Part shown: piece by piece, positions 1 to 64,000 of the stretch
Layout: each line of letters starts with the position of its first letter
How positions within the stretch are numbered: position 1 is the stretch's first letter
Assembly (NCBI GenBank): GCA_963717465.1
Contig: OY970340.1
Span: 448,001 to 512,000, forward strand
DNA length: 64,000 bases
Reading direction: 5' to 3'
Source of the DNA: Candidatus Bathyarchaeota archaeon
GTDB lineage: Archaea > Thermoproteota > Bathyarchaeia > Bathyarchaeales > Bathycorpusculaceae
The notes under the pieces: model-generated
Seen by the model: only the letters and a program-made list of their open reading frames with translations
Told to the model about the DNA's origin: nothing
Database searches by the model: none
Translations under genes and position numbers: made by a program

Positions 1-117
1 CAAGCAGTTTTTGCAAGTGCCAAATTTTTTAAAAACAAGGAAGATTAAAAAAGATACAGATAAACGTAACACAGATAAGCAACCGTATTTTAAAAATTGC
101 TAAGAAGGGCAAACAAG

Positions 118-1143
118 TTGGCTAAAACTTACAATGTCGCCATCCTTAAGGGCGATGGAATTGGACCAGAAGTCACAGAAGCAACCATAAACGTTCTGGA
201 CATGATCCAGGAAAAGTCAGATTTCAAATTGAATTATCTTTATGGCGAAGCAGGTTTTCACTGTATAGAAAAGTATGGCACAAACCTGCCTAAAGAAACT
301 GTTGAGTTGATTAAGCAGACCAAGGCTTGCCTGAAGGGTCCGATGACGACTCCTGAAGAGCCAGGTGCACCAGTAAGCGTCGCAGTTACGCTTCGCAGGA
401 TGTTTAATCTTTATGCGAATGTGCGTCCATGTAGAAGCTTTCCAAGCGTTGAATCCCTGAAGCCAAACATTGACTTAATCGTTGTCCGGGAAAACACTGA
501 AGGCTTGTATTCAGGCGCAGAATCCTTGCTTGCTCCAGGCGTTGGAATTGCTTTGCGAATAATTACCAGAGAAGCTTCCTTGAAAATTGCGGATTTCGCT
601 TTCAAGCTGGCAACTCAACGCAGAAAGCACTTGACGTATGTTCACAAAGGTAACATTCTAAGAATCACAGATGGCATATTCAAAGACGCGGTGAAAGAGA
701 CTCAACAGAAATATCCTGACGTAACCGTTGATGATTTACACATTGACGCTGCAACAATGCAGCTCATCAAGAAACCAGAGTCGTACGATGTGATGGTTAC
801 GACTAATCTTTTCGGCGACATCCTTTCAGACGAAGCGGCGCAAGTTACTGGAAGTTTAGGGTTAGCAGCAGGAGCAAACATTGGCCAAACCTACGGCATG
901 TTCGAGCCAGTTCACGGAAGTGCACCAAAATACACAGGCATGAACCGCGTAAATCCAATAGCCACGATAATGGCTGCCTCAATGATGCTTGATTACCTTG
1001 GCGAAAAGAACGCGGCACAAAAAATCGAGAATGCCATAATTTATGTGCTTAAAGAAGGCAAAGTAAGAACCGCAGATCTAAATGGTTCAGCTACGACGAG
1101 CGAAATGGGCAAAGCCATATCTGAAAAAATAAAAATTTCCTAA
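118..1143 (+). CDS. Isocitrate/3-isopropylmalate/homoisocitrate dehydrogenase family protein
   Basis: GDGIGPEV, RENTEGLY and NLFGDILSD..FEPVHGSAP motifs. TTG at 118 is the likely start (ORF track starts at 97). Substrate not resolvable. Confidence 0.9.
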   Translation: MAKTYNVAILKGDGIGPEVTEATINVLDMIQEKSDFKLNYLYGEAGFHCIEKYGTNLPKETVELIKQTKACLKGPMTTPEEPGAPVSVAVTLRRMFNLYANVRPCRSFPSVESLKPNIDLIVVRENTEGLYSGAESLLAPGVGIALRIITREASLKIADFAFKLATQRRKHLTYVHKGNILRITDGIFKDAVKETQQKYPDVTVDDLHIDAATMQLIKKPESYDVMVTTNLFGDILSDEAAQVTGSLGLAAGANIGQTYGMFEPVHGSAPKYTGMNRVNPIATIMAASMMLDYLGEKNAAQKIENAIIYVLKEGKVRTADLNGSATTSEMGKAISEKIKIS

Positions 1144-1155
1144 ACCTTTATGGCG

Positions 1156-1993
1156 CTATTGCATGTTGACGAACGAGTTCGAATCAACGTGGACTTCTAA
1201 TTCGCCATTTTGAGCCTCCTTTACTCGTGCGTTAACCAAGTTGATTTTTGTATTCGGCTTAAGCGTTTTCAGTTCTTTTGCTTTCTCATCCCAAGCAACA
1301 ATCTTGATTGTTCCAGATTCATCTGCAATTAAAAAACGCATCACTAAACCATCTGTCATGTCGCTTCGAGTGAAGCTGGTTGAACCCAAAATTTGCTTGA
1401 CAATCCCTGAAATAATCGCAGATTTACAGTTTTTATTTAATTCACTAATTTTGCTTGAGAATTTCTCTGCGAGCGGGTAATCATAAACAGCTTGATCTTG
1501 TGGGATAATTTCAATTTGGCCTCTTGTGCCAAGATGCAATTCGATTTTGCCAAAATGATCTTCACGAGTGTACCCATGAGAAAACCTGACAATTTCACCT
1601 GGTTTCAGTGGGCTTTTTTCAATCATGTCAGCTTTTTCATTCCACAGTACGACCCTTAAAACCCCATCATTGTCAACCATCATTAAAGAGCAGTATTTGC
1701 CTGCTGACTTCTCGCCTTGAAAAGTCTTAACTGGGAAAACCGCTATTAACCTTCCAGCAACAGTCACATCGTTTAAGCCTGCAAGCAGGTTGCCTGAAGA
1801 TAAGCTTTCACTGTAAACTCTATTATGGGAAACTTCAACACCGTACTTAACGGCTATGCAACGCAAAAGTGTTTCATCACCAAGCAAACCGCCAGTTTTA
1901 GATTTTTCAGCCTGTATCATAGCAAAGATTTGTTCCCTAGTAATCTCTGGTTGCTTTGCAAGAATTTGCTTGATTAATTCTTCAGCTAGCCAT
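1156..1993 (-). CDS. Replication protein A / OB-fold ssDNA-binding protein (N-terminal indel near 1986)
   Basis: Two OB-fold repeats (DxxGxxrVVLWNEKA; DESGTIKIVAWDEKA). The frame continues upstream of 1920 as EELIKQILAKQPEITREQIF, reaching an ATG at 1993 via one indel. Confidence 0.8.
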
Positions 1994-2100
1994 GTTAAAC
2001 CTTCACGTATTAACCTTGGTTATTTTAAATTTTTGCACAAACAAGAAATGCGGCTAAGTTTATTAAATGCACATTCATTTTAAGAAACCTGTAGTAAAGA

Positions 2101-2371
2101 ATGGACCCACAAATTCTCTACACATTCGGCACTGCATTAATCATTGTAGGAATAATTCTTATAATCGCAGCAGTTGCAGTAATTTCTATTCGTAAAGGCA
2201 AAGACGAAAAAACCAAAACCGAAACTAAGCTGCTGGAATAATCATGATTGGGCCAATCCCGATAATTTTTGGAACAGACAAAAAATCAGTTAAAACATAA
2301 TAATACTTGCATTAGCACTTACGATTGTGCTCGTGATTGCGATGATAATATATTATTTCCTTTTGGGGTAA
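2101..2371 (+). CDS. DUF131/TIGR00304 small membrane protein (frameshifted)
   Basis: Manual translation MDPQILYTFGTALIIVGIILII...AGIIMIGPIPIIFGTDKK...IIYYFLLG. IGPIPIIFG is the family hallmark. Two indels. Confidence 0.75.
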
Positions 2372-2376
2372 AAAAC

Positions 2377-2687
2377 ATGCTTAGGCTCAGTGATACCCAA
2401 GAAAACGACGAAGATGAAGGAATAAGCTTTTCCAGCAGACTTTTTGGGGTCTTAATTTTAGGGTTTCTTTTAGTTTTTGTGGGCATAATTGTTTTGGCTA
2501 TTGCTTCCGCTTTCAGCAGTCGAATCAGGAAGTTTCAGTGCAGTAATTTTTATCGGTCCTATTCCAATCGTTTTCGGTGCGGGACCAAATGCTTACTTGG
2601 TTAATTTTAATTGGTATTTTACTTGCTGCTTTAAGCATAGTGTTTTTTTACTTATTTGTTAGGAAAAAGAGGTTCTATGATTACTGA
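2377..2687 (+). CDS. Second DUF131/TIGR00304 membrane protein (frameshifted)
   Basis: TM helix, then SAVIFIGPIPIVFGAGPNAY in a shifted frame. Confidence 0.7.
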
Positions 2688-2803
2688 TTTGTCTGCTCTT
2701 CATCCTCGCCATAATAAGCGTATAGGAAAATTAGAACTAGAGCTATGAATGCGCAACCCATTAGCATATATTCCAGTGCTGTGAAGAAAGCACCTAAGTC
2801 CAT
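2681..2803 (-). CDS. Small single-TM hypothetical protein
   Basis: MDLGAFFTALEYMLMGCAFIALVLIFLYAYYGEDEEQTNQ with GGAGA upstream of the ATG. Confidence 0.55.
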   Translation of the reverse strand: MDLGAFFTALEYMLMGCAFIALVLIFLYAYYGEDEEQTNQ

Positions 2804-2850
2804 TGATATTCTCCTTTGCAGCTTATCTATTCTTGTAACGTCATTAATAT

Positions 2851-3264
2851 TTAAGGAGTAGCTTTTTTCCATTCATTCATCACCTGTTCATAAACCTCAT
2901 CGTGCTCTTCCAAGTTTTCAAACCAGCTTAAATTTTGAGCAATTCTCTGAGCAAGCAGATGGTAACACATGTGAACCTTCTTATCAAGTACTCTGAAGTA
3001 AAAGTCGTCGCAAGTGCAGAATTCAGCTTCAGGCATTATCAAGTAATCTCGCTCTTTACCAACAACTATCCAAACTGTTCTGCCGCTTGGTTTGAAAACG
3101 TATTTTTTTACTCGATTCTCTTTTAACGCGTCTAATGCCCTTGTGAATCGCTGACCAAAAAGCTCGTAGAGGCTTGTAAGGTTGTTTCCTGAAAGTTTAC
3201 CCGTTGATTTTGCTTCTCTGCAGATCGCATTTAATGTGTCTAATTCTGAGTTATCGTCGTTCAT
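2851..3264 (-). CDS. SWIM zinc-finger protein
   Basis: FCTCDDF...MCYH (CxC..CxH) motif. Confidence 0.8.
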   Translation of the reverse strand: MNDDNSELDTLNAICREAKSTGKLSGNNLTSLYELFGQRFTRALDALKENRVKKYVFKPSGRTVWIVVGKERDYLIMPEAEFCTCDDFYFRVLDKKVHMCYHLLAQRIAQNLSWFENLEEHDEVYEQVMNEWKKATP

Positions 3265-3308
3265 TTATACACTCGCTTAACAGGAGAAAATTGACAGTCT
3301 TGACGCTT

Positions 3309-3910
3309 TTAGTCTATGTTGATTGGTTCTCCTTTTGGATCTTTTTTTGGTTCAGCTTTTGGAATTACTACTTCTAACACTCCGTTTTTGTAAGTCGAGG
3401 CTGCTTGCTTAATTTGTACTTTTGTGGGTAATTCTACGTCCTTGTAGTATTTGTATTGAGGTGTATCAACTGAAATCGTTAATGAGTCTTCGGTACCGTG
3501 AAGTTTAATGTCGGTTTTTTCTACACCTGGAAGCTCAACTACAACTCGGATTTCAGTATCGGTTTCAACAGTGTCGACAAGTGGTTCACGTTCTTCTTTT
3601 ACTTCTGGACCAGTTAAGCTTTTTTTGAGGTTGCCAAACTTGTTAATTTCCGGTTTCCCATCTGGCCCAATCTTCATGCTGTAGCCATAAACAAAGGGAC
3701 CGAATTCTTTAACTGTACTGCCATCAGGAAGCTTGCGTTCTTTAACGTAATCCTTCGGAACTTTTTCAGTGAATTTTTAAGTTCATTTTCCATCATCTTC
3801 TCCATTTCATTGAACAATGCATCTATGTCACCGAAAAACGGGTCTTTAGAATTTCGCCGCTTTTTGAACCATTCAGGATAATCGTCATCATCTGAAGACA
3901 ATTCATTCAC
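3309..3910 (-). CDS. hsp20: Archaeal small heat shock protein Hsp20 (frameshift near 3775)
   Basis: GPFVYGYSMKIGPDGKP..FGN, REPLVD, VVELPGVEK and YKNGVLEV. Split across ORFs 3674..3913 and 3309..3677. Confidence 0.9.
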
Positions 3911-4019
3911 CAAATTATTCTTGAGTTTTTCAATCCAATAAGTGTTATGTTACAAACCAAGCGTAACGCACATTAAAAAAAGCAAGCGTTCAACTCCACA
4001 TTTTCAAATTAATTTGCGA

Positions 4020-4862
4020 TTATATTTTCTTGAGCTGGCTTAAAGTTCCCAAGTATATGCCATCGAGCATGTAAATTTCAGCGTCATTCACATCCACAGC
4101 TTCCGAACGCAAAACTGGCCCAATTAAAGCTTCGCTGCCTACGCCTTTGCGCGGATGCATTTCATTTATGGGTCTGCCGCCCAAAAAATCGTTGAAACTC
4201 GGCATGATGAAAAGTTGCCTTGCCTTAGCCTTAATGTTATAGTTTTTCTCTAAAGTTTCGGTAAGTGTTCCTTCAATTTTGACGTTATGCTTTTGAAGAA
4301 GATTTTTGGTTAATAGTTCTGTGTTACATTTCGCTTTCATCCATACTTGCCTGTTAACCTTAAAGCCTGCTGGGTCCTTGAAGACTACTACAGGATGAAC
4401 GTGCCCCATGACAAGCGTTTTGCATGCTAGAAGTGCCGGTGAAGGCCACATGTGACCATGAAAAACTCCTACGTCCCCAATTACTGCGCCGGTTGCGGGA
4501 AGAAGCTCGACTTTTTCAGGCAGAAGAGGATCTAAGTTTGCGTCGTGGTTTCCTCGCACGATTGAAATGTTGCTTATGATTTTTGTTAGTTCTGAAAAGA
4601 AGTCGGGGATGTCATGCCACTCGCCGAGTTCAGCTTTTATTACTGTGTACTTTACGTCGCCAAGGATAACTAGTTCATTTGGCTTGTATTGATTGATGAT
4701 TACGGTTAGTTTTGAGAGGAGCTTTTGCGTTTGGCTGGGTATATGTATGCCTTTTTCTTGTAGGGCAGTTTCCCAACCGATATGGGGGTCAGCTATGAGG
4801 AGAGTTTTTGTTTTTTCTGTTTTTATTAAGGCTGCAGGATGTGGCAAAAGTAAAATTAGCAT
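4020..4862 (-). CDS. Calcineurin-like metallophosphoesterase
   Basis: DPHIG, GD, GNHD, HGH and GHVHP motifs. Confidence 0.85.
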   Translation of the reverse strand: MLILLLPHPAALIKTEKTKTLLIADPHIGWETALQEKGIHIPSQTQKLLSKLTVIINQYKPNELVILGDVKYTVIKAELGEWHDIPDFFSELTKIISNISIVRGNHDANLDPLLPEKVELLPATGAVIGDVGVFHGHMWPSPALLACKTLVMGHVHPVVVFKDPAGFKVNRQVWMKAKCNTELLTKNLLQKHNVKIEGTLTETLEKNYNIKAKARQLFIMPSFNDFLGGRPINEMHPRKGVGSEALIGPVLRSEAVDVNDAEIYMLDGIYLGTLSQLKKI

Positions 4863-5686
4863 TAGGGTTTTACCAAACTGAGGATTGTTTCGTGAATTTG
4901 CTTGTTGCCTGAAGCAACGAACTTTAACGTTTCTTTAGGATCTAACCGGTTATTCAACAGTTTATTTTCTGGAGTAGTAACCAACCCACCGGCTTCTTTG
5001 ATGATTAAAAAACCAGCGGCTACATCAGTTGTTCGAAGTTTTCCTCGGATATCAACAAAGGCATCGGTTAATCCATTGGCAACGTAGCATAGTTCAAGCG
5101 CGTTAGCCCCATAATGTCGAATATGTTTAGTCTTTCCGATTAGGTCTGTTAGGCGAGGGGCAACTTCTTTAACCTTATAAGTATTCAAGTCTAAGCCTAT
5201 GACTGCTTCTTCTAAACTTGTAACTTTTGAAGGCTTGATTTTTTCGCCGTCACGGTAAGCGCCTTTTCCTTCAAGCGCAGTGTAGGTGATATCGTGGAAA
5301 AGATCTGTAACTGAACCCGCGTAAACTTCGGATAGGAAGGGTTTTCTGGATATCGCTATTGACGAAGCATAGAATGGCAAACCCCTGACCAAGTTAGTTG
5401 TTCCATCAATCGGGTCGATAGTTACGTAGCATTCATCGGGTTTTTCCCCGAATTTTAGAAAGCCTGATTCTTCACTGATCAAAGTAAAAGAAACATTATT
5501 TTTTTGGAGAGTTTCAACGATTGCTTTTTCAGCAGCTAAATCGACTGGTTTCATGGGATCTCCACCAGCGCCTCTTCCTAAGTCAGGTTGCGGTTCATTC
5601 AATTTTTTAAGATGAGGTTTAATGCTTTTCTCAACGTTGTTTTTGCATTCCGCTAAAACTTTAAGCCAGTCAGGTTGGTTTTTCAT
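4862..5686 (-). CDS. Inositol monophosphatase / FBPase family
   Basis: SEESG, DPIDGTTN and DVAAGFLIIKEAGG motifs. Confidence 0.9.
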   Translation of the reverse strand: MKNQPDWLKVLAECKNNVEKSIKPHLKKLNEPQPDLGRGAGGDPMKPVDLAAEKAIVETLQKNNVSFTLISEESGFLKFGEKPDECYVTIDPIDGTTNLVRGLPFYASSIAISRKPFLSEVYAGSVTDLFHDITYTALEGKGAYRDGEKIKPSKVTSLEEAVIGLDLNTYKVKEVAPRLTDLIGKTKHIRHYGANALELCYVANGLTDAFVDIRGKLRTTDVAAGFLIIKEAGGLVTTPENKLLNNRLDPKETLKFVASGNKQIHETILSLVKP

Positions 5687-5759
5687 CAAGTTTACCTTCT
5701 CTGTTTGATATTGTGCAGTCCAATTGATAAAGACTGTCAATGAAAAGGTATGTGATCAG

Positions 5760-6194
5760 CTAACAGACAGAGCTTGATGTGATATTTAGCGTTGCATCAG
5801 GCACTACTTGAATCCACCAGTTAAGCGCTGTAAATGAATCGTTATAATAAATGATAAGTCTTGAAACTGAATCAATGCTTGCACAGCATGGAACGTTGCC
5901 ATTCCAAACTAATGTTTCTGTTTCACCAGGATTAAGCGTTAAATTCTGTGCAATCCCTGCCCATGACCATGAATTGCCTTCAAAAGCCGCGTTAACTGAC
6001 CAGTTACCTGCCGCGCCTCCACTGTTTGTAAAGCTAACTTGCACTGTGAATGCCGCTCCTTGAGTCTTGTCGACGACACAGTTTTGGTCTTGAGTTACTA
6101 TCAAAGAACATGCATTGGTCGTCATCGAGAAACAAGCAATGACCACTAAAAAAGCTATAACTATGCATGGCGCAACGTACTTCTTAATGCCCAT
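5760..6194 (-). CDS. Secreted/membrane-anchored hypothetical protein with an Ig-like beta domain
   Basis: N-terminal signal/TM segment; TNSG..G...LTLNPGET pattern. Confidence 0.6.
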   Translation of the reverse strand: MGIKKYVAPCIVIAFLVVIACFSMTTNACSLIVTQDQNCVVDKTQGAAFTVQVSFTNSGGAAGNWSVNAAFEGNSWSWAGIAQNLTLNPGETETLVWNGNVPCCASIDSVSRLIIYYNDSFTALNWWIQVVPDATLNITSSSVC

Positions 6195-6274
6195 TTCCCT
6201 TTCCCCTCTTTAGCTAGTGGATGCACCCTTGTTAATAATTATTTTGAAAAAATTGGCCGATTGCACTATCCATG

Positions 6275-7594
6275 TTATGGAGTTAACCTGATTCTATCTC
6301 GTGGGTAAAGAGTGACTTCGCGAATGTTTTTCTTTCCTGTTAGGATCATTGTTAGTCTTTCAAGGCCGATTGCCCATCCAGCGTGAGGGGGCATGCCATA
6401 ATCAAAAGCCTGTAGGTGATGGTTGAAAGAGTCGGGATTCAAGCCTTTTTCCTGTAACCTCTTGATTAAAAGCTCTTTTTCAGCGATTCTTGTACCGCCT
6501 GAAACCAATTCAATGTAACGCCACATTAAGTCGAATCCTTCGCAAAGTTCAGGATTATCTTCGCGTGGTTTAATGTAGAAGGCTTTAGAATGGGTTGGCC
6601 AATCAGTTAAGAAGTAAAAGAACGGGTAGAGTTTGCCTAGAACTCTGAAAGCTTCTGTTGGGATGTCTTGTCCCCATGGCACTTCAACGCCTTCTTTTTT
6701 GAGGTCGCTTAAGACTTGATCGTAGGTTAACCGTTTAAAGGGTAAAATTGGGACTGCAAACTTGTATTTCAATGTGGACAGTTGACTGCGGCACTTTTCC
6801 TGAACGGTCATGCAGGCATGGTGTATTACCTGCTCAAGTAGAGCCATAACGTCGTTGGCGTTACTGAACGCTTGCTCAATATCGATCGAGGTGAATTCGC
6901 TTAAATGACGCCTTGTATGTGATTCTTCAGCCCTAAAAAAGGGACCAACCTCAAAAACCTTTTCGAAACTGAGAACTAATTGCTCTTTATATAACTGCGG
7001 ACTTTGGGCAAGGTAAGCTTTTCGACCAAAATAATCGACGTTGAATAATTCTGCGCCGCCTTCCGTTGCTGACGCGATGATTCTTGGCGTGTGGACTTCT
7101 AAGAAGCCTTTTTCGAAAAGAAAGTCACGTATTGAAGACAAGGCGACATGCTGAATTTTAAACACAGCTAGGTTTTGTTCTTGACAAAGATCCAACGGTC
7201 TTGCGTCTAATCTGACTTCGATGTTAGCGGGAGTTTTACCTGTTACGTCGAGTGGAAGCTGTTCAGATGCAACGTTTAAGATTTTGATTTGGCTTGGAAT
7301 TAATTCGACGCCTCTTGAAGTCATAGATGTCTTCTTAACGGTGCCTTTGACGGCGATTGTGAAGCGTCTCTGCAAAAGTTCAGACTTAGATAGGACCTCA
7401 GGATTAATTTTTTTCTTAGGAAGCGTAACCTGTAGGGTGCCTTTGTTGTCTTGTAATATAATAAATCGGATTCCGCCTAAGTCACGTATATCCTGCACCC
7501 AACCAAAAACCGTTATTTCTTGATTATCTAATTCTGGCGTTACGGTGTCTGTATAATTAGACCTAATCCAATCCACAATGGAATCCAGCTTCAT
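6275..7594 (-). CDS. aspS: Aspartyl-tRNA synthetase (archaeal type)
   Basis: N-terminal OB domain, LAQSPQLYKE, FRAEESHTRRHLSEF, GMPPHAGWAIGLERL and PRDR. Confidence 0.96.
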   Translation of the reverse strand: MKLDSIVDWIRSNYTDTVTPELDNQEITVFGWVQDIRDLGGIRFIILQDNKGTLQVTLPKKKINPEVLSKSELLQRRFTIAVKGTVKKTSMTSRGVELIPSQIKILNVASEQLPLDVTGKTPANIEVRLDARPLDLCQEQNLAVFKIQHVALSSIRDFLFEKGFLEVHTPRIIASATEGGAELFNVDYFGRKAYLAQSPQLYKEQLVLSFEKVFEVGPFFRAEESHTRRHLSEFTSIDIEQAFSNANDVMALLEQVIHHACMTVQEKCRSQLSTLKYKFAVPILPFKRLTYDQVLSDLKKEGVEVPWGQDIPTEAFRVLGKLYPFFYFLTDWPTHSKAFYIKPREDNPELCEGFDLMWRYIELVSGGTRIAEKELLIKRLQEKGLNPDSFNHHLQAFDYGMPPHAGWAIGLERLTMILTGKKNIREVTLYPRDRIRLTP

Positions 7595-7607
7595 AAAATT
7601 CAACCTT

Positions 7608-8117
7608 TCAATCAGCGAATTCTACGCGCAATGACATTTTTCTTACTTTACTAGCAATCTCTTTTAACGACTTAAGGTCGAAAGGCAACTGTGCGCCACG
7701 TTTTCTCTTTAAAATTACACGCGTTTCAGTGGTTCCGTCAGGAAGCCAAATCGTGTTAATCGTTAATATGCTAAAAGGTATAAAAAGGTCCTCCAAGAAT
7801 TTACGGTCGTCAACACCGTTTTCGAGAATTCTAACGGATTTTCCAGTCTCGTCGCCTAATGCTTTAATGATTTTTCCGCCGTACCCAAGAAGCCTTGGCA
7901 CATCGCCGTGACCAATTATTATGGCTGAAGTTTTTCCCACATCAACAGCTTTACAAAATGTGACATTTTGCAATGAAGGATACTTTTCTTCTAGTGACTG
8001 AAGTAAACGAGCAATTTTCAGGTCTAACTCGGTTATCTCGCCAGCTTTAACTTTAGCTGCGCATTTTTGGCATAGTATGCCGCTTTTTAAGCAAAAACTA
8101 CATAGTTCCGTTTTCAT
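7608..8117 (-). CDS. NusA-like KH-domain protein with N-terminal Cys cluster
   Basis: CSFC..LCQKC and the KH motif LLGYGGKIIKAL. Confidence 0.75.
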   Translation of the reverse strand: MKTELCSFCLKSGILCQKCAAKVKAGEITELDLKIARLLQSLEEKYPSLQNVTFCKAVDVGKTSAIIIGHGDVPRLLGYGGKIIKALGDETGKSVRILENGVDDRKFLEDLFIPFSILTINTIWLPDGTTETRVILKRKRGAQLPFDLKSLKEIASKVRKMSLRVEFAD

Positions 8118-8172
8118 CCGAGTTTCACCTGCAACTTAGGAGTCAGCATTAGCTTTCTTGGCCGAAAGACGA

Positions 8173-8448
8173 TTATCTCTGTAGCGTTATTTCGATAGTG
8201 CTAACATTGGTAAGCTGTGCTTCATCCTGCTGTTGAAGCTGATCAGTTCCAATACCGATTCGAACAACTTTCACATCGGGCAGGAACCTGCGTCTCACAA
8301 CTTCCGCAACATCAATTGCTCTGCTTATGGCTTTTCCACGCGCCTTAATTTGGACCTGCTTAGTCCCTCCATGGAAAAACGTGATGCAAGCGAGGACATA
8401 GTTCATTACCGGTTTTTTCCCAATGAATACAGTGTTGTTCTCGGTCAC
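8173..8448 (-). CDS. albA: DNA/RNA-binding protein Alba
   Basis: [28 protein letters not shown] and [11 protein letters not shown] start at 8448. Confidence 0.93.
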
Positions 8449-8689
8449 GCCTAAGCCTTTCTCCCAGTTTAATTTTAGGTTATGCTTCACTAAAGCTTTT
8501 TTTCCGAACATAAATACATTTTGGTAATTCCTTGGTTTTTGACTGAATGATTGTTAAGCGATTTCTTTCACAGTTTAAAATCCAGTTCTCTTTTGTGACA
8601 ATCATTGTATGATTAAGCATCAAATTCTTAAGTAACCTTGCAATTTAAAAGGTTCAAGTTACTGAAGGCAACAAAGGAGAAGGGTTATT

Positions 8690-9148
8690 GTGGAGCCACT
8701 GACCAAACGTTCAAACCAGCTTTTGAGAACACTCTTTGAGAAAGGCAAATCCACAAGCACTTACACGTTAAGAGTTAAACACGATGAGTTATCTAATCAA
8801 CTGGGAATAAGCAGACAAGCTCTAAACGTGCACTTACGTCAACTAAAGAATAACGATTACATACGCACAGGCAGAGGCTTCATAGATGTCACTGAAAAAG
8901 GATTAAACGCTCTGGGCGTTTCTACCACGCCCGCATTCATCCTCTTAAAAGTTACTCCTGTAAAAAGAATTCATGTTTATGAGCAGATACAGCAACTTCA
9001 AATTTCCAAGGCATACAGGATAGCAGGCGAAGTAGATGCCTTGATAATTGTTGAAAGAGAAAACCTGGACGAAACGTTAAAGAAACTGTACGAGATAGAT
9101 GGAATAGAAGATACTCGGTCTTACGTCACCATTGAAACGATTAAATGA
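8690..9148 (+). CDS. Lrp/AsnC family transcriptional regulator
   Basis: N-terminal wHTH (LSNQLGISRQAL) and C-terminal RAM domain (YRIAGEVD..). Confidence 0.8.
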   Translation: MEPLTKRSNQLLRTLFEKGKSTSTYTLRVKHDELSNQLGISRQALNVHLRQLKNNDYIRTGRGFIDVTEKGLNALGVSTTPAFILLKVTPVKRIHVYEQIQQLQISKAYRIAGEVDALIIVERENLDETLKKLYEIDGIEDTRSYVTIETIK

Positions 9149-9163
9149 GGCCTAAAGTATTTA

Positions 9164-10301
9164 TTGAAATTATACGAGTTTGAAGCTAAACAGCTTCTTG
9201 TAAAATATTCTATACCTGTCCCAGAAGGCATACTGCTAGCTGATGCTAAACAAACAGCCGATGTTGCAAATAAGTTAGCGCCGCCTTATGCTTTGAAAGC
9301 TCAAGTGTTGGTCGGTGGAAGGCAAAAGGCTGGGGGAATTTTATTTGCTGATTCAATTGAAGAAGCACAGAAAGCTGCTTCAACCCTTTTACGTATGGAA
9401 ATTAAGAATTTGCCTGTAAACAGATTGCTTGTTGAGAAAAAGGTTCCAGTAAAAAGAGAACTGTACGTTGGTGTAACTGTTGATCGTTTAAAACAATCGT
9501 ACGTTACTATTGCATCGGCGAACGGCGGAGTTGATGTTGAAGAAACAGCAAGCAAAAATCCGCTGGCAATTAATAAGATATTGATTAATCCACAACAAGG
9601 TTTCAAATCCTATCGAGCAACTGCAATGGCGAAAAAATTAGGGTACTGCGGAATCCAACTGTTAGAGTTAACAAACATTATCAAGAATTTGTATCAAGCT
9701 AGTTTTGAAAATGACGCTGAATTATTTGAGATAAATCCATTAGCAGAATTAACCGACGGAACGTTTACGGCTTTAGATTCACACGCATTAATCGACGACA
9801 ACGCGCTCTACAGGCAACGAGAATACAAGAACGATGCTTGCTGAACGGGAAAAAACGTCCGAGGAAAACTATGCCTTGAAAAAAGATTTATCATACATTA
9901 AACTTGACGGTGACATAGGCGTTATCGCGAACGGCGCAGGTTTAGAGATGACTACACTTGACCTCATTAATTATTATGGGGGAAAACCGGCGAATTTTTT
10001 GGACTTAGGTGGTGGGGCAACGATCCAAAGAATAACGCATGCTCTCCAAATTGTGCTCTTCGACGTAGATACAAAGACCGTTCTTGTCAACATTTTAGGC
10101 GGGATGACTCATTGCGACGAAGCGGCACAAAGCATCGTTGATACGCTTAAAGTTTATCGCGTTAGAAAGCCAGTTATTGTTAGATTAGCCGGAACCAATC
10201 AGGAAGAAGGAAAACGAATCCTTACAGAAGCGGGGATACAGTCTGTCGATAGCATGGAGGAAGCAGCAAAGCTTACGGTTGAAACTACGAAAAGGGGATA
10301 A
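9164..10301 (+). CDS. sucC: Succinyl-CoA synthetase beta subunit (frameshift near 9835)
   Basis: MKLYEFEAK, KAQVLVGGR.KAGG, EINPL, NGAGL and PANFLDLGGG. Split across two ORFs. Confidence 0.9.
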
Positions 10302-10307
10302 TGCAAA

Positions 10308-11198
10308 ATGGGGATTTTGATTAACAAGGATACCAGGACAATAGTGCAGGGAATGACTGGCAAACAGGGCAGTTATCACTGTGTACTCATGCGGGAATAC
10401 GGTACCAGAATAGTTGCAGGCGTGACCCCTGGAAAAGGCGGTACAATATTAAATAACGTTCCAGTCTTCGACATGGTTGAAGAAGCTGTGAAGAAATTTA
10501 CGCCTAACGCCTCCATAATTTTTGTGCCAGCTGAATCAGCCTTAGAAGCAGCTATGGAAGCAATAGATAACAAGATAAAAACTATCGTTATAATCACCGA
10601 GCGCCTACCAATAAAAGACGCAATATCACTGATTTACACAGCAACTCAAGCCCAAGTGACTATAATTGGACCAAATACGCCTGGAGTAATAACGCCTGGC
10701 GAATGCAAACTGGGAGTGATGCCAGCAAACGTTTTTACACCGGGAAACGTAGGCTTGATTTCAAGAAGCGGTACACTAACTTATGAAATCGCCAGTAATT
10801 TAACCAAAGAAAAAATTGGCCAATCCACATGCCTCGGAGTCGGCGGCGACCCAATTGTCGGATTCAACTTTATTGAATCACTAAAACGGTTCAAAGACGA
10901 CGAGCAAACAAAAGCCATTGTAATAATTGGAGAAATAGGCGGAAACCTTGAAGAATTAACCGCTCAATACATATCTCAAACGCATTATCCAAAGCCAGTT
11001 GTAGCATTTATCGCAGGAGTTTCTGCGCCGCCTGAAAAACGAATGGGACATGCAGGAGCTATAATAATGAATAATCAAGGAACAGCTAAAAGCAAAATCG
11101 AAGCGTTTACAAATGCAGGCGTTAAAGTTGCTGAAAAACCAAGCGATATAGCAAAACTACTGATAAAGGAACTGGGTACAGAAATTTTGATAAAATAA
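10308..11198 (+). CDS. sucD: Succinyl-CoA synthetase alpha subunit
   Basis: VAGVTPGKGG, IIGPNTPG, SRSGTLTYE and RMGHAGA (phospho-His). Confidence 0.95.
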   Translation: MGILINKDTRTIVQGMTGKQGSYHCVLMREYGTRIVAGVTPGKGGTILNNVPVFDMVEEAVKKFTPNASIIFVPAESALEAAMEAIDNKIKTIVIITERLPIKDAISLIYTATQAQVTIIGPNTPGVITPGECKLGVMPANVFTPGNVGLISRSGTLTYEIASNLTKEKIGQSTCLGVGGDPIVGFNFIESLKRFKDDEQTKAIVIIGEIGGNLEELTAQYISQTHYPKPVVAFIAGVSAPPEKRMGHAGAIIMNNQGTAKSKIEAFTNAGVKVAEKPSDIAKLLIKELGTEILIK

Positions 11199-11214
11199 AA
11201 AAGAAAAGGAAAGT

Positions 11215-12447
11215 TTAGATTTTCTTTTTAGTTACTGCTGATTCTAATGCAACGACGCCTGGAAGTTTTTTACCCATCAAAAACTCGATTAATGCACCGC
11301 CAGCTGTGCTAATGTAACCCATCTTCTTGGATAACCCGTATTCTTCGATGGCTGCAATCGTGTTTCCTCCTCCGCAAAGGCTGAATCCTTTTGAATTAGC
11401 TATGGCTTCAAAAACTTTCTTTGTGCCATAATTAAATTCTTTATTTTCATACACACCCATTGGTCCGCTGAGGACGATAGATTTAGCTTTAGCGATTATT
11501 TTGCTGAAGTTGTCAACTGTTTTTGCTCCTATGTCAAATATCGAGTGTTCTGTTGGCAATTTGCTTACTGGAATCTCTTTGCGTTTACCATCAACTTCTA
11601 GCGCTACATCTTCTGGCAAAACAATTTTATCAGGATACTGCTTCAAGAGCTCTTTTATTCCTGGAACGAATTGCATAAGTTCTTTTTTAGCTAAAAAGTC
11701 CATTGTCTTCTTGCCTAAATCAACACCTTTCGCCGCAAGAAACAGCTGTGAAGTAACACCGCCTACCAATACGTAATCCGCTATTCCGTTGCCTAAAACG
11801 TACTTGCTTATTTCCAGCGAGTCATCAGCCTTGGCGCCTCCCATGACGTAAACGCATGGTTTCTCGGGTTTCTCTAAAGCGCGGCTAAGAGATTTCAGTT
11901 CACGCTCCATAATACGTCCTGCACAACTCGGTAGCACTGCTGTGAACCCGACCATTGAAACATGTCCGCGGTGTGCTGCTGCAAAAGCGTCATTCACGAA
12001 TAAATCTGCAAGTGGTGCAAGATTCTGAACAAGTTCCGATTTGGAGTGCTGTTCAGGTGTACCATTCTTGGTTTCTCCGTCAAATCCTCGCACGTTTTCT
12101 AAAACGAGGATTTCCCCGCTTTTCAAATCCTTAATCGCTTTTTTTGCTTTTTCTCCAAAAATGTCATCAACGTATTTTACCGGGCATTTGAGGATCTTTT
12201 GCAATATTTCGGCATGCTGCTTTAGTGGTGTAAAGTCTGGATCTCCTTTTCGTCCTTGATGAGCTAACACAACAACTTTTGCTCCCTTCTCCGCGAGTTC
12301 TTTTAATGTTGACTCAGCATGAGCTCTTATTCTTACGTCACTAGTAACTTTCTTTGTTTGAGGATCAATTTCTGAGTTAAAATCAACTCGAACTAAAACA
12401 ACTTTATTCTTAACGTCAAAATCGTCTAAAGTTTTAAATTTTACCAT
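11215..12447 (-). CDS. pgk: Phosphoglycerate kinase
   Basis: RVDFN, LENVR, NDAFAAAHR, GGAK and STAGGA. Confidence 0.96.
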   Translation of the reverse strand: MVKFKTLDDFDVKNKVVLVRVDFNSEIDPQTKKVTSDVRIRAHAESTLKELAEKGAKVVVLAHQGRKGDPDFTPLKQHAEILQKILKCPVKYVDDIFGEKAKKAIKDLKSGEILVLENVRGFDGETKNGTPEQHSKSELVQNLAPLADLFVNDAFAAAHRGHVSMVGFTAVLPSCAGRIMERELKSLSRALEKPEKPCVYVMGGAKADDSLEISKYVLGNGIADYVLVGGVTSQLFLAAKGVDLGKKTMDFLAKKELMQFVPGIKELLKQYPDKIVLPEDVALEVDGKRKEIPVSKLPTEHSIFDIGAKTVDNFSKIIAKAKSIVLSGPMGVYENKEFNYGTKKVFEAIANSKGFSLCGGGNTIAAIEEYGLSKKMGYISTAGGALIEFLMGKKLPGVVALESAVTKKKI

Positions 12448-12519
12448 TTTAATGCTCTCCGTGAATTTAAACCAAAAAAGAAAAAGTAAAGAAGGATTTA
12501 AGTATTACTTGCTTGGTGT

Positions 12520-13539
12520 TTAAAGCTTCGCTTTCTTGCCGACCAATTCTATTAAGTCAACCATGCGGCAGCTAAAGCCCCACTCGTTATCGTACCAAGC
12601 GAACACTTTGACGAAGTTGCCTTTGTCACCAAGTACCATGGTTAACTGAGAATCGAATACTGCTGAGTAAGTGCTGTGCAATACGTCGCTGCTTACAATT
12701 GGGTCTTCAGTGTACTCCATTATGCCTTTAAGCGAGCCTTGTGAAGCTTTCTTCATAGCATCGTTGATTTCTTGTTTAGTAACTTCCTTGCTTAAAATAG
12801 CAGTTAAGTCAACGATAGAGACGTCAGGTGTTGGTACACGTAAGGAAATACCATTCATCTTCTTATTGCAACTTGGCAGAACTAAACCGATAGCTTTTGC
12901 GGCGCCGGTGCTTGTTGGAATAATGTTTATTGCTGCTGCACGCGCTCTGCGAAGATCCTTATGTACGAGGTCTTGAACTTTCTGGTCGTTTGTATAGCTG
13001 TGAGTTGTGCTCATGAAAGCCTTCTCTAATCCAAAGGTGTCGGACAAAACCTTGCTGACTGGAGCAAGACAGTTTGTGGTGCATGAAGCATTGCTTAGAA
13101 TATTGTGTTTAACTGGGTCGTAAGTGTCACTGTTAACGCCCATAACAATGGTTGTATCTGGGTCTTCAGCTGGCGCAGATATTAGAACTTTTTTTGCTCC
13201 TGCAGTTAAATGCTTGCTTGCACCTTCACGGTTAGTAAACAAGCCGGTAGATTCAACCGCTAAATAAACACCAAGATCTTTCCATGGAAGAGCCGCAGGG
13301 TCCTTTTGACTGACGACTTTGAGAAGTTTTCCATTAACGACTAAATCGTTGCCTTGAACTTCGACTGTCCCATTAAATTTCCCATGAACTGAATCGTACT
13401 TTAAAAGATGTGCATTGGTTTTTGCATCTGTTAAATCGTTGATTGCTACGAAATCAATGTCCGCTTTCTTTTCTATGGCTGCTCGATAAAGAAGCCTTCC
13501 GATCCTTCCAAATCCATTAATTCCTACTTTTATTGTCAT
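12520..13539 (-). CDS. gap: Class I (bacterial-type) glyceraldehyde-3-phosphate dehydrogenase
   Basis: [21 protein letters not shown] and WYDNEWG. Confidence 0.96.
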
Positions 13540-13773
13540 TTGACTTTCACCAATTACTTGTGAATGAGTTAGAACTTATCTCTCTTAATTAATTTTACGC
13601 AGAAAAACAATATAGCAACAGCTTTTTTAGCATTCAAGCGCCCAAAGGTGTTTATCGCAAAAAATTCCTGAATTTATCAGCCAAAAAATTTTAAAATCAA
13701 ATCTCGAATAAATTTGTATGGCAAATTAGAAATAAATGTCTTTAATTATTAATTAAGAGGAGCAGTTATTATC

Positions 13774-15318
13774 GTGACTGATATTGTATTTGTGTTTGAA
13801 GTCCATCAACCGCACAGATTAAGGCGCAGTTTATTTTGGGAAGGCAAAATTTTTAGACGTTTAAGCAAAACGGAGTTATTCAAGTATTATTTTGACGATG
13901 AAGTTGACAGGGAAATATTCAAGCGTGCTGCAAGAAAATGTTATTTCCCGTCAAACCAGATACTGCTTGATCAAATAGACAAACATAAAAACGACCGCAA
14001 ACCAGTGAAAGTTTCATTCAGCATTTCAGGAGTTTTCCTTGAGCAGTGCGAAATGTTCGATAAGGATCTTCTTGACACGTTTAAACAGCTCGCCGCTTCA
14101 GGACGAGTGGAGTTACTTAATCAAACGTACTATCATTCGATCTCCAGTTTATACCCAGAAAAAGAAGAGTTTATCGAACAGGTAAAAATGCACAATCAAA
14201 CCGTCAAATCACTCTTAGGGTACGCACCGAGCGTTTTTGAAAATACTGAGCTGCTTTATAACAATACGATAGCAAAAACAGTTGAAACATTAGGGTTCAA
14301 AGGCATATACACTGAGGGTGTTGAAAAAATCCTCGGCGAAAAATCCCCAAATTACATTTACCATCCGAAAGGACTAAAAATTCGTGTTCTGCTGCGAAAC
14401 TATAAGTTAACTGATGATATCGGCTTTAGGTTTTCTGCAAGATGGTGGCCTGAATGGCCATTAACCGCTGATAAATATGCAGGCTGGCTAGCTGGCGTTG
14501 AGGGGAAATGCGTTAACATTTTTCCTGATTATGAAACTTTTGGGGAACACCATTGGCCGGAAACAGGCATACACAATTTCCTACTTCACCTGCCAGACGA
14601 AATTCTAAAGCACGACAAATTGAATATGGCAACGCCGTCGGAAGTCATTGAAAAGCATTCACCATCAGGTGAAATAGATGCCCCCGAAGTACATGGCACT
14701 GTCTCTTGGGCTGATGTTCAAAGAGACCAAACTGGTTGGCTCGGCAACGTTATGCAATGGGCGTACTACAATTCTCTACGTCGATTAGAGCCTCTCATAA
14801 AAGAAGCGGATGACGGCGAATTCTTAAGATTATGGCGTGACTTTCAAACTAGCGATCACTTATACTACATGTTTACGGCAGGCGGAGGACCAGGTGAAGT
14901 TCACTCCTACTTTAGTCCTTACGAATCGCCTATGGATGCATTTGCTGTAGCACAGACGTTGCTTAATGATTTTGAGGCAAGACTTAGGTTGATAGTTTTA
15001 ACAGCAAACGAGCCTTTCATGTTCTACACTGGCATAGGAAAAGAATATTATACGGGTAATATTACATGGAGCCTTAAGGGTTTTATGAAAAACTTAAGAA
15101 CCGTCGATGCCAAATCAATAGAATTTCACATTTCCAACGGTGACTTTGAAAACTGGGTTCGGCACTCCCTAAGAGATACAGAGTTAGCAATTAAACTGCA
15201 TGAAATTAAAGCATCAAAAGAGAAAGGCGAAAAACTTCGAAAAAGAACAATTGCAGTTGTAAAAAAGCGTTACATTACAATGCAGAAGCAAATACTTGCT
15301 TCAGCAAAATTATTTTAG
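13774..15318 (+). CDS. GH57 alpha-amylase with C-terminal DUF5752-like domain
   Basis: HQP, ENTEL, DYETFGEH and SDHLYYM. C-terminal FxFYTG..SIEFH..GDFENWV. Confidence 0.88.
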   Translation: MTDIVFVFEVHQPHRLRRSLFWEGKIFRRLSKTELFKYYFDDEVDREIFKRAARKCYFPSNQILLDQIDKHKNDRKPVKVSFSISGVFLEQCEMFDKDLLDTFKQLAASGRVELLNQTYYHSISSLYPEKEEFIEQVKMHNQTVKSLLGYAPSVFENTELLYNNTIAKTVETLGFKGIYTEGVEKILGEKSPNYIYHPKGLKIRVLLRNYKLTDDIGFRFSARWWPEWPLTADKYAGWLAGVEGKCVNIFPDYETFGEHHWPETGIHNFLLHLPDEILKHDKLNMATPSEVIEKHSPSGEIDAPEVHGTVSWADVQRDQTGWLGNVMQWAYYNSLRRLEPLIKEADDGEFLRLWRDFQTSDHLYYMFTAGGGPGEVHSYFSPYESPMDAFAVAQTLLNDFEARLRLIVLTANEPFMFYTGIGKEYYTGNITWSLKGFMKNLRTVDAKSIEFHISNGDFENWVRHSLRDTELAIKLHEIKASKEKGEKLRKRTIAVVKKRYITMQKQILASAKLF

Positions 15319-15385
15319 TTTTTGTAACCGTTTAATCTTTATTAAGATTAGTTAACTTATATTTTCGTCAGCACGGTGCCAAAAA

Positions 15386-15637
15386 ATGAGGGAAGATCTT
15401 CCTTTTCCAGATAAAGTATTGCAGACACTGCATAATTTATGCGCTACGGCCGCAGATTTGGCTAGAAGAAGTGAAGAAGTGGCGAGAATACTTCAGCATG
15501 AACCGAACGAAATCGAAGAAATTTTGGACAGGTACAAGTCAGAAGGCTTTGCTGAAAGTTTTGTAGACAGCGAAGGGAAAAAAAGGTATTATCTTAATGG
15601 TAGAGGAATTATCAAAGTTTGCTCACTTTTCACGTAG
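15386..15637 (+). CDS. Small winged-helix protein
   Basis: Helix-turn-helix followed by GKKRYYLNGRG wing. Confidence 0.6.
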   Translation: MREDLPFPDKVLQTLHNLCATAADLARRSEEVARILQHEPNEIEEILDRYKSEGFAESFVDSEGKKRYYLNGRGIIKVCSLFT

Positions 15638-15644
15638 TGGTAGC

Positions 15645-16268
15645 ATGCGTGTCTTAATTTTCTCTTGGGAGTTTCCACCTAGAGTGGTAGGTAAACTTGC
15701 CGAGTATGTCAATGAACTTTCAAATATGCTGGCCAAAAACAAAGTGGCAACTTTTGTGATTACTTATCACGATTTTTTAACTGGTTCCGTTGAGGAGCCA
15801 TCAGGAGTAATAGCGGTAAGAGTGTCAAATCCGGTTCGCACACACATCGGAGTTTTAACGTGGGTTTTAACTTTAAATCAGGAAGTGGAAAGGGCTGCAG
15901 CTAACATTTACTATCAAGCTGATAAGAAAGTTGATTTGATTGATGTCGTGGACTGGCATTTCATACCAGCAGCAGTAACCTTGAAAAACGGTTTAGGAAT
16001 ACCGTTTGTTTATTCGGTTGAAAGTTTAGAGGATCACCGTTCACAAACAGCAAACAGTTCCTACAATATGGCTATCAAAAGTATTGAGTGGCTAGGCTTT
16101 TATGAAGCAAAAAAAGTAAACGTGAAATCTGACTGGATGAGAGATGAAATTATTAGAATTTACAAAGTTCCCAAAGAGAAGATTAATGTTATTTCTACAA
16201 GCCCAGATTCTTGGACCAAAGACGTATTAAGACAGTACAATGCTGTCGCGGAGGCTAATTTGAAGTGA
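15645..16268 (+). CDS. GT4 glycosyltransferase N-terminal-domain-only protein
   Basis: SWEFPPRVVG; paralogous to the N-half of the next gene; lacks the EPFG-containing C domain. Confidence 0.75.
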   Translation: MRVLIFSWEFPPRVVGKLAEYVNELSNMLAKNKVATFVITYHDFLTGSVEEPSGVIAVRVSNPVRTHIGVLTWVLTLNQEVERAAANIYYQADKKVDLIDVVDWHFIPAAVTLKNGLGIPFVYSVESLEDHRSQTANSSYNMAIKSIEWLGFYEAKKVNVKSDWMRDEIIRIYKVPKEKINVISTSPDSWTKDVLRQYNAVAEANLK

Positions 16269-17467
16269 AAGACAAGTTAACCGTCATGATGCTAAGCTGG
16301 GAGTTTCCGCCAAGGGTAATCGGGGGAATATCGCCACATGTTTACTTCTTGTCCAAAAATCTGGCAAAACAAGGCGTTAAAGTCTACGTTGTCACTTGTG
16401 ATTTTCCAGGAGCAAAACCGTACGAAGTAATCGATGATGTAGAGGTTTACCGTATAGACTCATACAAGAATCCTTCACCTGACTTTGCAACCTGGGTTTA
16501 TCTTATGAACCTAAACATGCAGAGAGAAACAGCTGCTATAACGAGAAAGATTGGAAATGTTGATGTTTTCCACGCTCATGATTGGCTTGTAGCAACAGCA
16601 GGAATTGGATTGAAACATGTCTTTAGAAAACCACTACTGGTTACTATGCACTCGACAGAAATGGGAAGAAGAGACGGTGTACGCACCGGTACTGAAAGGA
16701 TGATTCATGAAACTGAAGCTTGGCTTACGTATGAAGCATGGAAAGTAATTTGCTGCAGCGACTACATGATTCAACATGTAAAATGGGCTTTCGGTCTTCC
16801 AAATGATAAGTTAGTCATGATTCCAAACGGCGTGAATACCCAGTGTTACGAGGAATCTGACGGTGAACTACAAGCTTTTAGAAGCAGGTTTGCATTGCCA
16901 GAAGAAAAAATCGTGCTATACGTCGGCAGGTTAGTTTACGAAAAAGGAATCCATATTTTAATCAACGCCGTACCAAAGATTCTGCAAAAAACTAATGCTA
17001 AATTCATAATCGTAGGCAGCGGCTACATGAAGGAACAATTACTAAATATTGTTCGAAGCATGGGACTAGAACACAAAGTGCTTTTTGAAGGCTTCATAGA
17101 TGAAGCAACTCTACTTAGACTGCAGAAAGTCGCCGATGTCTCAGTTGTGCCATCGCTCTTTGAGCCTTTCGGCATAGTTGCATTGGAAGCTATGGCTGCA
17201 AAAAGCCCTGTGGTAGCTTCTGACACGGGAGGCTTATCAGAAATCGTTGAACACGATGTAACTGGAGTTAAAGTTTACCCGAACAATCCTGACTCCTTAG
17301 CTTGGGGGATAACAAAAATCCTGCTTGACTCCGAGTACAGGGAACGCATAAGGGAAAACGCTTACAGAAGAGTCTTAGAAAAATACGATTGGATAAAAAT
17401 TGCACAACAAACTAAAGGGATATATGAAGGAGTTTTAAGCGAGTACTCAAAAAGCTTCTGGGCATAG
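16265..17467 (+). CDS. GT4 glycosyltransferase (probable alpha-glucan/glycogen synthase)
   Basis: SWEFPPRVIGG, HAHDW, GRLVYEKG and FEPFGIVALEAM. Confidence 0.9.
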   Translation: MKDKLTVMMLSWEFPPRVIGGISPHVYFLSKNLAKQGVKVYVVTCDFPGAKPYEVIDDVEVYRIDSYKNPSPDFATWVYLMNLNMQRETAAITRKIGNVDVFHAHDWLVATAGIGLKHVFRKPLLVTMHSTEMGRRDGVRTGTERMIHETEAWLTYEAWKVICCSDYMIQHVKWAFGLPNDKLVMIPNGVNTQCYEESDGELQAFRSRFALPEEKIVLYVGRLVYEKGIHILINAVPKILQKTNAKFIIVGSGYMKEQLLNIVRSMGLEHKVLFEGFIDEATLLRLQKVADVSVVPSLFEPFGIVALEAMAAKSPVVASDTGGLSEIVEHDVTGVKVYPNNPDSLAWGITKILLDSEYRERIRENAYRRVLEKYDWIKIAQQTKGIYEGVLSEYSKSFWA

Positions 17468-17476
17468 ATTAAAAAG

Positions 17477-18817
17477 CTATTTTCCTATCACCTTAACGTT
17501 TTCAACTTGAACCCATGGAGAAATCAGTTGTCCCATTTGCCGTTCATTATTGGCGATTAAAGTCACATTTTTTAGCACTTCAAAAATGTTGCCTGCAAGC
17601 ATTATGCCTCGTGAACAGTGTGTTTTTTCTCCATTCTTTATTTTCCATGCTGGTGTAGCGACAACTGAGAAGTCGCCGCTGACAGGGTTACTGCTGTGGG
17701 CACCTTGCAAATAGTATATTATTAAGCCATCGTCTAGTTCAGCTAGCATTTCGTCGGATGATTTTGTTCCAGGCGTTATGTAGAAGTTTGTCGTGTCTAT
17801 GCTTGGCGTTGATAGGTAGCCGGCTCTTGACGCGTTGCCGGTGCTTTTTTTGGCGTCTTTTTGAGCACAGTAATTGTCGTACAGAAAGTTGCGAAGAACC
17901 CCATTTTCTATTATGGTTGTTTTTTGGTGGGGAACGCCTTCACCGTCAAAAAGCCATGTTCGAAGACCAGCCTTGAATAAGCCGTCGTCGTAGATTGTGA
18001 GTTTTTCTGAAGCAACTTTTTCTCCGATTTTATCCTTAAATGGAGATTGACCTCTCTGGACGCTGTCCGCTTTAACGGCGTTGATTAACGTATAATACAA
18101 TAGTTCTTGCAATGCAAACTGTGTAAGAATTAATGTGGTCGTTTTTGTTTCAACCGGCTTTGTCTTCAAAGCCGAAACTGCGAGTTCTGCAGCTTGCCTT
18201 CCAACCCATTCAGGGTTAACGTCATAATTTCTTGCCGCGTTAAATTCGAAACATGCCGGCGTCACCGTATTTCCTTCTTTAGCTACCGCTGCCAAACTAC
18301 ATTCAATAACAGTTCCCTTGTCAAAACCAGAAATCCCATTTGAATTGGCAATGGCGCTCGAAATGTACGCATTTCCAACTCCGCCCTCAATCGGGAAAAC
18401 CTTCTTATCCACGTTTCCAGCAGCATCCAGCATAAGCTGCGCGATATTAACCAAATCTTCCGATTGAAGCTCAAGGATCTTACCGTCAAAAGTACCTTCT
18501 GCACTATTGAAGGAATCCTTTTGTGGAAGACCATGCCAATCAGGGTCAGGCTTACTTGCTTTTGCGGCGCTTAACGCATTCAAAATAACTTTTTCAACAG
18601 CACTCTGGTCACTAATTATGTTAGTATATGCAAAACCTATTGCTTTGTTAAGGGATACTCTGATGCCTAAGCCATGGTCTATTATCTTGTTGGTTTTGCT
18701 GATTTGTCCAAGGTCAATTCCAATGTTTGTTGCTTGCCCATCATAAATGTAGGCTTCAGCGTCTTGGGCGCCTTTTTTCAAAGCCAACGTAACAGCGTTT
18801 TCTGCAAGATGCAGCAT
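17477..18817 (-). CDS. tldE: TldE/PmbA family protein
   Basis: FDGEGVP, STGNASR and SGDFS; no HExxxH; downstream of tldD. Confidence 0.88.
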
Positions 18818-18827
18818 TTCGTTTTTT

Positions 18828-20212
18828 TCAAGCGTTGCCACCGACAACCACCTCGTTAATTCTAATGTGCGGTCCACCATCGCATATGAAGGCGGTTTGG
18901 CCTTTTCCGCATCTTCCCGGCCATAAAGTGAAATCTTTTCCCACAGCTTCTACTTTGTTTAAAGTTTCAAGCGTGCTGCCGCTTATTGAAGCATCGCGGA
19001 CGGGTTCGCCTATTTCACCGTTAACTATTTCATAGCCCTCTTGGATGCCAACTTGGAAGGTGCCGTCAAGATTAGCTTGTCCACCTCGGAAGCTTTTGAA
19101 GTAATAACCGAATTTAACTCCCTCAATTAACTCTTCAAACGAACAGTCTCGTGGATCCATGTACGTGTTCCGCATTCGAATGATAGGTTCAACTCTGAAG
19201 TCTTCTGCTCTTGCGTTGCCAGTTGGTTCAGCGTTGAATTTATGAGCTGTTTCCCGGTTATGCATTAAGCCATAAACTACGCCGTCTTTTATAAGAAGTG
19301 TTTTGTGCGTTGGTACGCCTTCATCATCATACTTGAATGAGCCAAATGCTCCGTTAACTGTGCCGTCATCGTAGAAAGTTACTTGGTCGGACCCAATTTT
19401 TTTTCCAAAGTTATTCGAAAGAACGCCTCCTGATAATGCCAAATCAGCTTCGGCTAGATGTCCGAAAGCTTCATGAACAAATACCCCAACAACGTTTGGC
19501 CCGAGCACGACTGGAAACGTGCCGCCTTTAGGTGACTTAGCTTTTAATTGTTCGACAGCACGTTTAGCAACCATTTCACCTATCACTTCAGGCGTTTGCT
19601 CGTCAAATACTTCGTATCCAGATGTTGAACCTATTTCTTCGCGATGAAAGTAAAGACGCCATCACTCTGAGCGGAGGATGTTATTCTTGACCAAACGTAA
19701 AGTTTATCCTGCTCGATTCTTGAGCCATTACTATTCGCAAAAAAGTTTGACCCATTTAAATCAAGATAATCAATCGTGCAACTCTTTAACCGTTTATCAT
19801 AACCTAAAATTGCATTGTTAATCGCCAAAGCAGTTTTAATTTTATCCTCCATCAAAACTTCTGAAGGATTCTTTATCGGTTTAGCCACAACGTGATCATT
19901 AACCACTTGAGCGTCTGCAATCTTTAGCGGGTTTTTTAGCCGTTGACTGGCTGTTTTAGCCATTTTGCAAGCGTCTGAAATAGCACTTGTTAAAATTTCA
20001 TTATTAAGCGAGCCAACTGAAGCAAAACCCCATGAACCATTAACTAGTACACGTAAGGCTGCGCCGTTTTCGATGCCTTGTTTAGCTGCTTCAACCCGCC
20101 CTTCTTTCAGGGTAATCATAGTCTTGTTGAGCGTTTGCGCTCGGATTTCAGCGTACTGAGCCTGAAATTTTTGAACCGCAATATCAATGATTTTCTTTAA
20201 AATGTCTTCCAA
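18828..20212 (-). CDS. tldD: TldD metalloprotease (frameshift near 19635)
   Basis: [22 protein letters not shown] and CGKGQ. Split across two ORFs. Confidence 0.9.
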
Positions 20213-20327
20213 GATTAATCAACCTACTAAATAAAACAATAAACTAGTAATTTGCTAAAAGATAAAATGGTTTTGTTAGCCATGCAAGCAGAGATTGGAA
20301 AAAAATGGCACATGACACGTTAAGAGC

Positions 20328-20573
20328 CTATTCGAATAGGTCCGTCATGTTAAAGATCTTTGCTTCAACAGCAAGCGCACCAGTGCTAAGGCAGTCTTCC
20401 AGACCTTTTGCGAAAATGTCAATTCTGTCCACGTAATCGTTGGGTTTTAATGCGTAGCGAGCTTCAATGTACTGGTATATTATTTGGGTTGCTTCTTTTC
20501 CCAGAATCTCTGTTAGCACAGTATCTATTTTGTTAAGGATTGGATTTGGCTTCTTTTCGCTCACTACCAGCAA
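20328..20573 (-). CDS. Small alpha-helical hypothetical protein (Nitrosopumilus output domain-like)
   Basis: IDxVLxxILGxxATxIIYxYIExxY...FAKGLExxLxxGAxxVE pattern. Start uncertain. Confidence 0.5.
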   Translation of the reverse strand: MLVVSEKKPNPILNKIDTVLTEILGKEATQIIYQYIEARYALKPNDYVDRIDIFAKGLEDCLSTGALAVEAKIFNMTDLFE

Positions 20574-20677
20574 AGTAATTCCTCTCTTAGAGATACTGCA
20601 CACTTGCCACGGCTAAATAAGCATTATCGTTAAACTGTTATGCAGATATACACATATTTTTCCATGAAAATCCATGG

Positions 20678-21985
20678 TTACCAATAATCAGCCATGTTCA
20701 TTTGTTGAACTCTTCTCCGAATCGTCTGCTTTGGTGCCAAGTCAGTTTGCGGTGCCGAGTTATTTGGTGCTAAAACAAGCTGCCCGTAAACTCCATCATA
20801 ACCAGGCGCCACTTTAGCCAAGCCATCGCGCACTTTAACAATCGCGTCAGCGATAGAGATGTCAACAGTAGCAGCTAACAGTTCTTTTGGAATGTCGATG
20901 AGAACAGTGTATTCATCACCGAATTTGTTGATTAGCATGTTGTAGATTTTCCAGACTGCTTGAGTTGACGGTGAATCTGAGCCTAATACAGCAGCAATTA
21001 TTTCCGAGAGAGGAAGCAAACGCAAAAACCCCGGTGCGCCCTCACGTTTAAAGTCACATGGGCGGTCAGCAAGCTCTTCGACCCGTTGCTCAACGCCTTT
21101 AGTTAGTTTTTTACGGCAAACTGGGCAAACGTTTCCGAATTTTATTGCCTCCTGAGGAGATAGGCTTATTTTGCAGTTTCGATGTCCAGTCCAATGGTAT
21201 TTTCCGTAAGCCGGGTCAGTTTCAATAGTTAACTTGAAACGTTTCGAATCGTTACTTCTAATTGCGCCGATAACTTCGTTGTAGCTTAATTTGTCAAGTT
21301 CAAAAACGTTAGCTTCCCTGCCGATACGCCACGGCCAAAAACTGTGGCAGTCACTGTTTGAAACAAGCGCAAACCTATCCAACGTGCTTAAACGCCAATT
21401 CATCGGTGGATCAGATGACAAACCAGTTTCAAGTGCATGAATATGCTTAGTCATATCTTGATAGCAATCGTCTATGCTGTCAAACCCGCTGAACGCGCCG
21501 AAAAGGCTAAACCAAGGCGTCCAAGCATGGGCAGGAAAAATAAAGTTTTCATTTGAAATAGCCATGACTTCCTCAACGAGTTGCGGTGCAGTCATGTTCA
21601 GCATTGGTCTGCCATCTGAAGCTAAATCACCATAACGCTTAAGAGAATCATTAACCTGTTCGGCTGTTTCCAAGCTGGGAGTCAAGATTACATGATGAAT
21701 TTTTTTAGATTCGTTTTTGAAATTAAAGATTGTACAAACTTCAGTAGTTAACATAAATCTGATGGGCAAGTCAGGGTTACTGACGACTGAGTAGAGGTTG
21801 GTATCTTGAATGGGAGATAGGGATTCTTTTATTTCCTTTAGCCACTTCGGATGAGTAAAATCACCCGTGCCTACAACGTGTAAACCTTTAATTTTGGCAT
21901 AACGGGCAATCTCAGGCAAGTTCATCTGGTTACTTGTTGCTCGACTGTAACGACCATGAATATGCAAATCGGCTATGGTTCTCAA
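20678..21985 (-). CDS. endoQ: Endonuclease Q (PHP domain + Zn finger)
   Basis: DLHIHGRYSRATS, GTGDFTHP, ETGLSSD, SNSDCHS, GKYHWTGHRNC, CPVC and GYDGVYG. Confidence 0.9.
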   Translation of the reverse strand: MRTIADLHIHGRYSRATSNQMNLPEIARYAKIKGLHVVGTGDFTHPKWLKEIKESLSPIQDTNLYSVVSNPDLPIRFMLTTEVCTIFNFKNESKKIHHVILTPSLETAEQVNDSLKRYGDLASDGRPMLNMTAPQLVEEVMAISNENFIFPAHAWTPWFSLFGAFSGFDSIDDCYQDMTKHIHALETGLSSDPPMNWRLSTLDRFALVSNSDCHSFWPWRIGREANVFELDKLSYNEVIGAIRSNDSKRFKLTIETDPAYGKYHWTGHRNCKISLSPQEAIKFGNVCPVCRKKLTKGVEQRVEELADRPCDFKREGAPGFLRLLPLSEIIAAVLGSDSPSTQAVWKIYNMLINKFGDEYTVLIDIPKELLAATVDISIADAIVKVRDGLAKVAPGYDGVYGQLVLAPNNSAPQTDLAPKQTIRRRVQQMNMADYW

Positions 21986-22171
21986 GTTTAGCGCCTTAAC
22001 CCTAACGTGGCAGATAACCATTTTAAGGCTTTGCTGAATCAACGATGAATCTCTTGCAGGTCAGCAGCTCGTACTTTATTCTTTAATCAATAAAAGCCAG
22101 TTACTCAATTATTCAAGTTCTTGATTGCTTATTAGTCGAGTAATTAGGTTTGCCAAACAAAATCCAAGCAT

Positions 22172-22954
22172 TTAAGCTATTTGAAGTTCCACACGGTCTC
22201 CAACTTTTACTTTCAACTTTTCTGACGCGCTTCCTTGATTTAGGGCAATTTCCAAAAATCCATGACTTCCAACCAATAAAAGAGCTTCATATCGTTTAGC
22301 ATCTGCATAAGTCTTACCCATATTCACTCTAAAGTTTTGATTCTTTAATTTAATTTTAATTGCGTCTTTAGCTTCGTTTCGGTTAAACTCTTTACAGTTG
22401 ATATTTGTTATTATGTTGCCGAATGAATCTATATACAAAACTTCACCAAGCAATGCGCCGTTTTTTCGCTGGACATTGAGAAAATCAGGTTCTATAACAT
22501 CGGAGATTTCATTGCCGAACTCGGTGGGTTTTACACCTTTGTCCAAATAGGCGGCTGCTGGTGCAAAAATGTCTCTTCCATGAAAAGTGCTTGAAACGTT
22601 GGGTAGCATAAACTGTGGATTTGTCAGGTCATATACATGCTTGATGCCTTGACTTTTTGCGGCTAAAATTAAAAGGCCATTATCTGGTCCTATGAAAAAG
22701 TTTTCATTTGTTTGTATGAGTATTGGGCGCCTTTTTGTTCCAACGCTTGGGTCAACAACTGCTAAATGAATGGTTCCTTTTGGAAAGTAAGATGAGGCTG
22801 AGGCTAAGATGAATGCACCTTGGCGTGTGTTGAATTTTTCGATGTCATGGGTTATGTCGATTATTTTGGCTTCAGGGTTAATGTTTAGTATCGTGGCTTT
22901 CATTTGGGCTACGTAGGGGTCTTTGAGACTGAAATCGCTAGTTAAAGTAATCAA
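22172..22954 (-). CDS. SAM hydrolase / chlorinase-fluorinase family (DUF62)
   Basis: ITLTSDF, VVDPSVGTKR, GPDNG, STFHGRDIFAP and IDSFGN. Confidence 0.92.
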   Translation of the reverse strand: MITLTSDFSLKDPYVAQMKATILNINPEAKIIDITHDIEKFNTRQGAFILASASSYFPKGTIHLAVVDPSVGTKRRPILIQTNENFFIGPDNGLLILAAKSQGIKHVYDLTNPQFMLPNVSSTFHGRDIFAPAAAYLDKGVKPTEFGNEISDVIEPDFLNVQRKNGALLGEVLYIDSFGNIITNINCKEFNRNEAKDAIKIKLKNQNFRVNMGKTYADAKRYEALLLVGSHGFLEIALNQGSASEKLKVKVGDRVELQIA

Positions 22955-22960
22955 TTAAGT

Positions 22961-23245
22961 TTAGCCTCCGTGAACCACGGGGATAAAGACTATTTCGTCT
23001 CCAGCGTTAATTTTTGTTGATAGACCGCCAAGTACACTTATTTCTTTGCCGTTAACGAGAATTAACGCGTTAGGCTTAGGCTCAACTTGACCCGTGTCTA
23101 TTAGACTATTTTTTAACGCGGGTTTCTCTTGGCCAATTGCGTTTATAAAGTCAATAATCGATGAGCCTTTTGTGCATTTGAAAGATTGCTTTTTTTCTCC
23201 TGAAAGAAGACTAAGTTCACCGATGAACTTTACAGTAACGGACAT
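22961..23245 (-). CDS. MoaD/ThiS/SAMP ubiquitin-like sulfur carrier
   Basis: ILVNG...GDEIVFIPVVHGG with C-terminal GG. Confidence 0.9.
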   Translation of the reverse strand: MSVTVKFIGELSLLSGEKKQSFKCTKGSSIIDFINAIGQEKPALKNSLIDTGQVEPKPNALILVNGKEISVLGGLSTKINAGDEIVFIPVVHGG

Positions 23246-23321
23246 CTGTTTTTCTTACTCACTTTAAATTAGAAGCCACTTCGTTAAAAAATTATTTGCC
23301 GTTTAACATCGAAACGTGAGA

Positions 23322-23717
23322 CTAATTTTCTATTTTCTCTTCGGTTATGGTTTCAACTATGTCTGTTGCGATTCCTAAAAGTGTACCAGCTTGCTTCACC
23401 ATAAGATCGCTGTTCACTTCCTCCAATTGAGACAGTTGCTGGGTAATTGATTCGATCTCCATTAGGAAGCGCAGAACGGAGTCTTTGGTGAGCGGTTGCT
23501 TGAGAGATTCTTCTCGAACCAAAATTTCAATAAATGCGGGTTCACCCAAGCTATAATATATGGCGCTTCTGGCTTTTCTGATGGATTCAAGCACTAGGCT
23601 GGATGCCATATAAGGCATTTTTCGTGCTGCTTCCAGTTCAGCCTTTGCTTCACGAATGTAACGAAGCGCCCATCCTTTTCTGTAAGCGTCCATCATGAAA
23701 ATTTCTTTTCCATTCAT
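23322..23717 (-). CDS. Hypothetical alpha-helical protein (weakly HEPN-like)
   Basis: Clean ORF in the rps17e operon; N-terminal W..RY..EA..EL..A helix. Confidence 0.55.
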   Translation of the reverse strand: MNGKEIFMMDAYRKGWALRYIREAKAELEAARKMPYMASSLVLESIRKARSAIYYSLGEPAFIEILVREESLKQPLTKDSVLRFLMEIESITQQLSQLEEVNSDLMVKQAGTLLGIATDIVETITEEKIEN

Positions 23718-23753
23718 CCAGCTTATTCGGATGTTTCTATTTCTTCTTCAACG

Positions 23754-23963
23754 TCACTTTCTCTTTCTAGAACCGGTTTGAGCTAATGCATTAGTGCGTG
23801 TTATGTATCCAGCAACCTGGTTTCTTACACGTACCGTTGCGCCTTCTGTTAACGAGCTAACCGTGCGTTTGTTCTCGTCAAAGTTAGTGCCAAATTTGTC
23901 TGGAAAACGCGCCATTAGCGCCTTCCCGAGTCTTTTAATCTGTTCAGTCTTAACCTTTCCCAG
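23754..23963 (-). CDS. rps17e: 30S ribosomal protein S17e (probable CTG start; acidic tail likely frameshifted)
   Basis: GKVKTEQIKR..F.TNFDENK..RVRNQVAGYIT. GGAGG lies 7 nt upstream of CTG. Confidence 0.9.
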   Translation of the reverse strand: MGKVKTEQIKRLGKALMARFPDKFGTNFDENKRTVSSLTEGATVRVRNQVAGYITRTNALAQTGSRKRK

Positions 23964-24116
23964 TATTATTCCTCCGTCATCGCTTGTTTGTTTGCCAACG
24001 CTTATTAGCGTAAAAGCAACTTTCAATAGAATACAGGCTTAATTATAGGTTGCGCATAATCAAAACAAATTCAGTCTAATTATACAAGCAAAGCATTAAA
24101 GAACCTGATGTTGATG

Positions 24117-24896
24117 TTAATGGATTTTTATGTTAAAGAAAGCTTCAAAGTTCCTAACTATTTGCTCAGCAGCCTCTTCAACTGGAATCTTTTTTATTCC
24201 AGCAACTGACTCAACGACTGAACGAATAAAAGAGGGTTTAGTTAATTGCCCATTATAGGGGCGTTTCCAATAAGTCACCGGCCCATCGGTTTCTGTCAAC
24301 AGATTAGTTATCGGTGTGTTTGAAACAACTTCTCGAAGGCCCTTTGAGTATGTTAAAGGTGGCCCTTCTGTTATATAATATCCGTAATTTATAGCTTTGA
24401 ACAATGCGTCCATTGGATAGCTAAACCAATGCAGCAAGACACGTTTAAGATTGTAAGATGGAAGCATATCAACGATTTTATCAGTTGTTCCCCTTGAATG
24501 AACAATAACGGGTAAGCTAAGTTTTTCAGCTAAATGAAGCATGGCTTCAAAGACTGTCATTTGCTCTTTCCATATTGCCTCATACTTGTAATCTAAACCT
24601 ATCTCGCCAATCGCTAGTACCCTGCTTTTTTGGGCTTGATCACTGATAAAACTAATCGTTTCTTCAAGCTCGTTTTCTTTCAGCATCTTTACATTCCAAG
24701 GGTGAATTCCTAAAGCAGGATAAACAAATTCTGGATATTTTTCAGCCAGTTGCATATCATTGATACATGTTTTAAGGTCAACTGAATTTGTAACCAGCGC
24801 TATTACGCCAGCGTCTTTGGCGTCCTCTATGAGTTCATCTACGTGGCCCGTGTACTCAGAATCGGAAAGGTGAATATGGGCATCTATCAGCTTCAT
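24117..24896 (-). CDS. tatD: TatD family hydrolase
   Basis: DAHIH, GIHP, GEIGLD, HSR and ETDGP. Confidence 0.93.
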
Positions 24897-25091
24897 TTTT
24901 TCCGCGCGTTATTAATAACAATTGAGCATTTTAAAATTTTCTTTCGTTGCAAGTCAGAATCGCGCAGTGCCGTGTCATTCTCCCCTTGCTCATTGCTGAT
25001 TCGTCAGATTAGAAAATGTAAATTACAAATCGTTCTCATAGGTAAGCTTAAATATTGCTTTAAAATGAAAAAGAAGCACGGAGTAGTCCTT

Positions 25092-25313
25092 ATGACAGAA
25101 TTAGAAATAGCTGCAGCCCCCATGCACAGATTATGCAAAAAAGCTGGGGCTGATAGAGTAAGTGAAGCTGCGGCAAAAGAACTTGCCAAAGCATTAGAGG
25201 AAATTGGCGTTAAAATCGCTAAAGAAGCATTAGATTTCGCCATGCACGCTGGAAGAAAAACTATCAAAGCAGAAGACATTGAAATAGCATCAAAAAAAGT
25301 CATGGGAAAATAA
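25092..25313 (+). CDS. Archaeal histone
   Basis: [10 protein letters not shown]...[14 protein letters not shown] histone fold. ATG at 25092, TATA-like CTTAAATA at 25047. Confidence 0.95.
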
Positions 25314-25371
25314 CTTTACAGTTAATTCCCTTCATAGTTCTTCCCTTATTTTCTTTTTTCCAAGTTAAGAT

Positions 25372-26124
25372 TTAGAATTTCTCTGAAGAGTCCCATAGAA
25401 ACTGGAAATATTCTCGTGCGAACCCGACTAAACCCAGATGGTTACTCCATATAATTAAGCTTGGTTTATCTTCACCTAAAAAAAGCAGAGCTTCTTTGCC
25501 GTCAACGATTACGCCGCCGCCGAACATGTGATCTCTAAGTCGAAACTCGTTTACTGCATTCAGCTTTTTTATGAATAGCCATTCATCACTTGAACCTGCA
25601 GCCATCAATTTAATGCTGACAGTTTTTTTCAATCCATTGCTCAACAATGGGTTAGCCGTTAGAATTATGGATTTGGCAAATTGAGGCGCTGCAACAACAA
25701 CCTCTTTTGTGGCTTTTGCAAAGGCTTCTTCAAGCTTAGTTAAAACCGCTTGTTGGCCTCGAAGTATCAAAATATCAGGTCGTTCAACCAACTCATGTTT
25801 TTCATACAATGGTTGAAGTTCCTCAGCAGCTGTATTCTCCCATTTAGCGAATTTGTCTTCCAGCTTAAGCTTCGTGAACTGCGTTGCCTCGAGTGGTGGA
25901 ACAGGGTAATACTTGAACGGGCGGGTTTCGCTGCTTTTTATCCAGCCTTTTTCTTTCAGGGAATTAAGCACTTCGTAAATTTTTGAGTAAGGAACAGCGG
26001 CGTCTTTACTTATTTTCATCGCTGTCATTTCCTCACCTATCAGTAAAGTTATGTAAGCGTCAATCTCGTAGGCGTTTAAACCCATTTCCTGCAGCACTTC
26101 ACGGGTATTCTTGTCTATTGACAT
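25372..26124 (-). CDS. TrmB family transcriptional regulator
   Basis: MGLNAYE..Y..L, VPYSKIYEVLNSL.EKGW and C-terminal PLD-like IVDGKE. Confidence 0.88.
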   Translation of the reverse strand: MSIDKNTREVLQEMGLNAYEIDAYITLLIGEEMTAMKISKDAAVPYSKIYEVLNSLKEKGWIKSSETRPFKYYPVPPLEATQFTKLKLEDKFAKWENTAAEELQPLYEKHELVERPDILILRGQQAVLTKLEEAFAKATKEVVVAAPQFAKSIILTANPLLSNGLKKTVSIKLMAAGSSDEWLFIKKLNAVNEFRLRDHMFGGGVIVDGKEALLFLGEDKPSLIIWSNHLGLVGFAREYFQFLWDSSEKF

Positions 26125-26229
26125 TCAAATCCCCCAAATCACCGTAGTAAACGTGTGGAAACCTTTTATTATTTAATCGATATGCTCTTAAACACTTCGA
26201 AAGAGCTAAGTCACTAGAAGGCAAAACAA

Positions 26230-27717
26230 ATGAAGGATATAAAAACCACTAAGAGTATTTGCCCTGAATGCCTGAAAGTTTTAGACGCAACAATCTTTGA
26301 AAACGACGGAAAAGTTTTCATCAAGAAACAATGCCCCGAACATGGAGCGTTTGAAGAGTTATACTGGTCTGATTATGAACAATACATGCGGGCAGAAAAG
26401 TTCAGAAGCGAAGGCGATGGATTAGAGAACCCTCGCACAAAAAAAGTGAACGGTTGCCCAAACGATTGTGGTATATGCCCTGAGCATAAATCACACACTG
26501 CCCTTGCAATCATCGATTTAACGAACAGGTGTAATCTTACCTGCCCAATTTGCTTTGCTAACGCTGCAGCGGCAGGATACGTTTACGAGCCAACTCAAGA
26601 GCAGATTATAGGAATGCTTGAGAACCTTCGAGCCAACAAGCCTGTTGCAGCCACGGCGCTTCAGTTCTCTGGCGGGGAACCGACAATCCGCAAAGACCTT
26701 CCGGAAATGATTCGAAAAGCCAAAGAACTTGGTTTTCAGCATGTGGAAGTAAACACGAATGGGCTTCGACTCGCACAAAGTGTTGATTATTGTAAAGAAT
26801 TGAAAGCGGCAGGCTTGAGCACTATTTATCTTCAATTCGACGGGTTAACATCGGATGTTTACAAGTTCATACGCGGTGTTGATCTACTTGATATAAAGAT
26901 GAAGGCCATTGAAAACCTTCGTCAAGCAGGATACTCCAGCGTCGTCCTGGTAGTCACCCTGGTTAAAGGCGTAAACGATAGCCAATTGGGCGACATAATT
27001 AATTTTGCAGCTAAAAACTTTGATGTAATTAGATGCATAAATGTGCAGCCAGTTTCACTTTGCGGAAGGCTACCGCAGAAGGATCGAGAGAAAATGCGCA
27101 TAACTATTCCTGATTTCATGCATCTGGTTGAGGAGCAAACAAAAGGCGTAATAAAAGTTTCAGACTTCTATCCTGTGCCCACGGTTGTTCCAGTATCCAA
27201 AGCTATAGGTGCACTAAAAGGAAAAAGATACTTAGAATTCACTGCGCATCCCCATTGTGGCACTGCAACTTACCTTCTAATTGATAATGGCAAGATTAAA
27301 CCAGTTACGGAATTCGGAAACGTTGACAAATTCATGGCGAGCATGGCTAAGGTCTATGAAACTGCAAGCAAAGGAAGCAAAACCAAAGCTAAGCTTCAAC
27401 TCGTCGGTTCAATGCGGTATGTAAAATTCAGCTTGCTTAGAAAAATGGCAGGAGTGCTAACCAAGGGTGATTATAAGTCTCTTGGCGACCTGCAAAGACA
27501 ATCAATCCTGCTTTCAGCAATGCACTTCATGGATCCATACAACTTTGACCTTGAAAGAGTCCAAAGATGCCTAATACACTACGCTGTTCCAGATGGCAGG
27601 ATAATTCCATTCTGCACAATGAATTCCATACATAGAGCTTCCGTGGAAAAGAAACTTGGCATTCCAATCAAAGAATGGAAAGAGAAGCATAAGGTTGAAA
27701 TAACTCAAACATTCTAG
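26230..27717 (+). CDS. tes: Radical SAM tetraether lipid synthase (Tes / GDGT-MAS)
   Basis: N-terminal CPEC..CPEHG, CPNDCGICPEH, CNLTCPICF, HPHCG and C-terminal RCLIHY..GRIIPFC. Confidence 0.88.
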   Translation: MKDIKTTKSICPECLKVLDATIFENDGKVFIKKQCPEHGAFEELYWSDYEQYMRAEKFRSEGDGLENPRTKKVNGCPNDCGICPEHKSHTALAIIDLTNRCNLTCPICFANAAAAGYVYEPTQEQIIGMLENLRANKPVAATALQFSGGEPTIRKDLPEMIRKAKELGFQHVEVNTNGLRLAQSVDYCKELKAAGLSTIYLQFDGLTSDVYKFIRGVDLLDIKMKAIENLRQAGYSSVVLVVTLVKGVNDSQLGDIINFAAKNFDVIRCINVQPVSLCGRLPQKDREKMRITIPDFMHLVEEQTKGVIKVSDFYPVPTVVPVSKAIGALKGKRYLEFTAHPHCGTATYLLIDNGKIKPVTEFGNVDKFMASMAKVYETASKGSKTKAKLQLVGSMRYVKFSLLRKMAGVLTKGDYKSLGDLQRQSILLSAMHFMDPYNFDLERVQRCLIHYAVPDGRIIPFCTMNSIHRASVEKKLGIPIKEWKEKHKVEITQTF

Positions 27718-27751
27718 ATTTCAAGAAAATCCCTTGAAAGGTTGAAAAGAT

Positions 27752-28087
27752 ATGGGTGGAAAAAAGAAGCTCGGCATAAAACAGATGGAAAAGCAACAGG
27801 CTAAGACAGACGATGATGAAAAAGGAAAAGAAAAGAAAAAAGATAAAGCAGCAGCACCGCCAAAAGAAAGAAAATCCATAGGCATTGTATCTCCAGATGC
27901 GAAAAATGACAAAATAGTTAGTGAAATAAAGAAGATGAACGTTTTAACACCTTACGCCGTCGCAACAAAATTCGGCATCAGAATAAGTATTGCCAAGGAT
28001 TTCTTGGAGCAACTTGAAGCAAACGGTTCAGTTCAACTTGTATCTGGAAGCCACAACATAAAAATTTACAAACCTGCAGCCGCCTAA
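27752..28087 (+). CDS. rps25e: 30S ribosomal protein S25e
   Basis: Lys-rich N-terminus; TPYAVA.KFGIRISIAKDFL..L...G. Confidence 0.88.
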   Translation: MGGKKKLGIKQMEKQQAKTDDDEKGKEKKKDKAAAPPKERKSIGIVSPDAKNDKIVSEIKKMNVLTPYAVATKFGIRISIAKDFLEQLEANGSVQLVSGSHNIKIYKPAAA

Positions 28088-28117
28088 TCTATCCACGATT
28101 TTTAATATAATTTTTAT

Positions 28118-28624
28118 TTGGTTTTGGAGGTTTACTTCAGTTTGGAAAAATTTCCTGAAAAAGTTTACACTACTGCTGAAGTAAAAAAGGCTAAAAAACT
28201 TTTAGATGAAGGCTACAAGCACACTTTAACGGTTGAAGGAAGTCAAAGTTTTAAAGAAAAAGTTAATCAAGCCTTGGAATTGACTAAAACAGCTGGGTAC
28301 TACGATTTTTTAAGGACTTACATCAGGCAAATTATCGAGATTGATGGTATAACTCAACTTCGAGAAACAGAAGTCGCCATCTGGACAAACAATTTTGCAG
28401 TAGAAAATCCGGTTGACGCAGCAAGCCTATTCATTCAAAAAGCTCACCAAACGAAAGAATACTTGGAGGGCGAACTGTATTACGGTGGCAACGCTGAAAA
28501 AAGGTCAGTTACAAAACGCATCGAGTTTTTAGAAAAGCTTAACGAGAAAAGCAAAGACCAAAACATAAAAGAAGAATGCCAAAAACTTTTGCAGATGTGG
28601 AAAGACAGCTCATTGAATTTTTAG
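28118..28624 (+). CDS. Hypothetical protein
   Basis: Clean ~160-aa ORF with typical codon use; no motif recognised; start uncertain. Confidence 0.6.
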   Translation: MVLEVYFSLEKFPEKVYTTAEVKKAKKLLDEGYKHTLTVEGSQSFKEKVNQALELTKTAGYYDFLRTYIRQIIEIDGITQLRETEVAIWTNNFAVENPVDAASLFIQKAHQTKEYLEGELYYGGNAEKRSVTKRIEFLEKLNEKSKDQNIKEECQKLLQMWKDSSLNF

Positions 28625-29013
28625 CTTATCAACTCTACTTTTATTGCAGTACCACTTTTAACCTGCTTAAAGATCTCAAGGTTTTTGCTTATTTTGCCAA
28701 GGATACTTACTGGACTGTAAGGTTGCGATTTGCCATAGAATATGCATAATGCGCTGCCTATCGGCCAAAAAGCAATAGCACCAGTTTCCACTGTAGATTT
28801 TGCTTTTTCTTCACCCATTTTTATTGGGATTTCAAAGTAAACTTCCTCTTTGTATAGAGCAGATCTGCCCTCAACTGGAAGCCTACGAACTAAAGTGTCA
28901 ATTGTTCTAGGAGCCAAAAACCTTACTAATTCGCCTTCAGCTTCTCCTAAACCTTCAATTACAAACTTAATTTTTATGCGTGAAATATCTTCTTCATTAC
29001 CCAAATTCTTCAT
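28621..29013 (-). CDS. Cyclophilin-like fold protein (DUF369-like)
   Basis: APRT..LP, EEVYF, GAIAFWP..ALCIFYG and SPVSILGKI. Confidence 0.8.
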   Translation of the reverse strand: MKNLGNEEDISRIKIKFVIEGLGEAEGELVRFLAPRTIDTLVRRLPVEGRSALYKEEVYFEIPIKMGEEKAKSTVETGAIAFWPIGSALCIFYGKSQPYSPVSILGKISKNLEIFKQVKSGTAIKVELIS

Positions 29014-29143
29014 GCATCCTTAACAGAAAATTATCAATAAATTATATTGACAAGTAAAATCTAGTGCGGAAGTTCATATTTAACTCTTACACTAATCTTG
29101 CCATCAACCTTGAAACCAGTGCGAATAAAAAAGTGTTTTCAGG

Positions 29144-30247
29144 CTATAAAAGCCCTAAAAGTGTTTTTCCAATAAACGTTATTTGTTCATCGGTGACTCC
29201 TGGATGAATCGGCAGAGAGAACACTTCTTTTGAAGCTTTTTCAGTGCATGGAAGTTTGCGACTAACAAAGTTTTCCTTGTAAAACGGCATCTGATGGACA
29301 GGGTTAATGTAGTAAACTTCAGCGCTTATGCCTTTGTTGTGCAGTTCATCAACTATTTTGTTGCGTTCTGCTTCAGTGCCATCCTTTAGTCGGACAGTGT
29401 ACAGGTACCAGCTATGCAACTGATTCTTCGATTCGGAAGGCAGTTGAAGTCAACTGTTTTTGCACAGGATTTTTGTTAATTGTTCTGCGTTTTGTCGGCG
29501 TTTGGCAGCAAAGGAGGGCAACTTTTCCAGTTGCACGATGCCTATGGCAGCTTGAATTTCAGACATGCGGTAATTGTTTCCCAGCATCATTGATGAATAC
29601 TTGGCTTTTTCACCATGAGTTCTAATCATCTTTAAAGTTTCAGCTACCGCATCATTGTCTGTAGTGATGACTCCGCCCTCGCCGGTAGTAATGTTCTTGC
29701 TTGCATACAGACTCCAGCATGCGACATCGGAAAACTTGCCAGCGGGTTTTCCATTGTAAGTTGCACCGTGAGCCTGCGCTGCATCCTCAATCAAAGCCAG
29801 ACCATGTTTAGAAGCGATCTCTCGAAGGGGTTTCATATCAGCACTATACCCATAAAGATCCACAGGTAATATTGCCTTAGTTTTCTTGGTTAACGCTTTT
29901 TCCACTGCTTCTGGAGAAAGATTGAAGGTTTCAGAGTCTATATCGGTGAATACGGGTTTTCCTCCAGCTAAGATAACTGCTTCTGCTGTTGCTACAAAAG
30001 TGAAGCTTGGCAATACTACTTCATCGCCCTGCTTTACACCCATAGCTGCAACGGCAGAATGCAAGGCAGCGGTTCCAGTGTTCATTGCTATGGCATGTTT
30101 AACGCTCGCGAACTTGGCATAGTTGCGTTCGAATTCGGTGACCATTGGCCCCGCTCCAAGTCCGCTTGTTAACATTCCGCTTCTTAGAACTTTAACAACT
30201 GCTTGAACTTCTTCTTCTCCGATTTTGGGCAAATTAATTGGAATCAA
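29144..30247 (-). CDS. DegT/DnrJ/EryC1/StrS PLP aminotransferase (in-frame TGA at 29450-29452)
   Basis: TGTAALH, EDAAQAHG, SKNITTGEGG, NYRMSE and SLPIHP. The two ORFs are in one frame across a TGA. Confidence 0.88.
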
Positions 30248-30694
30248 CCGACTAACCTCTTTAGGGGTAAAATATTGTCGTCTCAAGTTATATTCATTTT
30301 CTTAAGATAAGTAAAATTTAGCCTTGCTAAGAAAAAACTGCAAGATGAAATTCATAAATCTTATTCTTATACCGACTTGAAATAGCACAACAACATAAGT
30401 TGGAATAACACCATAGTATTCAGTCTAACAATCTCACCCACAAGCGTCTCTGCAACTATTAGCCGATACATGCACACCAGCAGCAACAATGAAGTGACTT
30501 TTAACTTCGTCGGCACAACATCAGGTTCATAAATAACAAATTCAAATGCCAATGGTCCTCCGGTAAATGGATAAGCTACATTATTTATCTTTAAACTGTT
30601 AGGTAATACAAATTTTCCATAACAAGTATTTACAGCTAATCAGGCTCAGCACTAAGCATTCAAGTTCCATCGACAATTACTCTAACGTCATTGC

Positions 30695-30713
30695 ATTAAA
30701 AAAGAAAAAAGGG
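30695..30713 (-). terminator. Oligo-T archaeal terminator after the oxidoreductase gene
   Basis: Minus strand CCCTTTTTTCTTTTTT about 20 nt after the TAG at 30731. Confidence 0.6.
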
Positions 30714-30730
30714 AATTGTTGTGGGGTCGG

Positions 30731-33034
30731 CTAGGAAATGTTCGCTGAGTACACTTTTGCAAGGTTTACTTTGAAGCACCAAGCTCCAAGTTCTGGACTT
30801 AGCTGTTCAGGGTCGTCTGGGATTGTTTGATTGATGTTCCAATCTAGCCATCCGTGAAGACTTGGCTCTTCACCTGGTAGCTCAGGACGCCACCAACTGT
30901 GCTCAGGATCAATAACTTTTGGATTATGACCAAAGTCATATCTTACTGTCTGTCTGCATCTACCAACGGGAGTTTCGATGTAAACCCATTCACCATCTCC
31001 AATACCCATGTTGCGCGCTGTCAAAGGATGCATCTTCACACGCGGAACAGGACGCAAATGCCTCATTAAACTAATATGCCGTAGCTCAGCATGGTGTGCT
31101 TCTTGGAATCTGGCACCACTAGTCATGATTAAAGGGTAGTCCTTGGCTATATCAGGAGCGCTGATTGGCGTCCACGCATTCTCCACATAATACGGCAACG
31201 GATTGTACTCAAGCTCCTCCAGAATGGTTGAGTAGAACGCAACCTTGCCCTCAGGAGTACCAAAACCAACCGCCTCTCCCGTCTCCGAATCGAGCTCCGC
31301 ATACTTCTTGAACCTTGGCTCCCATGGCGGCACACCCCTCCATTCCTCATTAACTTGCTTACGCGTCCAGCCAGTTGGCTCATAGAAATAGTCCTGAAAT
31401 TCCTCCAAACTCTTCCAAGTCCAGGCTTTATCAACTCTTTCCTTACCAACCACGGCAACCGCAAGATCGCGATATATCAGTGCGTCATCTCTTAGATCCC
31501 ACAGTCCAGGTATTTTCTCAGGCAATGCACGATCACCAGCAATCTCAAACTCAATATTCCCCTGACATGAAACAGTCGCGTAGCCAGAAGGCCTCTCAAA
31601 TTGACTGGTGCCAGGCAGCACATAATCTGCAATCATAGCCTCAGGAGTCATCTGAGCACATTCAATGTACACGAAGAGTTCAAGCTTCTTTATGCCCTCA
31701 TAAGCCTTTTTGATATTTGGATAACCTCTCATCGGACCTACTTCACCGCAAATCATCGCCTTGATCGGATATGGTTTCTCAGTTATCATTGCATCTATTA
31801 GGTCAGGGAAAACTGGAGCTAATGGTCCAGCGCTTCCAGGGCCCTTCCAATATCCTCTAGCCATGCTTGCCATACCAATGGCGCCACCACCGGGAACAGT
31901 CAGCATTTTATATTTGTCCGAACCTATCTGTTTCATCATGAAACTTGGATCGGACTCCATAAGAATATTTGTAAACGCTTCACTTCCCGTGCGGAATTTT
32001 GGTTTTGCGTGTAAGTATTCGCCGCCTTCTATGTCGATGTTGCCTGTTAGCGCTGGTAGCATATATTTGGATCGCACATTACTCATGGAGTTCCTGCCTG
32101 ATGATTCAATTGCGTAGCCGTATGGGAACGTGCATGGACGGTTTTTCACTATGAATCTGGCTGCTTCTCTAATCTTTTCAGCTGGAATCCAAGTTATTTC
32201 CGCAGCCTTCTCAGGCGTATACTGCTTAACACGTTCCTTTAGCTTATCAAATCCAAAGGTCCATTTCTCCACAAACTCATGATCGTACAAATCCTCCTCG
32301 ATGAGGACATTCATCATAGCCAGCATAAGAGCGGTATCAGTTCCAGGCCTAATCGCCAACCATAATTCAGAATTTCTAACAGTTTCAGTATAGCGTGGAT
32401 CGACGCAGAGCATTTTCGCGCCACCCTCGACTGCTGCAACAAAGCCAGGCCATGAATATGTCCAAGATTCACTGGGATTCGTTCCAATCGCAAAGATACC
32501 TTTGGTCTTACCAGGAATCATCATTGCATATGTTAATCCCACGCCATAGCCTAATCCTAAGGCTTGGTACGTGGGTCCAGCTCAGTGTGTCGCTGCAACA
32601 GGCCCAAAGTTAGGGCTGCCCAATAACACATGGAAAGGCGCACAGCCAAGACCTAGGTTAGCAGATCGACCAGTGCCGCTAATGCCGCATACAGATTCGG
32701 CGCCATACTTTGCTACAATTTCCTTTACTTTAGCAGCAATTTCCGAAATAGCTTGATCCCACGATATTATTTGCCACTTCCCTTCACCTCGTTTGCCAAT
32801 ACGCTTCAACGGATACATGGGTCTGTCTCTATGGTAGATGTACTCTACAGAGTACTTCCACTTCTGACAATAAGGCCCAGGATTAAACGGACTTTCCCAA
32901 TCAGGCTCAACTTTAGTGATTTTACCGTTCTCAACAGTCTCAAGCAATTGACATGATCCAGTACTACAGAAACCGCAAATACATCTATGCAATCCATCGT
33001 ATTTCTTCGGGTCTTCAATTTTAGTTTCACTCAT
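30731..33034 (-). CDS. Mo/W-bis-PGD oxidoreductase, acetylene hydratase-like, candidate selenoprotein (U151), 767 aa
   Basis: [4Fe-4S] motif CGFC.TGSC...C, YPLKR..RGEGKW..ISWDQA, RPGTDTAL, DYVLPG..FER and C-terminal HP..A...GI.DG motif. ORFs 32582..33070 and 30731..32542 share a frame, separated only by TGA at 32582-32584. GGAGA precedes ATG 33034. Confidence 0.88.
32538..32575 (-). promoter_or_regulatory. Candidate bacterial-type SECIS hairpin 6 nt 3' of the in-frame UGA
   Basis: mRNA UGA-GCUGGA-CCCACG-UA-CCA-AGCCU-UAGGAUU-AGGCU-A-UGG-CGUGGG: 14 Watson-Crick pairs, G-containing apical loop about 23-25 nt from UGA. Folded by hand. Confidence 0.65.
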
Positions 33035-33115
33035 TTTTCTATCTCCTATTACTTTATGTCTTTGAAACAAGTTAATATTAAGGTCTGTTTAATATTTAAG
33101 GTTAAAATATGAGCC

Positions 33116-33134
33116 TGTTTCAGATTTTGAGACA
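33116..33134. promoter_or_regulatory. Imperfect palindrome (candidate operator) upstream of the oxidoreductase TATA box
   Basis: TGTTTCA-GATTT-TGAGACA; extra half-site TGAAACA at 33063; minus-strand CTTAAATA at 33093-33100. Confidence 0.4.
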
Positions 33135-33372
33135 AAATAAGGCAAATCTGCTAATTTAGTTGCCACAGGTGCGGTTTTGACCCTATTTTTGATAAAAAAG
33201 TGCAAAGTCTAAAACTCAATTTAATAAAAGTAATAAGAATTGGAACAAATTTCCATGATGGAGAATTAAGAGGCCTGAATTATTTTCTTAAACGAAACTT
33301 TTTCAAGATTAAATAGTAACAAGTTCAGTAAGTTTTAGGTTTTCCAAATAGCAATAATGTTGTGTATCAATT

Positions 33373-33978
33373 TTAAGCGTCAACAGGCGTTATTTTCTTC
33401 GTAAATGTATTATTTTCTATGTGATTCACTGGTTTAGCCGATTGAAATATTGATCCCAAGTTTCGATATGAAAATGGTTTTGGCCACATTTTATCCGTGT
33501 GAAACATGAAGCTATGTACTTCAAGGGATGGTAATTTATGCAAAAGCGATAATTCTTTATCAACCATCTTTGAGAACTTTATAAAATCATCATAATCCTT
33601 GTGAGCAGTTACAGCGAACCATTGTGTTCCTGTCATGCCGCGATCTACGAGGAGGCACAGCAATTCGGGATGGCTGTGAGCCACTTCATCAGCTTCGCTA
33701 AATTGCATTGGTGTTACTATATCAGTAGTTGAAGCTAACGAAAGCACAACAACCTCTAGCCCAATTTTATAGAAATCAGGTACTGGAACGTATTCTTTTA
33801 TGTAGCCCTCTTGTTCAAGCTTCTTTTTTCTTCGAGACAAAGATGTGTGGCTTATTCCCAAACGTTTGGCAATTTCTCTATCGCTATTACCGCTTAATGC
33901 CATCAAAGTAAACAAAGTTTTTAGATTTTCTTGTTCCTTTCTCTCCAGTGCATTTCGTTTACTCAATGGTCTATTCAT
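33373..33978 (-). CDS. Lrp/AsnC family regulator
   Basis: SDREIAKRLGISHTSLSRRKKKLEQEGYIKEY.P.PDF.KIG. Confidence 0.85.
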   Translation of the reverse strand: MNRPLSKRNALERKEQENLKTLFTLMALSGNSDREIAKRLGISHTSLSRRKKKLEQEGYIKEYVPVPDFYKIGLEVVVLSLASTTDIVTPMQFSEADEVAHSHPELLCLLVDRGMTGTQWFAVTAHKDYDDFIKFSKMVDKELSLLHKLPSLEVHSFMFHTDKMWPKPFSYRNLGSIFQSAKPVNHIENNTFTKKITPVDA

Positions 33979-34030
33979 ATAATACAGTATTACAAAAGTT
34001 GTTTTAAAATTTTGCTTGGCGTGCTGGCTT

Positions 34031-34248
34031 ACCCCTAAATTAAAAGCTTTTGTTGGAAAGGGGGTATCGTTTCTAATGAGTTAGCCCCAGCGTGGGAGAT
34101 GAGTCCTAGCGGGACAAGATGACACAAGACCTCAGAAAACCTCTTTTGAAAGGTAGACTTAAGCCTTGCCAAAAGCATGCCAATAGCTGTTTCCACCTCC
34201 AGGGAGCGCGCATTTTTTTCCTAAATTAATAAAGTGAGCGCCACCTCT
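34031..34248. ncRNA. Candidate structured RNA / cis-element
   Basis: GC-richer intergenic patch with several hairpins; no convincing ORF. Confidence 0.3.
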
Positions 34249-34374
34249 TATTGGAGTAAACAATGAAATTTTCAATAATTTAATTTAAATATTCTAACCT
34301 CTTAAAACCTAAACAAAAATAACTTTTTTAAATTTATTTCAATTTTCAATTTTCTTCAGTAACGGCATTAAAAT

Positions 34375-35511
34375 TTAATCTAAATTCATTTCTTCTTCGA
34401 CGCCGTAGTCAATGATTACTTTTTGTTTTCTCTGCTTAAAGGCAGCGTCCAAGTTTGGGTCGCCTGTGTCAACTCTGAGGCTTTTCAGGCTGCCAAGCTT
34501 ACCCTTAGTTGCAACCACGACAATGTTATCCATTCCTATTTGGCGGATTACTTTTGAGCTTATTTGTTGGTTTCCTCGTCCAAAGATGAAGCCTTGCCCT
34601 CCGATGGGAGTAACGATTATTCTTGCAGATTTTCCTTTCGTTGCTTGCAGTATCTTTTTTTCGTTCACGTCTTTTGCAATTATTTTCTTGTTAAAGAAAA
34701 TGTCAACGCCAAGCAAGGTTTTTTTTGCGTCTAAAAGGTCAGCGATCGTTCTTGTCGTAGTGCCAGGTCCAACAACGTAAACAGTGTTTGGCGGCATGTT
34801 CTCAATAACGTATATGGCTATTGCTGCTTGGTTGCGCAGTTCATTTTCAGTCATGGGACTTGCCATTTTGTTTGCCTGAATCAACTCAGGTTCATAAGGA
34901 GTCAATGTGTACCCGTATAGTTGGGCTGATAAGTGTCCTTCTCGGAAGGCTTTTTCATCAACATCCATAACTTCAGCTTCACGCAAAGGCAAACTAGCCC
35001 ATAGGTACCGGAGGGTTGCTCTTGCCGCTGCTTTGGGGCTTACAGCAAAAACGCTACTATGCATCTTTACACCCGTCGGAACGCCGAGCACTGGAACCTT
35101 CATGTCAACTGCTTTTTGAATAATCCGTGCTGTTCCATCTCCACCGCAGAAGACAAGGAGGTCAACATGAGCTTTTGCCATTTCTTTTGCATAAATTCGG
35201 GTATCGTTTGAAGTGGTTTCGGCTTTCTTTTCACCCAGAACCTGGCAACTGAATCCGTATTTGGTGACCGCATCTTCTCCCATGCTTCCAGCGCCAACGA
35301 TGAATTTTAGGCCTTTTTTGGCTGGAATTAACTCTTCAAGGAAGGCTTGGGCTCTCGAATACGCGATAGGTTTTGCGCCAAGCGACAAAGCTTTTTTCAG
35401 GATTACAGTGCCATCTGTTCCCTTTAGCCCCACTGCTCCCCCCATTCCAGCAACGGGGTTAATAATGAAACCGATTGTTTTTGATGGGATTGCTTGCTCA
35501 GGATAACTCAA
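34375..35511 (-). CDS. ATP-NAD kinase family protein
   Basis: NPVAGMGGAVGLKGTDG, GGDGTAR, GVKMHS and GGQGFIFGRGNQQ. Confidence 0.88.
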   Translation of the reverse strand: MSYPEQAIPSKTIGFIINPVAGMGGAVGLKGTDGTVILKKALSLGAKPIAYSRAQAFLEELIPAKKGLKFIVGAGSMGEDAVTKYGFSCQVLGEKKAETTSNDTRIYAKEMAKAHVDLLVFCGGDGTARIIQKAVDMKVPVLGVPTGVKMHSSVFAVSPKAAARATLRYLWASLPLREAEVMDVDEKAFREGHLSAQLYGYTLTPYEPELIQANKMASPMTENELRNQAAIAIYVIENMPPNTVYVVGPGTTTRTIADLLDAKKTLLGVDIFFNKKIIAKDVNEKKILQATKGKSARIIVTPIGGQGFIFGRGNQQISSKVIRQIGMDNIVVVATKGKLGSLKSLRVDTGDPNLDAAFKQRKQKVIIDYGVEEEMNLD

Positions 35512-35640
35512 GGCTGCATCAGCTACATACTACTTGATTTAGGGATAATAAACAAAGCACAATATAGCAGTATAGGATTCTACTGTCTAAAACATTGTTA
35601 AGAGCACGGGTTGCTGTTAACAATTGACTACGATTGACGC

Positions 35641-37314
35641 TTATTTTTGACTGAAGATTTCGTGCGCTTGGTAATTGTGCGCAAGAGTAAGTATTCCTCC
35701 TGACACGTTCTTAGCTTTGAATCCATTTTGCACAAGTATCCTCGTAGCCATATAGGAACGTTGACCTGAACGACAAAAAACGTTAATTTCCTTATCATGC
35801 GGAAGTTCGTTTAAACGTGATCGTAATTGACCCAGCGGTATGTTGACGGCGCCAGGGACACTTTCCACCGCAAGTTCAGCTGGTTCACGCACATCTAAGA
35901 GAAAGCCCTTAGTTGAATCCCATTGGCTAAGCGGCGAATCCCCTCTAAGTATGTTACTTGCAACCATGCCTGCAAAATTGACAGGGTCCTTTGGGCTTCC
36001 ATACTGGGGGGCATAGCAAAGCTCGGCTTCTTCAAGATCATAGACTGTAGCACCCATCTGAATCATAACGGAAAGAATATCAATGCGCTTGTCTACGCCA
36101 TCTTCACCAATCGCCAACGCGCCCAGAAGTCGCCCATCCGACCTTCTGAATATAATACTGATCGCTAAAGGCTTGGCACCTGGATAGTATCCCGCATGCG
36201 AGTTTGGGTAAAGGTAAATTTTTTCGTAATCAGTTTCACCCATTTGCTGCAGAGTCTTTTCATTGACACCAGTCCACGCTATCGTTGCACCAAATAAACC
36301 GATAACCGATGTCCCTTGCGAGCTGCGGAAACAAGAGTCACGTCCAGCGATAATGTCAGCCGCTATACGACCTTGACGGTTAGCGGAACCTGCCAAAGGA
36401 ATATATGACCATTGGCCGGTCACAAAATCTTTCACCTCAACCACGTCGCCTACGGCAAAAATATCAGGATCGCTTGTACGCATATGTTCATCAACACGAA
36501 TGCCGCCATGCTCACCGATTTTAAGTCCAGCACTTTTCGCCAAAGTAATGTCAGGTCTAACTCCGAGAGCAAGAATGACTAGGTCAGCAACATAAATTTT
36601 CCCTGATTTGGTTTCAACATTAATGCGCTCGCCGTCAGTCTGCTTAAACCCTGCTATACCATCGCCAAGAGCAAGACGGATACCCTGCTTCTTCAGATAC
36701 GCCTCAACTACTCGTGCATGCCCAACGTCTATCTGGGGCAGTATCTGGTCAAGCATTTCTACAAGCGTTACTTCAAAACCTCGGTGAACCAGATTTTCAA
36801 CCATTTCCAAACCGATGAACCCGCCACCGACAACAACAGCACTGGCTTTTGATTTTTCCGTTTGGATTCCGACTCGTTCTATCCATTCACGAATAGCCCT
36901 ACCATCCTGAATTGTCCTTACATGAAAAATCCCCGGCAAATCTATTCCTCTTAGAGGAGGATGAACAGCAGTTGCGCCTGGTGACAATACTAGTTTATCA
37001 TAGGATTGCGTGGACACTTGACCAGTCTCTAAATCCTTGAGCTTTACGATTTTTTCTTTTCGTAAAATCTCTACTGCTTCACAACGGGTGCGCACATCAA
37101 TCGCTAACCTATTTCGAAAATAATGCTCGCTTACAACCAAAAGACTCGATTCTTTATCAATTACGCCACCAACATAATAAGGCAGCCCGCAGTTAGCGTA
37201 CGAAACAAACGGTCCGCGTTCCACCATGAGAATTTCAGCTTTTTCATCCAACCTGCGCAGGCGTGCAGCACAAGATGCCCCGCCAGCTACTCCACCAATT
37301 ATAACAACCTTCAA
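35641..37314 (-). CDS. CoA-disulfide/persulfide reductase with C-terminal rhodanese domain (CoADR-RHD/Npsr-like)
   Basis: GGVAGG, SYANCGLPY, GGGFIGLE, LCYAPQY and rhodanese CRSGQRS. TTG start at 37314 after GAAGGTG. Confidence 0.9.
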   Translation of the reverse strand: MKVVIIGGVAGGASCAARLRRLDEKAEILMVERGPFVSYANCGLPYYVGGVIDKESSLLVVSEHYFRNRLAIDVRTRCEAVEILRKEKIVKLKDLETGQVSTQSYDKLVLSPGATAVHPPLRGIDLPGIFHVRTIQDGRAIREWIERVGIQTEKSKASAVVVGGGFIGLEMVENLVHRGFEVTLVEMLDQILPQIDVGHARVVEAYLKKQGIRLALGDGIAGFKQTDGERINVETKSGKIYVADLVILALGVRPDITLAKSAGLKIGEHGGIRVDEHMRTSDPDIFAVGDVVEVKDFVTGQWSYIPLAGSANRQGRIAADIIAGRDSCFRSSQGTSVIGLFGATIAWTGVNEKTLQQMGETDYEKIYLYPNSHAGYYPGAKPLAISIIFRRSDGRLLGALAIGEDGVDKRIDILSVMIQMGATVYDLEEAELCYAPQYGSPKDPVNFAGMVASNILRGDSPLSQWDSTKGFLLDVREPAELAVESVPGAVNIPLGQLRSRLNELPHDKEINVFCRSGQRSYMATRILVQNGFKAKNVSGGILTLAHNYQAHEIFSQK

Positions 37315-37340
37315 TTCATACACCTTCAGAGATTTATGTA

Positions 37341-37811
37341 TCAACTTTTTTTTCTTAAAGTTTGAACCTGCCATTTGGGCGAAAGTTTTATTGCTTCAAT
37401 CACTGCGTGGCTTTCAATTCGGCTTATGCCTTCAATCCCCGATATGGTAGACATCAATTTTAAAGCGTCATTCTTATTTCGGCATAATGCTAAAACCAGC
37501 AAATCACATTCACCAGTGACTCTGGAGACAATTGAGATTTCGTCATACGAGGACAGCAATTGACCGATCTGTGAAATATCGACTCCTGGCTTTATTGAAA
37601 TCTGCAAACACAGCGGGTACAAATCGAACTCTTCTGGATTTAGAACCACAGTATACCCCATAATGGCACCATTTTTTTCCATTAACTCAATCCTGCTAGC
37701 TACATTTGCATGACTAATTCCAAGTTGCCGGGCAATTTCACGGTAAGAAAGACGAGCATCTCCCGAAAGCAGTTCTAAGATTTTCCTATCAGTATCGTCC
37801 AAAACCTTCAC
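37341..37811 (-). CDS. Lrp/AsnC family regulator
   Basis: LDDTDRKIL..L..DAR.SYREIA and VTGECD. Confidence 0.9.
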   Translation of the reverse strand: MKVLDDTDRKILELLSGDARLSYREIARQLGISHANVASRIELMEKNGAIMGYTVVLNPEEFDLYPLCLQISIKPGVDISQIGQLLSSYDEISIVSRVTGECDLLVLALCRNKNDALKLMSTISGIEGISRIESHAVIEAIKLSPKWQVQTLRKKS

Positions 37812-37819
37812 CCATTATG

Positions 37820-38137
37820 TTATACGTTAACTACACGCTGATCATCCTGCGCTAGAAAATCTACAAGCTGATCATAATCAAGCAATTCCACGCCAGCTAT
37901 CAAGTTTTTAGTTATTCCTCGTTTTTGGGCATCTTTGAATATTAAATAAAGTTTTAATCCAGATTGAATAGCTTTTTCAACATTCGAATTGCTTTCATTT
38001 TTATTAGCTACCATATAAACGGCGTCTTGACTTAACACAGCACTTATTTCCTCGTTTTTCGCTTGCATTTCTAACGCGATTTTCAAGAACGATAAGTCGA
38101 ACCTGTTTAAAAATAGTACAGTCTTCATGTCATCCAC
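37820..38137 (-). CDS. DsrH/TusB family protein
   Basis: QDAVY...DAQKRG...DYDQLVD pattern. Confidence 0.8.
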   Translation of the reverse strand: MDDMKTVLFLNRFDLSFLKIALEMQAKNEEISAVLSQDAVYMVANKNESNSNVEKAIQSGLKLYLIFKDAQKRGITKNLIAGVELLDYDQLVDFLAQDDQRVVNV

Positions 38138-38476
38138 CTAAAACACCAATGTTACTTGTGCTTCGCCAAGAAGCTCAGATATTTTGGTCTCATTGGCAAC
38201 TGTTATGCCTGCCACAAGATTATCAGCGGTAAATCCTCTTTTCCTTAACGCTTCCTCCTCGACAAAAAGGGTGACGCCTGCATCGGGAAGTTCTGAAAAA
38301 TATCGACTTGTCAAGCTTGTATCAACATCCTTCAGGATAGCATACACGGCATCGTCCATCCAGATGAAAGTAACTTGATGTTCCCACAAGCCCGCGGCAG
38401 TACGTAAGGCTTCATAGTAGTTGATTGTCGAGAAAGGCTTTGATTTTAACATTACACAGACTTTCTTTCCAGGCAC
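38138..38476 (-). CDS. DsrF/TusC family protein
   Basis: PF....EALR.A, DDAVY and EEEAL.KRG. Confidence 0.8.
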   Translation of the reverse strand: MPGKKVCVMLKSKPFSTINYYEALRTAAGLWEHQVTFIWMDDAVYAILKDVDTSLTSRYFSELPDAGVTLFVEEEALRKRGFTADNLVAGITVANETKISELLGEAQVTLVF

Positions 38477-38480
38477 GCTT

Positions 38481-38846
38481 TCACCTTCCAGTAAAACTTA
38501 AAACAATGTCTGATTCAGCAATCATTTCAGAGAGGTCAAAAATTCCTCCAGCGACAATTCCTTCAGGATACATTGCTTCATTAACACCTCTTAACTCCAT
38601 GCAAACCCTGCAACATACAATTTTTGCACCCTGTCTAAGCAGGTTTTTAAACCTATCAGAGACCGATGTCATGTTGAAAGGTACCCCATTTTGATATTTA
38701 ACAGGGTTATACACACCATCCATCATCATGAAAATGTTAACCTTATGTCCTTTTTTCAGGGCTGATTCCGCTATTTCAACGACTTGTTCGGGACTTTCAT
38801 GCTCAAAGGGTGGTTCGCAAAGAAAAAATAAAAAAGTTTTGGGCAA
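38481..38846 (-). CDS. DsrE/TusD family protein
   Basis: A.SALKKGH.V.IF..DGVY and CCRVCMELRG (active Cys). Confidence 0.85.
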   Translation of the reverse strand: MPKTFLFFLCEPPFEHESPEQVVEIAESALKKGHKVNIFMMMDGVYNPVKYQNGVPFNMTSVSDRFKNLLRQGAKIVCCRVCMELRGVNEAMYPEGIVAGGIFDLSEMIAESDIVLSFTGR

Positions 38847-38861
38847 AATGTCTTTCTCCTT

Positions 38862-39284
38862 TTAGATGAACAAGTTGACGTCTGATTTTAATGCAAGTTC
38901 CATGAATGTTGCAGCGCCTACTATATCGTCAACTTCTGGAATCAGATCTTCTTTCTTAACATGCATTATCTCCATCGTTGTGCTGCAAGCGTATAGTTTG
39001 ACGTTTCCTGTCTCCTTGCACATTTGAAGCATCTGAGTGAGTGTAGGAACCTTGGCTTTTGCCATTCGCCCCTTTATCATGCCTGTTGCAATCCTCATCA
39101 TTCCAGGTAGTTTTGCCTTGTCAAAGCCGCCCTTTTTGATAGCACTAAGTCCCCAAAATGTAAAGAAAAGATGCACTTTTGTGTCCATCGCTGCTGCTGT
39201 ACTGGCCAACATAAAGACAGGCATTAATTTGTCAAGAGTGCCAGAGTGCACTATGATTGCCATACTTTTATTTTCATCGACCAT
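38862..39284 (-). CDS. DsrE2-like (DsrE/DsrF/DrsH-like) protein
   Basis: SGTLDK...ASTAAAM..VHLFFTFWGL, YACSTTME and VGAATF. Confidence 0.88.
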   Translation of the reverse strand: MVDENKSMAIIVHSGTLDKLMPVFMLASTAAAMDTKVHLFFTFWGLSAIKKGGFDKAKLPGMMRIATGMIKGRMAKAKVPTLTQMLQMCKETGNVKLYACSTTMEIMHVKKEDLIPEVDDIVGAATFMELALKSDVNLFI

Positions 39285-39301
39285 TCTTCCACCTCCTCAC
39301 C

Positions 39302-39556
39302 CTAGGCAAGTTTTTGAATAACATAGGTAAAAACGCCGTTTTCCTCATGAGACTCAAGCAGTTTGTTTCCGGTTTTGTTGCACCACGATTCGAAATCTTT
39401 CCTGCTTCCTGGATCGGTGGCGAGAACTTTTACAATTTGATTTTTTTGCATTTTTTTTATAACTTGATTGATTTTTACTATAGGCATGGGACAAAAAAGC
39501 CCTCGTGTATCAAGCGCCTCATCCACTTGGATTTCTGATTTCTTACTTGTATCCAT
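39302..39556 (-). CDS. tusA: TusA/SirA sulfur carrier
   Basis: LDTRGLFCPMP and ATDPGS..D...WC..TG. Confidence 0.9.
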   Translation of the reverse strand: MDTSKKSEIQVDEALDTRGLFCPMPIVKINQVIKKMQKNQIVKVLATDPGSRKDFESWCNKTGNKLLESHEENGVFTYVIQKLA

Positions 39557-39826
39557 TTGGCATCAACATCATTTTATTATTAACCATTTGGATTATATAA
39601 AATTTATGAAAGCGAATTTCAAATCAGCTCTACCACAATCAAACGTTCTAAAGCGAAGTCAAATCGTTCCCTTTCAGAAATTCAGAACCCCGGTTTTGAT
39701 TTCTTAATAAGAAAAGAACACTAAAATTCTTGGTATAATTTTTACAAGTTTAAATTTAATAGTTGACCATTTTAGTAAAAATTCATCAACATATAAAAGG
39801 AAAAGAGAAAAAAGTTTTAGATTTTT

Positions 39827-41227
39827 TTAGGTTATGTATTTCTTGTTGACTTCTTCTAGCCAAGGATACAGTTTGTGAAGTTTTTTCATTGATTCTTCAA
39901 CTTTTTCTGCGGGGTAATCACAGGGTTTCAGTTTGCCGCTGAAGTATTCGTCGTAAGCTGCCATATCAAAGAAGCCGTGTCCGCATAGCACGAAGAGAAT
40001 TGTTTTTGCTTCGCCTGTTTTTTTGCATCTTAGAGCTTCGTCTACGACGCCTTTGATTGCGTGTGCAGGTTCAGGTGCTGGAATGATGCCTTCTGTTTGG
40101 ATGAAGAGTTTTGCAGCGTCGAAGACTTCAGTTTGGTTGAAGGCTTCAGTTGTCATTTGTTTTTCTTTGACGAGTACGCTTATTGTTGGAGCAATTCCAT
40201 GATATCTAAGGCCGCCTGCGTGGATAGGCGCTGGAATGAAATCATGTCCTATAGTGTGCATTGGTACCAAGGGTGTTAATCTCGCCGTGTCTCCATGATC
40301 ATATTGATAATATCCCTTGGTAACTTTGGGACATGCCATAGCTTCTGTGGCAACAAATTTTATGTCCTTAGGGGCTTTCTTTGAAACTTTGTCGTAGTAG
40401 AAGGGCCACATTATTCCAGAGTAGCTGCTGCCGCCGCCTATGCAACCGTAAATGATGTCTGGGTAATCATCGACCATTTCAAGCTGCTTCTTTGCTTCTA
40501 GACCTTCGACAGTTTGATGCATGCAAACATGGTTAAAGACGCTGCCTATGGCATAGTTAGCTTCTGCTTCGTTAACTAGTGCATCTTCAACGGCTTCGCT
40601 GATAGCTATGCCTAAGCTGCCTTTGTTATCAGGGTCTTCTGCCAGTATTTTTCTGCCTGCTTCAGTATGTTTGCTTGGGCTAGCGTAGACTTCGCCGCCG
40701 AAAGCGTTCATTAGCATTTTGCGGTAGGGTTTTTGGTCATAGCTTGCTCGAACCATGTAAACTGTGGCTTTTAACCCGAATATCATAGCCGCAAAAGATA
40801 AAGCTGAACCCCATTGACCAGCACCTGTCTCTGTTGTTAATCGTTTTGTGCCTTCTTTCATGTTGTAGAAAGCTTGAGGAACAGCAGTGTTGGGTTTGTG
40901 GCTTCCCGCTGGACTTGTGCCTTCGTACTTGTAGTAAATTTTAGCGGGAGTTTTCAGAGCTTTCTCAAGACCTGTTGCTCTGAACAGGGGTGTTGGTCTC
41001 CAGATCCTGTATACTTCGCGTACCTCTTCAGGTATGTCTATCCAGCGGTCTTGGCTTATTTCTTGACCGATTATTGCTTTTGGAAATATTCTGGGGACAA
41101 TCCCGACTCCGGGCTGTTTTGTTTGAGGGTCTATGAATGGAGGAAGAGGATGAGGTAGGTCTGGTACAATGTTGTACCATTTCTTTGGGATATCTTCCTC
41201 GTTAAGAAGTATTTTTTTAGATACCAT
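39827..41227 (-). CDS. trpB2: Tryptophan synthase beta chain 2
   Basis: [27 protein letters not shown] and HAGGLRYHG. Confidence 0.95.
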
Positions 41228-41281
41228 TACAATCGCCTTTGGGTTTGGAATGTTACTTAAACGCTTTATTTAAAGCTTACG

Positions 41282-41350
41282 TGTACACAATCATACATTT
41301 AATTCAAACTTAAACCAACACATTTATACCACAACGTACAAAAATATACA
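41282..41350. promoter_or_regulatory. Two pairs of TRP-box-like hexamers in the trpB2/trpY divergent promoter
   Basis: TGTACA(41282)-N4-CATACA(41292) and CGTACA(41335)-N4-TATACA(41345). Confidence 0.6.
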
Positions 41351-41361
41351 CTGACCAAGAT

Positions 41362-41865
41362 ATGTGGAATACAATCAAAAAACATTTTCACGATTATCCA
41401 GAAAGACTCAAAGTTGCTCGAGTACTTGTAGAAAACGGATTAAGCATAAAAGGCAACAAAATCTACCTCAACCAAATTGAAATCCCGCCAGTACGCATAG
41501 CAAGAGTTGCCGGCGTAGACAGGCGAACAGTAAACGAAACCATAGAAGACGTCAAATCTAACCCCGAACTAAAATTCATATTCGAAGAAATTCGACCCGC
41601 AGGGCCCTCGCTAAAAGAAATCGCAAAACCGCTAAACCTGGGGGTTGTGGAGATAACAGTTGAAAACGCCAGAGCCCCAGGAATCTTGTCAAACGCAGCA
41701 TCAATCCTTAACAAAGCTGAATTAAGCATAAGACAAGCCATCGTAGACGACCCTGAACTTTCCCCAGAACCAAAATTAACACTGATAGCTGAGAAAAAAA
41801 TCCCCGGAGAACTAATATCAGAAATACTCAAGATTCCAGGAGTATCCAAAGTATCAGTATACTGA
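41362..41865 (+). CDS. trpY: TrpY-like ACT-domain regulator (COG2150)
   Basis: MW..I...F..YP.R..VA, IAR.AGVDRRTV and ACT domain PGILS...ISIRQ..DP. Divergent from trpB2. Confidence 0.75.
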   Translation: MWNTIKKHFHDYPERLKVARVLVENGLSIKGNKIYLNQIEIPPVRIARVAGVDRRTVNETIEDVKSNPELKFIFEEIRPAGPSLKEIAKPLNLGVVEITVENARAPGILSNAASILNKAELSIRQAIVDDPELSPEPKLTLIAEKKIPGELISEILKIPGVSKVSVY

Positions 41866-42013
41866 CCCAACGCTCAAAAACGATAAAATAAAATTAAATA
41901 TGGTTTAGGCAAAATTAAGGCAAAACTTTATCAAGCTTCTCAAGTCTTTTTAGAAAAACTTATATTGTAATGATGCTTTTTGTGTTGTTCGCGTTAAAAG
42001 AGGTTACTTGATT

Positions 42014-43658
42014 ATGGCATCACAAACTCAAGCAGGCGGAGTGCCCGTTATCGTAATAAGAGATGACGGTAGAAGATCCCGCGGAGCAGAGGCGCAGCAT
42101 GGTAACATAACTGCAGCCAAGGTTATTGTTGAGAGCGTAAGAAGCTCTTTAGGTCCAAAAGGTATGGATAAAATGTTGGTTGATAGCTTCGGGGACATCA
42201 CAATAACAAGCGATGGTCGCACAATTCTTGATGAAATGGATGTTCAACACCCAGCGGCTAAAATGCTGGTTGAAGTTGCTAAAGCACAAGACAACGAAGC
42301 TGGAGACGGAACAACATCTGCTGTTATAATTGCAGGCGAACTTTTGAGCAGAGCAGAAGAATTACTGGATAAGAAAATTCATCCAACAATTATTATTGAA
42401 GGATATAAGAAAGCGGCTGAGAAAGCCCTTGAAACTTTGGATAAAATCGCGTTACCGGTAGATTTGAAATCACCCGAGTACTTGAAGAAAACGGCAGTTA
42501 CGACGATGGCCAGCAAAGTAGTTGCTGAATTCAAAGAATACTTAGCAGACATAGCAGTAAAAGCAATGTTGGAAGTTGCAGAAATAAAAGATGACATCCA
42601 CAATGTAGATATCGATGATGTAAGAGTTGAAAAGAAAACAGGCGGATCCTTAAGCGACACAACGTTAGTTAAAGGCTTAGTCTTAGACAAAGAAATCGTT
42701 CACAGCGGAATGCCCAAACGAATTGAAAAAGCAAAAATTGCCTTGCTGGATATGGCGTTGGAAAATGAAAAACCAGAGTTCGATGCAAAAATTAACATTG
42801 AAAATCCAGATCAAATGAAGGCTTTCCTCAAGGAAGATGAAGCAATGCTCAAAAGCATGGCTGACAAGATAGCAGCTACTGGGGCAAACGTCGCGATTTG
42901 CCAAAAAGGCATCGATGACATGATGCAACACTTCCTTTCCAGAAAAGGAATAATGGCAGTTAGACGGGCAAAGAAATCCGATATGGAGAAACTAGCCAAA
43001 GCTACTGGTGGAAAAATAGTTTCTAACCTTGATGCACTTTCATCTGAAGATCTTGGCTTTGCAGCGTTGATTGAGGAACGAAAAATAGGCGATGACAAAA
43101 TGACTTTCGTCGAAGGATGTAAACATCCCAAAGCAGTCACCATTCTTATTAGAGGCAGCACGCAGCGGATGACTTCTGAAGCAGAACGCTCATTGCATGA
43201 TGCATTGTGTGTTATTCAAGATTTAATTAAAGATCCCAAAATTGTTGCAGGCGGCGGTGCCCCAGAGATGGAAATGGCAAACGTGCTTAGAAAGTACGCT
43301 GAGACTTTTCCAGGCAGAGAACAACTTGCAGTTCGAGTGTTCGCTGACGCGTTGGAGACTATAGCAACAACTCTTGCTGAAAACGCAGGTTTAGACCCTG
43401 TTGACATACTGTCAGAATTACGGTCAAAGCATGAAAAAGGCGAAACATGGGCAGGAGTAGAAGTCAACGACGGTAAAATATATGACATGTCTAAAAAAGG
43501 CGTTTTCGAACCCTTAGCCGTGAAAAAACAAATAATCAAATCCGCAAACGAAGCTGCATCCATGATTCTTAAAATTGATGACATGATCGCCTCTGGCAAG
43601 CAAAAAGCACCTCCTTCACGAGCAGCCGGAATGCCTGGCACATGCTGGAGAATTTTAA
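42014..43658 (+). CDS. Thermosome (group II chaperonin) subunit
   Basis: [16 protein letters not shown] and ILKIDD. The C-terminal GMPG tail is probably frameshifted, with true stop near 43656. Confidence 0.95.
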
Positions 43659-43683
43659 GTGTCAAGTTTAGGCGGCGTATTAA

Positions 43684-43932
43684 GTGTCAACTCAAAAAAT
43701 AACGGTTGGACCACCAAAAATAACTCGTTTCGAGAAGGCAAGGATAGTTGGGGCAAGAGCACTTCAAATCTCCATGGGAGCACCCATACTTGTTGATGAA
43801 GAAAACACTTTCAGTCCAATAGACATTGCTTTAAAAGAGCTTGAATCTGGAATCCTACCCATCACCATTAGAAGAACATTGCCAGATGGAACATTTCAAG
43901 ATATTCCCTTGAAGTGGCTTCTAACTCACTAA
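43684..43932 (+). CDS. rpoK: RNA polymerase subunit Rpo6/K
   Basis: TRFEKARIVGARALQISMGAP and LPITIRR.LPDG. Confidence 0.96.
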   Translation: MSTQKITVGPPKITRFEKARIVGARALQISMGAPILVDEENTFSPIDIALKELESGILPITIRRTLPDGTFQDIPLKWLLTH

Positions 43933-44407
43933 ATTTCTTTTCAAATTTTCGTTGCACCAAAGCTAAAGTGCTGTTTATTTTGTCCCAGTGTGCCCCAAGC
44001 CAGTAGACTTGACCACATATGCTGCATTTCCAAAACTTGTCATAATAGAGAAAAGTCTTCTTTTCAACTTCGTTTGCGATCGATTCTTTTGGTGCACGTT
44101 CAAGTTTGCCATTGCATTTTGCGCAACGAGACTTATCCATATCAACTGCCAAATGCAAATGGTACCTACTTGCTAATTCAGTCAGCCTTTCCGCTTCAGT
44201 TGTACCTGAAAGGTAAAACGCATCAATGTTTTTGGATATTGCCCGTTGATAAAGCTCCAAGTCTTTAGTCAGCAAAATGCGGTTTTCATCTTTTGCCACC
44301 TTTAAAAGTTGAGAATCCCCAAGTTGCGTGGAGTATTCAACATCTTGTCCCAACATGCGCAGCCATCGTGAAAGTTTTCCAAGCATTCCATCAGAAATAA
44401 ACTTCAC
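43868..44407 (-). CDS. Mut7-C RNase domain protein
   Basis: DGMLGKL.RWLRMLG, RILLTKD, RCAKCNG and CSICGQVYW.G.HW. The 3' end overlapping rpoK is uncertain. Confidence 0.88.
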   Translation of the reverse strand: MKFISDGMLGKLSRWLRMLGQDVEYSTQLGDSQLLKVAKDENRILLTKDLELYQRAISKNIDAFYLSGTTEAERLTELASRYHLHLAVDMDKSRCAKCNGKLERAPKESIANEVEKKTFLYYDKFWKCSICGQVYWLGAHWDKINSTLALVQRKFEKKFSELEATSREYLEMFHLAMFF

Positions 44408-45748
44408 GCGACGCCTCTCCGAATTACTTCTCCAGTTCCAGCTTTAGCAATTATTTCATTATCATCGTAAACTAATGTGCCTTTAACGTATGTTTTCACA
44501 GGTTTACCAACAACTTCCCAACCATCATAAGGAGAGAACTTTGCTTTTGACCTGAATTTTGAGGCATTGATCTTCCATTCCAATTTATGATCCACGATAG
44601 TTAAGTCAGCGTTTTTTCCTTGTTCTATACTGCCTCGGTCTTTAAGACCGAAAATTTCGGCTGGTTTCTCAGCCATAAGCTCAACTGCTCTAGTTAACGA
44701 TAACCGGTTCTTTTTAACCATGGTTAAAATGAGGGGTAACGTTGTTTCAAGACCTGGCACTCCGACTTTGACATCCCATACGCTGCTTGCTGATTTTTCT
44801 CTAAGAGCATGAGGAGCATGATCTGAGCCAATCACATCCACGGCCCGCTTGTAACGCCTTTCCATAGCGCTTCGATGGTGCTTTTGCTGCGAAGGGGAGG
44901 CGCCATAATCAACATTTGATTATTCTCTAAATCAGCATCGGATAATAGTAAATGGTTAGGGGTGACTTCGCAGGTTACTGTTTTAGAAGTTTTTTTGCTT
45001 TCTGCTATGGCGTTAAGGCTTTCTTGGCTTGTTATATGGCAAAAATGGAGATTTACATTGGTTGATAAGTTGTTTTTTAGCATTCGTTCAACGGCTTTTA
45101 ATTCAACTGCTTCTGTATGCGCCATAAGAAAAGCTGCGTTGTCAACTTGATTGTCACGTATCAGCTTTTTCTCGTTCGAAGACAATAGTTCTTTGTCCTC
45201 TGCGTGGACGGCTACTGGAACTTTTAATTGGCTAACTTTTAAAAAAGCATCATGCAACGCTTGATCATCATCAACGTCTAGGCCGCCTATTTGGCTGCCC
45301 ATGAAAAGTTTGAAGCCGAGAGCGCCCTGATTAACAATATCAACAATCTCATCTATTTCCGGTTGGGAAATTCTGAGTAAAAACCTACATTGACAAGAAT
45401 TCTTCTTGCGGCAGTTTTCATTCGTTCTTCTAAAGTTTTTTTACTCATAGTGACGGGGTTATTGTTTGGCATGTCTAAAACCGTTGTAAACCCTCCAGCT
45501 GCTGCTGCTGAGGTTCCTGTCCAAAAATCTTCTTTGTAGGCTTTTCCTTCATCTCGCAAGTGAACGTGAGGATCTATCAAACCAGGTAAGACCAAGAGAT
45601 GTTGAAGGTTGATTTTCTCGTCTGCATGGGGCATTTGAGTTTCTTTGCCTATTTTGAATATTTTGCCATCTTCTATCGCAATGCTGCAGTCAACTACTTG
45701 TTTTTTGAAGTAGGCTTTAGCGTTTGTTAAGACAATATCAACAATCAA
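44404..45748 (-). CDS. pyrC: Dihydroorotase (two frameshifts)
   Basis: PGLIDPHVHLR, DMPN, CEVTPNHL and SDHAPH. Split across three ORFs. Confidence 0.88.
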
Positions 45749-45838
45749 GTAAGTCACAGTCTAGTCTAATGGATAGCAAATAAATGATTAATTTAAGTTA
45801 TTTTAAGTTTAATTTAAAAACGGCAATTGTTATGAGAA

Positions 45839-46411
45839 TTATTCTTGAGCGAGTTCGATTCTGCATTCTTCACAGATGTTTTGACCATTCCTGTCTTTGA
45901 GGTTTTCAGAGTAAGCGTTACAGCGGTCACAGTAGCCGGAAAGGGGTGCTTCTTCGCATTCCTCAGCGTTACTATCCTCTATTCGGGTTGTTTCCTGCAT
46001 TATCTCGATTAGTTCAGGCATAACTCCGAGAACGTCTTTGCTCGTAATTATTCCGACAAGTTTACCTTTGTAAAAAACGGCGAGTCGTCTGACGTTCAGT
46101 CGATTCATTCTTCTTGCGGCTTCGCTTATAGTTGCGTCAGGTTCGATTGTGGCAAGAGGTGAAGTCATTATTTCCTTGGCTTTAACTGCGTCAGGCTTGA
46201 GGTTTTTAGCTAAAACTCTTATTACCAAGTCGCGTTCGGTTATGATACCTATGGATTTTCCTGCGTTATCTGTAACGATGATGGCGCCGAATTCGTGTTT
46301 ATCCATTATTTTTGCTACTTTATTTGAAGTATCATTTTCATCTATGGTTGTAACTGGGCTGCTCATTACGTCTTTGACGAGCATTTTTGTTCTTAGTCCA
46401 ATTTCGGTCAT
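45839..46411 (-). CDS. CBS-pair protein with C-terminal Zn ribbon
   Basis: VKDVMS, GIITERD, GIITSKD and CDRC...CEEC. Confidence 0.88.
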   Translation of the reverse strand: MTEIGLRTKMLVKDVMSSPVTTIDENDTSNKVAKIMDKHEFGAIIVTDNAGKSIGIITERDLVIRVLAKNLKPDAVKAKEIMTSPLATIEPDATISEAARRMNRLNVRRLAVFYKGKLVGIITSKDVLGVMPELIEIMQETTRIEDSNAEECEEAPLSGYCDRCNAYSENLKDRNGQNICEECRIELAQE

Positions 46412-46630
46412 CTTGATTTCACATCAATAATTTATCGGTTAAGTTCTCATGTTCATCTATAAGGAACGCGAATTTAAGAGTTGCTTAAATTTACGATTAC
46501 GGTTGTAAAAAAATAAAAACTTGTAAAACTGAAGAGGATATCAAACTATTTCTTGGCAAATTTAAGAGGCAAATATATAAGATAGTAAAGTTAATATTGA
46601 AAACAAAAAAAGAAAAGAGGTCTAAAATAA

Positions 46631-46925
46631 TTGCCATCTAAACGAAAAAGTCGAGGAAGAGCAAAGGGCAACAAAGGAAGCAGCAGCTTGGTTCAATGCG
46701 CCAATTGTGGCTCTATGGTGCCGCGTGACAAAGCGAAAAGGTCAACACGCCGGGTATCTTTCGTCGAGCCACAGTTAGCGAAAGAGCTTAGATCAGAAAG
46801 GAACATTCTTGTCCTCGTGGGTAGATACAAAGTACTATTGTATTTCATGCGCTGTTCATCGTGGCATCGTTAAAGTTAGAGCTGAAAACGAACGGCACTC
46901 AAGAGGATATAAGAGAAGATACTAA
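46631..46925 (+). CDS. rps26e: 30S ribosomal protein S26e (frameshift near 46797)
   Basis: MP.KRKSRGR.KG, CANCG..VPRDKA, then YYCISCAVHRGIVKVR in a shifted frame. Confidence 0.93.
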
Positions 46926-46929
46926 GCAA

Positions 46930-47532
46930 CTACATCTTTTTCTTTAACGACTTGTAAACATGTATTCCCCTTTGTATAACAGTGAGATTTGAAAGTATCG
47001 CTAACAAGATTATTCCATAGCCTAATACTGGTAGCCAGAAAAACGCGATTAAAGTTGCAGCTGCAAGAATAAGCATGCGTTCAGCTCTTTCAGCTAAACC
47101 GACCGATTCCATTTTTATGCCAGCTGCTTCGGCTCTCGCGCGGCTGTAGCTTACCAATACTGAACCAGCTATAGCGGCTAATCCCCAATAAAGATTGCAT
47201 AGTCCGCTTATTATTATGCCAGCGTAAACTGCTACATCAGCATACCTGTCAAGAAGGGAATCGAGGAAGCCTCCGAAGACTGTGGCTTGCTGATAAGTTC
47301 TGGCTATGATTCCATCCATTGTGTCACAGAAACCTGACGCTAAGAGAAGAATAAGAGCTAAAATAAGAAGCCAAGAAGATTGGTTGCCAGTAACCCCGTA
47401 TGTAACGGCTGAAGAAAGCGCAAGTATGAAACCTATAACACTGACACTGTTAGGAGTCAACCCTATTTTGTGTGCTGCTTTTGCTTCTGATGTTAGCATT
47501 TGTTGAACTTGTTTTTTGAGTTTAGTTAGCAA
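46930..47532 (-). CDS. CDP-alcohol phosphatidyltransferase (archaetidylinositol phosphate synthase-like)
   Basis: TPN, D.MDG.IAR...T.FGGFLDSLLDR..D, SYSRARAE and ERAER. Confidence 0.9.
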   Translation of the reverse strand: MLTKLKKQVQQMLTSEAKAAHKIGLTPNSVSVIGFILALSSAVTYGVTGNQSSWLLILALILLLASGFCDTMDGIIARTYQQATVFGGFLDSLLDRYADVAVYAGIIISGLCNLYWGLAAIAGSVLVSYSRARAEAAGIKMESVGLAERAERMLILAAATLIAFFWLPVLGYGIILLAILSNLTVIQRGIHVYKSLKKKM

Positions 47533-47723
47533 GGTAACATGCATCTCTAATTTTAGAGGACATTAGGGTTTGTTGATAGAAAAGCCTTTCTGATGAAGAA
47601 ATTTACACAAAAACATGGTTTGAAGCTGTTTTTAAGGTGATTTTGACCTTTTTTCAGTGAACTTATAAGGAAGAAAACATCTTAATACGGTACAACGCAA
47701 CAAACAAAAAGGAGATAGAGAAT

Positions 47724-48008
47724 ATGACTGAAAATGCAGATGTAATCTTCGTCGGAAACAAACCACCCATGAGCTATGTTTTAGCAATCATAACAAGCCT
47801 CTCCTCAGGGAATCAAAAAGAAATAACCTTGAAAGCCCGAGGTCAAGCAATAACTACTGCAGTTGACGTAGCTGAAATCGCAAGGAACCGGTTCGTTAAA
47901 GACCTTAAAGTGAGCAAAATCGCCATTGGGACCGCCGAGATGCCGCCGCGAGAGGGAGAGAGCAAGTCCAGAATGGTTTCCACGATGGAGATAACCCTAA
48001 GCAAATAG
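47724..48008 (+). CDS. Second Alba paralogue
   Basis: FVGNKPPMSYV, LKARGQAITTAVDVAE and VSTMEITL. Confidence 0.92.
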   Translation: MTENADVIFVGNKPPMSYVLAIITSLSSGNQKEITLKARGQAITTAVDVAEIARNRFVKDLKVSKIAIGTAEMPPREGESKSRMVSTMEITLSK

Positions 48009-48234
48009 ATCAAAGAAACTTTAAATGAAACTAATTCCAAAGTTTCTTTATTTTTTAGTTTAACAATAAACCATCCGTTTTTCGTGTTGTTTTTGCATTT
48101 TCATGAATAATGACAGATTAAAATGAGCTTTTTTGCACCGCAGAAGAGCTATTGATTTTTTAAGTCTCTAATTGAAGTGGCAATGGTAAGGTTAAATAGT
48201 TAAATGGATTAGTTAGAGAATTATTCGTGAGAGT

Positions 48235-49524
48235 ATGTTAGATATTAAGCTCATCCGGGAAAATCCTGACCTTGTAAAAGGTAATTTGGCTAAAAGAGGC
48301 AATTCTGACAACTTAAAGATGCTTGAGGAGTTAATCGTGCTTGATAAGCAGTGGCGATTAAACCTTACAAAGCTTAATGATTTGCGGCATGATCGAAAAC
48401 AGGTAACTATTGAAATCGCTAAACTCAAGAAAACTGGCGGTGACGCTGCAAGCCAAGTTGCTAAGGCAAAGGCAATTGATGAGCAAATTACGCTTCACGA
48501 AAAAGAAGTAGCTTCACAAGAGGAGAAAAGTCGAAATTACCTTATGAGACTTCCAAATTTACTCGATGACACGGTTCCCTATGGTAAAGATGATAATGAT
48601 AACATTCAAGTAAAGGCGTGGGGTGAAATCCCGAAATTCAGTTTTCCCGTTAAAAATCACATTGATTTAGCAATGGATCTTGATTTGATCGACATGGAAA
48701 GGGCTGGAAAGGTATCGGGTTCAAGGTTCTTCTACTTAAAGAATGAAGCAGCACTTCTTGACATGGCACTTATGCATTTCGCGATTGAAGAATTAACAAA
48801 AAAAGGGTATGTCCCCATTGTGCCTCCGCACTTGATGAATAAAGAAGCATACGAAGGCGTAACTGCATTATCAGATTTTGCTGATGTTCTCTACAAAGTT
48901 GAGGGTGAAAATCTCTACTTAATTGCGACTTCTGAGCACCCGATGGCGGCAATGTACATGAATGAAGTCTTAACAGAAAATGATTTGCCGTTGAAACTTG
49001 CTGGCATGAGCACTTGCTTTAGAAAGGAAGCAGGGGCACATGGAAAAGATACACGCGGCATTTTCCGCACACATCAATTCAACAAGATTGAACAGTTCAT
49101 TTTCTGCAAACCAGAAGACTCCCCAAAACTACATGAGGAACTGCTTTTGAACGCGGAGGAAATTTTGCAAAAAATCAATCTTTCATATCGCGTAGTTAAC
49201 GTTTGCACTGGAGACATCGGGACGGTTGCGGCAAAAAAATATGATATTGAGGCATGGATGCCAGCGCAGAATGGTTATAGAGAAGTTGTTTCATGCAGCA
49301 ACTGCACTGATTACCAAGCTAGGCGCTTGAACATTCGTTATAAAGAAAAAGAGGGCGCTCCAACTAAGGGTTTCTTGCATACACTTAACTCTACAGCAGT
49401 AGCCACGGGCAGAACCATAGTTGCTTTACTTGAAAATAATCAGCTAGAAGATGGTACTATAAATATACCTGAAAACTTGAGAAAATACATAGGTAACGCA
49501 GAAAAAATAGGCAAAAAACGCTAA
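48235..49524 (+). CDS. serS: Seryl-tRNA synthetase (bacterial/eukaryal type)
   Basis: LIATSE, CFRKEAG..G.DTRGIFR.HQF.K.EQF, EVVSCSNC.DYQARR and HTLNST. Confidence 0.96.
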   Translation: MLDIKLIRENPDLVKGNLAKRGNSDNLKMLEELIVLDKQWRLNLTKLNDLRHDRKQVTIEIAKLKKTGGDAASQVAKAKAIDEQITLHEKEVASQEEKSRNYLMRLPNLLDDTVPYGKDDNDNIQVKAWGEIPKFSFPVKNHIDLAMDLDLIDMERAGKVSGSRFFYLKNEAALLDMALMHFAIEELTKKGYVPIVPPHLMNKEAYEGVTALSDFADVLYKVEGENLYLIATSEHPMAAMYMNEVLTENDLPLKLAGMSTCFRKEAGAHGKDTRGIFRTHQFNKIEQFIFCKPEDSPKLHEELLLNAEEILQKINLSYRVVNVCTGDIGTVAAKKYDIEAWMPAQNGYREVVSCSNCTDYQARRLNIRYKEKEGAPTKGFLHTLNSTAVATGRTIVALLENNQLEDGTINIPENLRKYIGNAEKIGKKR

Positions 49525-49574
49525 ACCTTTTAATATTGCAATGAGAATCTTTGGGCACATTCGGTGTTTGAAAA

Positions 49575-50256
49575 TTGTCTTCAAAAGCGAAGCATGTACG
49601 TGATAAATGGCGTGGAAAATCATGGTTTAACGTTACTGCGCCATCGTTCTTTGGTAACGTTGATTTAGGTGCAGTGCCAGCTCAAGAGGAAGAACAATTA
49701 ATCGGTAGAGTCGTTGAGGCAACACTCTATGATATTACGGGTGATTTTTCTCATCATTACTTGAAAATGTTCTTTCAAATTAACGAAATTGATGGAAAGA
49801 CCGCTAAAACACTTTTTAAAGGTCATGAATACTCGACGAGATTACCTGCGAAGTCTAGTGAGAAGAAGAACCACAAAAGTTGATGGACTTTTCAACTTGG
49901 TTACTAAGGATGGTTACAAACTTAGAATCGCAGTTTCAGCCTTGACGCTTTCAAGAATAAAAACTTCGCAAGAAAAGATAATTCGCATCATCATGACAAA
50001 AATCATTAACGACAAGGCTGCAGCTTTAACGCTTGACCAGTTTGTTCAAGAGATGGTTCTTGGAAAAATTGCTTCAGACATCTATAACGAAGCTAAATCA
50101 GTTGCACCATTAAGGCATGTCGGCATAAGAAAATCAAAGTTGATCGGCCAACCAGCACAGGCTCAAAAGGCTAAGACGGCACAAACGGCAAAGCAGGAAC
50201 CGGAAGACGAGGAGCAAGAAGAAGAGGAAGAAGCTGCACAAGAAGAGGAAGAGTAG
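49575..50256 (+). CDS. rps3ae: 30S ribosomal protein S3Ae (frameshift near 49835)
   Basis: DKW..K.WF.V.AP..F, GRVVEATL.DITGD, RDYLRSLVRR and PLR.V.IRKSK. Confidence 0.93.
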
Positions 50257-50345
50257 CAAGTTATTATTCTAAATTTTTAAAAAACTCGTTAGATGCGTTT
50301 ATTTAGTCTATTTATTCCTTGTTGTATAAGTAGTGAGGGTTTGGT

Positions 50346-50808
50346 TTGGCTTCGAAAGCTGGTGTACATGAGAAAGGAACTTTTGACTATTTCTGACGTA
50401 ATAAGCAATGTCAAGAAAAGCAAGGATTTTGAAAAAGCAGGCGCGATAGGTCTTTTTATCGGTGTAGTCAGGGGAGAAACTGATGGGGAAAAAGTTGACA
50501 AGTTAACGTTGGAAGCCTATGATGAAAAAGCCAATGAGGTTTTAACTAAAATTTGTGATGAATTAACAGATGACCCAGGAATAGTTGATGTTCAGATTCA
50601 TCATTTAACTGGAGAATTTAAAGTTGGAGATGATTTGGTTTACGTTGCAGTAGCAGGTTCTCACCGGAATGATGTATTTCCAGTTTTACGCAAAGCAGTT
50701 GAAAGGTACAAAAGCGAAGCGCCGATATTCAAAAAGGAACACACTGTTGACTCAAAGGGCAAGTCTTCGGAATATTGGGTTTCAGAAAAAGGACACCATG
50801 AACACTAA
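50346..50808 (+). CDS. moaE: Molybdopterin synthase catalytic subunit
   Basis: GAI..F.GVVR, L.LEAY, H..G...VG, SHR and PIFKKE. Probable N-terminal indel. Confidence 0.9.
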
Positions 50809-50827
50809 GCGTTTAGCTGGAAAAACT

Positions 50828-51745
50828 ATGATTACAGCTCTTGCAGGCGGAGTTGGAGCAGCCAGGTTTCTAACTGGATTGCTCAAGCTTGTTCCCCAAG
50901 AAAATTTGACGGTTATTGTGAATACTGGCGACGACATTGAATTTCATGGCTTGCATGTTTCACCCAGATATTGACATCGTAACGTACACTTTAGCCGGTA
51001 TCGCCAATGAGGAAAAAGGATGGGGAATCAAAGGCGACACTTTTCAATGCCTTGAAATGCTTAAACGGTTTAATCAGGAAACATGGTTTGCCCTTGGCGA
51101 CAGAGATTTAGCTACAAGTATTCTTCGAACTGAACTTTTAGAAAAACGGGTTCACTTTATCCCAAGTTACATCAAAGATTACGCGTGATTTGGGTTTAAG
51201 CTTGAAAATTTTGCCCATGACAGATGACAAGTTTGAAACAAGAATCTCACGGATGTCGGGCTCTATTCATTTTCAAGAATTCCTGGTGAAAAGAGGAGCA
51301 AAAGACAAGGTTCTAGGCGTTGAATTTATCGGTGCCAAGGAGGCAAAACCCGCTCAAGGCGTAATTAATGCAATAAAGAATTCTGACTTAATCGTTATTT
51401 GCCCAAGCAACCCGATTGTTAGTATAGGCACAATTCTTTCAGTTAACGGCGTAAGAGAGGCAGTGAAAGAGGCAAAGGCAAGAAAAATTGCAGATTAGCC
51501 CTTTGATTGCTGGAGCACCCGTTAAGGGACCATTAGATAAACTGTTTATTGGTTTAGGCTTTGAAGTTTCAGGATTATCTGTTGCTAAGCTTTATTCTGA
51601 TTTCTTGGACACTTTCATAATAGACACTGTTGATGCAGCCGACAAAAATGAAATTGAGAAGTTAGGGATTAAAGTAAAAGTGACTAATACGTTGATGAAA
51701 GATCTTGAATGCAAAATAGATTTAGCTAAAACAGTTTTAGAGTAA
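50828..51745 (+). CDS. cofD: 2-phospho-L-lactate transferase (several frameshifts)
   Basis: LAGGVGAARF, VNTGDD, PDID.V.YTLAG, LGDRDLAT, HFQE and PSNPIVSIG. Confidence 0.9.
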
Positions 51746-51859
51746 ACAGTACTAATATGAACCACTGCTCAGAAAAACTTGCAACTTCATTTTTTTTAAA
51801 GAAAACAGGTATTAGGGGAACCCATTTTGGATTCTCATCGATTTTTGGTCACTGCGAGC

Positions 51860-53018
51860 TTAGATTTTGAAGTATTTGGCATAGAGTACAACACCGACTG
51901 CTAATATGGCAACGCATGACGCTGAAACTATTGTTGCATCAAACAATATTGTTGAACTGGTTATGGCTGCACCTCTAAGGAATAACGAAGTCAACGCATT
52001 AGTGACATAGTAGCTTGGGACAAAATTTCCAGCCACTTGAGCGCCCGATGATAATGAAGTTTCCGACGAATGTCCCAAGGAATAGTTGTGGAAGCACGAA
52101 TAGGAATGAGATTCCTGTTGCTGCGCCTGGGGATTTTGAGATTGTTGCTGTGATTAAGCCGAAGCCTATATTTGACAGCGAGAACAGCAAGACCAGTGCG
52201 AAAGTAAAGGCGTAGGTTGCTGATGTCTACTTCTGGTCTGAAGCCTAATAGGTATGTCATTGCAAACACTAAAGCTGCTTGTATTAATGCTATTCCCATG
52301 TAAGAGACAACTTGGCTTGCCATGAACTCTGTCGGTGTTGTTGGGGTTATTCGGATGCGTTTCATCATGCCGTTGTCTCGGTCTTGAGCGAAGGATTGTG
52401 CAACCATCATTATGAGGAATATTGAAGCGAACGTGAACATTCCTGGTGCTATGTAGTCAAGAGCTGTTACTGTCTTGACATCCACTAGTGAAGCAGTCTC
52501 TAAACTTAGTGGACTAACTGCTGTTTGTTGGGTTCGGCTTGTCATGGAGGCAAGCACCTGCTGTATTATCGGCGGTATTGCTTGTGTGGCAACAAGCGAG
52601 CCTTTATCTAAGTATAGTTGAACAGTTGTGTTTACCCAGCTGGTTGGGTTGCTTGGCGCATTTTGGTATGATGTTAGGCTTTGGCTGAAATCGGCTGGAA
52701 TTATCATTATGGCTTGGACTTTGCCTTGGGAAAGGTCAGTTTGTGCTGTTTGATTGTCAGCGTAGATTTGAATGTTAAGTATTTTCGTGGCGGTAAGAGA
52801 GTTGAGGAATAATTGGGAAGAGTTTGAAGTGGAGCTTTGGTCCAAGTTTACAACGCCGACATTGTATGTTGTAGTTCCAGAGCCAACGCCTCCGAAAGAA
52901 GGCCAAATGCAAGTACGAACATTATTGGGAACAGGAAAATCATGAAAAGTACTGCTGGTTCGCGGATTGTTTTTTTAAGTTCCTTTTTGGTTAGAGCCAA
53001 GATTCTTTGGGTCTTCAT
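51860..53018 (-). CDS. ABC-2 type permease (frameshifted)
   Basis: KKTIREPAVLFMIFLFP, R..G.MKRI..TP and P.YY...AL. Split across several ORFs. Confidence 0.8.
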
Positions 53019-53765
53019 TTATGCTTCCTCCCTGAGGGTTCTGCCAGTGAGTTTGATGAAGACTTCTTCCAAGCTTGCCACTTGATTCTTATTGATCAGT
53101 TCTTTGGGCGTGCCAAGCGCGATGAGTTTTCCGTGGTCTATTATGCCGACTCGGTTGCAGAGTTCTTCAGCTTCTTCCATGTTGTGAGTTGTCAAAATGA
53201 TGGTTTTGTTTTCTTTTTTCATTTCTTTAAGGAAGTCCCAAACTGCATGCCGAGATTGCGGGTCCATGGCAACCGTAGGCTCGTCCAAAAAGAGTATTTG
53301 TGGGTCATGAATCAAGGCGAGTATGAGGCTTAGCCTGCGTTTCATGCCGCCGCTATATTTGCCTGCTCGTTTCTTTGAGTCATCAGAAAGACCCATCTTC
53401 TCGAGCAGTAGGTTGCGTCTTTTGTTGAGCGTTGTTTTGTTCATTGTGTGGAGGTTTCCGAAGAGGTCAATGTTTTCTGCGCCTGTCAGGTAGGGGTAAA
53501 TTGCGGTTTCTTGGATGCAAACGCCGATTAATTCTTTGACTTTCACGGATTCTTTCTGTACGTCATACCCGCAAACTTTTGCCATGCCGTTCGTGGGTTT
53601 TATGAGCCCTGAGAGAATGCTTATGGTTGTAGTTTTGCCTGCTCCGTTTGGACCTAAAAGCCCGAAAAGTTCACCTTTTGCAACCAGCAAGTTAAGGTCA
53701 TCGAGAGCTGTTACGTCTTTGTATTTCTTTTCAAGATGCTCAATTATCAAATCTGATTTACTCAT
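53019..53765 (-). CDS. ABC exporter ATP-binding protein
   Basis: GPNGAGKTT, YSGGMKRR, LFLDEPT and TTH. Confidence 0.93.
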   Translation of the reverse strand: MSKSDLIIEHLEKKYKDVTALDDLNLLVAKGELFGLLGPNGAGKTTTISILSGLIKPTNGMAKVCGYDVQKESVKVKELIGVCIQETAIYPYLTGAENIDLFGNLHTMNKTTLNKRRNLLLEKMGLSDDSKKRAGKYSGGMKRRLSLILALIHDPQILFLDEPTVAMDPQSRHAVWDFLKEMKKENKTIILTTHNMEEAEELCNRVGIIDHGKLIALGTPKELINKNQVASLEEVFIKLTGRTLREEA

Positions 53766-53900
53766 TATTTGTCACTGCTTAATCAGTGTGTTTTGTGGAA
53801 TTTAGTTTCATTTCAACCTTTAAATTCAAAAAAGTGTCGAGAATTAGCTGGGAAATACCTTTTTATCACACGGTCGGTTCAAAAATGGAACTATTTCTGG

Positions 53901-54806
53901 TTAGATCTGGTCTCGCCAAGTATTGAAGACGTACCCTTTATACAAGATATTGGGTATAACTGATGCAACCATTGGTTCCTTCTCGAGATTTTCGACACAG
54001 ATTTCCAATTCATTCATGTTATTAGTCCAAACCGTGTAGAGTTAGGATGTTTGGAAGATTTGAATAACACCAATAAAACAAGTGTATTCGGCGCATACTT
54101 CTTTAGAATTTGATAAGGCACAACGCTCAAATCAGCATCAGGCTTCAAGTGGAGTTCAAGAAGAGTAATGATATCGTTTGATTTATCAGGATACCATTCT
54201 ATACTCAAATCGATTAAGATAATTCTTAATCATACGTTGAAGTCTGCGGCGAACTGTTTTTGCTGAAACACCTAACTCCTCTGCCACGTCAGAAACTGCT
54301 TTTCTTGAATTAACCTCTAAAGACCGAATAATTTTGTAATCTAAGTCGCATAAAGTTGCGTTAGTCATTTTCAGATTAGTCTGTATAAGATAATGGTGCA
54401 GCTGCCATGATGCCAACATGTTGGCTCAAGAATTCCCGCTTCTTTCTTCACAAAACTGACAAGGTCAGTTAATTCGTTTAGACTTCTGAAGATAAGCACC
54501 AATGATAAAGGAATTTTCCGCCGCCAATCGCAAGCCAATAAATCGAACCTTGAGCTTTTAGCTTATCAGGCAAATCCTGAAATGACCCCAATTGAGAAGT
54601 CCCGTAAACAAAAACCACTACCGACCTTTACTGCAAACAAGCTCACTTTAGCGGTAAACTTGCTTATCACACCCTTCTCGATGAGCAGTTGAATTCTCTT
54701 ATGCACGGCATTCACAGACAAGTTAAGCTTCTTTGCCAACTCAGCGTAGGAAAGCCTTGAGTTGACGCGACAAAAGCATAAGCAGACTCATATCCGTCTT
54801 ATCCAT
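53901..54806 (-). CDS. Double-HTH Lrp/AsnC regulator (multiply frameshifted)
   Basis: MDKTD...NSRLSYAELAKKLNLSVNAVHKRI and a second HTH, DYKII.SL..NSRK..DVAEELGVSAKTVRRRL. Confidence 0.7.
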
Positions 54807-55004
54807 GCAGCATCCAAACAACTCTTAAAGAGTAAGATGCTTAAAGATTTAAGCCCTAAAAGAAATTTCTAATAAAAATTGTTCGAAAAAACTGTGCTTT
54901 TCATACCGGGCACGAAAATGTGAACAAATAGGAAATAGTGAATGCTGCCGGAAAACCTTTCGATTTCGGTTATTTGATGCACAAAAAGCTCTTTCGAAGA
55001 AGGG

Positions 55005-55401
55005 TTATTTAATGTCGCCTAGCGTTGAAACGGTTATTGAGGGTCTTATTTTTTTGATTAGGCGTGAATCCTCGCTTATTAGTTGCAGTTCTTTGGCCTT
55101 AGCGAAGTTAACGTATGCTGCATCGTAAAATGTAATCTTTGCTCGTAGTGCAGTGTCCAATATTTCTTCTTCATTATTGGCTATCGAATAGAACGTCTAA
55201 TATGTTTAATGTATGCTTGATTGTTCTTAACATCATTTTTAATTCTGGCTCCGTAATCTTGCCTTGTAACGAATATTCTTTCCATGCAATATTTCCCAGT
55301 TCATACCTTGCTAGTTCCAATGTATAGTTTCCAGCCAAAACCTCAATCGTGTTCTCTTTAATGGCTCTAAAAATGGCTGAGGAATCAAATAAGTACTTCA
55401 T
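55005..55401 (-). CDS. vapC: VapC PIN-domain toxin (frameshift near 55190)
   Basis: YLFDSSA, YELGN..WK, then ITFYDAAY..ISED in a shifted frame. Confidence 0.85.
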
Positions 55402-55628
55402 CTACTATCCCTATCTTCCCGTATACCCTTCACTATGTCCTCCACGCTTACTTTCTCAAGAACGAGTTTTAACTTGCGTATTTCTTCTTTGAGTTCTTCC
55501 ATTTCCCTTTTTTTCACTTCATCTTCGAGCGCTTTTCGCAAAATTTTGGATGGCTTAATCTTGAAGCGCCGCATTTTTTCTTTGAGTTGTTTAGAAATTT
55601 TTGCGGAAACTGTTACAGATTGCGTCAA
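55398..55628 (-). CDS. vapB: VapB-type antitoxin (RHH)
   Basis: VTVSAKI..QLKE, S.ILRKALEDEV and IREDRDSR. 4-nt overlap with vapC. Confidence 0.82.
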   Translation of the reverse strand: MTQSVTVSAKISKQLKEKMRRFKIKPSKILRKALEDEVKKREMEELKEEIRKLKLVLEKVSVEDIVKGIREDRDSR

Positions 55629-55742
55629 ACTTCACACCAAAAAGTAGTATTTAAAAATGAGATAAAAAATTTCTATAAAAAGTAGTAATTCTGGATAGCC
55701 CTACTATTTTATTATTAAGCAAATCCCATTGACGATTGAAGG

Positions 55743-56486
55743 CTAAAGTAGCTGTCCCTTTTCCCAATAGTAAAGGAACAGGTCTTTTATCCAGCTGTGG
55801 AAGGTGGAATCATCGCCGAAGAACCCTGCGTAGTCCATTTTTCCTCCAATCTGGCGAAAACATATTCCAGCCATCTGCTCAGTGAGTGCAATTACCGCAG
55901 GAATGTCAAACAAGCCTCGAGCTTCAACGTTCTTCGGAGTTCCAGGCTGGCTTACGACGGGCAGAAGTTTTGTCGGAATAAGCATTTTGATTTGGATTCC
56001 TTTTTGAACCTGCTGATTCATTATGGGGATCATCTTGTCCGGAATGGTACCTTCGCCTGTAGCCCAAATGTACTGTTTAGCTTCAGTAAACCATTTTTCG
56101 CCCTTATTCAAGCTTCCAATTGTATCTGTTTCCAACTGGGCTTCTTCAAGTTCGCCTATCCTATTAACGAATTGGTTGGGAAGCCTCATCAAATCATGTG
56201 TCGAAAAATACTCTCGATGTTTAGAGACGAAATCTAAGGATGCTGAAATCTGAAGCACGATTTTGCCATATTCCCCAAGAGTAAATGTGCCGTCAGGCTG
56301 CTTCTGAACAAGCAAAGTGGAACTCAACCGCTCTAGCTGCCGAAAAGCCTCCGTTGGAGTAACTTTAAGTCGACGAGAAATTTCCTGCATCTTCAAATTC
56401 TGCTTCTGCAACTCCCTCAGAATACAAAGTCTGCTTTCACTTGCCAACTCGAAAAATAACTTTTCCAAACCTAACCCTTCGCTCAA
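55743..56486 (-). CDS. ArsR-like wHTH regulator with DUF1724-like C domain
   Basis: LASESRL.IL.EL, HDL..LP..F..RIGEL and W..DLF.YYW. Confidence 0.78.
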   Translation of the reverse strand: MSEGLGLEKLFFELASESRLCILRELQKQNLKMQEISRRLKVTPTEAFRQLERLSSTLLVQKQPDGTFTLGEYGKIVLQISASLDFVSKHREYFSTHDLMRLPNQFVNRIGELEEAQLETDTIGSLNKGEKWFTEAKQYIWATGEGTIPDKMIPIMNQQVQKGIQIKMLIPTKLLPVVSQPGTPKNVEARGLFDIPAVIALTEQMAGICFRQIGGKMDYAGFFGDDSTFHSWIKDLFLYYWEKGQLL

Positions 56487-56589
56487 ACCTTTTCACCAAT
56501 GAATTTTTGATTCCAATACTTACTTTTTAGCATCCTAATCAAATAAAACTAATCATTACTTCCCGACTATTAAAAAGCAGGGAAGAAAA

Positions 56590-56847
56590 ATGGAAAGCAA
56601 CAAAGAACGGTTTTTCTCTGTCGAGTTAAAGTCCAAGCGAAACCTGAAAAATATCTCATTAACCAATGGATCGAGTGATAGTGTACTTCTTGAAGGAAAC
56701 CTTGGTGAACTCGTGCAGGCTAGGTTTGCAGAAGGCATAATTCTGGAAATTATTGGAAAAAACGGAATATTCAGAGTCGACTTAAGAGAAGAAGAGCTCA
56801 AAAGAACTTCCTTGAAGAATCAAATCGAGGGAAAAATCAATGAGTAA
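56590..56847 (+). CDS. Hypothetical protein
   Basis: Clean ORF, first gene of a + strand operon divergent from the regulator. Confidence 0.6.
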   Translation: MESNKERFFSVELKSKRNLKNISLTNGSSDSVLLEGNLGELVQARFAEGIILEIIGKNGIFRVDLREEELKRTSLKNQIEGKINE

Positions 56848-57589
56848 CTTTGGCACAAGGTCCAAAATCATTTGCCGAGTCGGTGCATTAGCTGCTTTGA
56901 TTGCCGCTTTGGGCTTTAGAAGAAATATGGGTGCAGAAATGACGATGTTCTTCGGGGCAACGCCGACGGCTGCTTCTGGCTGGTTCACGCTGCTTCAGGA
57001 TAATCCTTTACTTGGAATAATTTCCCTCAATTTTTTTGACATCATCAATTATGCCCTAGTCAGCATTATGTTTGTTGCCCTTTTCTTTGCGCTTAGAAAG
57101 ACCAGGCAAGGCTTAGCGGCGAGTTTGTTGTGCTTAGGGGGGTTCATTGTTTACGTTGTTTCAGACACCTCTTTTGAGATGGTTTCCCTAAGCAACAAAT
57201 ATGCAACTGCATCAACGGCAGCACAAAAATCCGCATTATTAGCGGCGGGACAAGCGATACTTGCGAAAGGCGTTCCTGGCGCAGGCTATGAAGGCATAGG
57301 CGGCGTTGTCAGCATGTTGCTCATCGCTGTTGCCGGCTTAATAATCTCGATCGCTATACTTCAGAGCAAAATCTTCAACAGAATAACTGGTTATTTGGGA
57401 ATCATTGCAAGCGTCTTTGACTTGGTTTACCTTATGAGCTTAGGGTCTTTACCAGTTACGAGCGTTCTCTGGTCCAGCATACTTGTTGGCGGTGCAGGCT
57501 TACTGTTGACGGTTTGGCATATCTTGATTGGAATAAGACTCTACCGTCTAAGCAACATGCCTAATATCAAAGTAGGTGTTAACCCATGA
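56840..57589 (+). CDS. Multi-pass membrane protein (DUF4386-like)
   Basis: About 6 hydrophobic segments. Confidence 0.65.
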   Translation: MSNFGTRSKIICRVGALAALIAALGFRRNMGAEMTMFFGATPTAASGWFTLLQDNPLLGIISLNFFDIINYALVSIMFVALFFALRKTRQGLAASLLCLGGFIVYVVSDTSFEMVSLSNKYATASTAAQKSALLAAGQAILAKGVPGAGYEGIGGVVSMLLIAVAGLIISIAILQSKIFNRITGYLGIIASVFDLVYLMSLGSLPVTSVLWSSILVGGAGLLLTVWHILIGIRLYRLSNMPNIKVGVNP

Positions 57590-58220
57590 ATAAAGCATTG
57601 ATTGTTCTACGGAACTCGTTACGGAGCGACAGAGAGCACATCTGAAGAGATCGCAAAAACCCTTCGAAAAGAAGGCATTGAAGTTCGGGTTGTCAACGCT
57701 AAACGGGAAAAAGTCAAAGACATAAATGAATATGACCTTATCATTGTTGGCGGTGGCATCCAACTTAACCGTTGGACTGCTGAACCCGAAAACTTCCTTA
57801 GAAAATTTCAAGCAAAACTTGCAACGAAGAAGCTTGCACTTTTTGTTCTGCTGCGGTTCCGCTATTGGGAAACTACCTGTGGTGAAGCCTTCGTCTCCTC
57901 CACCTGATAACTGGTTGGTAAACAAGATGCCATGGGCACGTTTAGCAAATGATGATCCAGTTGTAATGGCTAGGCAGAATTATCTTGAGGAAAAAGCAGC
58001 CAAATACAATCAACACCCTATTGCTCTGGGCTTGTTCGGAGGCGTCTACAACTATAACAAGCTACCATGGTACCTTAAGAAAGCAGCAGAAGCAGATCGA
58101 CCTCGAATAGAAGCCGCCATAAAGGAAACACAGCCTGGAGTCTATGATACAAGAGACTGGAATACCATCCGAGAATGGGCAGAGGAACTAGCTAAAACTG
58201 TGAACTCTCCTAAAAGGTAA
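57586..58220 (+). CDS. Flavodoxin-domain (HemG-like) protein (frameshifted)
   Basis: YGTRYGAT, YDLIIVGGGI, FGG and DTRDWNTIREWA. Confidence 0.8.
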
Positions 58221-58315
58221 AATAACTCGCTCTATGCTCGACTCAAAATCAAATGAATATAAAAAGATAAATTAAAAAAGAAAAAGGGGGTTGTGTTTAG
58301 CGTGTTGCTATTTTT

Positions 58316-60598
58316 TTAACCAGCTATTTTTTTACGCATCACCATGATGCTTGCGACGGCTGCTACGGCTGCGATTATTGCAAATATTGCTGCTATGTAT
58401 GCGGCTGTTGTTGCTGAATTGTTATTTGTGTTATTAGTTGAGAGGTTAGAAACGTTAGTTTGAACGTTTCCAACATCAGTCTTTAGAGTTGCAATGCCAT
58501 TACTAATTGAGATAACAGTCGCATTTATCGAGCTAAGAGAAGTTTGAATAGTACCGACACTAGTCCGCAAAGTAGCAAGACCATTACTAATTGAGATAAC
58601 AGTCGCATTTATCGAGCTAAGAGAAGTTTGAATAGTACCGACACTAGTCTGCAAAGTAGCAATGCCATCACTAATCGAAGTAACAGTCGCATCAATTGAG
58701 CTAAGAGATGTCTGAATAGCTCCGAAACTTGTCTGCAAAGTAGCGAAACCATTACTAACCGAGGTAAGCTCAGCGTTTAAGCTTGAGAGTGTGTCCATGG
58801 TTATGGTTGCTTGTGGCAGTGACATTGTTCCAGCGCCGATCTGTATAGTGTAGACGCCTGGTTCTAGAACTGGAAGGATGAAGCCAGGGATTAAGTTGTC
58901 AGTAGTTGAGAGTGTTCCGTTACCGTTGAATGTCCATGCAGCTATTTGTGTAGTGTAGCCGTTGTCGTTCATTGCGTCAGTGCCGTTGATTGCGAATACG
59001 GATATTGATCCTGATGTTATTGAGTTGCCTGTTGAGTAAATACTCTCTACGGATTGGGCTTGTACTATTGTTGGAGTAACGATCATGCCGGGGACGACTG
59101 TGAAAGTGCCTGCTGCTGTTTCGAGTTGTGCATCAGTAGCTGAAACTGCGTATGCGCCAGCTGCTACGTTCGGGAAGATAAAGTTAGTGCTGAAATAGCC
59201 ATTGTTATCGGTTGTAACATTTTGGACTGGCAAGTCATATGTGCCGTGTTGGTTGTAGTATGATGTATAGCTTAGGACGTTGAGGACTTTAATTGTCACT
59301 GATGAGTCTGGCGTGAAGCCGTATCCTGTAACAGTTACAGTAGTTCCAAGGCTTTTGTTATCAATTTTAAGAATTGTTCCAGAAACTATGCCGTTTGAGC
59401 CAGCAGTTGTGTAGTAGCCAACGGTGCCGTTATTTGGGCTGATCGTGATGAATATGCCAATCTGGAATAGGGCTGAAGCAGTGTTTTGTGAAGCATCAGT
59501 TGCACGTACTATGTGACCGCCTATGGCAGTGCTTGTGACAGTGAATGTTGCAGTATAGTATCCAGTTTTGTCGGTAGAGACAGTGTCGTTGACAATAGAT
59601 CCATCGAAAGTAAGTGTTACAAGTGAGTTACTTGCAAAACCCGACCCTGTAACAGTAACTACATCGTTAAGTTTACCGTGGTCAGGGGTTAAGGTAATTT
59701 CTGGAGATACCAAGTAGTAGCCTAAGAATGTGTGGTTGCCATTGATGTCAGTAACGACAATATTGTACGAGCCACCGGGTAGCTTTGGAAGCACAACAGT
59801 TGAAGAGAAGTCTCCAGTCGCGCTAGTTGAAGTAGAACCAATTGTTGCAATGTAGCTTAATGAGGTCTGTTGACTAATGAAAGTTATTGCAGATATTAGA
59901 CTGCTTGCTGCGAAGCCTGCACCAGTTATCGTAGTTGTTGTTCCGACATCGCCATTACCAGAGATGGGATTTACTGTTATTCCAGGAATTATCTGGAAGG
60001 TAGCGCTTGCACTGTTAGACTGTGCATCTGTGCCCGTTATAGAGTAAACGCCTGTAGATAAGTCAGGTACGGTTATGGAATCAAGTGTACAGCTTCCTTG
60101 AGCGTCTGCAGTTGCAGTGCCTAAAGTAGTTCCCGCTAACTTAAAGGTGACGACACTGTTTGCAGCAAAGCCTGTTCCAGTGAGATCAATAGTTGATCCA
60201 CTGATTGAGGTAGGCGCAAGTTTTGTTGGACTAACAATTATGGCTGGCTGGATAGGCAAGTTTGCACTTACTATCGCGTTGTTGCTTGTGTCAACTGCAG
60301 TGATGTTGTAAATACCACATGGAGTTTCGGGAATTGTAATTGTTGTAGAGAAGCTGCCGCCTATTGGTGCAGTAACTGTTGTCAGCAAGGACCCATTCAT
60401 GAAAATATCAACGATTGCTAAGTTATTTGCAGAACCACTGATTGTCACTGGTGACCCAACGTACGCTGTAGACGGAGTAATGGTTAAATTTGTTATAGCA
60501 TGTGCAGTCAGGATAGTTGAGATCGTCATGATAACAAGAATTGCTAGAATGAAACTCGCTACAATTTTTTTGTTGAATAATTTATTGTTCATTTGCAT
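58316..60598 (-). CDS. Surface/S-layer-like protein: signal peptide, about 5 Ig-like repeats, heptad stalk, C-terminal TM anchor
   Basis: Repeated P..G..G..VTVTG.GF..NS motifs; Ser/Thr/Asn-rich with many NxS/T sequons; ends AAIFAIIAAVAAVASIMVMRKKIAG. Confidence 0.85.
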   Translation of the reverse strand: MQMNNKLFNKKIVASFILAILVIMTISTILTAHAITNLTITPSTAYVGSPVTISGSANNLAIVDIFMNGSLLTTVTAPIGGSFSTTITIPETPCGIYNITAVDTSNNAIVSANLPIQPAIIVSPTKLAPTSISGSTIDLTGTGFAANSVVTFKLAGTTLGTATADAQGSCTLDSITVPDLSTGVYSITGTDAQSNSASATFQIIPGITVNPISGNGDVGTTTTITGAGFAASSLISAITFISQQTSLSYIATIGSTSTSATGDFSSTVVLPKLPGGSYNIVVTDINGNHTFLGYYLVSPEITLTPDHGKLNDVVTVTGSGFASNSLVTLTFDGSIVNDTVSTDKTGYYTATFTVTSTAIGGHIVRATDASQNTASALFQIGIFITISPNNGTVGYYTTAGSNGIVSGTILKIDNKSLGTTVTVTGYGFTPDSSVTIKVLNVLSYTSYYNQHGTYDLPVQNVTTDNNGYFSTNFIFPNVAAGAYAVSATDAQLETAAGTFTVVPGMIVTPTIVQAQSVESIYSTGNSITSGSISVFAINGTDAMNDNGYTTQIAAWTFNGNGTLSTTDNLIPGFILPVLEPGVYTIQIGAGTMSLPQATITMDTLSSLNAELTSVSNGFATLQTSFGAIQTSLSSIDATVTSISDGIATLQTSVGTIQTSLSSINATVISISNGLATLRTSVGTIQTSLSSINATVISISNGIATLKTDVGNVQTNVSNLSTNNTNNNSATTAAYIAAIFAIIAAVAAVASIMVMRKKIAG
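58454..58789 (-). repeat. Four tandem 84-bp (28-aa) repeats
   Basis: LSSINATVISISNGIATLQTSVGTIQTS-like unit; CCATTACTAATTGAGATAAC recurs at 58497 and 58581. Confidence 0.9.
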
Positions 60599-60661
60599 TT
60601 TTCTTACTTCCTTGTTTTTTCGGTAGTGGCAGGTAAGCGATAAATTGATATTTAAAAATGA

Positions 60662-60719
60662 TGTAAACAATCCAATTTTAAAATTACATTTGTGCACATT
60701 CCACAATATAATGTGCACA
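60662..60719. promoter_or_regulatory. TGTGCACA palindromic boxes upstream of the surface protein gene
   Basis: TGTGCACA at 60691 and 60712 (21-bp spacing); TGTAAACA at 60662. Confidence 0.55.
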
Positions 60720-60739
60720 TTGCATAATTTAATGCGATA

Positions 60740-61312
60740 TTAATAATTAAACTCCATTGCTATTATGCCTTTGCAGTAGTCCGTTTTGTTGGTTTGATAT
60801 CTCATGCCATGCATCACACCGTCAATGAACTTTACAAGGGATTCTGTATCTTCAAGCGAAAGCACGCTAGAAACACATATTAATTTTATAAAATCCTTAT
60901 GGAAAGTTACATTGACTTCACTTAGGCTCCAACATGTAGCTAAAAGAAATTCCCTGAAGCCTTCGACTGGATCATTAAATTTCTCCTTGATATATTTGCC
61001 ATACCAAACGCCGCTATCATACCATTTTGAAAGAAAAGTCTCCTTGTCTTCATCGTAAGCTTTGTGAGTCAAATAGGTCAAAACATCCAGCGGAACAAAA
61101 TCGCCGCCAAGAAGCTTGTAAGATCGTGAGAGTTCACATAAATTTTCAAGTTCATTTGAAGTGACGCCTAAAGAGTTCATTTGGACAGCAAGTTTTAGGG
61201 CATCTTCAATAAACTTGTTTGGTGATGAGTTGGCTTTAACGGATGCTTCTATAGCTTGTGCTAAAACATCCTCAGAGATAGCGACTAATTTTTTGTTGCG
61301 ACTTTTAGACAC
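60740..61312 (-). CDS. RHH-like N-terminus + V4R-like C-terminal domain protein
   Basis: KKLVAISEDVL...A...S..KFIEDAL and WYDSGVWYGKY. Confidence 0.6.
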   Translation of the reverse strand: MSKSRNKKLVAISEDVLAQAIEASVKANSSPNKFIEDALKLAVQMNSLGVTSNELENLCELSRSYKLLGGDFVPLDVLTYLTHKAYDEDKETFLSKWYDSGVWYGKYIKEKFNDPVEGFREFLLATCWSLSEVNVTFHKDFIKLICVSSVLSLEDTESLVKFIDGVMHGMRYQTNKTDYCKGIIAMEFNY

Positions 61313-61318
61313 GCTATT

Positions 61319-61948
61319 TTACTCCTTTATAATTTCCATGCGAATAATGCCGCGATTAATTTCAAGATAGACTAATTTGTACATGAAAGTCTCAACAGCA
61401 CCCTTAATAAAAGATCCAAGTAAATGGGTGTATGAATCCGAAAAACGAGGGCTCAAAACACGCACGGATAAATGTGAACCAACTCTGTTGATTTGCATTT
61501 CAGGAACATTCCAAAATAAAACGGATAAATCTGATAAATCCTTCATTAAGTTTTCATACGGGTTTTCAACATCGCTTAGGATGTACCGCTTAGCGAACCA
61601 AACACCCGCATCATGCCAACTTTTCAAAGTGACTTCTTTTTTCTCTTTATAGGCGATGTCAGCCATTTCATACCAGAGGTTTTCAGGCCCTAAAGTTAAA
61701 CCAAGTCTTTTAGCATTTGCTTCCACTTGACGTTCTTCGACGACTTTTTTTAAGTTTAAACTTAAAGCTTCAGCTGTAAGTGCTAATTCGAAAAGGTCAT
61801 TCACTGTTCCGTATAGACTGTGTCCTCTTTTTTTAGCAATATAACTTAAGCTTTCTATCAAGTCTTCCCGGCAAACGAACGTCTTTCTTTTAGCAGAAAT
61901 ACTCTTTCTGCTTGAGTACAAATCCGAATTCGTCGCCACGGATTTCAT
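61319..61948 (-). CDS. Paralogue of the neighbouring RHH/V4R-like protein
   Basis: RKTFVCREDLI..L..IAKKRG.SLY..VN and WHDAGVWFAKRY. Confidence 0.6.
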   Translation of the reverse strand: MKSVATNSDLYSSRKSISAKRKTFVCREDLIESLSYIAKKRGHSLYGTVNDLFELALTAEALSLNLKKVVEERQVEANAKRLGLTLGPENLWYEMADIAYKEKKEVTLKSWHDAGVWFAKRYILSDVENPYENLMKDLSDLSVLFWNVPEMQINRVGSHLSVRVLSPRFSDSYTHLLGSFIKGAVETFMYKLVYLEINRGIIRMEIIKE

Positions 61949-62351
61949 GAAGATGTTTGAACTCCATTAACCCCTCAAGCAAGGGCTAGGATTAATAGCT
62001 GAGATAAAAACGTACAATTTAAAAATTATGTACACTTAAAGCTATCTAGAATAGTGATTGTACACACTGCGAACACCAGTTAATTCATAATGCAAACTTG
62101 TAAAAAAAAATGTTTTTGACCACCCGCCTCATAATAGAAATTTTTGTTTTTCTTGTGATTTTCGTTATTGACACATTGTCGACGCAAATTTTGTATGCTC
62201 TCAGTGGGCTGAAACTTTTTTCAGATAGGCAGAAGATTGGTAACAAATTAGAAACCACTTTGTTTATAAGTGACAATGTACTCATAGTAACTATGTTACT
62301 ATTGGTAACTTTGTTACTAAAGGTAAAAAACCAAAAAGACAAGGAAGTTAA

Positions 62352-63113
62352 TTGAAAATGAAAGTTTTAGCTTTCAACAGTAGTCCCAACACGGAAAACG
62401 GCAACACTGCTCTCATCCTAAACCCCTTCCTAAAAGGAATGAAAGAAGCAGGAGCAGAAATAGAATTATTCTACATCAAAAAACTGAAAATCAACCCATG
62501 TATAAGCGAAATGTCATGCGTAATAAAAACGCCAGGCAAATGCATCCTAAATGATGACATGCAAATGCTTTATCCGAAATTGAAAGAAGCTGACATAATC
62601 GTATTCGCCACCCCACTGCATTTCGACGGGATGACAACAACGATGAAAAACTTGATTGAAAGGCTATGGTTGCCCAGCGGAACCCCATTTCTGGAACTGA
62701 GAAACGGACGTGTACGACACCCTGTTCAGCCAAATACAAAAAAAGCGAAGATAGTTCTTCTTTCAAACTGCGGATTTTATGAATTAGAGAATTTTACACC
62801 ACTGTTGGCGCACATTAAAGCAATTTGTGAAAACTTGAGCTTTGAATTTGCAGGTGCCCTACTTCGTCCTCACGGTCCTACGCTGGGCATGATGCTTAAG
62901 GCAGGCGCTCCAGTGACGGATGTTTTAAATGCAGCAGAAGAAGCTGGACGTCAACTGGTAACTGAAGGAAAAATGTCTGAGGAGACTTTGAATGTTGTTA
63001 GCAGAGAACTTTTGCCCTTAAAAGATTACGTCCAGCATCACAATCAACGCATCAAACAGTTCGTCGAAAAAATGAAAATGGCACCAACACCAACAGTGCA
63101 GCAGCTAAAGTAG
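62352..63113 (+). CDS. Flavodoxin family / NADPH-dependent FMN reductase (iron-sulfur flavoprotein-like)
   Basis: NSSP...GNT, PC....C..KTPGKC...DDM and ATPLH.DG...MKNLIER. Confidence 0.85.
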   Translation: MKMKVLAFNSSPNTENGNTALILNPFLKGMKEAGAEIELFYIKKLKINPCISEMSCVIKTPGKCILNDDMQMLYPKLKEADIIVFATPLHFDGMTTTMKNLIERLWLPSGTPFLELRNGRVRHPVQPNTKKAKIVLLSNCGFYELENFTPLLAHIKAICENLSFEFAGALLRPHGPTLGMMLKAGAPVTDVLNAAEEAGRQLVTEGKMSEETLNVVSRELLPLKDYVQHHNQRIKQFVEKMKMAPTPTVQQLK

Positions 63114-63126
63114 GAGAAATAAGTAA

Positions 63127-63810
63127 TTGGCAACTGTAAAATCTAAGCCGACAGGATTTTCTCGAAGGGAACGCGAGAAACTCAAGCGGCACAACGAAAT
63201 TATCGACGCAGCTGAGAAGAGGTTTTTTGAAAGAGGGTTTGACGATGTTTCAATGGATGAGATCGCACGCGACTTGGAGCTTTCAAAACCTGCTCTTTAC
63301 AGGTATTTCCGCAATAAGGAGTCGTTGTACTTGGCGGTTGTACTTAGGGGTATGCTGCTTCTACTGGACACATTTGAGGCGGCAATAGTTAAAGAGAAGA
63401 TAGGCATAGAGAAAGTCAATGCTTACCTTGGCGCTTTATGCTTTAATTACATCCAAAAACACGCCGATTACTACAGAATCATCACTGTGGCTAGGGAACA
63501 GCGTTTTATGGATTTATATAAGCAGGGTAAGGTTGACGGAGCAAAAGAATTCGGCAACACAGCATTTGAACTTCTAACATTTTTATCAGATGCCATCAAG
63601 CTAGGAGTTAGAGATGGCACGGTTCGTGCAGATTTAGAACCGCTGCAAACAGCAATCTTCTTAGTCGTATCATCTGAAGCAATCACTAACCTCTCCTATG
63701 AATATCAACAGAACCTTCTAGCGAACAGGAACATAAGTAAAAACCAATTCTTGAAGCATTCAATTAATTTAATGTTGCAAGGAATAGCAAACAAGCCACC
63801 CAAACAATGA
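63127..63810 (+). CDS. TetR/AcrR family regulator
   Basis: IIDAAE..F.ERGF..VSMDEIA..LELSKPALYRYF.NKE.L. Confidence 0.92.
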   Translation: MATVKSKPTGFSRREREKLKRHNEIIDAAEKRFFERGFDDVSMDEIARDLELSKPALYRYFRNKESLYLAVVLRGMLLLLDTFEAAIVKEKIGIEKVNAYLGALCFNYIQKHADYYRIITVAREQRFMDLYKQGKVDGAKEFGNTAFELLTFLSDAIKLGVRDGTVRADLEPLQTAIFLVVSSEAITNLSYEYQQNLLANRNISKNQFLKHSINLMLQGIANKPPKQ

Positions 63811-64000
63811 TAATTTTCGCAATGTTTTTGGGCATTCTCGAAATACACCTAAAACCCGTTTGTGTATTGCAGAAAACTAAGTTTCGAAAAGGCAATCAAG
63901 CCAGCCTTAACGTCATGTTCAACCTTTGAGAGAGCTTCTCAAGGTCTTGTACTACGTAGAAGAATGCCATCCATGACCATTTGCCCCATCTGCGGATACC

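Follow-up and report, generated by a model that had tools for sequence, protein, structure and literature searches.

A predicted selenocysteine-liganded enzyme of the acetylene hydratase branch in Bathyarchaeia, with a candidate recoding hairpin inside its reading frame

A TGA codon that divides two open reading frames (ORFs) in the genome of a Candidatus Bathyarchaeota archaeon (assembly GCA_963717465.1, contig OY970340.1) is, judging from sequence comparisons, almost certainly a selenocysteine (Sec) codon at the metal-binding residue of an acetylene hydratase-like enzyme. The window analyzed here is a 64,000-nucleotide stretch of this contig, and all positions refer to it. Positions 30731-33034 of the minus strand very probably form a single intact gene. 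Its product would be a cytoplasmic enzyme of one subunit that carries a [4Fe-4S] cluster and a W/Mo-bis-pyranopterin cofactor, belongs to the acetylene hydratase branch of the MopB superfamily and has Sec in place of the metal-ligand Cys. We further consider it reasonably likely (probability of about 0.6) that the gene represents a third mode of Sec recoding, used by Bathyarchaeia with a PSTK-aSelB fusion: machinery of the archaeal/eukaryal type would act together with a hairpin lying inside the ORF at a fixed distance of 6 nt from the UGA, and the metal ligand would have become Sec in eleven regulator-paired copies. The features discussed below are as follows.

30731..33034, minus strand: complete predicted selenoprotein gene, 767 aa, including the stop codon TAG (Molybdop_Fe4S4, Molybdopterin and Molydop_binding domains)
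32867..32983, minus strand: N-terminal [4Fe-4S] motif C18, C20-x2-C23-S-T-G-S-C28 ... C56 (from Pfam, column conservation and paralogue alignment)
32582..32584, minus strand: UGA codon 151, predicted to be read as Sec (aligned to the ligand Cys of PDB 2e7z)
32576..32581, minus strand: 6-nt spacer between the UGA and the hairpin base (same length at HdrA U212 and MvhD U682 in 5 genomes)
32538..32575, minus strand: hairpin inside the ORF, candidate recoding signal (from pairing, covariation, synonymous constraint and fold energy)
30698..30710, minus strand: oligo-T tract (TTTTTTCTTTTTT) beginning 21 nt past the stop codon, a terminator-like transcript end
33373..33978, minus strand: gene for a 201-aa winged-HTH protein (HTH_24/MarR/Lrp-like by Pfam), upstream of the enzyme gene

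The split gene and its in-frame UGA

On the minus strand, the ORFs 30731..32542 (603 aa) and 32582..33070 (162 aa) share a frame and are divided by a single TGA at 32582-32584 (...ACA CAC TGA GCT GGA CCC...). When TGA is translated as U, they yield one 767-residue product that runs from 33034 to 30734 and stops at the TAG at 30731-30733. U151 is its sole internal stop, in the context ...LLGSPNFGPVAATH-U-AGPTYQ... (the surroundings of this residue in the read-through product being ...AATH-U-AGPTYQALGLGYGVGLTYAMMIPGK). The product has the three domains of the MopB/DMSO-reductase superfamily in the expected order, each above its Pfam cut-off: PF04879 (31 bits, residues 19-68), PF00384 (96 bits) and PF01568 (39.8 bits). 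The Fe-S motif begins at residue 18, too close to the N terminus for a Tat leader to precede it. Gene callers split the gene into pieces of 150 and approximately 600 aa, exemplified by the public entries P0245 (150 aa) and P0122/P0002 (596-597 aa), and it is split in two in every public gene call examined.

In an alignment with PDB 2e7z, the TGA corresponds to the Cys at chain index 138, the W ligand of acetylene hydratase, and 109 of 110 full-length homologues of greater divergence have Cys in this column. All 11 genomic copies (the target and 10 paralogues that are 44-80% identical) have TGA at the column, as the sole stop within each aligned segment, and a Cys-type paralogue of the same genome carries TGC/TGT there. 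Similarly, 14 of 15 close public N-terminal gene-call fragments, nine of them from other assemblies, end one residue before the TGA. The eight intact Sec-type copies group together, and their group is nested within the Cys-type homologues. A search of genome contigs for related loci returned only five distant bacterial homologues (27-33% identity), and in a metagenome pattern scan 0 of the 80 loci fetched from among the matches listed were family members. One high-GC chance match in that scan had a TGA in register. Small shares of the stretch (≤0.10) are contained in seven sequencing runs, with no RNA run listed among them, and no change at 32582-32584 was seen among the matches listed from metagenome contigs aligned to the stretch.

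These results bear out several parts of the original prediction, which held that the two ORFs share a frame and read through to a 767-aa protein containing ...U-AGPTYQ..., that the TGA sits at the metal-ligand position, and that a chance stop at precisely this codon is unlikely. The first is reproduced by the TGA=U translation, the second follows from the alignment with 2e7z and the homologues, which had been proposed as a check for Cys or Sec in this column, and the third agrees with the TGA found in every genomic copy. It was also claimed that the gene lacks indels in a window full of them; the gene is indeed intact, while the window side of the claim was checked only in part, through the neighbouring DegT aminotransferase ORF (29450-30286), which is truncated and matches profile positions 2-255 of 360.

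The copies share features of their surroundings as well. Winged-HTH paralogues lie upstream of most enzyme copies, forming a 12-member cluster across the loci of 10 copies, and the protein-atlas neighbours of the winged-HTH protein are Lrp/AsnC-type clusters from Bathyarchaeota. It is therefore a probable dedicated regulator of the enzyme gene. Most of the eleven enzyme copies have an HTH regulator of their own, suggesting a series of inducible oxidoreductases that are each specific for a substrate. Neighbouring genes of the enoate-reductase type point to small unsaturated or aromatic compounds as candidate substrates.

Relationship to known molybdenum and tungsten enzymes

The best solved relative of the 767-aa product is 2e7z, the acetylene hydratase of Pelobacter/Syntrophotalea acetylenicus (E-value: 7.8e-110, residues 18-755), followed by the polysulfide/thiosulfate reductase 2vpw (E-value: 8.7e-56). 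The product shares with acetylene hydratase its domain order, cytoplasmic location, N-terminal [4Fe-4S] motif and the loop leading from GSPN to the ligand, and Sec151 is the predicted sixth ligand of a W/Mo-bis(pyranopterin guanine dinucleotide) cofactor. There are nevertheless clear differences between the two: identity is only moderate, the Fe-S spacing is C-x2-C-x4-C in the product studied here, and the ligand is Sec (UGA in 11/11 copies) rather than Cys. Furthermore, the residue past the second Fe-S Cys, counted over the eight intact Sec-type copies, is Ser (seven copies) or Gly (one copy) and not Asp; in the family that is approximately 40% identical it is mostly His (69/110). Asp13 of acetylene hydratase is said, in work by Seiffert from 2007, to be the catalytic residue that hydrates acetylene. 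Because this Asp is missing, and the ligand is not Cys, we rejected an identification as acetylene hydratase proper (EC 4.2.1.112). Acetylene hydratase is a non-redox enzyme, and to our knowledge all other enzymes in which such a Sec ligand is known are redox enzymes.

Two other identifications were considered. The Sec-containing formate dehydrogenases (FdhA/FdhF/FdnG) and FwdB belong to the same superfamily and use Sec as Mo/W ligand at the homologous position, but they have U-H-x-P where the product analyzed here has U-A-G-P. A formate dehydrogenase was rejected because there is no His after the Sec; in addition, the family HMMs score under their cut-offs (TIGR01591, 243.1 bits against 666.25; TIGR01553, 109 against 814.2), PDB matches to formate dehydrogenases cover only the N-terminal ~320 residues, and the protein falls in another branch of the superfamily. 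A thiosulfate/polysulfide reductase (PhsA/PsrA) was likewise rejected, with NF012032 scoring 251.7 bits against a cut-off of 694 and the Tat leader of these periplasmic enzymes lacking. Formate dehydrogenases and FwdB are the only Mo/W selenoproteins in Table 1 of PMC13188914 and in the sections consulted of PMC10100899, and a Sec ligand in the acetylene hydratase branch was not found in print in our literature search.

Selenocysteine machinery of the host

The host genome is a single contig of 3.05 Mb with an estimated completeness of 88%, and its EF-1alpha places it in Bathyarchaeia. It contains two tRNA-Sec(UCA) genes (71.8 and 61.8 bits, cut-off 47), a SepSecS gene (488.9 bits) located beside tRNA-Sec, and a SelD gene (240 bits) with an in-frame TGA of its own in a U-x-x-K context, which makes SelD itself a selenoprotein; both the SepSecS and SelD genes are intact. 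Two ORFs encode fusions of PSTK, EF-Tu and aSelB_III, with the Pfam domains KTI12, GTP_EFTU, D2 and aSelB_III in both. The PSTK parts score 151 and 134 bits, which is under the TIGR03574 cut-off of 290.5, yet they are part of a published fusion architecture. The genome scan for SelA gave nothing above 20.5 bits, and no SelB winged-helix family was found by Pfam in the two fusions at E ≤ 0.01. WtpA, for tungstate/molybdate uptake, is present (309.7 bits), and MobA-like genes score under cut-off. With this set of components, PSTK would phosphorylate Ser-tRNA-Sec, SepSecS would then convert it using the selenophosphate that SelD supplies, and aSelB would carry out the delivery, PSTK and aSelB being predicted to act as one fused protein in this host. 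From the gene content and the conserved codon together, we infer that selenium is actually inserted at codon 151.

The system resembles the one described for Bathyarchaeota by Mukai et al. (2017, 2022) in its single PSTK-aSelB ORF (present in two copies), its SepSecS gene beside tRNA-Sec, and its SelD. Sec use and the PSTK-aSelB fusion in this group had thus already been published (PMC5424206 and PMC8762117). An acetylene hydratase-like selenoprotein is not named in the text of Mukai et al. that we covered, and the word SECIS occurs 0 times in the covered text of PMC8762117.

The original prediction had left two origins open, a Sec-decoding TACK archaeon or a gene acquired from bacteria that might be a non-decoded pseudogene. 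The former is upheld by the EF-1alpha placement and by a complete Sec system of the archaeal type: of the components it had named for a search, selD, tRNA-Sec(UCA), aSelB and the pstK/sepSecS-type route were found and selA was not. The latter is without support, given that 8 of the 11 copies are intact, that they form one nested group and that their recoding context is under selection. Its statement that archaeal Sec is classically a trait of other groups needs correcting in light of the Bathyarchaeotal Sec use published in PMC5424206 and PMC8762117.

The Sec trait is patchy across class-level genomes. SepSecS was found in only 9 of 301 such genomes, host included, and was not found in any of the 24 same-genus genomes of the first draw. 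Between two of the genomes (G000 and G039), SepSecS is 55% and EF-1alpha 77% identical, and this level of SepSecS identity fits transfer as well as vertical descent followed by loss.

The hairpin downstream of UGA 151

Six nucleotides past the UGA, the mRNA can fold into a hairpin with a lower 6-bp helix (CCCACG/CGUGGG), an internal loop, an upper helix (GCCU/AGGC) and an apical loop of 7 nt (UAGGAUU, 32553-32559). Its fold of -19.9 kcal/mol is in the lowest 0.6% of 3000 coding windows, and its copies fold at -17.1 to -22.5 kcal/mol, as against -9.1 kcal/mol, equal to the background mean, for the Cys-type paralogue of the same genome. In the hairpin alignment, 89% of 154 cells are paired, compared with 23-47% when the pairing is slid; both sides have changed in 5 of 14 pairs, which was matched by 1 of 500 shuffles, and RNAalifold recovers the same two helices. 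Synonymous-codon identity averages 0.57 over the gene and reaches 0.83-0.85 at the hairpin, the highest level among 382 windows. The hairpins of the 11 copies, which are paralogues, do not count as independent of one another, and the number of independent sites is approximately six. These data show that the hairpin and the recoding context are under selection. The hairpin sequence is family-specific, a genome scan with its covariance model (R1) having returned only the 11 training copies.

The same arrangement, with a 6-nt spacer, is found at HdrA U212 and MvhD U682 in five genomes and is lacking in Cys-type homologues. At HdrA U212, five Sec-type orthologues from the five genomes fold at -20.7 to -27.4 kcal/mol and ten Cys-type homologues, which encode a nearly identical peptide, at -4.1 to -13.7 kcal/mol (the HdrA homologues of G039 are all Cys-type and served only as controls). 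The genome has 53 long read-through candidates, of which 12 fold at -17.1 kcal/mol or below; these are exactly the homology-supported Sec sites, and the other 41 are at -14.6 kcal/mol or above. Over the 60 nt that follow the UGA of SelD, folding is no stronger than average (-9.2). A screen by codon usage, intended to detect other selenoprotein genes, proved too coarse, as it recovered just 4 of the 11 known copies and missed SelD.

Known SECIS types resemble this hairpin in part. According to the bSECIS model of Zhang and Gladyshev, as summarized in section 5 of PMC13188914, the loop has 3-9 nt, the upper stem 4-16 bp, the distance from UGA to loop is 16-37 nt and the MFE is ≤ -7.5. Like a bSECIS, the hairpin studied here lies inside the ORF directly past the UGA, with a loop of 7 nt, an upper stem of 5-8 bp, a UGA-loop distance of 22 nt and an MFE below -7.5, and the A-G-G-A-U core of its loop resembles the pattern N1-G-[G/U]-N-N2. 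Unlike a bSECIS, it has G at loop positions 3-4 of U-A-G-G-A-U-U instead of positions 1-2 (criterion ii), it matches no Rfam bacterial SECIS family, and it occurs in a host without SelA whose two aSelB fusions lack SelB winged-helix domains by Pfam. With the euryarchaeal SECIS it shares a setting of archaeal-type decoding machinery and, in 8 of 11 copies, an upper helix with three consecutive G-C/C-G pairs. The euryarchaeal element, however, consists of two helices, a GAA_A bulge and three S-S pairs and is located in the 3'-UTR (rarely the 5'-UTR), whereas the hairpin described here is in the ORF and GAA_A is not conserved in it, the 5' side GAA being found in only 3 of 11 copies. Archaeal SECIS elements are placed in untranslated regions in the sections consulted of PMC13188914 and PMC8211752, and the latter reports, in the same portion, aSelB of methanogens without SECIS RNA binding. 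A conserved hairpin inside an ORF 6 nt past a UGA was not found in print in our literature search.

The hairpin is probably the cis signal that marks UGA 151, in a position in which such signals are known from bacteria but not from archaea. An alternative that we regard as rather improbable is that Sec is inserted but that the hairpin is a pause, stability or anti-termination element or a by-product, with the SECIS elsewhere or unneeded. The departures from both SECIS types noted above (bSECIS criterion ii and GAA_A), a PSTK-aSelB protein without a known SECIS-binding domain, the weak fold at the SelD UGA and a covariance model that matches nothing beyond the enzyme family are all compatible with it. 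A SECIS elsewhere, on the other hand, is difficult to place. A run of at least five T begins 6-31 nt past the stop codon in 7 of the 8 intact copies, and because of this early oligo-T tract there is no room for a SECIS in the 3'-UTR; the flanks of these eight copies have only weak folds at unconserved places. Rfam SECIS families gave no match at E ≤ 10 over 30200-33500 (only two irrelevant weak hits), and the whole window had no Rfam hit at gathering threshold. Moreover, the presence of the hairpin goes with the UGA rather than with the peptide, HdrA of the Sec type and of the Cys type being separated by approximately 10 kcal/mol, the 6-nt spacer is repeated in unrelated genes, and the fold sets all 12 homology-supported sites apart from the 41 other long candidates. 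If the hairpin is the recoding signal, its placement would be convergent with that of bacteria, and its reader would be something other than the winged-helix tail of bacterial SelB, perhaps the fusion protein, the ribosome or another factor.

Readings in which no Sec is made at codon 151 fare worse. Decoding of the UGA as Cys, through Cys-tRNA-Sec made by SepCysS or near-cognate readthrough, would give a full-length protein without selenium, and the text consulted of PMC8762117 does discuss Sec/Cys cross-talk for archaea with SepRS/SepCysS and without SepCysE. The same text, however, proposes that the PSTK-aSelB fusion shields Sep-tRNA-Sec from SepCysS; the genome has an intact SepSecS and a SelD that is a selenoprotein, and a UGA with its hairpin in 11 copies would offer no evident benefit over the TGC/TGT of the Cys-type paralogue, so that we consider Cys decoding very improbable. 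Slighter still are the chances that the gene is a pseudogene, that the TGA is a sequencing error or that the gene is truly split and gives two polypeptides, possibilities to which the two ORFs of the public annotation and the frameshifts in 3 of the 11 copies might point. These frameshifts are different in kind from the in-frame TGA, being single-base insertions outside homopolymers. The 20 codons from the UGA to the next Met are conserved and align without gaps to acetylene hydratase, and contigs from independent metagenome runs reach the TGA exactly, with sequence encoding PNFGSVAAQT just before it. Along with the TGA shared as sole stop by all 11 copies and the nine fragments from other assemblies, these observations contradict such a reading.

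Insertion of Sec, marked by the hairpin, thus remains our preferred interpretation. It brings in a selenoprotein family that has been overlooked in current catalogues and by automatic annotation. If it is true, Mo/W enzymes with a Sec ligand would for the first time be known from a family outside the formate/formylmethanofuran dehydrogenase branch. Sec ligation of Mo/W would then reach past these dehydrogenases, which bears on why Sec rather than Cys is used at metal centres of this type. The hairpin would challenge the rule, as given in the cited sections of PMC13188914 and PMC8211752, that SECIS elements of archaea are in untranslated regions. A hairpin at a fixed spacer and an aSelB without a known RNA-binding tail make the archaeal SECIS reader testable with defined parts, and finders tuned to SECIS elements in the 3'-UTR would overlook the selenoproteomes of these archaea, which are widespread in sediment and peat.

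An in-frame TGA at the metal-ligand position

The original prediction joined two same-frame ORFs through a TGA into one 767-aa protein, and the ORF listing, the codons and the translation confirmed this as written.

32582..33070, minus strand: upstream ORF, 162 aa, sharing a frame with 30731..32542 (ORF listing)
30731..32542, minus strand: downstream ORF, 603 aa, sharing a frame with 32582..33070 (ORF listing)

The minus-strand codons around the TGA at 32582-32584 are ...ACA CAC TGA GCT GGA CCC..., and translation of 33034-30731 with TGA as U gives a single 767-residue protein in which U151 (...LLGSPNFGPVAATH-U-AGPTYQ...) is the sole internal stop. Three Pfam families match above cut-off.

Residues 19-68: Molybdop_Fe4S4
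Residues 74-524: Molybdopterin
Residues 638-740: Molydop_binding

None of the NCBIfam equivalogs was reached by the protein, and identities as PhsA (251.7 bits, cut-off 694) and Fdh-alpha (243.1 bits, cut-off 666) were rejected. Among solved structures the nearest relative is acetylene hydratase (2e7z; E 7.8e-110, residues 18-755), followed by polysulfide/thiosulfate reductase (E 8.7e-56), and formate dehydrogenase structures match only the N-terminal ~320 residues. Formate dehydrogenases carry a His in the motif after Sec, whereas the motif here, U-A-G-P, has none. Aligned with 2e7z, U151 falls opposite the Cys at chain index 138, which we take to be the tungsten-ligand Cys141 given a 3-residue offset inferred from the Fe-S cysteines. 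Ser24 aligns with the acetylene hydratase Asp that comes after the second Fe-S cysteine. Because the Fe-S motif starts at residue 18, there is no Tat leader, and the enzyme is predicted to be cytoplasmic. Among 110 full-length homologues from the public collection (P0012-P0121, ~37-44% identity) aligned with MAFFT, the U151 column holds Cys in 109 and Asp in one. Table 1 of PMC13188914 includes FdhA and FwdB, with the motif UHxP; in the portion of that table available, neither "acetylene" nor "DMSO" appears, and the single occurrence of "molybdopterin" is for MoeB. Titles and abstracts on selenocysteine in archaeal acetylene hydratase yielded no such enzyme.

A tblastn search of the source genome (one contig, C1, of 3,053,889 bp, 40.1% G+C) with the target protein identified 11 copies with TGA at exactly the U151 column, the target included; nine of the others are 73-80% identical to it and one 44%. 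In each of the 11, TGA is the only stop within the aligned segment. Eight are intact, and the frameshifts in the other three are single-base insertions outside homopolymers, so these copies look genuinely decayed, not misassembled. A Cys-type paralogue (C1:1817834-1820023, plus strand; 33% identity) has a TGT codon and a loop that resembles acetylene hydratase far more closely (LLGSPNWMS-GLSMCMGNT); ~2 kb downstream of it is the Sec-type copy that diverges most (C1:1822105-1824357). A lone C-terminal fragment of 137 residues, 88% identical to the target (C1:1076144-1076551, minus strand), is a further sign of gene birth and death among these enzymes.

The ten closest public relatives (65-97% identity, 442-607 aa, 58-78% query cover) begin at the first Met 3' of a hairpin that follows the TGA. 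Close N-terminal fragments also occur in the collection: there are 15, each 139-172 aa long, and 14 of them stop at the residue preceding the TGA, nine of those being from other assemblies. Metagenome contigs from four independent runs aligned to the region, most deeply at the bins that hold the hairpin. Contigs of two runs match up to place 32584, and the reverse complement of their letters beyond that place encodes PNFGSVAAQT, the paralogue-type context preceding the UGA; no change at 32582-32584 was seen among the metagenome matches listed. Judged from these sequences, the target TGA is conserved, not accidental.

Selenocysteine machinery of the genome

Among the 120 EF-1alpha matches listed, four carry an organism name (Bathyarchaeia, Bathyarchaeota twice, and Nitrososphaerota), at 86-87% identity. 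In a genome of the same genus (G001:C4:135159-136469), one TGA lies inside the EF-1alpha match, which is odd for a core gene and could be an assembly error or frame artefact. The following Sec genes were located in the source genome.

C1:845693-845779, plus strand: tRNA-Sec(UCA) copy 1 (Rfam, ARAGORN)
C1:2829638-2829725, minus strand: tRNA-Sec(UCA) copy 2 (Rfam, ARAGORN)
C1:951672-952679: SelD (240 bits), U at 951702-951704
C1:952706-954937, plus strand: PSTK-aSelB fusion gene (profile matches, Pfam)
C1:2827363-2829555, minus strand: second PSTK-aSelB fusion gene (profile matches, Pfam)

With the Rfam cut-off at 47 bits, the tRNA genes reach 71.8 and 61.8, and ARAGORN concurs; both fold with a long D-stem and a 4-bp T-stem, and a few positions differ between them. 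SepSecS (488.9 bits) adjoins tRNA-Sec copy 1. SelD has an in-frame TGA of its own (...VHG-U-SCK...), and immediately downstream of it is a 744-codon open frame with PSTK in the first third and SelB in the remainder (272.7 bits for SelB). The second fusion, of 730 aa (201.7 bits for SelB), adjoins tRNA-Sec copy 2. Pfam assigns KTI12/PSTK, GTP_EFTU, D2 and aSelB_III to both fusions and the bacterial SelB winged-helix family to neither. For SelA, nothing in the genome scored above 20.5 bits. WtpA, for tungstate/molybdate uptake, is present (309.7 bits), and MobA-like ORFs fall short of the cut-off, at 67 and 51 bits. The decoding parts are duplicated (two tRNA-Sec genes, two PSTK-aSelB fusion genes), and the two decoders might serve different hairpin classes.

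The reading of the TGA as Sec was supported by the ligand-Cys column, by TGA in 11 of 11 copies and by the Sec machinery, and UGA 151 is predicted to be a selenocysteine codon at the metal ligand with a probability of about 0.9. A Sec-decoding TACK archaeon is in itself not new.

A hairpin inside the ORF

In all 11 copies the UGA is followed by a 6-nt spacer and then a hairpin. That of the target consists of a lower helix (CCCACG/CGUGGG) and an upper helix (GCCU/AGGC), separated by an internal loop and capped by the loop UAGGAUU, and RNAalifold returned the identical two helices. Over the 11 aligned rows, pairing holds in 89.0% of 154 cells, a value reached by 0 of 500 shuffles, and sliding the 3' partners lowers pairing to 22.7-47.4%. 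Two-sided changes occur in 5 of 14 pairs, equalled by one shuffle in 500. In the seven close intact copies, the lower-helix codons CCC, ACG, GGC, GTG and GGA are invariant, and, at conserved residues, the codon identity averaged over pairs of copies is 0.83 in the hairpin vs 0.57 elsewhere; of 382 14-codon windows, those beginning 2-3 codons past the UGA take the top two ranks. Synonymous-codon identity is raised in a second stretch (0.75-0.81 vs the mean of 0.57, seven close copies), ~99 to 103 codons past the UGA, at approximately 32230-32285 of the window. Folding of the 60 nt 3' of the UGA gives -17.1 to -22.5 kcal/mol in the 11 copies, against a background of 3000 coding windows of the genome with mean -9.0, SD 3.8 and first percentile -18.7. 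The Cys-type paralogue has no hairpin after its Cys codon (-9.1 kcal/mol).

No Rfam SECIS family matched the gene plus flanks, even at E<=10. Within 200 nt of flank on either side, the strongest 50-nt folds reach -4.8 to -13.0 kcal/mol on the 3' side and -5.8 to -15.5 kcal/mol on the 5' side, at positions that are not conserved. An oligo-T tract lies shortly past the stop codon in all copies; in seven of the eight intact ones a run of at least 5 T begins 6-31 nt past the stop (21 nt in the target). PMC13188914 and PMC8211752 place archaeal SECIS elements in the 3'-UTR, apart from a single 5'-UTR case, and describe them as not bound by aSelB. The hairpin has neither the location nor the GAA_A motif of the euryarchaeal model. 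By the bSECIS model (PMC13188914, section 5), it agrees in loop size, stem length with 22-nt spacing and energy threshold, but departs from the rule of a G within the first two loop positions. The word "SECIS" occurs 0 times in the available text of PMC8762117, and our literature search found no description of a SECIS inside an archaeal ORF or of a Bathyarchaeial selenoproteome. Provided that the UGA encodes Sec, the hairpin inside the ORF is likely to be the recoding signal.

The 6-nt-spacer hairpin rule extends beyond this enzyme family, the 11 enzyme copies themselves being paralogues.

C1:1519923-1522484: HdrA-MvhD gene with U212 (...LDCSI-U-IEGP...) and U682 (...FMCNW-U-GYAG...)

Its two UGAs are followed, each after 6 nt, by hairpins of -25.8 and -22.9 kcal/mol. 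SepSecS occurs in 9 of 301 class-level genomes, the source genome included, and HdrA-MvhD orthologues with both TGAs are present in four of the positive ones (G217, G247, G259 and G262). Fold energies at site 212 are -20.7 to -27.4 in the five Sec-type genes and -4.1 to -13.7 in ten Cys-type homologues, which encode nearly the same peptide; for site 682 the ranges are -22.9 to -25.9 (n=5) vs -11.5 to -20.6 (n=7). The orthologue of G217, a Sec-positive genome of the same genus, is in two pieces (G217:C5:814414-816775) with extra TAG/TAA stops and intact post-UGA hairpins. Of 53 long read-through candidates in the source genome, 12 fold at -17.1 or stronger and 41 at -14.6 or weaker; the 12 are exactly the homology-supported sites (10 enzyme copies, HdrA and MvhD). 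SelD is an exception, its UGA being followed by just -9.2 kcal/mol in 60 nt; a long-range structure of -37.3 kcal/mol over 100 nt begins ~12 nt past it and may be another kind of signal. An ORF of ~410 codons (C1:2822987-2824229, minus strand), read by frame only, runs through two TGAs (...VISF-U-EEPY... and ...FMMS-U-GCPMGH...) with folds of -16.7 and -19.6 kcal/mol. PSTK-aSelB copy 2, tRNA-Sec copy 2 and one of the broken enzyme copies all lie near it, so the region may form a Sec-related island.

Neighbourhood, origin and function

The target gene stands alone, with no neighbouring gene for an Fe-S or membrane subunit.

33373-33978: winged-HTH gene, 201 aa, 338 nt upstream of the target gene

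Downstream, a DegT/DnrJ-type aminotransferase ORF (29450-30286, minus strand) is truncated (profile positions 2-255 of 360), with an apparent frame shift farther downstream; this much is compatible with the earlier claim that the window is full of indels. Upstream, a sulfur-handling cluster (35641-39284, minus strand) comprises a CoA-disulfide-reductase-like flavoprotein with a rhodanese domain, an AsnC regulator and three DsrE/DsrF-like genes.

A tree was built from 67 rows (the eight intact Sec-type copies, the Cys-type paralogue and 58 Cys-type homologues), excluding the three broken copies and truncated database matches. All Sec-type copies fall into a single group (SH-aLRT 97) nested within the Cys-type family, with a Cys-type metagenomic protein as sister (100); the seven close copies are a tight clade (100) and the 44% copy is on a long branch. 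In 24 genomes of the same genus and 16 of the same order, the target protein had no match at E<=1e-50, and a TGA-type copy was not found in the 8 other Sec-positive genomes. The simplest reading is a single Cys-to-Sec switch followed by lineage-specific expansion.

Winged-HTH paralogues, whose atlas neighbours are Lrp/AsnC-type clusters, occur with most enzyme copies, and Old-Yellow-Enzyme/enoate-reductase-type flavoprotein genes adjoin four of them. FAD/NAD(P) oxidoreductase domains are fused to two ~40%-identical homologues (P0085 and P0119). We infer that these enzymes would be a family of inducible, substrate-specific cytoplasmic oxidoreductases.

Follow-up and report, generated by a model that had tools for sequence, protein, structure and literature searches.

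Introduction

Cis signals that direct selenocysteine (Sec) insertion at UGA codons differ in where they lie relative to the codon that they serve. In bacteria the SECIS follows a loose consensus, being an in-gene stem-loop 3' of the UGA that is read by SelB (PMC4989117, PMC13188914), and the bacterial-type tRNA-Sec has an 8/5 acceptor/T-stem arrangement (PMC9499178). Archaeal SECIS elements, according to the reviews and primary papers used here, lie in untranslated regions and their binding factor is unknown (PMC11227280, PMC13188914, PMC9622424). The euryarchaeal form is characterized by a GAA_A internal bulge and three successive G/C pairs within its upper stem and is located in the 3' or 5' UTR (PMC11227280, PMC4989117, PMC9622424), and the eukaryote-like form of Asgard archaea by an AUGA_GA (or AA) kink-turn with an upper stem of 7-15 bp in the 3' UTR (PMC11227280); both act from outside the ORF, over distances of 88 to ~680 nt (PMC11227280, PMC4989117, PMC9622424). 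A fusion of PSTK and aSelB is already known for Bathyarchaeota, having been published for Bathyarchaeota and Archaeoglobi by Mukai et al. (Front Genet 2022, PMC8762117), and the cis signal of this system is absent from the main text of that paper, where the words "SECIS" and "hairpin" have 0 occurrences.

Here we describe a hairpin located inside an ORF, directly after a Sec UGA, in a 64,000-nucleotide stretch of DNA from a Candidatus Bathyarchaeota archaeon (hereafter the window). The Sec machinery of this cell appears from its genes to be fully archaeal, and the pairing of such machinery with an in-ORF hairpin is not described in the portions of the reviews of Sec recoding cited above. Like the euryarchaeal and Asgard SECIS, the hairpin would serve machinery of the PSTK, SepSecS and aSelB kind, but it differs from them in lying in the ORF beside the codon, and no core motif of either kind was found in the flanks.

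A UGA codon in a molybdopterin oxidoreductase gene

The host gene (30731..33034 of the window, minus strand) has 767 codons with one in-frame UGA at codon 151 (Sec151; 32582..32584, minus strand) and ends in a TAG (30733-30731, minus strand). When translated with TGA as U, its product contains the Pfam domains Molybdop_Fe4S4, Molybdopterin and Molydop_binding, and its nearest solved relative is the acetylene hydratase of Pelobacter acetylenicus (PDB 2e7z; E 7.8e-110), with a nearly full-length match covering residues 18-755. Sequence comparison thus assigns it to the molybdopterin (bis-MGD) oxidoreductases, in the acetylene-hydratase branch. The enzyme has 11 UGA-bearing copies in the genome.

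The UGA falls at the metal-ligand position. The U151 column holds Cys in 12/12 aligned full-length homologues (P0011 and others, 39-44% identity; 2e7z lies outside that alignment) and a stop in 8/8 aligned paralogues, and the residues after U differ between the Sec enzyme and its Cys homologues. TGA is otherwise a normal stop in this genome, terminating 471 of 1797 long ORFs. Ten same-genus genomes covered by a phylum-wide search all lacked the enzyme, and the best matches outside the genus were 41-43% identical and without TGA. Searches of genome contigs and of metagenome contigs yielded five loci (27-33% identity) and three loci (27-37% identity), respectively, all too distant for a comparison of Sec and Cys forms.

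A hairpin at a fixed distance from the UGA

Read on the minus strand, the UGA is followed by a 6-nt spacer, GCUGGA (32576..32581), and then by a 38-nt hairpin of 14 bp (32538..32575) in which CCCACG pairs with CGUGGG, CCA with UGG and AGCCU with AGGCU. The stem has a UA bulge on its 5' side and an A bulge on its 3' side, and the 7-nt apical loop, UAGGAUU (32553..32559, minus strand), begins 22 nt after the UGA. The initial annotation had drawn this 14-bp bulged stem and placed it inside the ORF directly 3' of the UGA; the minus-strand reading bears out the position, and RNAfold returns exactly this structure as both the minimum free energy (MFE) and the centroid fold of 61 nt (-19.9 kcal/mol).

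The arrangement resembles a bacterial SECIS in that a stem-loop within the coding sequence, directly 3' of a Sec UGA, would act on that codon, and in that the small apical loop contains a G. The range of UGA-to-loop distances in bacterial SECIS elements includes ~22 nt. In contrast to the bacterial element, the G lies at loop positions 3-4 rather than 1-2, and the stem excludes the UGA, beginning only after the fixed 6-nt spacer. The hairpin itself is without a GAA_A bulge.

Whether the hairpin exceeds chance depends on the null that is chosen. Against dinucleotide shuffles of the 61-nt region (mean -12.85, sd 2.5), the native sequence has a z of -2.82 and only 1 of 200 shuffles is as stable. 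When the protein is kept and synonymous codons are shuffled, the 60 nt that follow the UGA do not stand out in unconstrained MFE (native -19.9 versus a shuffle mean of -15.9, sd 3.5; z -1.13), with 132 of 1000 shuffles as stable, and the eight closest paralogues give z values of -1.0 to -1.9 in the same comparison. Since so many shuffles match the native MFE, much of the folding potential stems from the Gly/Pro/Ala-rich peptide; the genome background for the same folding is -9.1. A different picture was obtained with a position-specific measure that counts only a closed hairpin beginning 4-8 nt after the UGA: here the native value of -18.8 compares with a synonymous-shuffle mean of -9.5 and is reached by 2 of 150 shuffles. 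The expectation that the hairpin should stand out from codon-shuffled controls thus holds for the position-specific test and fails for the plain 60-nt MFE. Elsewhere in the genome, a closed hairpin of -14 kcal/mol or lower at 4-8 nt was seen after one ordinary TGA stop in a sample of 300 and after five of 400 randomly drawn sense codons.

Conservation among paralogues and at other UGA codons

The closed hairpin is kept in 11/11 UGA-bearing paralogues (-14.3 to -20.7 kcal/mol), 10 of them having a 6-nt spacer and one a 7-nt spacer. Across these copies, 89% of the cells are paired, a fraction that falls to 23-47% on sliding the partner; both sides are altered in 5 of the 14 stem pairs, and neither the paired fraction nor the covariation score is attained by any of 500 shuffles. 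For example, in the most divergent copy (44% identity) a change of Thr ACG to Asn AAC is compensated by a change of Val GUG to GUU. In addition, the stem retains rare codons: CCC (15% of Pro codons) in 11/11 paralogues, ACG (15%) in 10/10 and GTG (16%) in 10/11. Synonymous-codon identity among seven intact close paralogues is 0.746 over codons U+1 to U+15 versus 0.572 gene-wide, placing this window at rank 7 of 730, and the highest-scoring window of the whole gene (0.774) begins at U+2. The loop varies among the paralogues (UAGGGUU, UAGGAGU and UGGAGUU). These 11 paralogues are kin, and the four Sec hdrA forms considered below probably represent one clade; the independent events are few.

The same design is found after UGA codons of unrelated genes. 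Hairpins with a 6-nt spacer follow the UGA of hdrA (-24.3; 0 of 150 synonymous shuffles reach it), the UGA of flpD (-20.8; 0 of 150) and the second UGA of a methyltransferase gene (-16.6; 1 of 150), and at five sites besides the target the position-specific test gave 0-1 of 150 shuffles reaching the native value. Overall, the spacer is 6 nt at 13 of the 16 UGA sites examined; the exceptions are MopB_H (7 nt), MT2_U1 (4 nt) and selD, which has no hairpin. The apical loops differ from that of the target (AAGUAUA in hdrA, GGAA in the methyltransferase). Two sites count against a role of the hairpin in recoding: the structure after the first UGA of the methyltransferase gene is weak (-7.6, with a spacer of 4), and the selD UGA lacks a hairpin both here and in two relatives with a UGA-containing selD, so the hairpin cannot be a universal requirement in this organism.

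Comparison with Cys forms gave a divided answer to the question of whether the structure is specific to UGA. For hdrA, the hairpin is present in 4/4 UGA-form orthologues (-19.3 to -25.3), all stronger than the best of the 26 Cys-form orthologues (-16.6), of which four have some closed hairpin of -14 or lower at 4-8 nt. For flpD the two forms overlap, since 10 of 26 Cys homologues have such a hairpin and one of these (-22.0) is stronger than the Sec forms.

Hairpin strength was also used to rank 2535 in-frame TGA read-through candidates across the genome, and 14 further ones that combine coding potential with a hairpin were checked against Pfam. A domain spans the TGA in 0 of these 14, and they were rejected as adjacent genes that share a frame or as frames that do not code. 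Finally, 0 of 13 selenoprotein genes checked end in TGA, versus 26% genome-wide.

Predicted Sec machinery of the host

The initial annotation had suggested that this archaeon may recode UGA with a bacterial-type SelA/SelB system gained by horizontal transfer, and had named the bacterial winged-helix domain 4 of SelB as a feature to look for. The genome, a single contig that is 88% complete by marker count, points to archaeal machinery instead. No SelA was found, the best match to its model TIGR00474 reaching 20.5 bits where the cut-off is 267.9. SepSecS scores 400 bits and its gene adjoins a tRNA-Sec. A 732-aa ORF directly after selD encodes a PSTK-aSelB fusion whose only Pfam domains are KTI12, GTP_EFTU, D2 and aSelB_III. 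Residues 276-727 of this protein align end to end with residues 19-478 of Methanococcus aSelB (4ac9), so that the match extends to the C-terminus, whereas bacterial SelB structures match it over residues 280-575 only, through domains I-III. Neither Pfam nor structure-based alignment found a winged-helix domain in the fusion, and by these comparisons its SelB part is archaeal through domain IV. In both tRNA-Sec genes the acceptor stem has 9 bp, with a U:U mismatch, and the T stem has 4 bp, which does not fit the 8/5 arrangement. The gene set is the same as that described in the sections of Mukai et al. (PMC8762117) on this system, with PSTK and aSelB in one ORF beside selD, SepSecS and tRNA-Sec. 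The architecture is unusual, as had been proposed, but the reason given for it, bacterial machinery, fails.

The fusion occurs in a single frame in three of four relatives checked. A second SelB-like gene of the host is another PSTK-aSelB fusion in which the GTPase motifs are degenerate. This second copy is unlikely to be the reader of the hairpin, because the relatives G558 and G570 have hdrA hairpins and only one fusion match.

Flanking regions and the search for a distal SECIS

As had been observed from the sequence, the 3' flank of the gene enters an oligo-T tract, TTTTTTCTTTTTT (30698..30710, minus strand), which begins 21 nt after the TAG and is probably an archaeal terminator. T-tracts are found ~15-35 nt after the stop in 11/11 paralogues, and the next gene begins ~50 nt after the stop in one. 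Matches among the 3' flanks of the 11 paralogues are few and short, namely the T-tracts and one of 41 nt that links copies F and I, and no conserved block runs through the corresponding flanks of the four Sec hdrA genes. Upstream of the gene, a region common to the paralogues (33041..33140, minus strand) contains short shared blocks, recognized using blastn-short and by eye: a TTATTTTGTCTCAAAA box (33140-33125, minus strand), a putative TATA-like box CTTAAATAT (33100-33092, minus strand) and a putative ribosome-binding-like site TAGGAGAT (33048-33041, minus strand). The short 5' leaders of several paralogues hold weak hairpins of 4-5 bp.

Rfam and pattern scans of the flanks detected neither a euryarchaeal nor an Asgard/eukaryote-like UTR SECIS, in line with the initial annotation. 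Rfam gave no match at gathering thresholds in the whole window, and its SECIS families gave none at E values up to 10 or 5 in the gene region and four other loci. In pattern scans run without a positive control, the euryarchaeal GAA_A pattern was found 0 times in the 11 paralogue 3' flanks (503 nt each), the 11 5' flanks (300 nt each) and the four hdrA 3' flanks, and the Asgard-like pattern with a stem of at least 7 was absent from both the 3' and the 5' flank of the target. The AUGA..GA pattern occurred 8 times in all flanks, versus 8.1 times in shuffles, as expected by chance.

Discussion

The hairpin exists, is conserved, keeps a fixed spacing and is tied to Sec UGA codons; that it binds something, raises Sec insertion and is the sole cis signal we infer. 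We consider it probable that the hairpin is a functional local Sec-recoding element read by the archaeal machinery of this cell (SepSecS, PSTK-aSelB and a 9/4 tRNA-Sec). While the UGA occupies the ribosomal A site, the foot of the stem would lie at the mRNA entry channel, where it could favor delivery of Sec-tRNA(Sec) by PSTK-aSelB over release-factor action, perhaps by tethering PSTK-aSelB, either directly or via some adaptor, or by making the ribosome pause. Such an element would resemble a bacterial SECIS in where it sits and in its geometry, yet have an archaeal reader. A broader and more tentative proposal, which we put forward as possible rather than probable, is that archaea with fused PSTK-aSelB use a third mode of Sec recoding, in which an in-ORF hairpin 6 nt after the UGA is the sole SECIS and the archaeal-type reader has no bacterial winged-helix domain; the hairpin would then perhaps be read through the PSTK part of the fusion or by the ribosome itself.

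The strongest competing explanation, though clearly a less probable one, is that the hairpin is a helper that slows the ribosome or raises efficiency, as a selenocysteine redefinition element (SRE) would, and that an unrecognized distal SECIS provides specificity. The eukaryotic SRE is likewise an in-ORF hairpin a few nt after a Sec UGA in a system without a SECIS-binding SelB domain. According to Howard et al., it reportedly stimulates recoding together with a 3'-UTR SECIS. Since selD keeps its UGA without a hairpin, another UGA-decoding route must exist in the cell, and the SRE is listed among the known element classes in the part of the review consulted for this comparison (PMC4989117). The weak hairpins in several 5' leaders are compatible with a distal element, and the lack of TGA stops among the 13 selenoprotein genes might hint at a signal that acts on the whole message. 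Nevertheless, flank comparisons and pattern scans found no 3'-UTR SECIS partner for the host hairpin: the 3' flanks share few short matches among the 11 paralogues and no conserved block among the four Sec hdrA genes, they run into oligo-T shortly after the stop with the next gene close by in one paralogue, and neither Rfam nor known SECIS patterns identified a candidate.

An origin of the hairpin as a by-product of protein sequence and local GC, without a role in recoding, is unlikely. Gly GGN, Pro CCN and Ala GCN codons are mutually complementary, and the synonymous shuffles of the target, which fold more stably than the genome background and match the native MFE in 132 of 1000 cases, are what this explanation predicts, as are the flpD Cys homologues that fold as well as the Sec forms. 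However, it does not account for the position-specific test at the target and at five other sites, for the rare stem codons fixed among paralogues and the compensatory changes, or for a 6-nt spacer that is constant at four sites in unrelated genes. Such a hairpin is nearly absent after ordinary TGA stops, and the peptide after U is unlike that of the Cys homologues.

Still less probable is that the hairpin serves another purpose tied to these genes, for instance stabilizing the mRNA or pausing translation so that a cofactor or cluster can be inserted. Its position at the metal-ligand loop of the enzyme is consistent with a pause that could in principle aid cofactor loading, but the same design follows the UGA codons of the unrelated HdrA, FlpD and methyltransferase genes, and in hdrA it is stronger in every UGA form than in any Cys form. 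A bacterial-type SECIS served by acquired SelA/SelB is highly improbable despite a position, spacing and loop distance that resemble the loose bacterial consensus as outlined in the relevant review sections (PMC4989117, PMC13188914), and such a system is, on gene content, refuted for this 88%-complete genome by the missing SelA, the presence of SepSecS and PSTK, the archaeal SelB part, the 9/4 tRNA-Sec and a second SelB-like gene that is also a PSTK-aSelB fusion.

If the hairpin is a local recoding element, as we favor, a lineage that combines archaeal machinery with local in-gene signals would break the rule, as given in the reviews and primary papers used here, that archaeal SECIS elements are located in UTRs (PMC11227280, PMC13188914, PMC9622424). 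If the third-mode proposal is also true, whether a SECIS sits in the gene or in the UTR would not count as a domain-level trait, and a local arrangement might be either convergent with that of bacteria or ancestral. Protein-database relatives of the host enzyme, among them P0001, P0004-P0006, P0008 and P0009 at 65-97% identity, have been called as truncated proteins of ~600 aa, and a local signal would account for the failure of selenoprotein finders built around UTR elements to pick up these genes; the 11-copy family of Sec-containing Mo/W enzymes is flagged here as real genes rather than pseudogenes. Finally, a defined RNA of 38 nt would provide a bait for the archaeal SECIS reader, and its recognition by this machinery would suggest a role for the unexplained fusion of PSTK and aSelB.

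A conserved hairpin follows the Sec codon

The target gene (33034-30731, minus strand) is 767 codons long; its product is a molybdopterin oxidoreductase that combines Fe4S4, molybdopterin and dinucleotide-binding domains. Among solved structures, acetylene hydratase 2e7z comes nearest (E 7.8e-110, residues 18-755), and no NCBIfam equivalog reached its cut-off (top PhsA 252 bits, Fdh-alpha 243 bits). The sole in-frame UGA (32584-32582, minus strand), read as U151, lies opposite Cys in all 12 aligned full-length homologues (listed at 39-44% identity). Elsewhere in this single-contig, 3.05-Mb genome TGA is a normal stop, terminating 471 of 1797 ORFs of at least 200 aa. The gene calls of the nearest public relatives (P0001, P0004-P0006, P0008 and P0009; 65-97% identity) run to 560-607 aa and span just the post-UGA part; these selenoproteins are therefore annotated elsewhere as truncated proteins.

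The UGA is followed by the spacer GCUGGA and the hairpin CCCACG-UA-CCA-AGCCU-[UAGGAUU]-AGGCU-A-UGG-CGUGGG (32575-32538, minus strand). RNAfold returned the same 14-bp bulged structure as MFE and centroid at -19.9 kcal/mol, a stability matched by 1/200 dinucleotide shuffles (z -2.82). This confirms the stem, the UAGGAUU loop and the 6-nt distance proposed in the initial annotation. The outcome against synonymous shuffles depended on the measure. By 60-nt MFE the target was unexceptional (z -1.13, 132/1000 as stable), since its Gly/Pro/Ala-rich peptide folds somehow whatever codons are used; mean MFE was -15.9 in the shuffles and -9.1 in the genome background. This plain-MFE outcome counts against the hairpin by the initial annotation's own standard, under which it was to exceed codon-shuffled controls. 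The same test gave z scores of -1.0 to -1.9 for the closest paralogues and -2.0 to -2.9 for three divergent copies. The energy of a closed hairpin beginning 4-8 nt after the codon is more specific than plain MFE, and by this measure the check favored the hairpin: the target value (-18.8) was reached by 2/150 synonymous shuffles, which averaged -9.5.

A tblastn search identified 11 UGA-bearing copies of the enzyme in the genome, with UGA sites at 124642, 132694, 480584 (the target), 617083, 1134713, 1211628, 1822504, 2055182, 2378454, 2495990 and 2799134, together with a C-terminal fragment and two distant Cys-type relatives. The copies at 132694, 617083 and 2799134 are interrupted. Ten copies share 69-80% identity with the target and one 44%; a search of 10 same-genus genomes found no homologue at E 1e-30 or better. 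The hairpin and its spacing are conserved, with a closed hairpin in all 11 copies (-14.3 to -20.7 kcal/mol) and a 6-nt spacer in every copy but one, whose spacer is 7 nt. In the alignment, standard pairs fill 89% of pair cells vs 23-47% with slid partners, both sides are altered at 5 of the 14 pairs, and the paired fraction or covariation score was matched by 0/500 shuffles, although the copies are kin and such counts exaggerate their independence. RNAalifold recovered the two outer helices. Rare stem codons are also kept (CCC in 11/11, ACG in 10/10 and GTG in 10/11), and the sole GTT pairs with the sole ACG-to-AAC change, a compensatory position. Among the seven intact close paralogues, synonymous-codon identity over the first 15 codons after the UGA (U+1 to U+15) is 0.746 vs 0.572 for the gene (rank 7 of 730), and the highest-scoring window of the gene begins at U+2.

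The hairpin is tied to Sec codons

Both UGAs of an hdrA-flpD fusion gene are followed by hairpins at spacer 6 (-24.3 and -20.8), energies reached by 0/150 synonymous shuffles at either site. A methyltransferase-like ORF (genome 2822987-2824300, minus strand) has in-frame TGAs at 2823619 and 2823439; the second has a hairpin of -16.6 at spacer 6, and the first (MT2_U1) one of just -7.6 at spacer 4. Apart from selD, a hairpin was found at 14 of the 15 Sec codons examined, the weak MT2_U1 being the exception. The same closed-hairpin measure gave -14 or better at 1/300 ordinary TGA stops and 5/400 random sense codons. No hairpin lies downstream of the selD UGA (codon 18; locus L084, genome 951400-952900) or in either of the relatives that retain this UGA, which shows that the hairpin cannot be the full explanation. 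When 2535 read-through candidates were ranked by the strength of their hairpins, no further supported selenoprotein emerged, and none of 14 of these candidates searched with Pfam had a domain across the TGA. The 13 selenoprotein genes (11 paralogues, hdrA-flpD and selD), which are not independent, end in TAA (11) or TAG (2) and never in TGA, the stop of 26% of the genome's long ORFs.

The Mo/W enzyme homologues found included no Cys form close enough for the purpose, so Sec and Cys homologues were compared on hdrA-flpD, for which 251 genomes of the class gave four UGA forms (the target genome and relatives G558, G570 and G573), probably a single clade, together with 26 Cys forms whose local identity is 62-78%. 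At the hdrA site every UGA form has its hairpin at spacer 6, with energies from -19.3 to -25.3; the best of the Cys forms reached -16.6, and 4/26 were at -14 or better. At the flpD site the UGA forms lay at about -20.9, 10/26 Cys forms reached -14 or better and one (-22.0) was stronger than the UGA forms. Thus, UGA and Cys forms differ clearly at hdrA, where all Cys forms are weaker, but only weakly at flpD, where some are as strong.

The Sec machinery is archaeal

The Sec machinery of the genome is archaeal, not bacterial, and the proposed acquisition of a bacterial SelA/SelB system was not borne out. SelA was not found in the 3.05-Mb genome (top match 20.5 bits against a cut-off of 267.9), and SepSecS (400 bits) adjoins a tRNA-Sec gene. 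Downstream of selD (UGA at 951702) lies an ORF of 732 aa in which PSTK is fused to aSelB (Pfam KTI12, GTP_EFTU, D2 and aSelB_III). The initial annotation had asked whether the host SelB has the bacterial winged-helix domain 4; residues 276 to 727 of the fusion align nearly end to end with Methanococcus aSelB 4ac9 (residues 19-478 of 482), and alignment to bacterial SelB structures is confined to domains I-III. Both tRNA-Sec genes are of the 9/4 type. The second (anticodon TCA; genome 2829638-2829725, minus strand) lies beside a second PSTK-aSelB fusion of 730 aa (locus L002 1081-3273, genome 2827363-2829555, minus strand) with altered GTPase motifs GHCKHGKT, EMPGN and SKID. The fusion is unbroken in one frame in three of four relatives checked (G396, G558 and G570, with just one match apiece); a TAA splits the G573 copy. 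Such a fusion is already published for Bathyarchaeota (PMC8762117, PMC9499178), and the words SECIS and hairpin do not occur in the main text of PMC8762117. Together with the fusion, a related protein (P0032) that its source names Candidatus Bathyarchaeia suggests this lineage for the target genome. The open-access main texts searched yielded no account of an archaeal Sec hairpin inside an ORF (they included PMC11227280, PMC13188914, PMC4989117, PMC9622424, PMC8762117, PMC9499178, PMC5424206 and PMC11291895).

Search for a distal signal

As the initial annotation had observed, the 3' flank runs into oligo-T: a gap of 20 nt separates the TAG stop (30733-30731, minus strand) from TTTTTTCTTTTTT, and T-tracts occur about 15-35 nt past the stop in 11/11 paralogues. 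Apart from these tracts the flanks have only a few short matches in common (the longest, 41 nt, between two UGA-bearing copies, F and I), and in one paralogue some 50 nt lie between the stop and the next gene. No conserved block was found when the four Sec hdrA-flpD genes were compared over their 3' flanks. The search for a UTR SECIS likewise gave nothing above chance, with no Rfam SECIS family match and, in flank scans run without a positive control, 0 matches to GAA_A and 8 to AUGA..GA vs 8.1 in shuffles. Two strong intergenic hairpins, GCUAACGAGCGCCGCGCGUGUUAGC and CGUACCAU...AUGGUACG (jointly -29.7 kcal/mol in a 100-nt window), lie past a T-tract, some 290-390 nt beyond the stop of hdrA-flpD (genome about 1519530-1519630, minus strand); they are not conserved in three relatives.

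The 5' flanks of the paralogues have promoter-like boxes and a ribosome-binding-like site in common, namely a box TTTTGTCNCAAAA, a TATA-like box CTTAAATAT and TAGGAGAT ahead of the start codon (33041-33140 in the target, minus strand), and their leader hairpins are weak, at most 4-5 bp. These shared boxes suggest a single regulator of the enzyme family.

A possible role in Sec delivery

Of the initial interpretation, the in-gene signal stands and the bacterial machinery does not. The hairpin would work much like a bacterial SECIS, but membership of that system is ruled out because none of the reader domain, SelA and tRNA type fits, and identity with a euryarchaeal or Asgard-type SECIS was rejected. 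A less likely role is that of an SRE-like helper. Beyond the presence, conservation and spacing of the in-gene hairpin and its link to Sec codons, which the sequences show, we infer that it binds a factor and affects recoding. With the UGA in the A site and a spacer of 6 nt, as work on frameshift and read-through stimulators describes, the base of the stem would sit at the mRNA entry channel. From there it might hold the PSTK-aSelB-GTP-Sec-tRNA complex in place, by direct contact or via an adaptor; alternatively, it might slow the ribosome and so let Sec delivery compete with the release factor.
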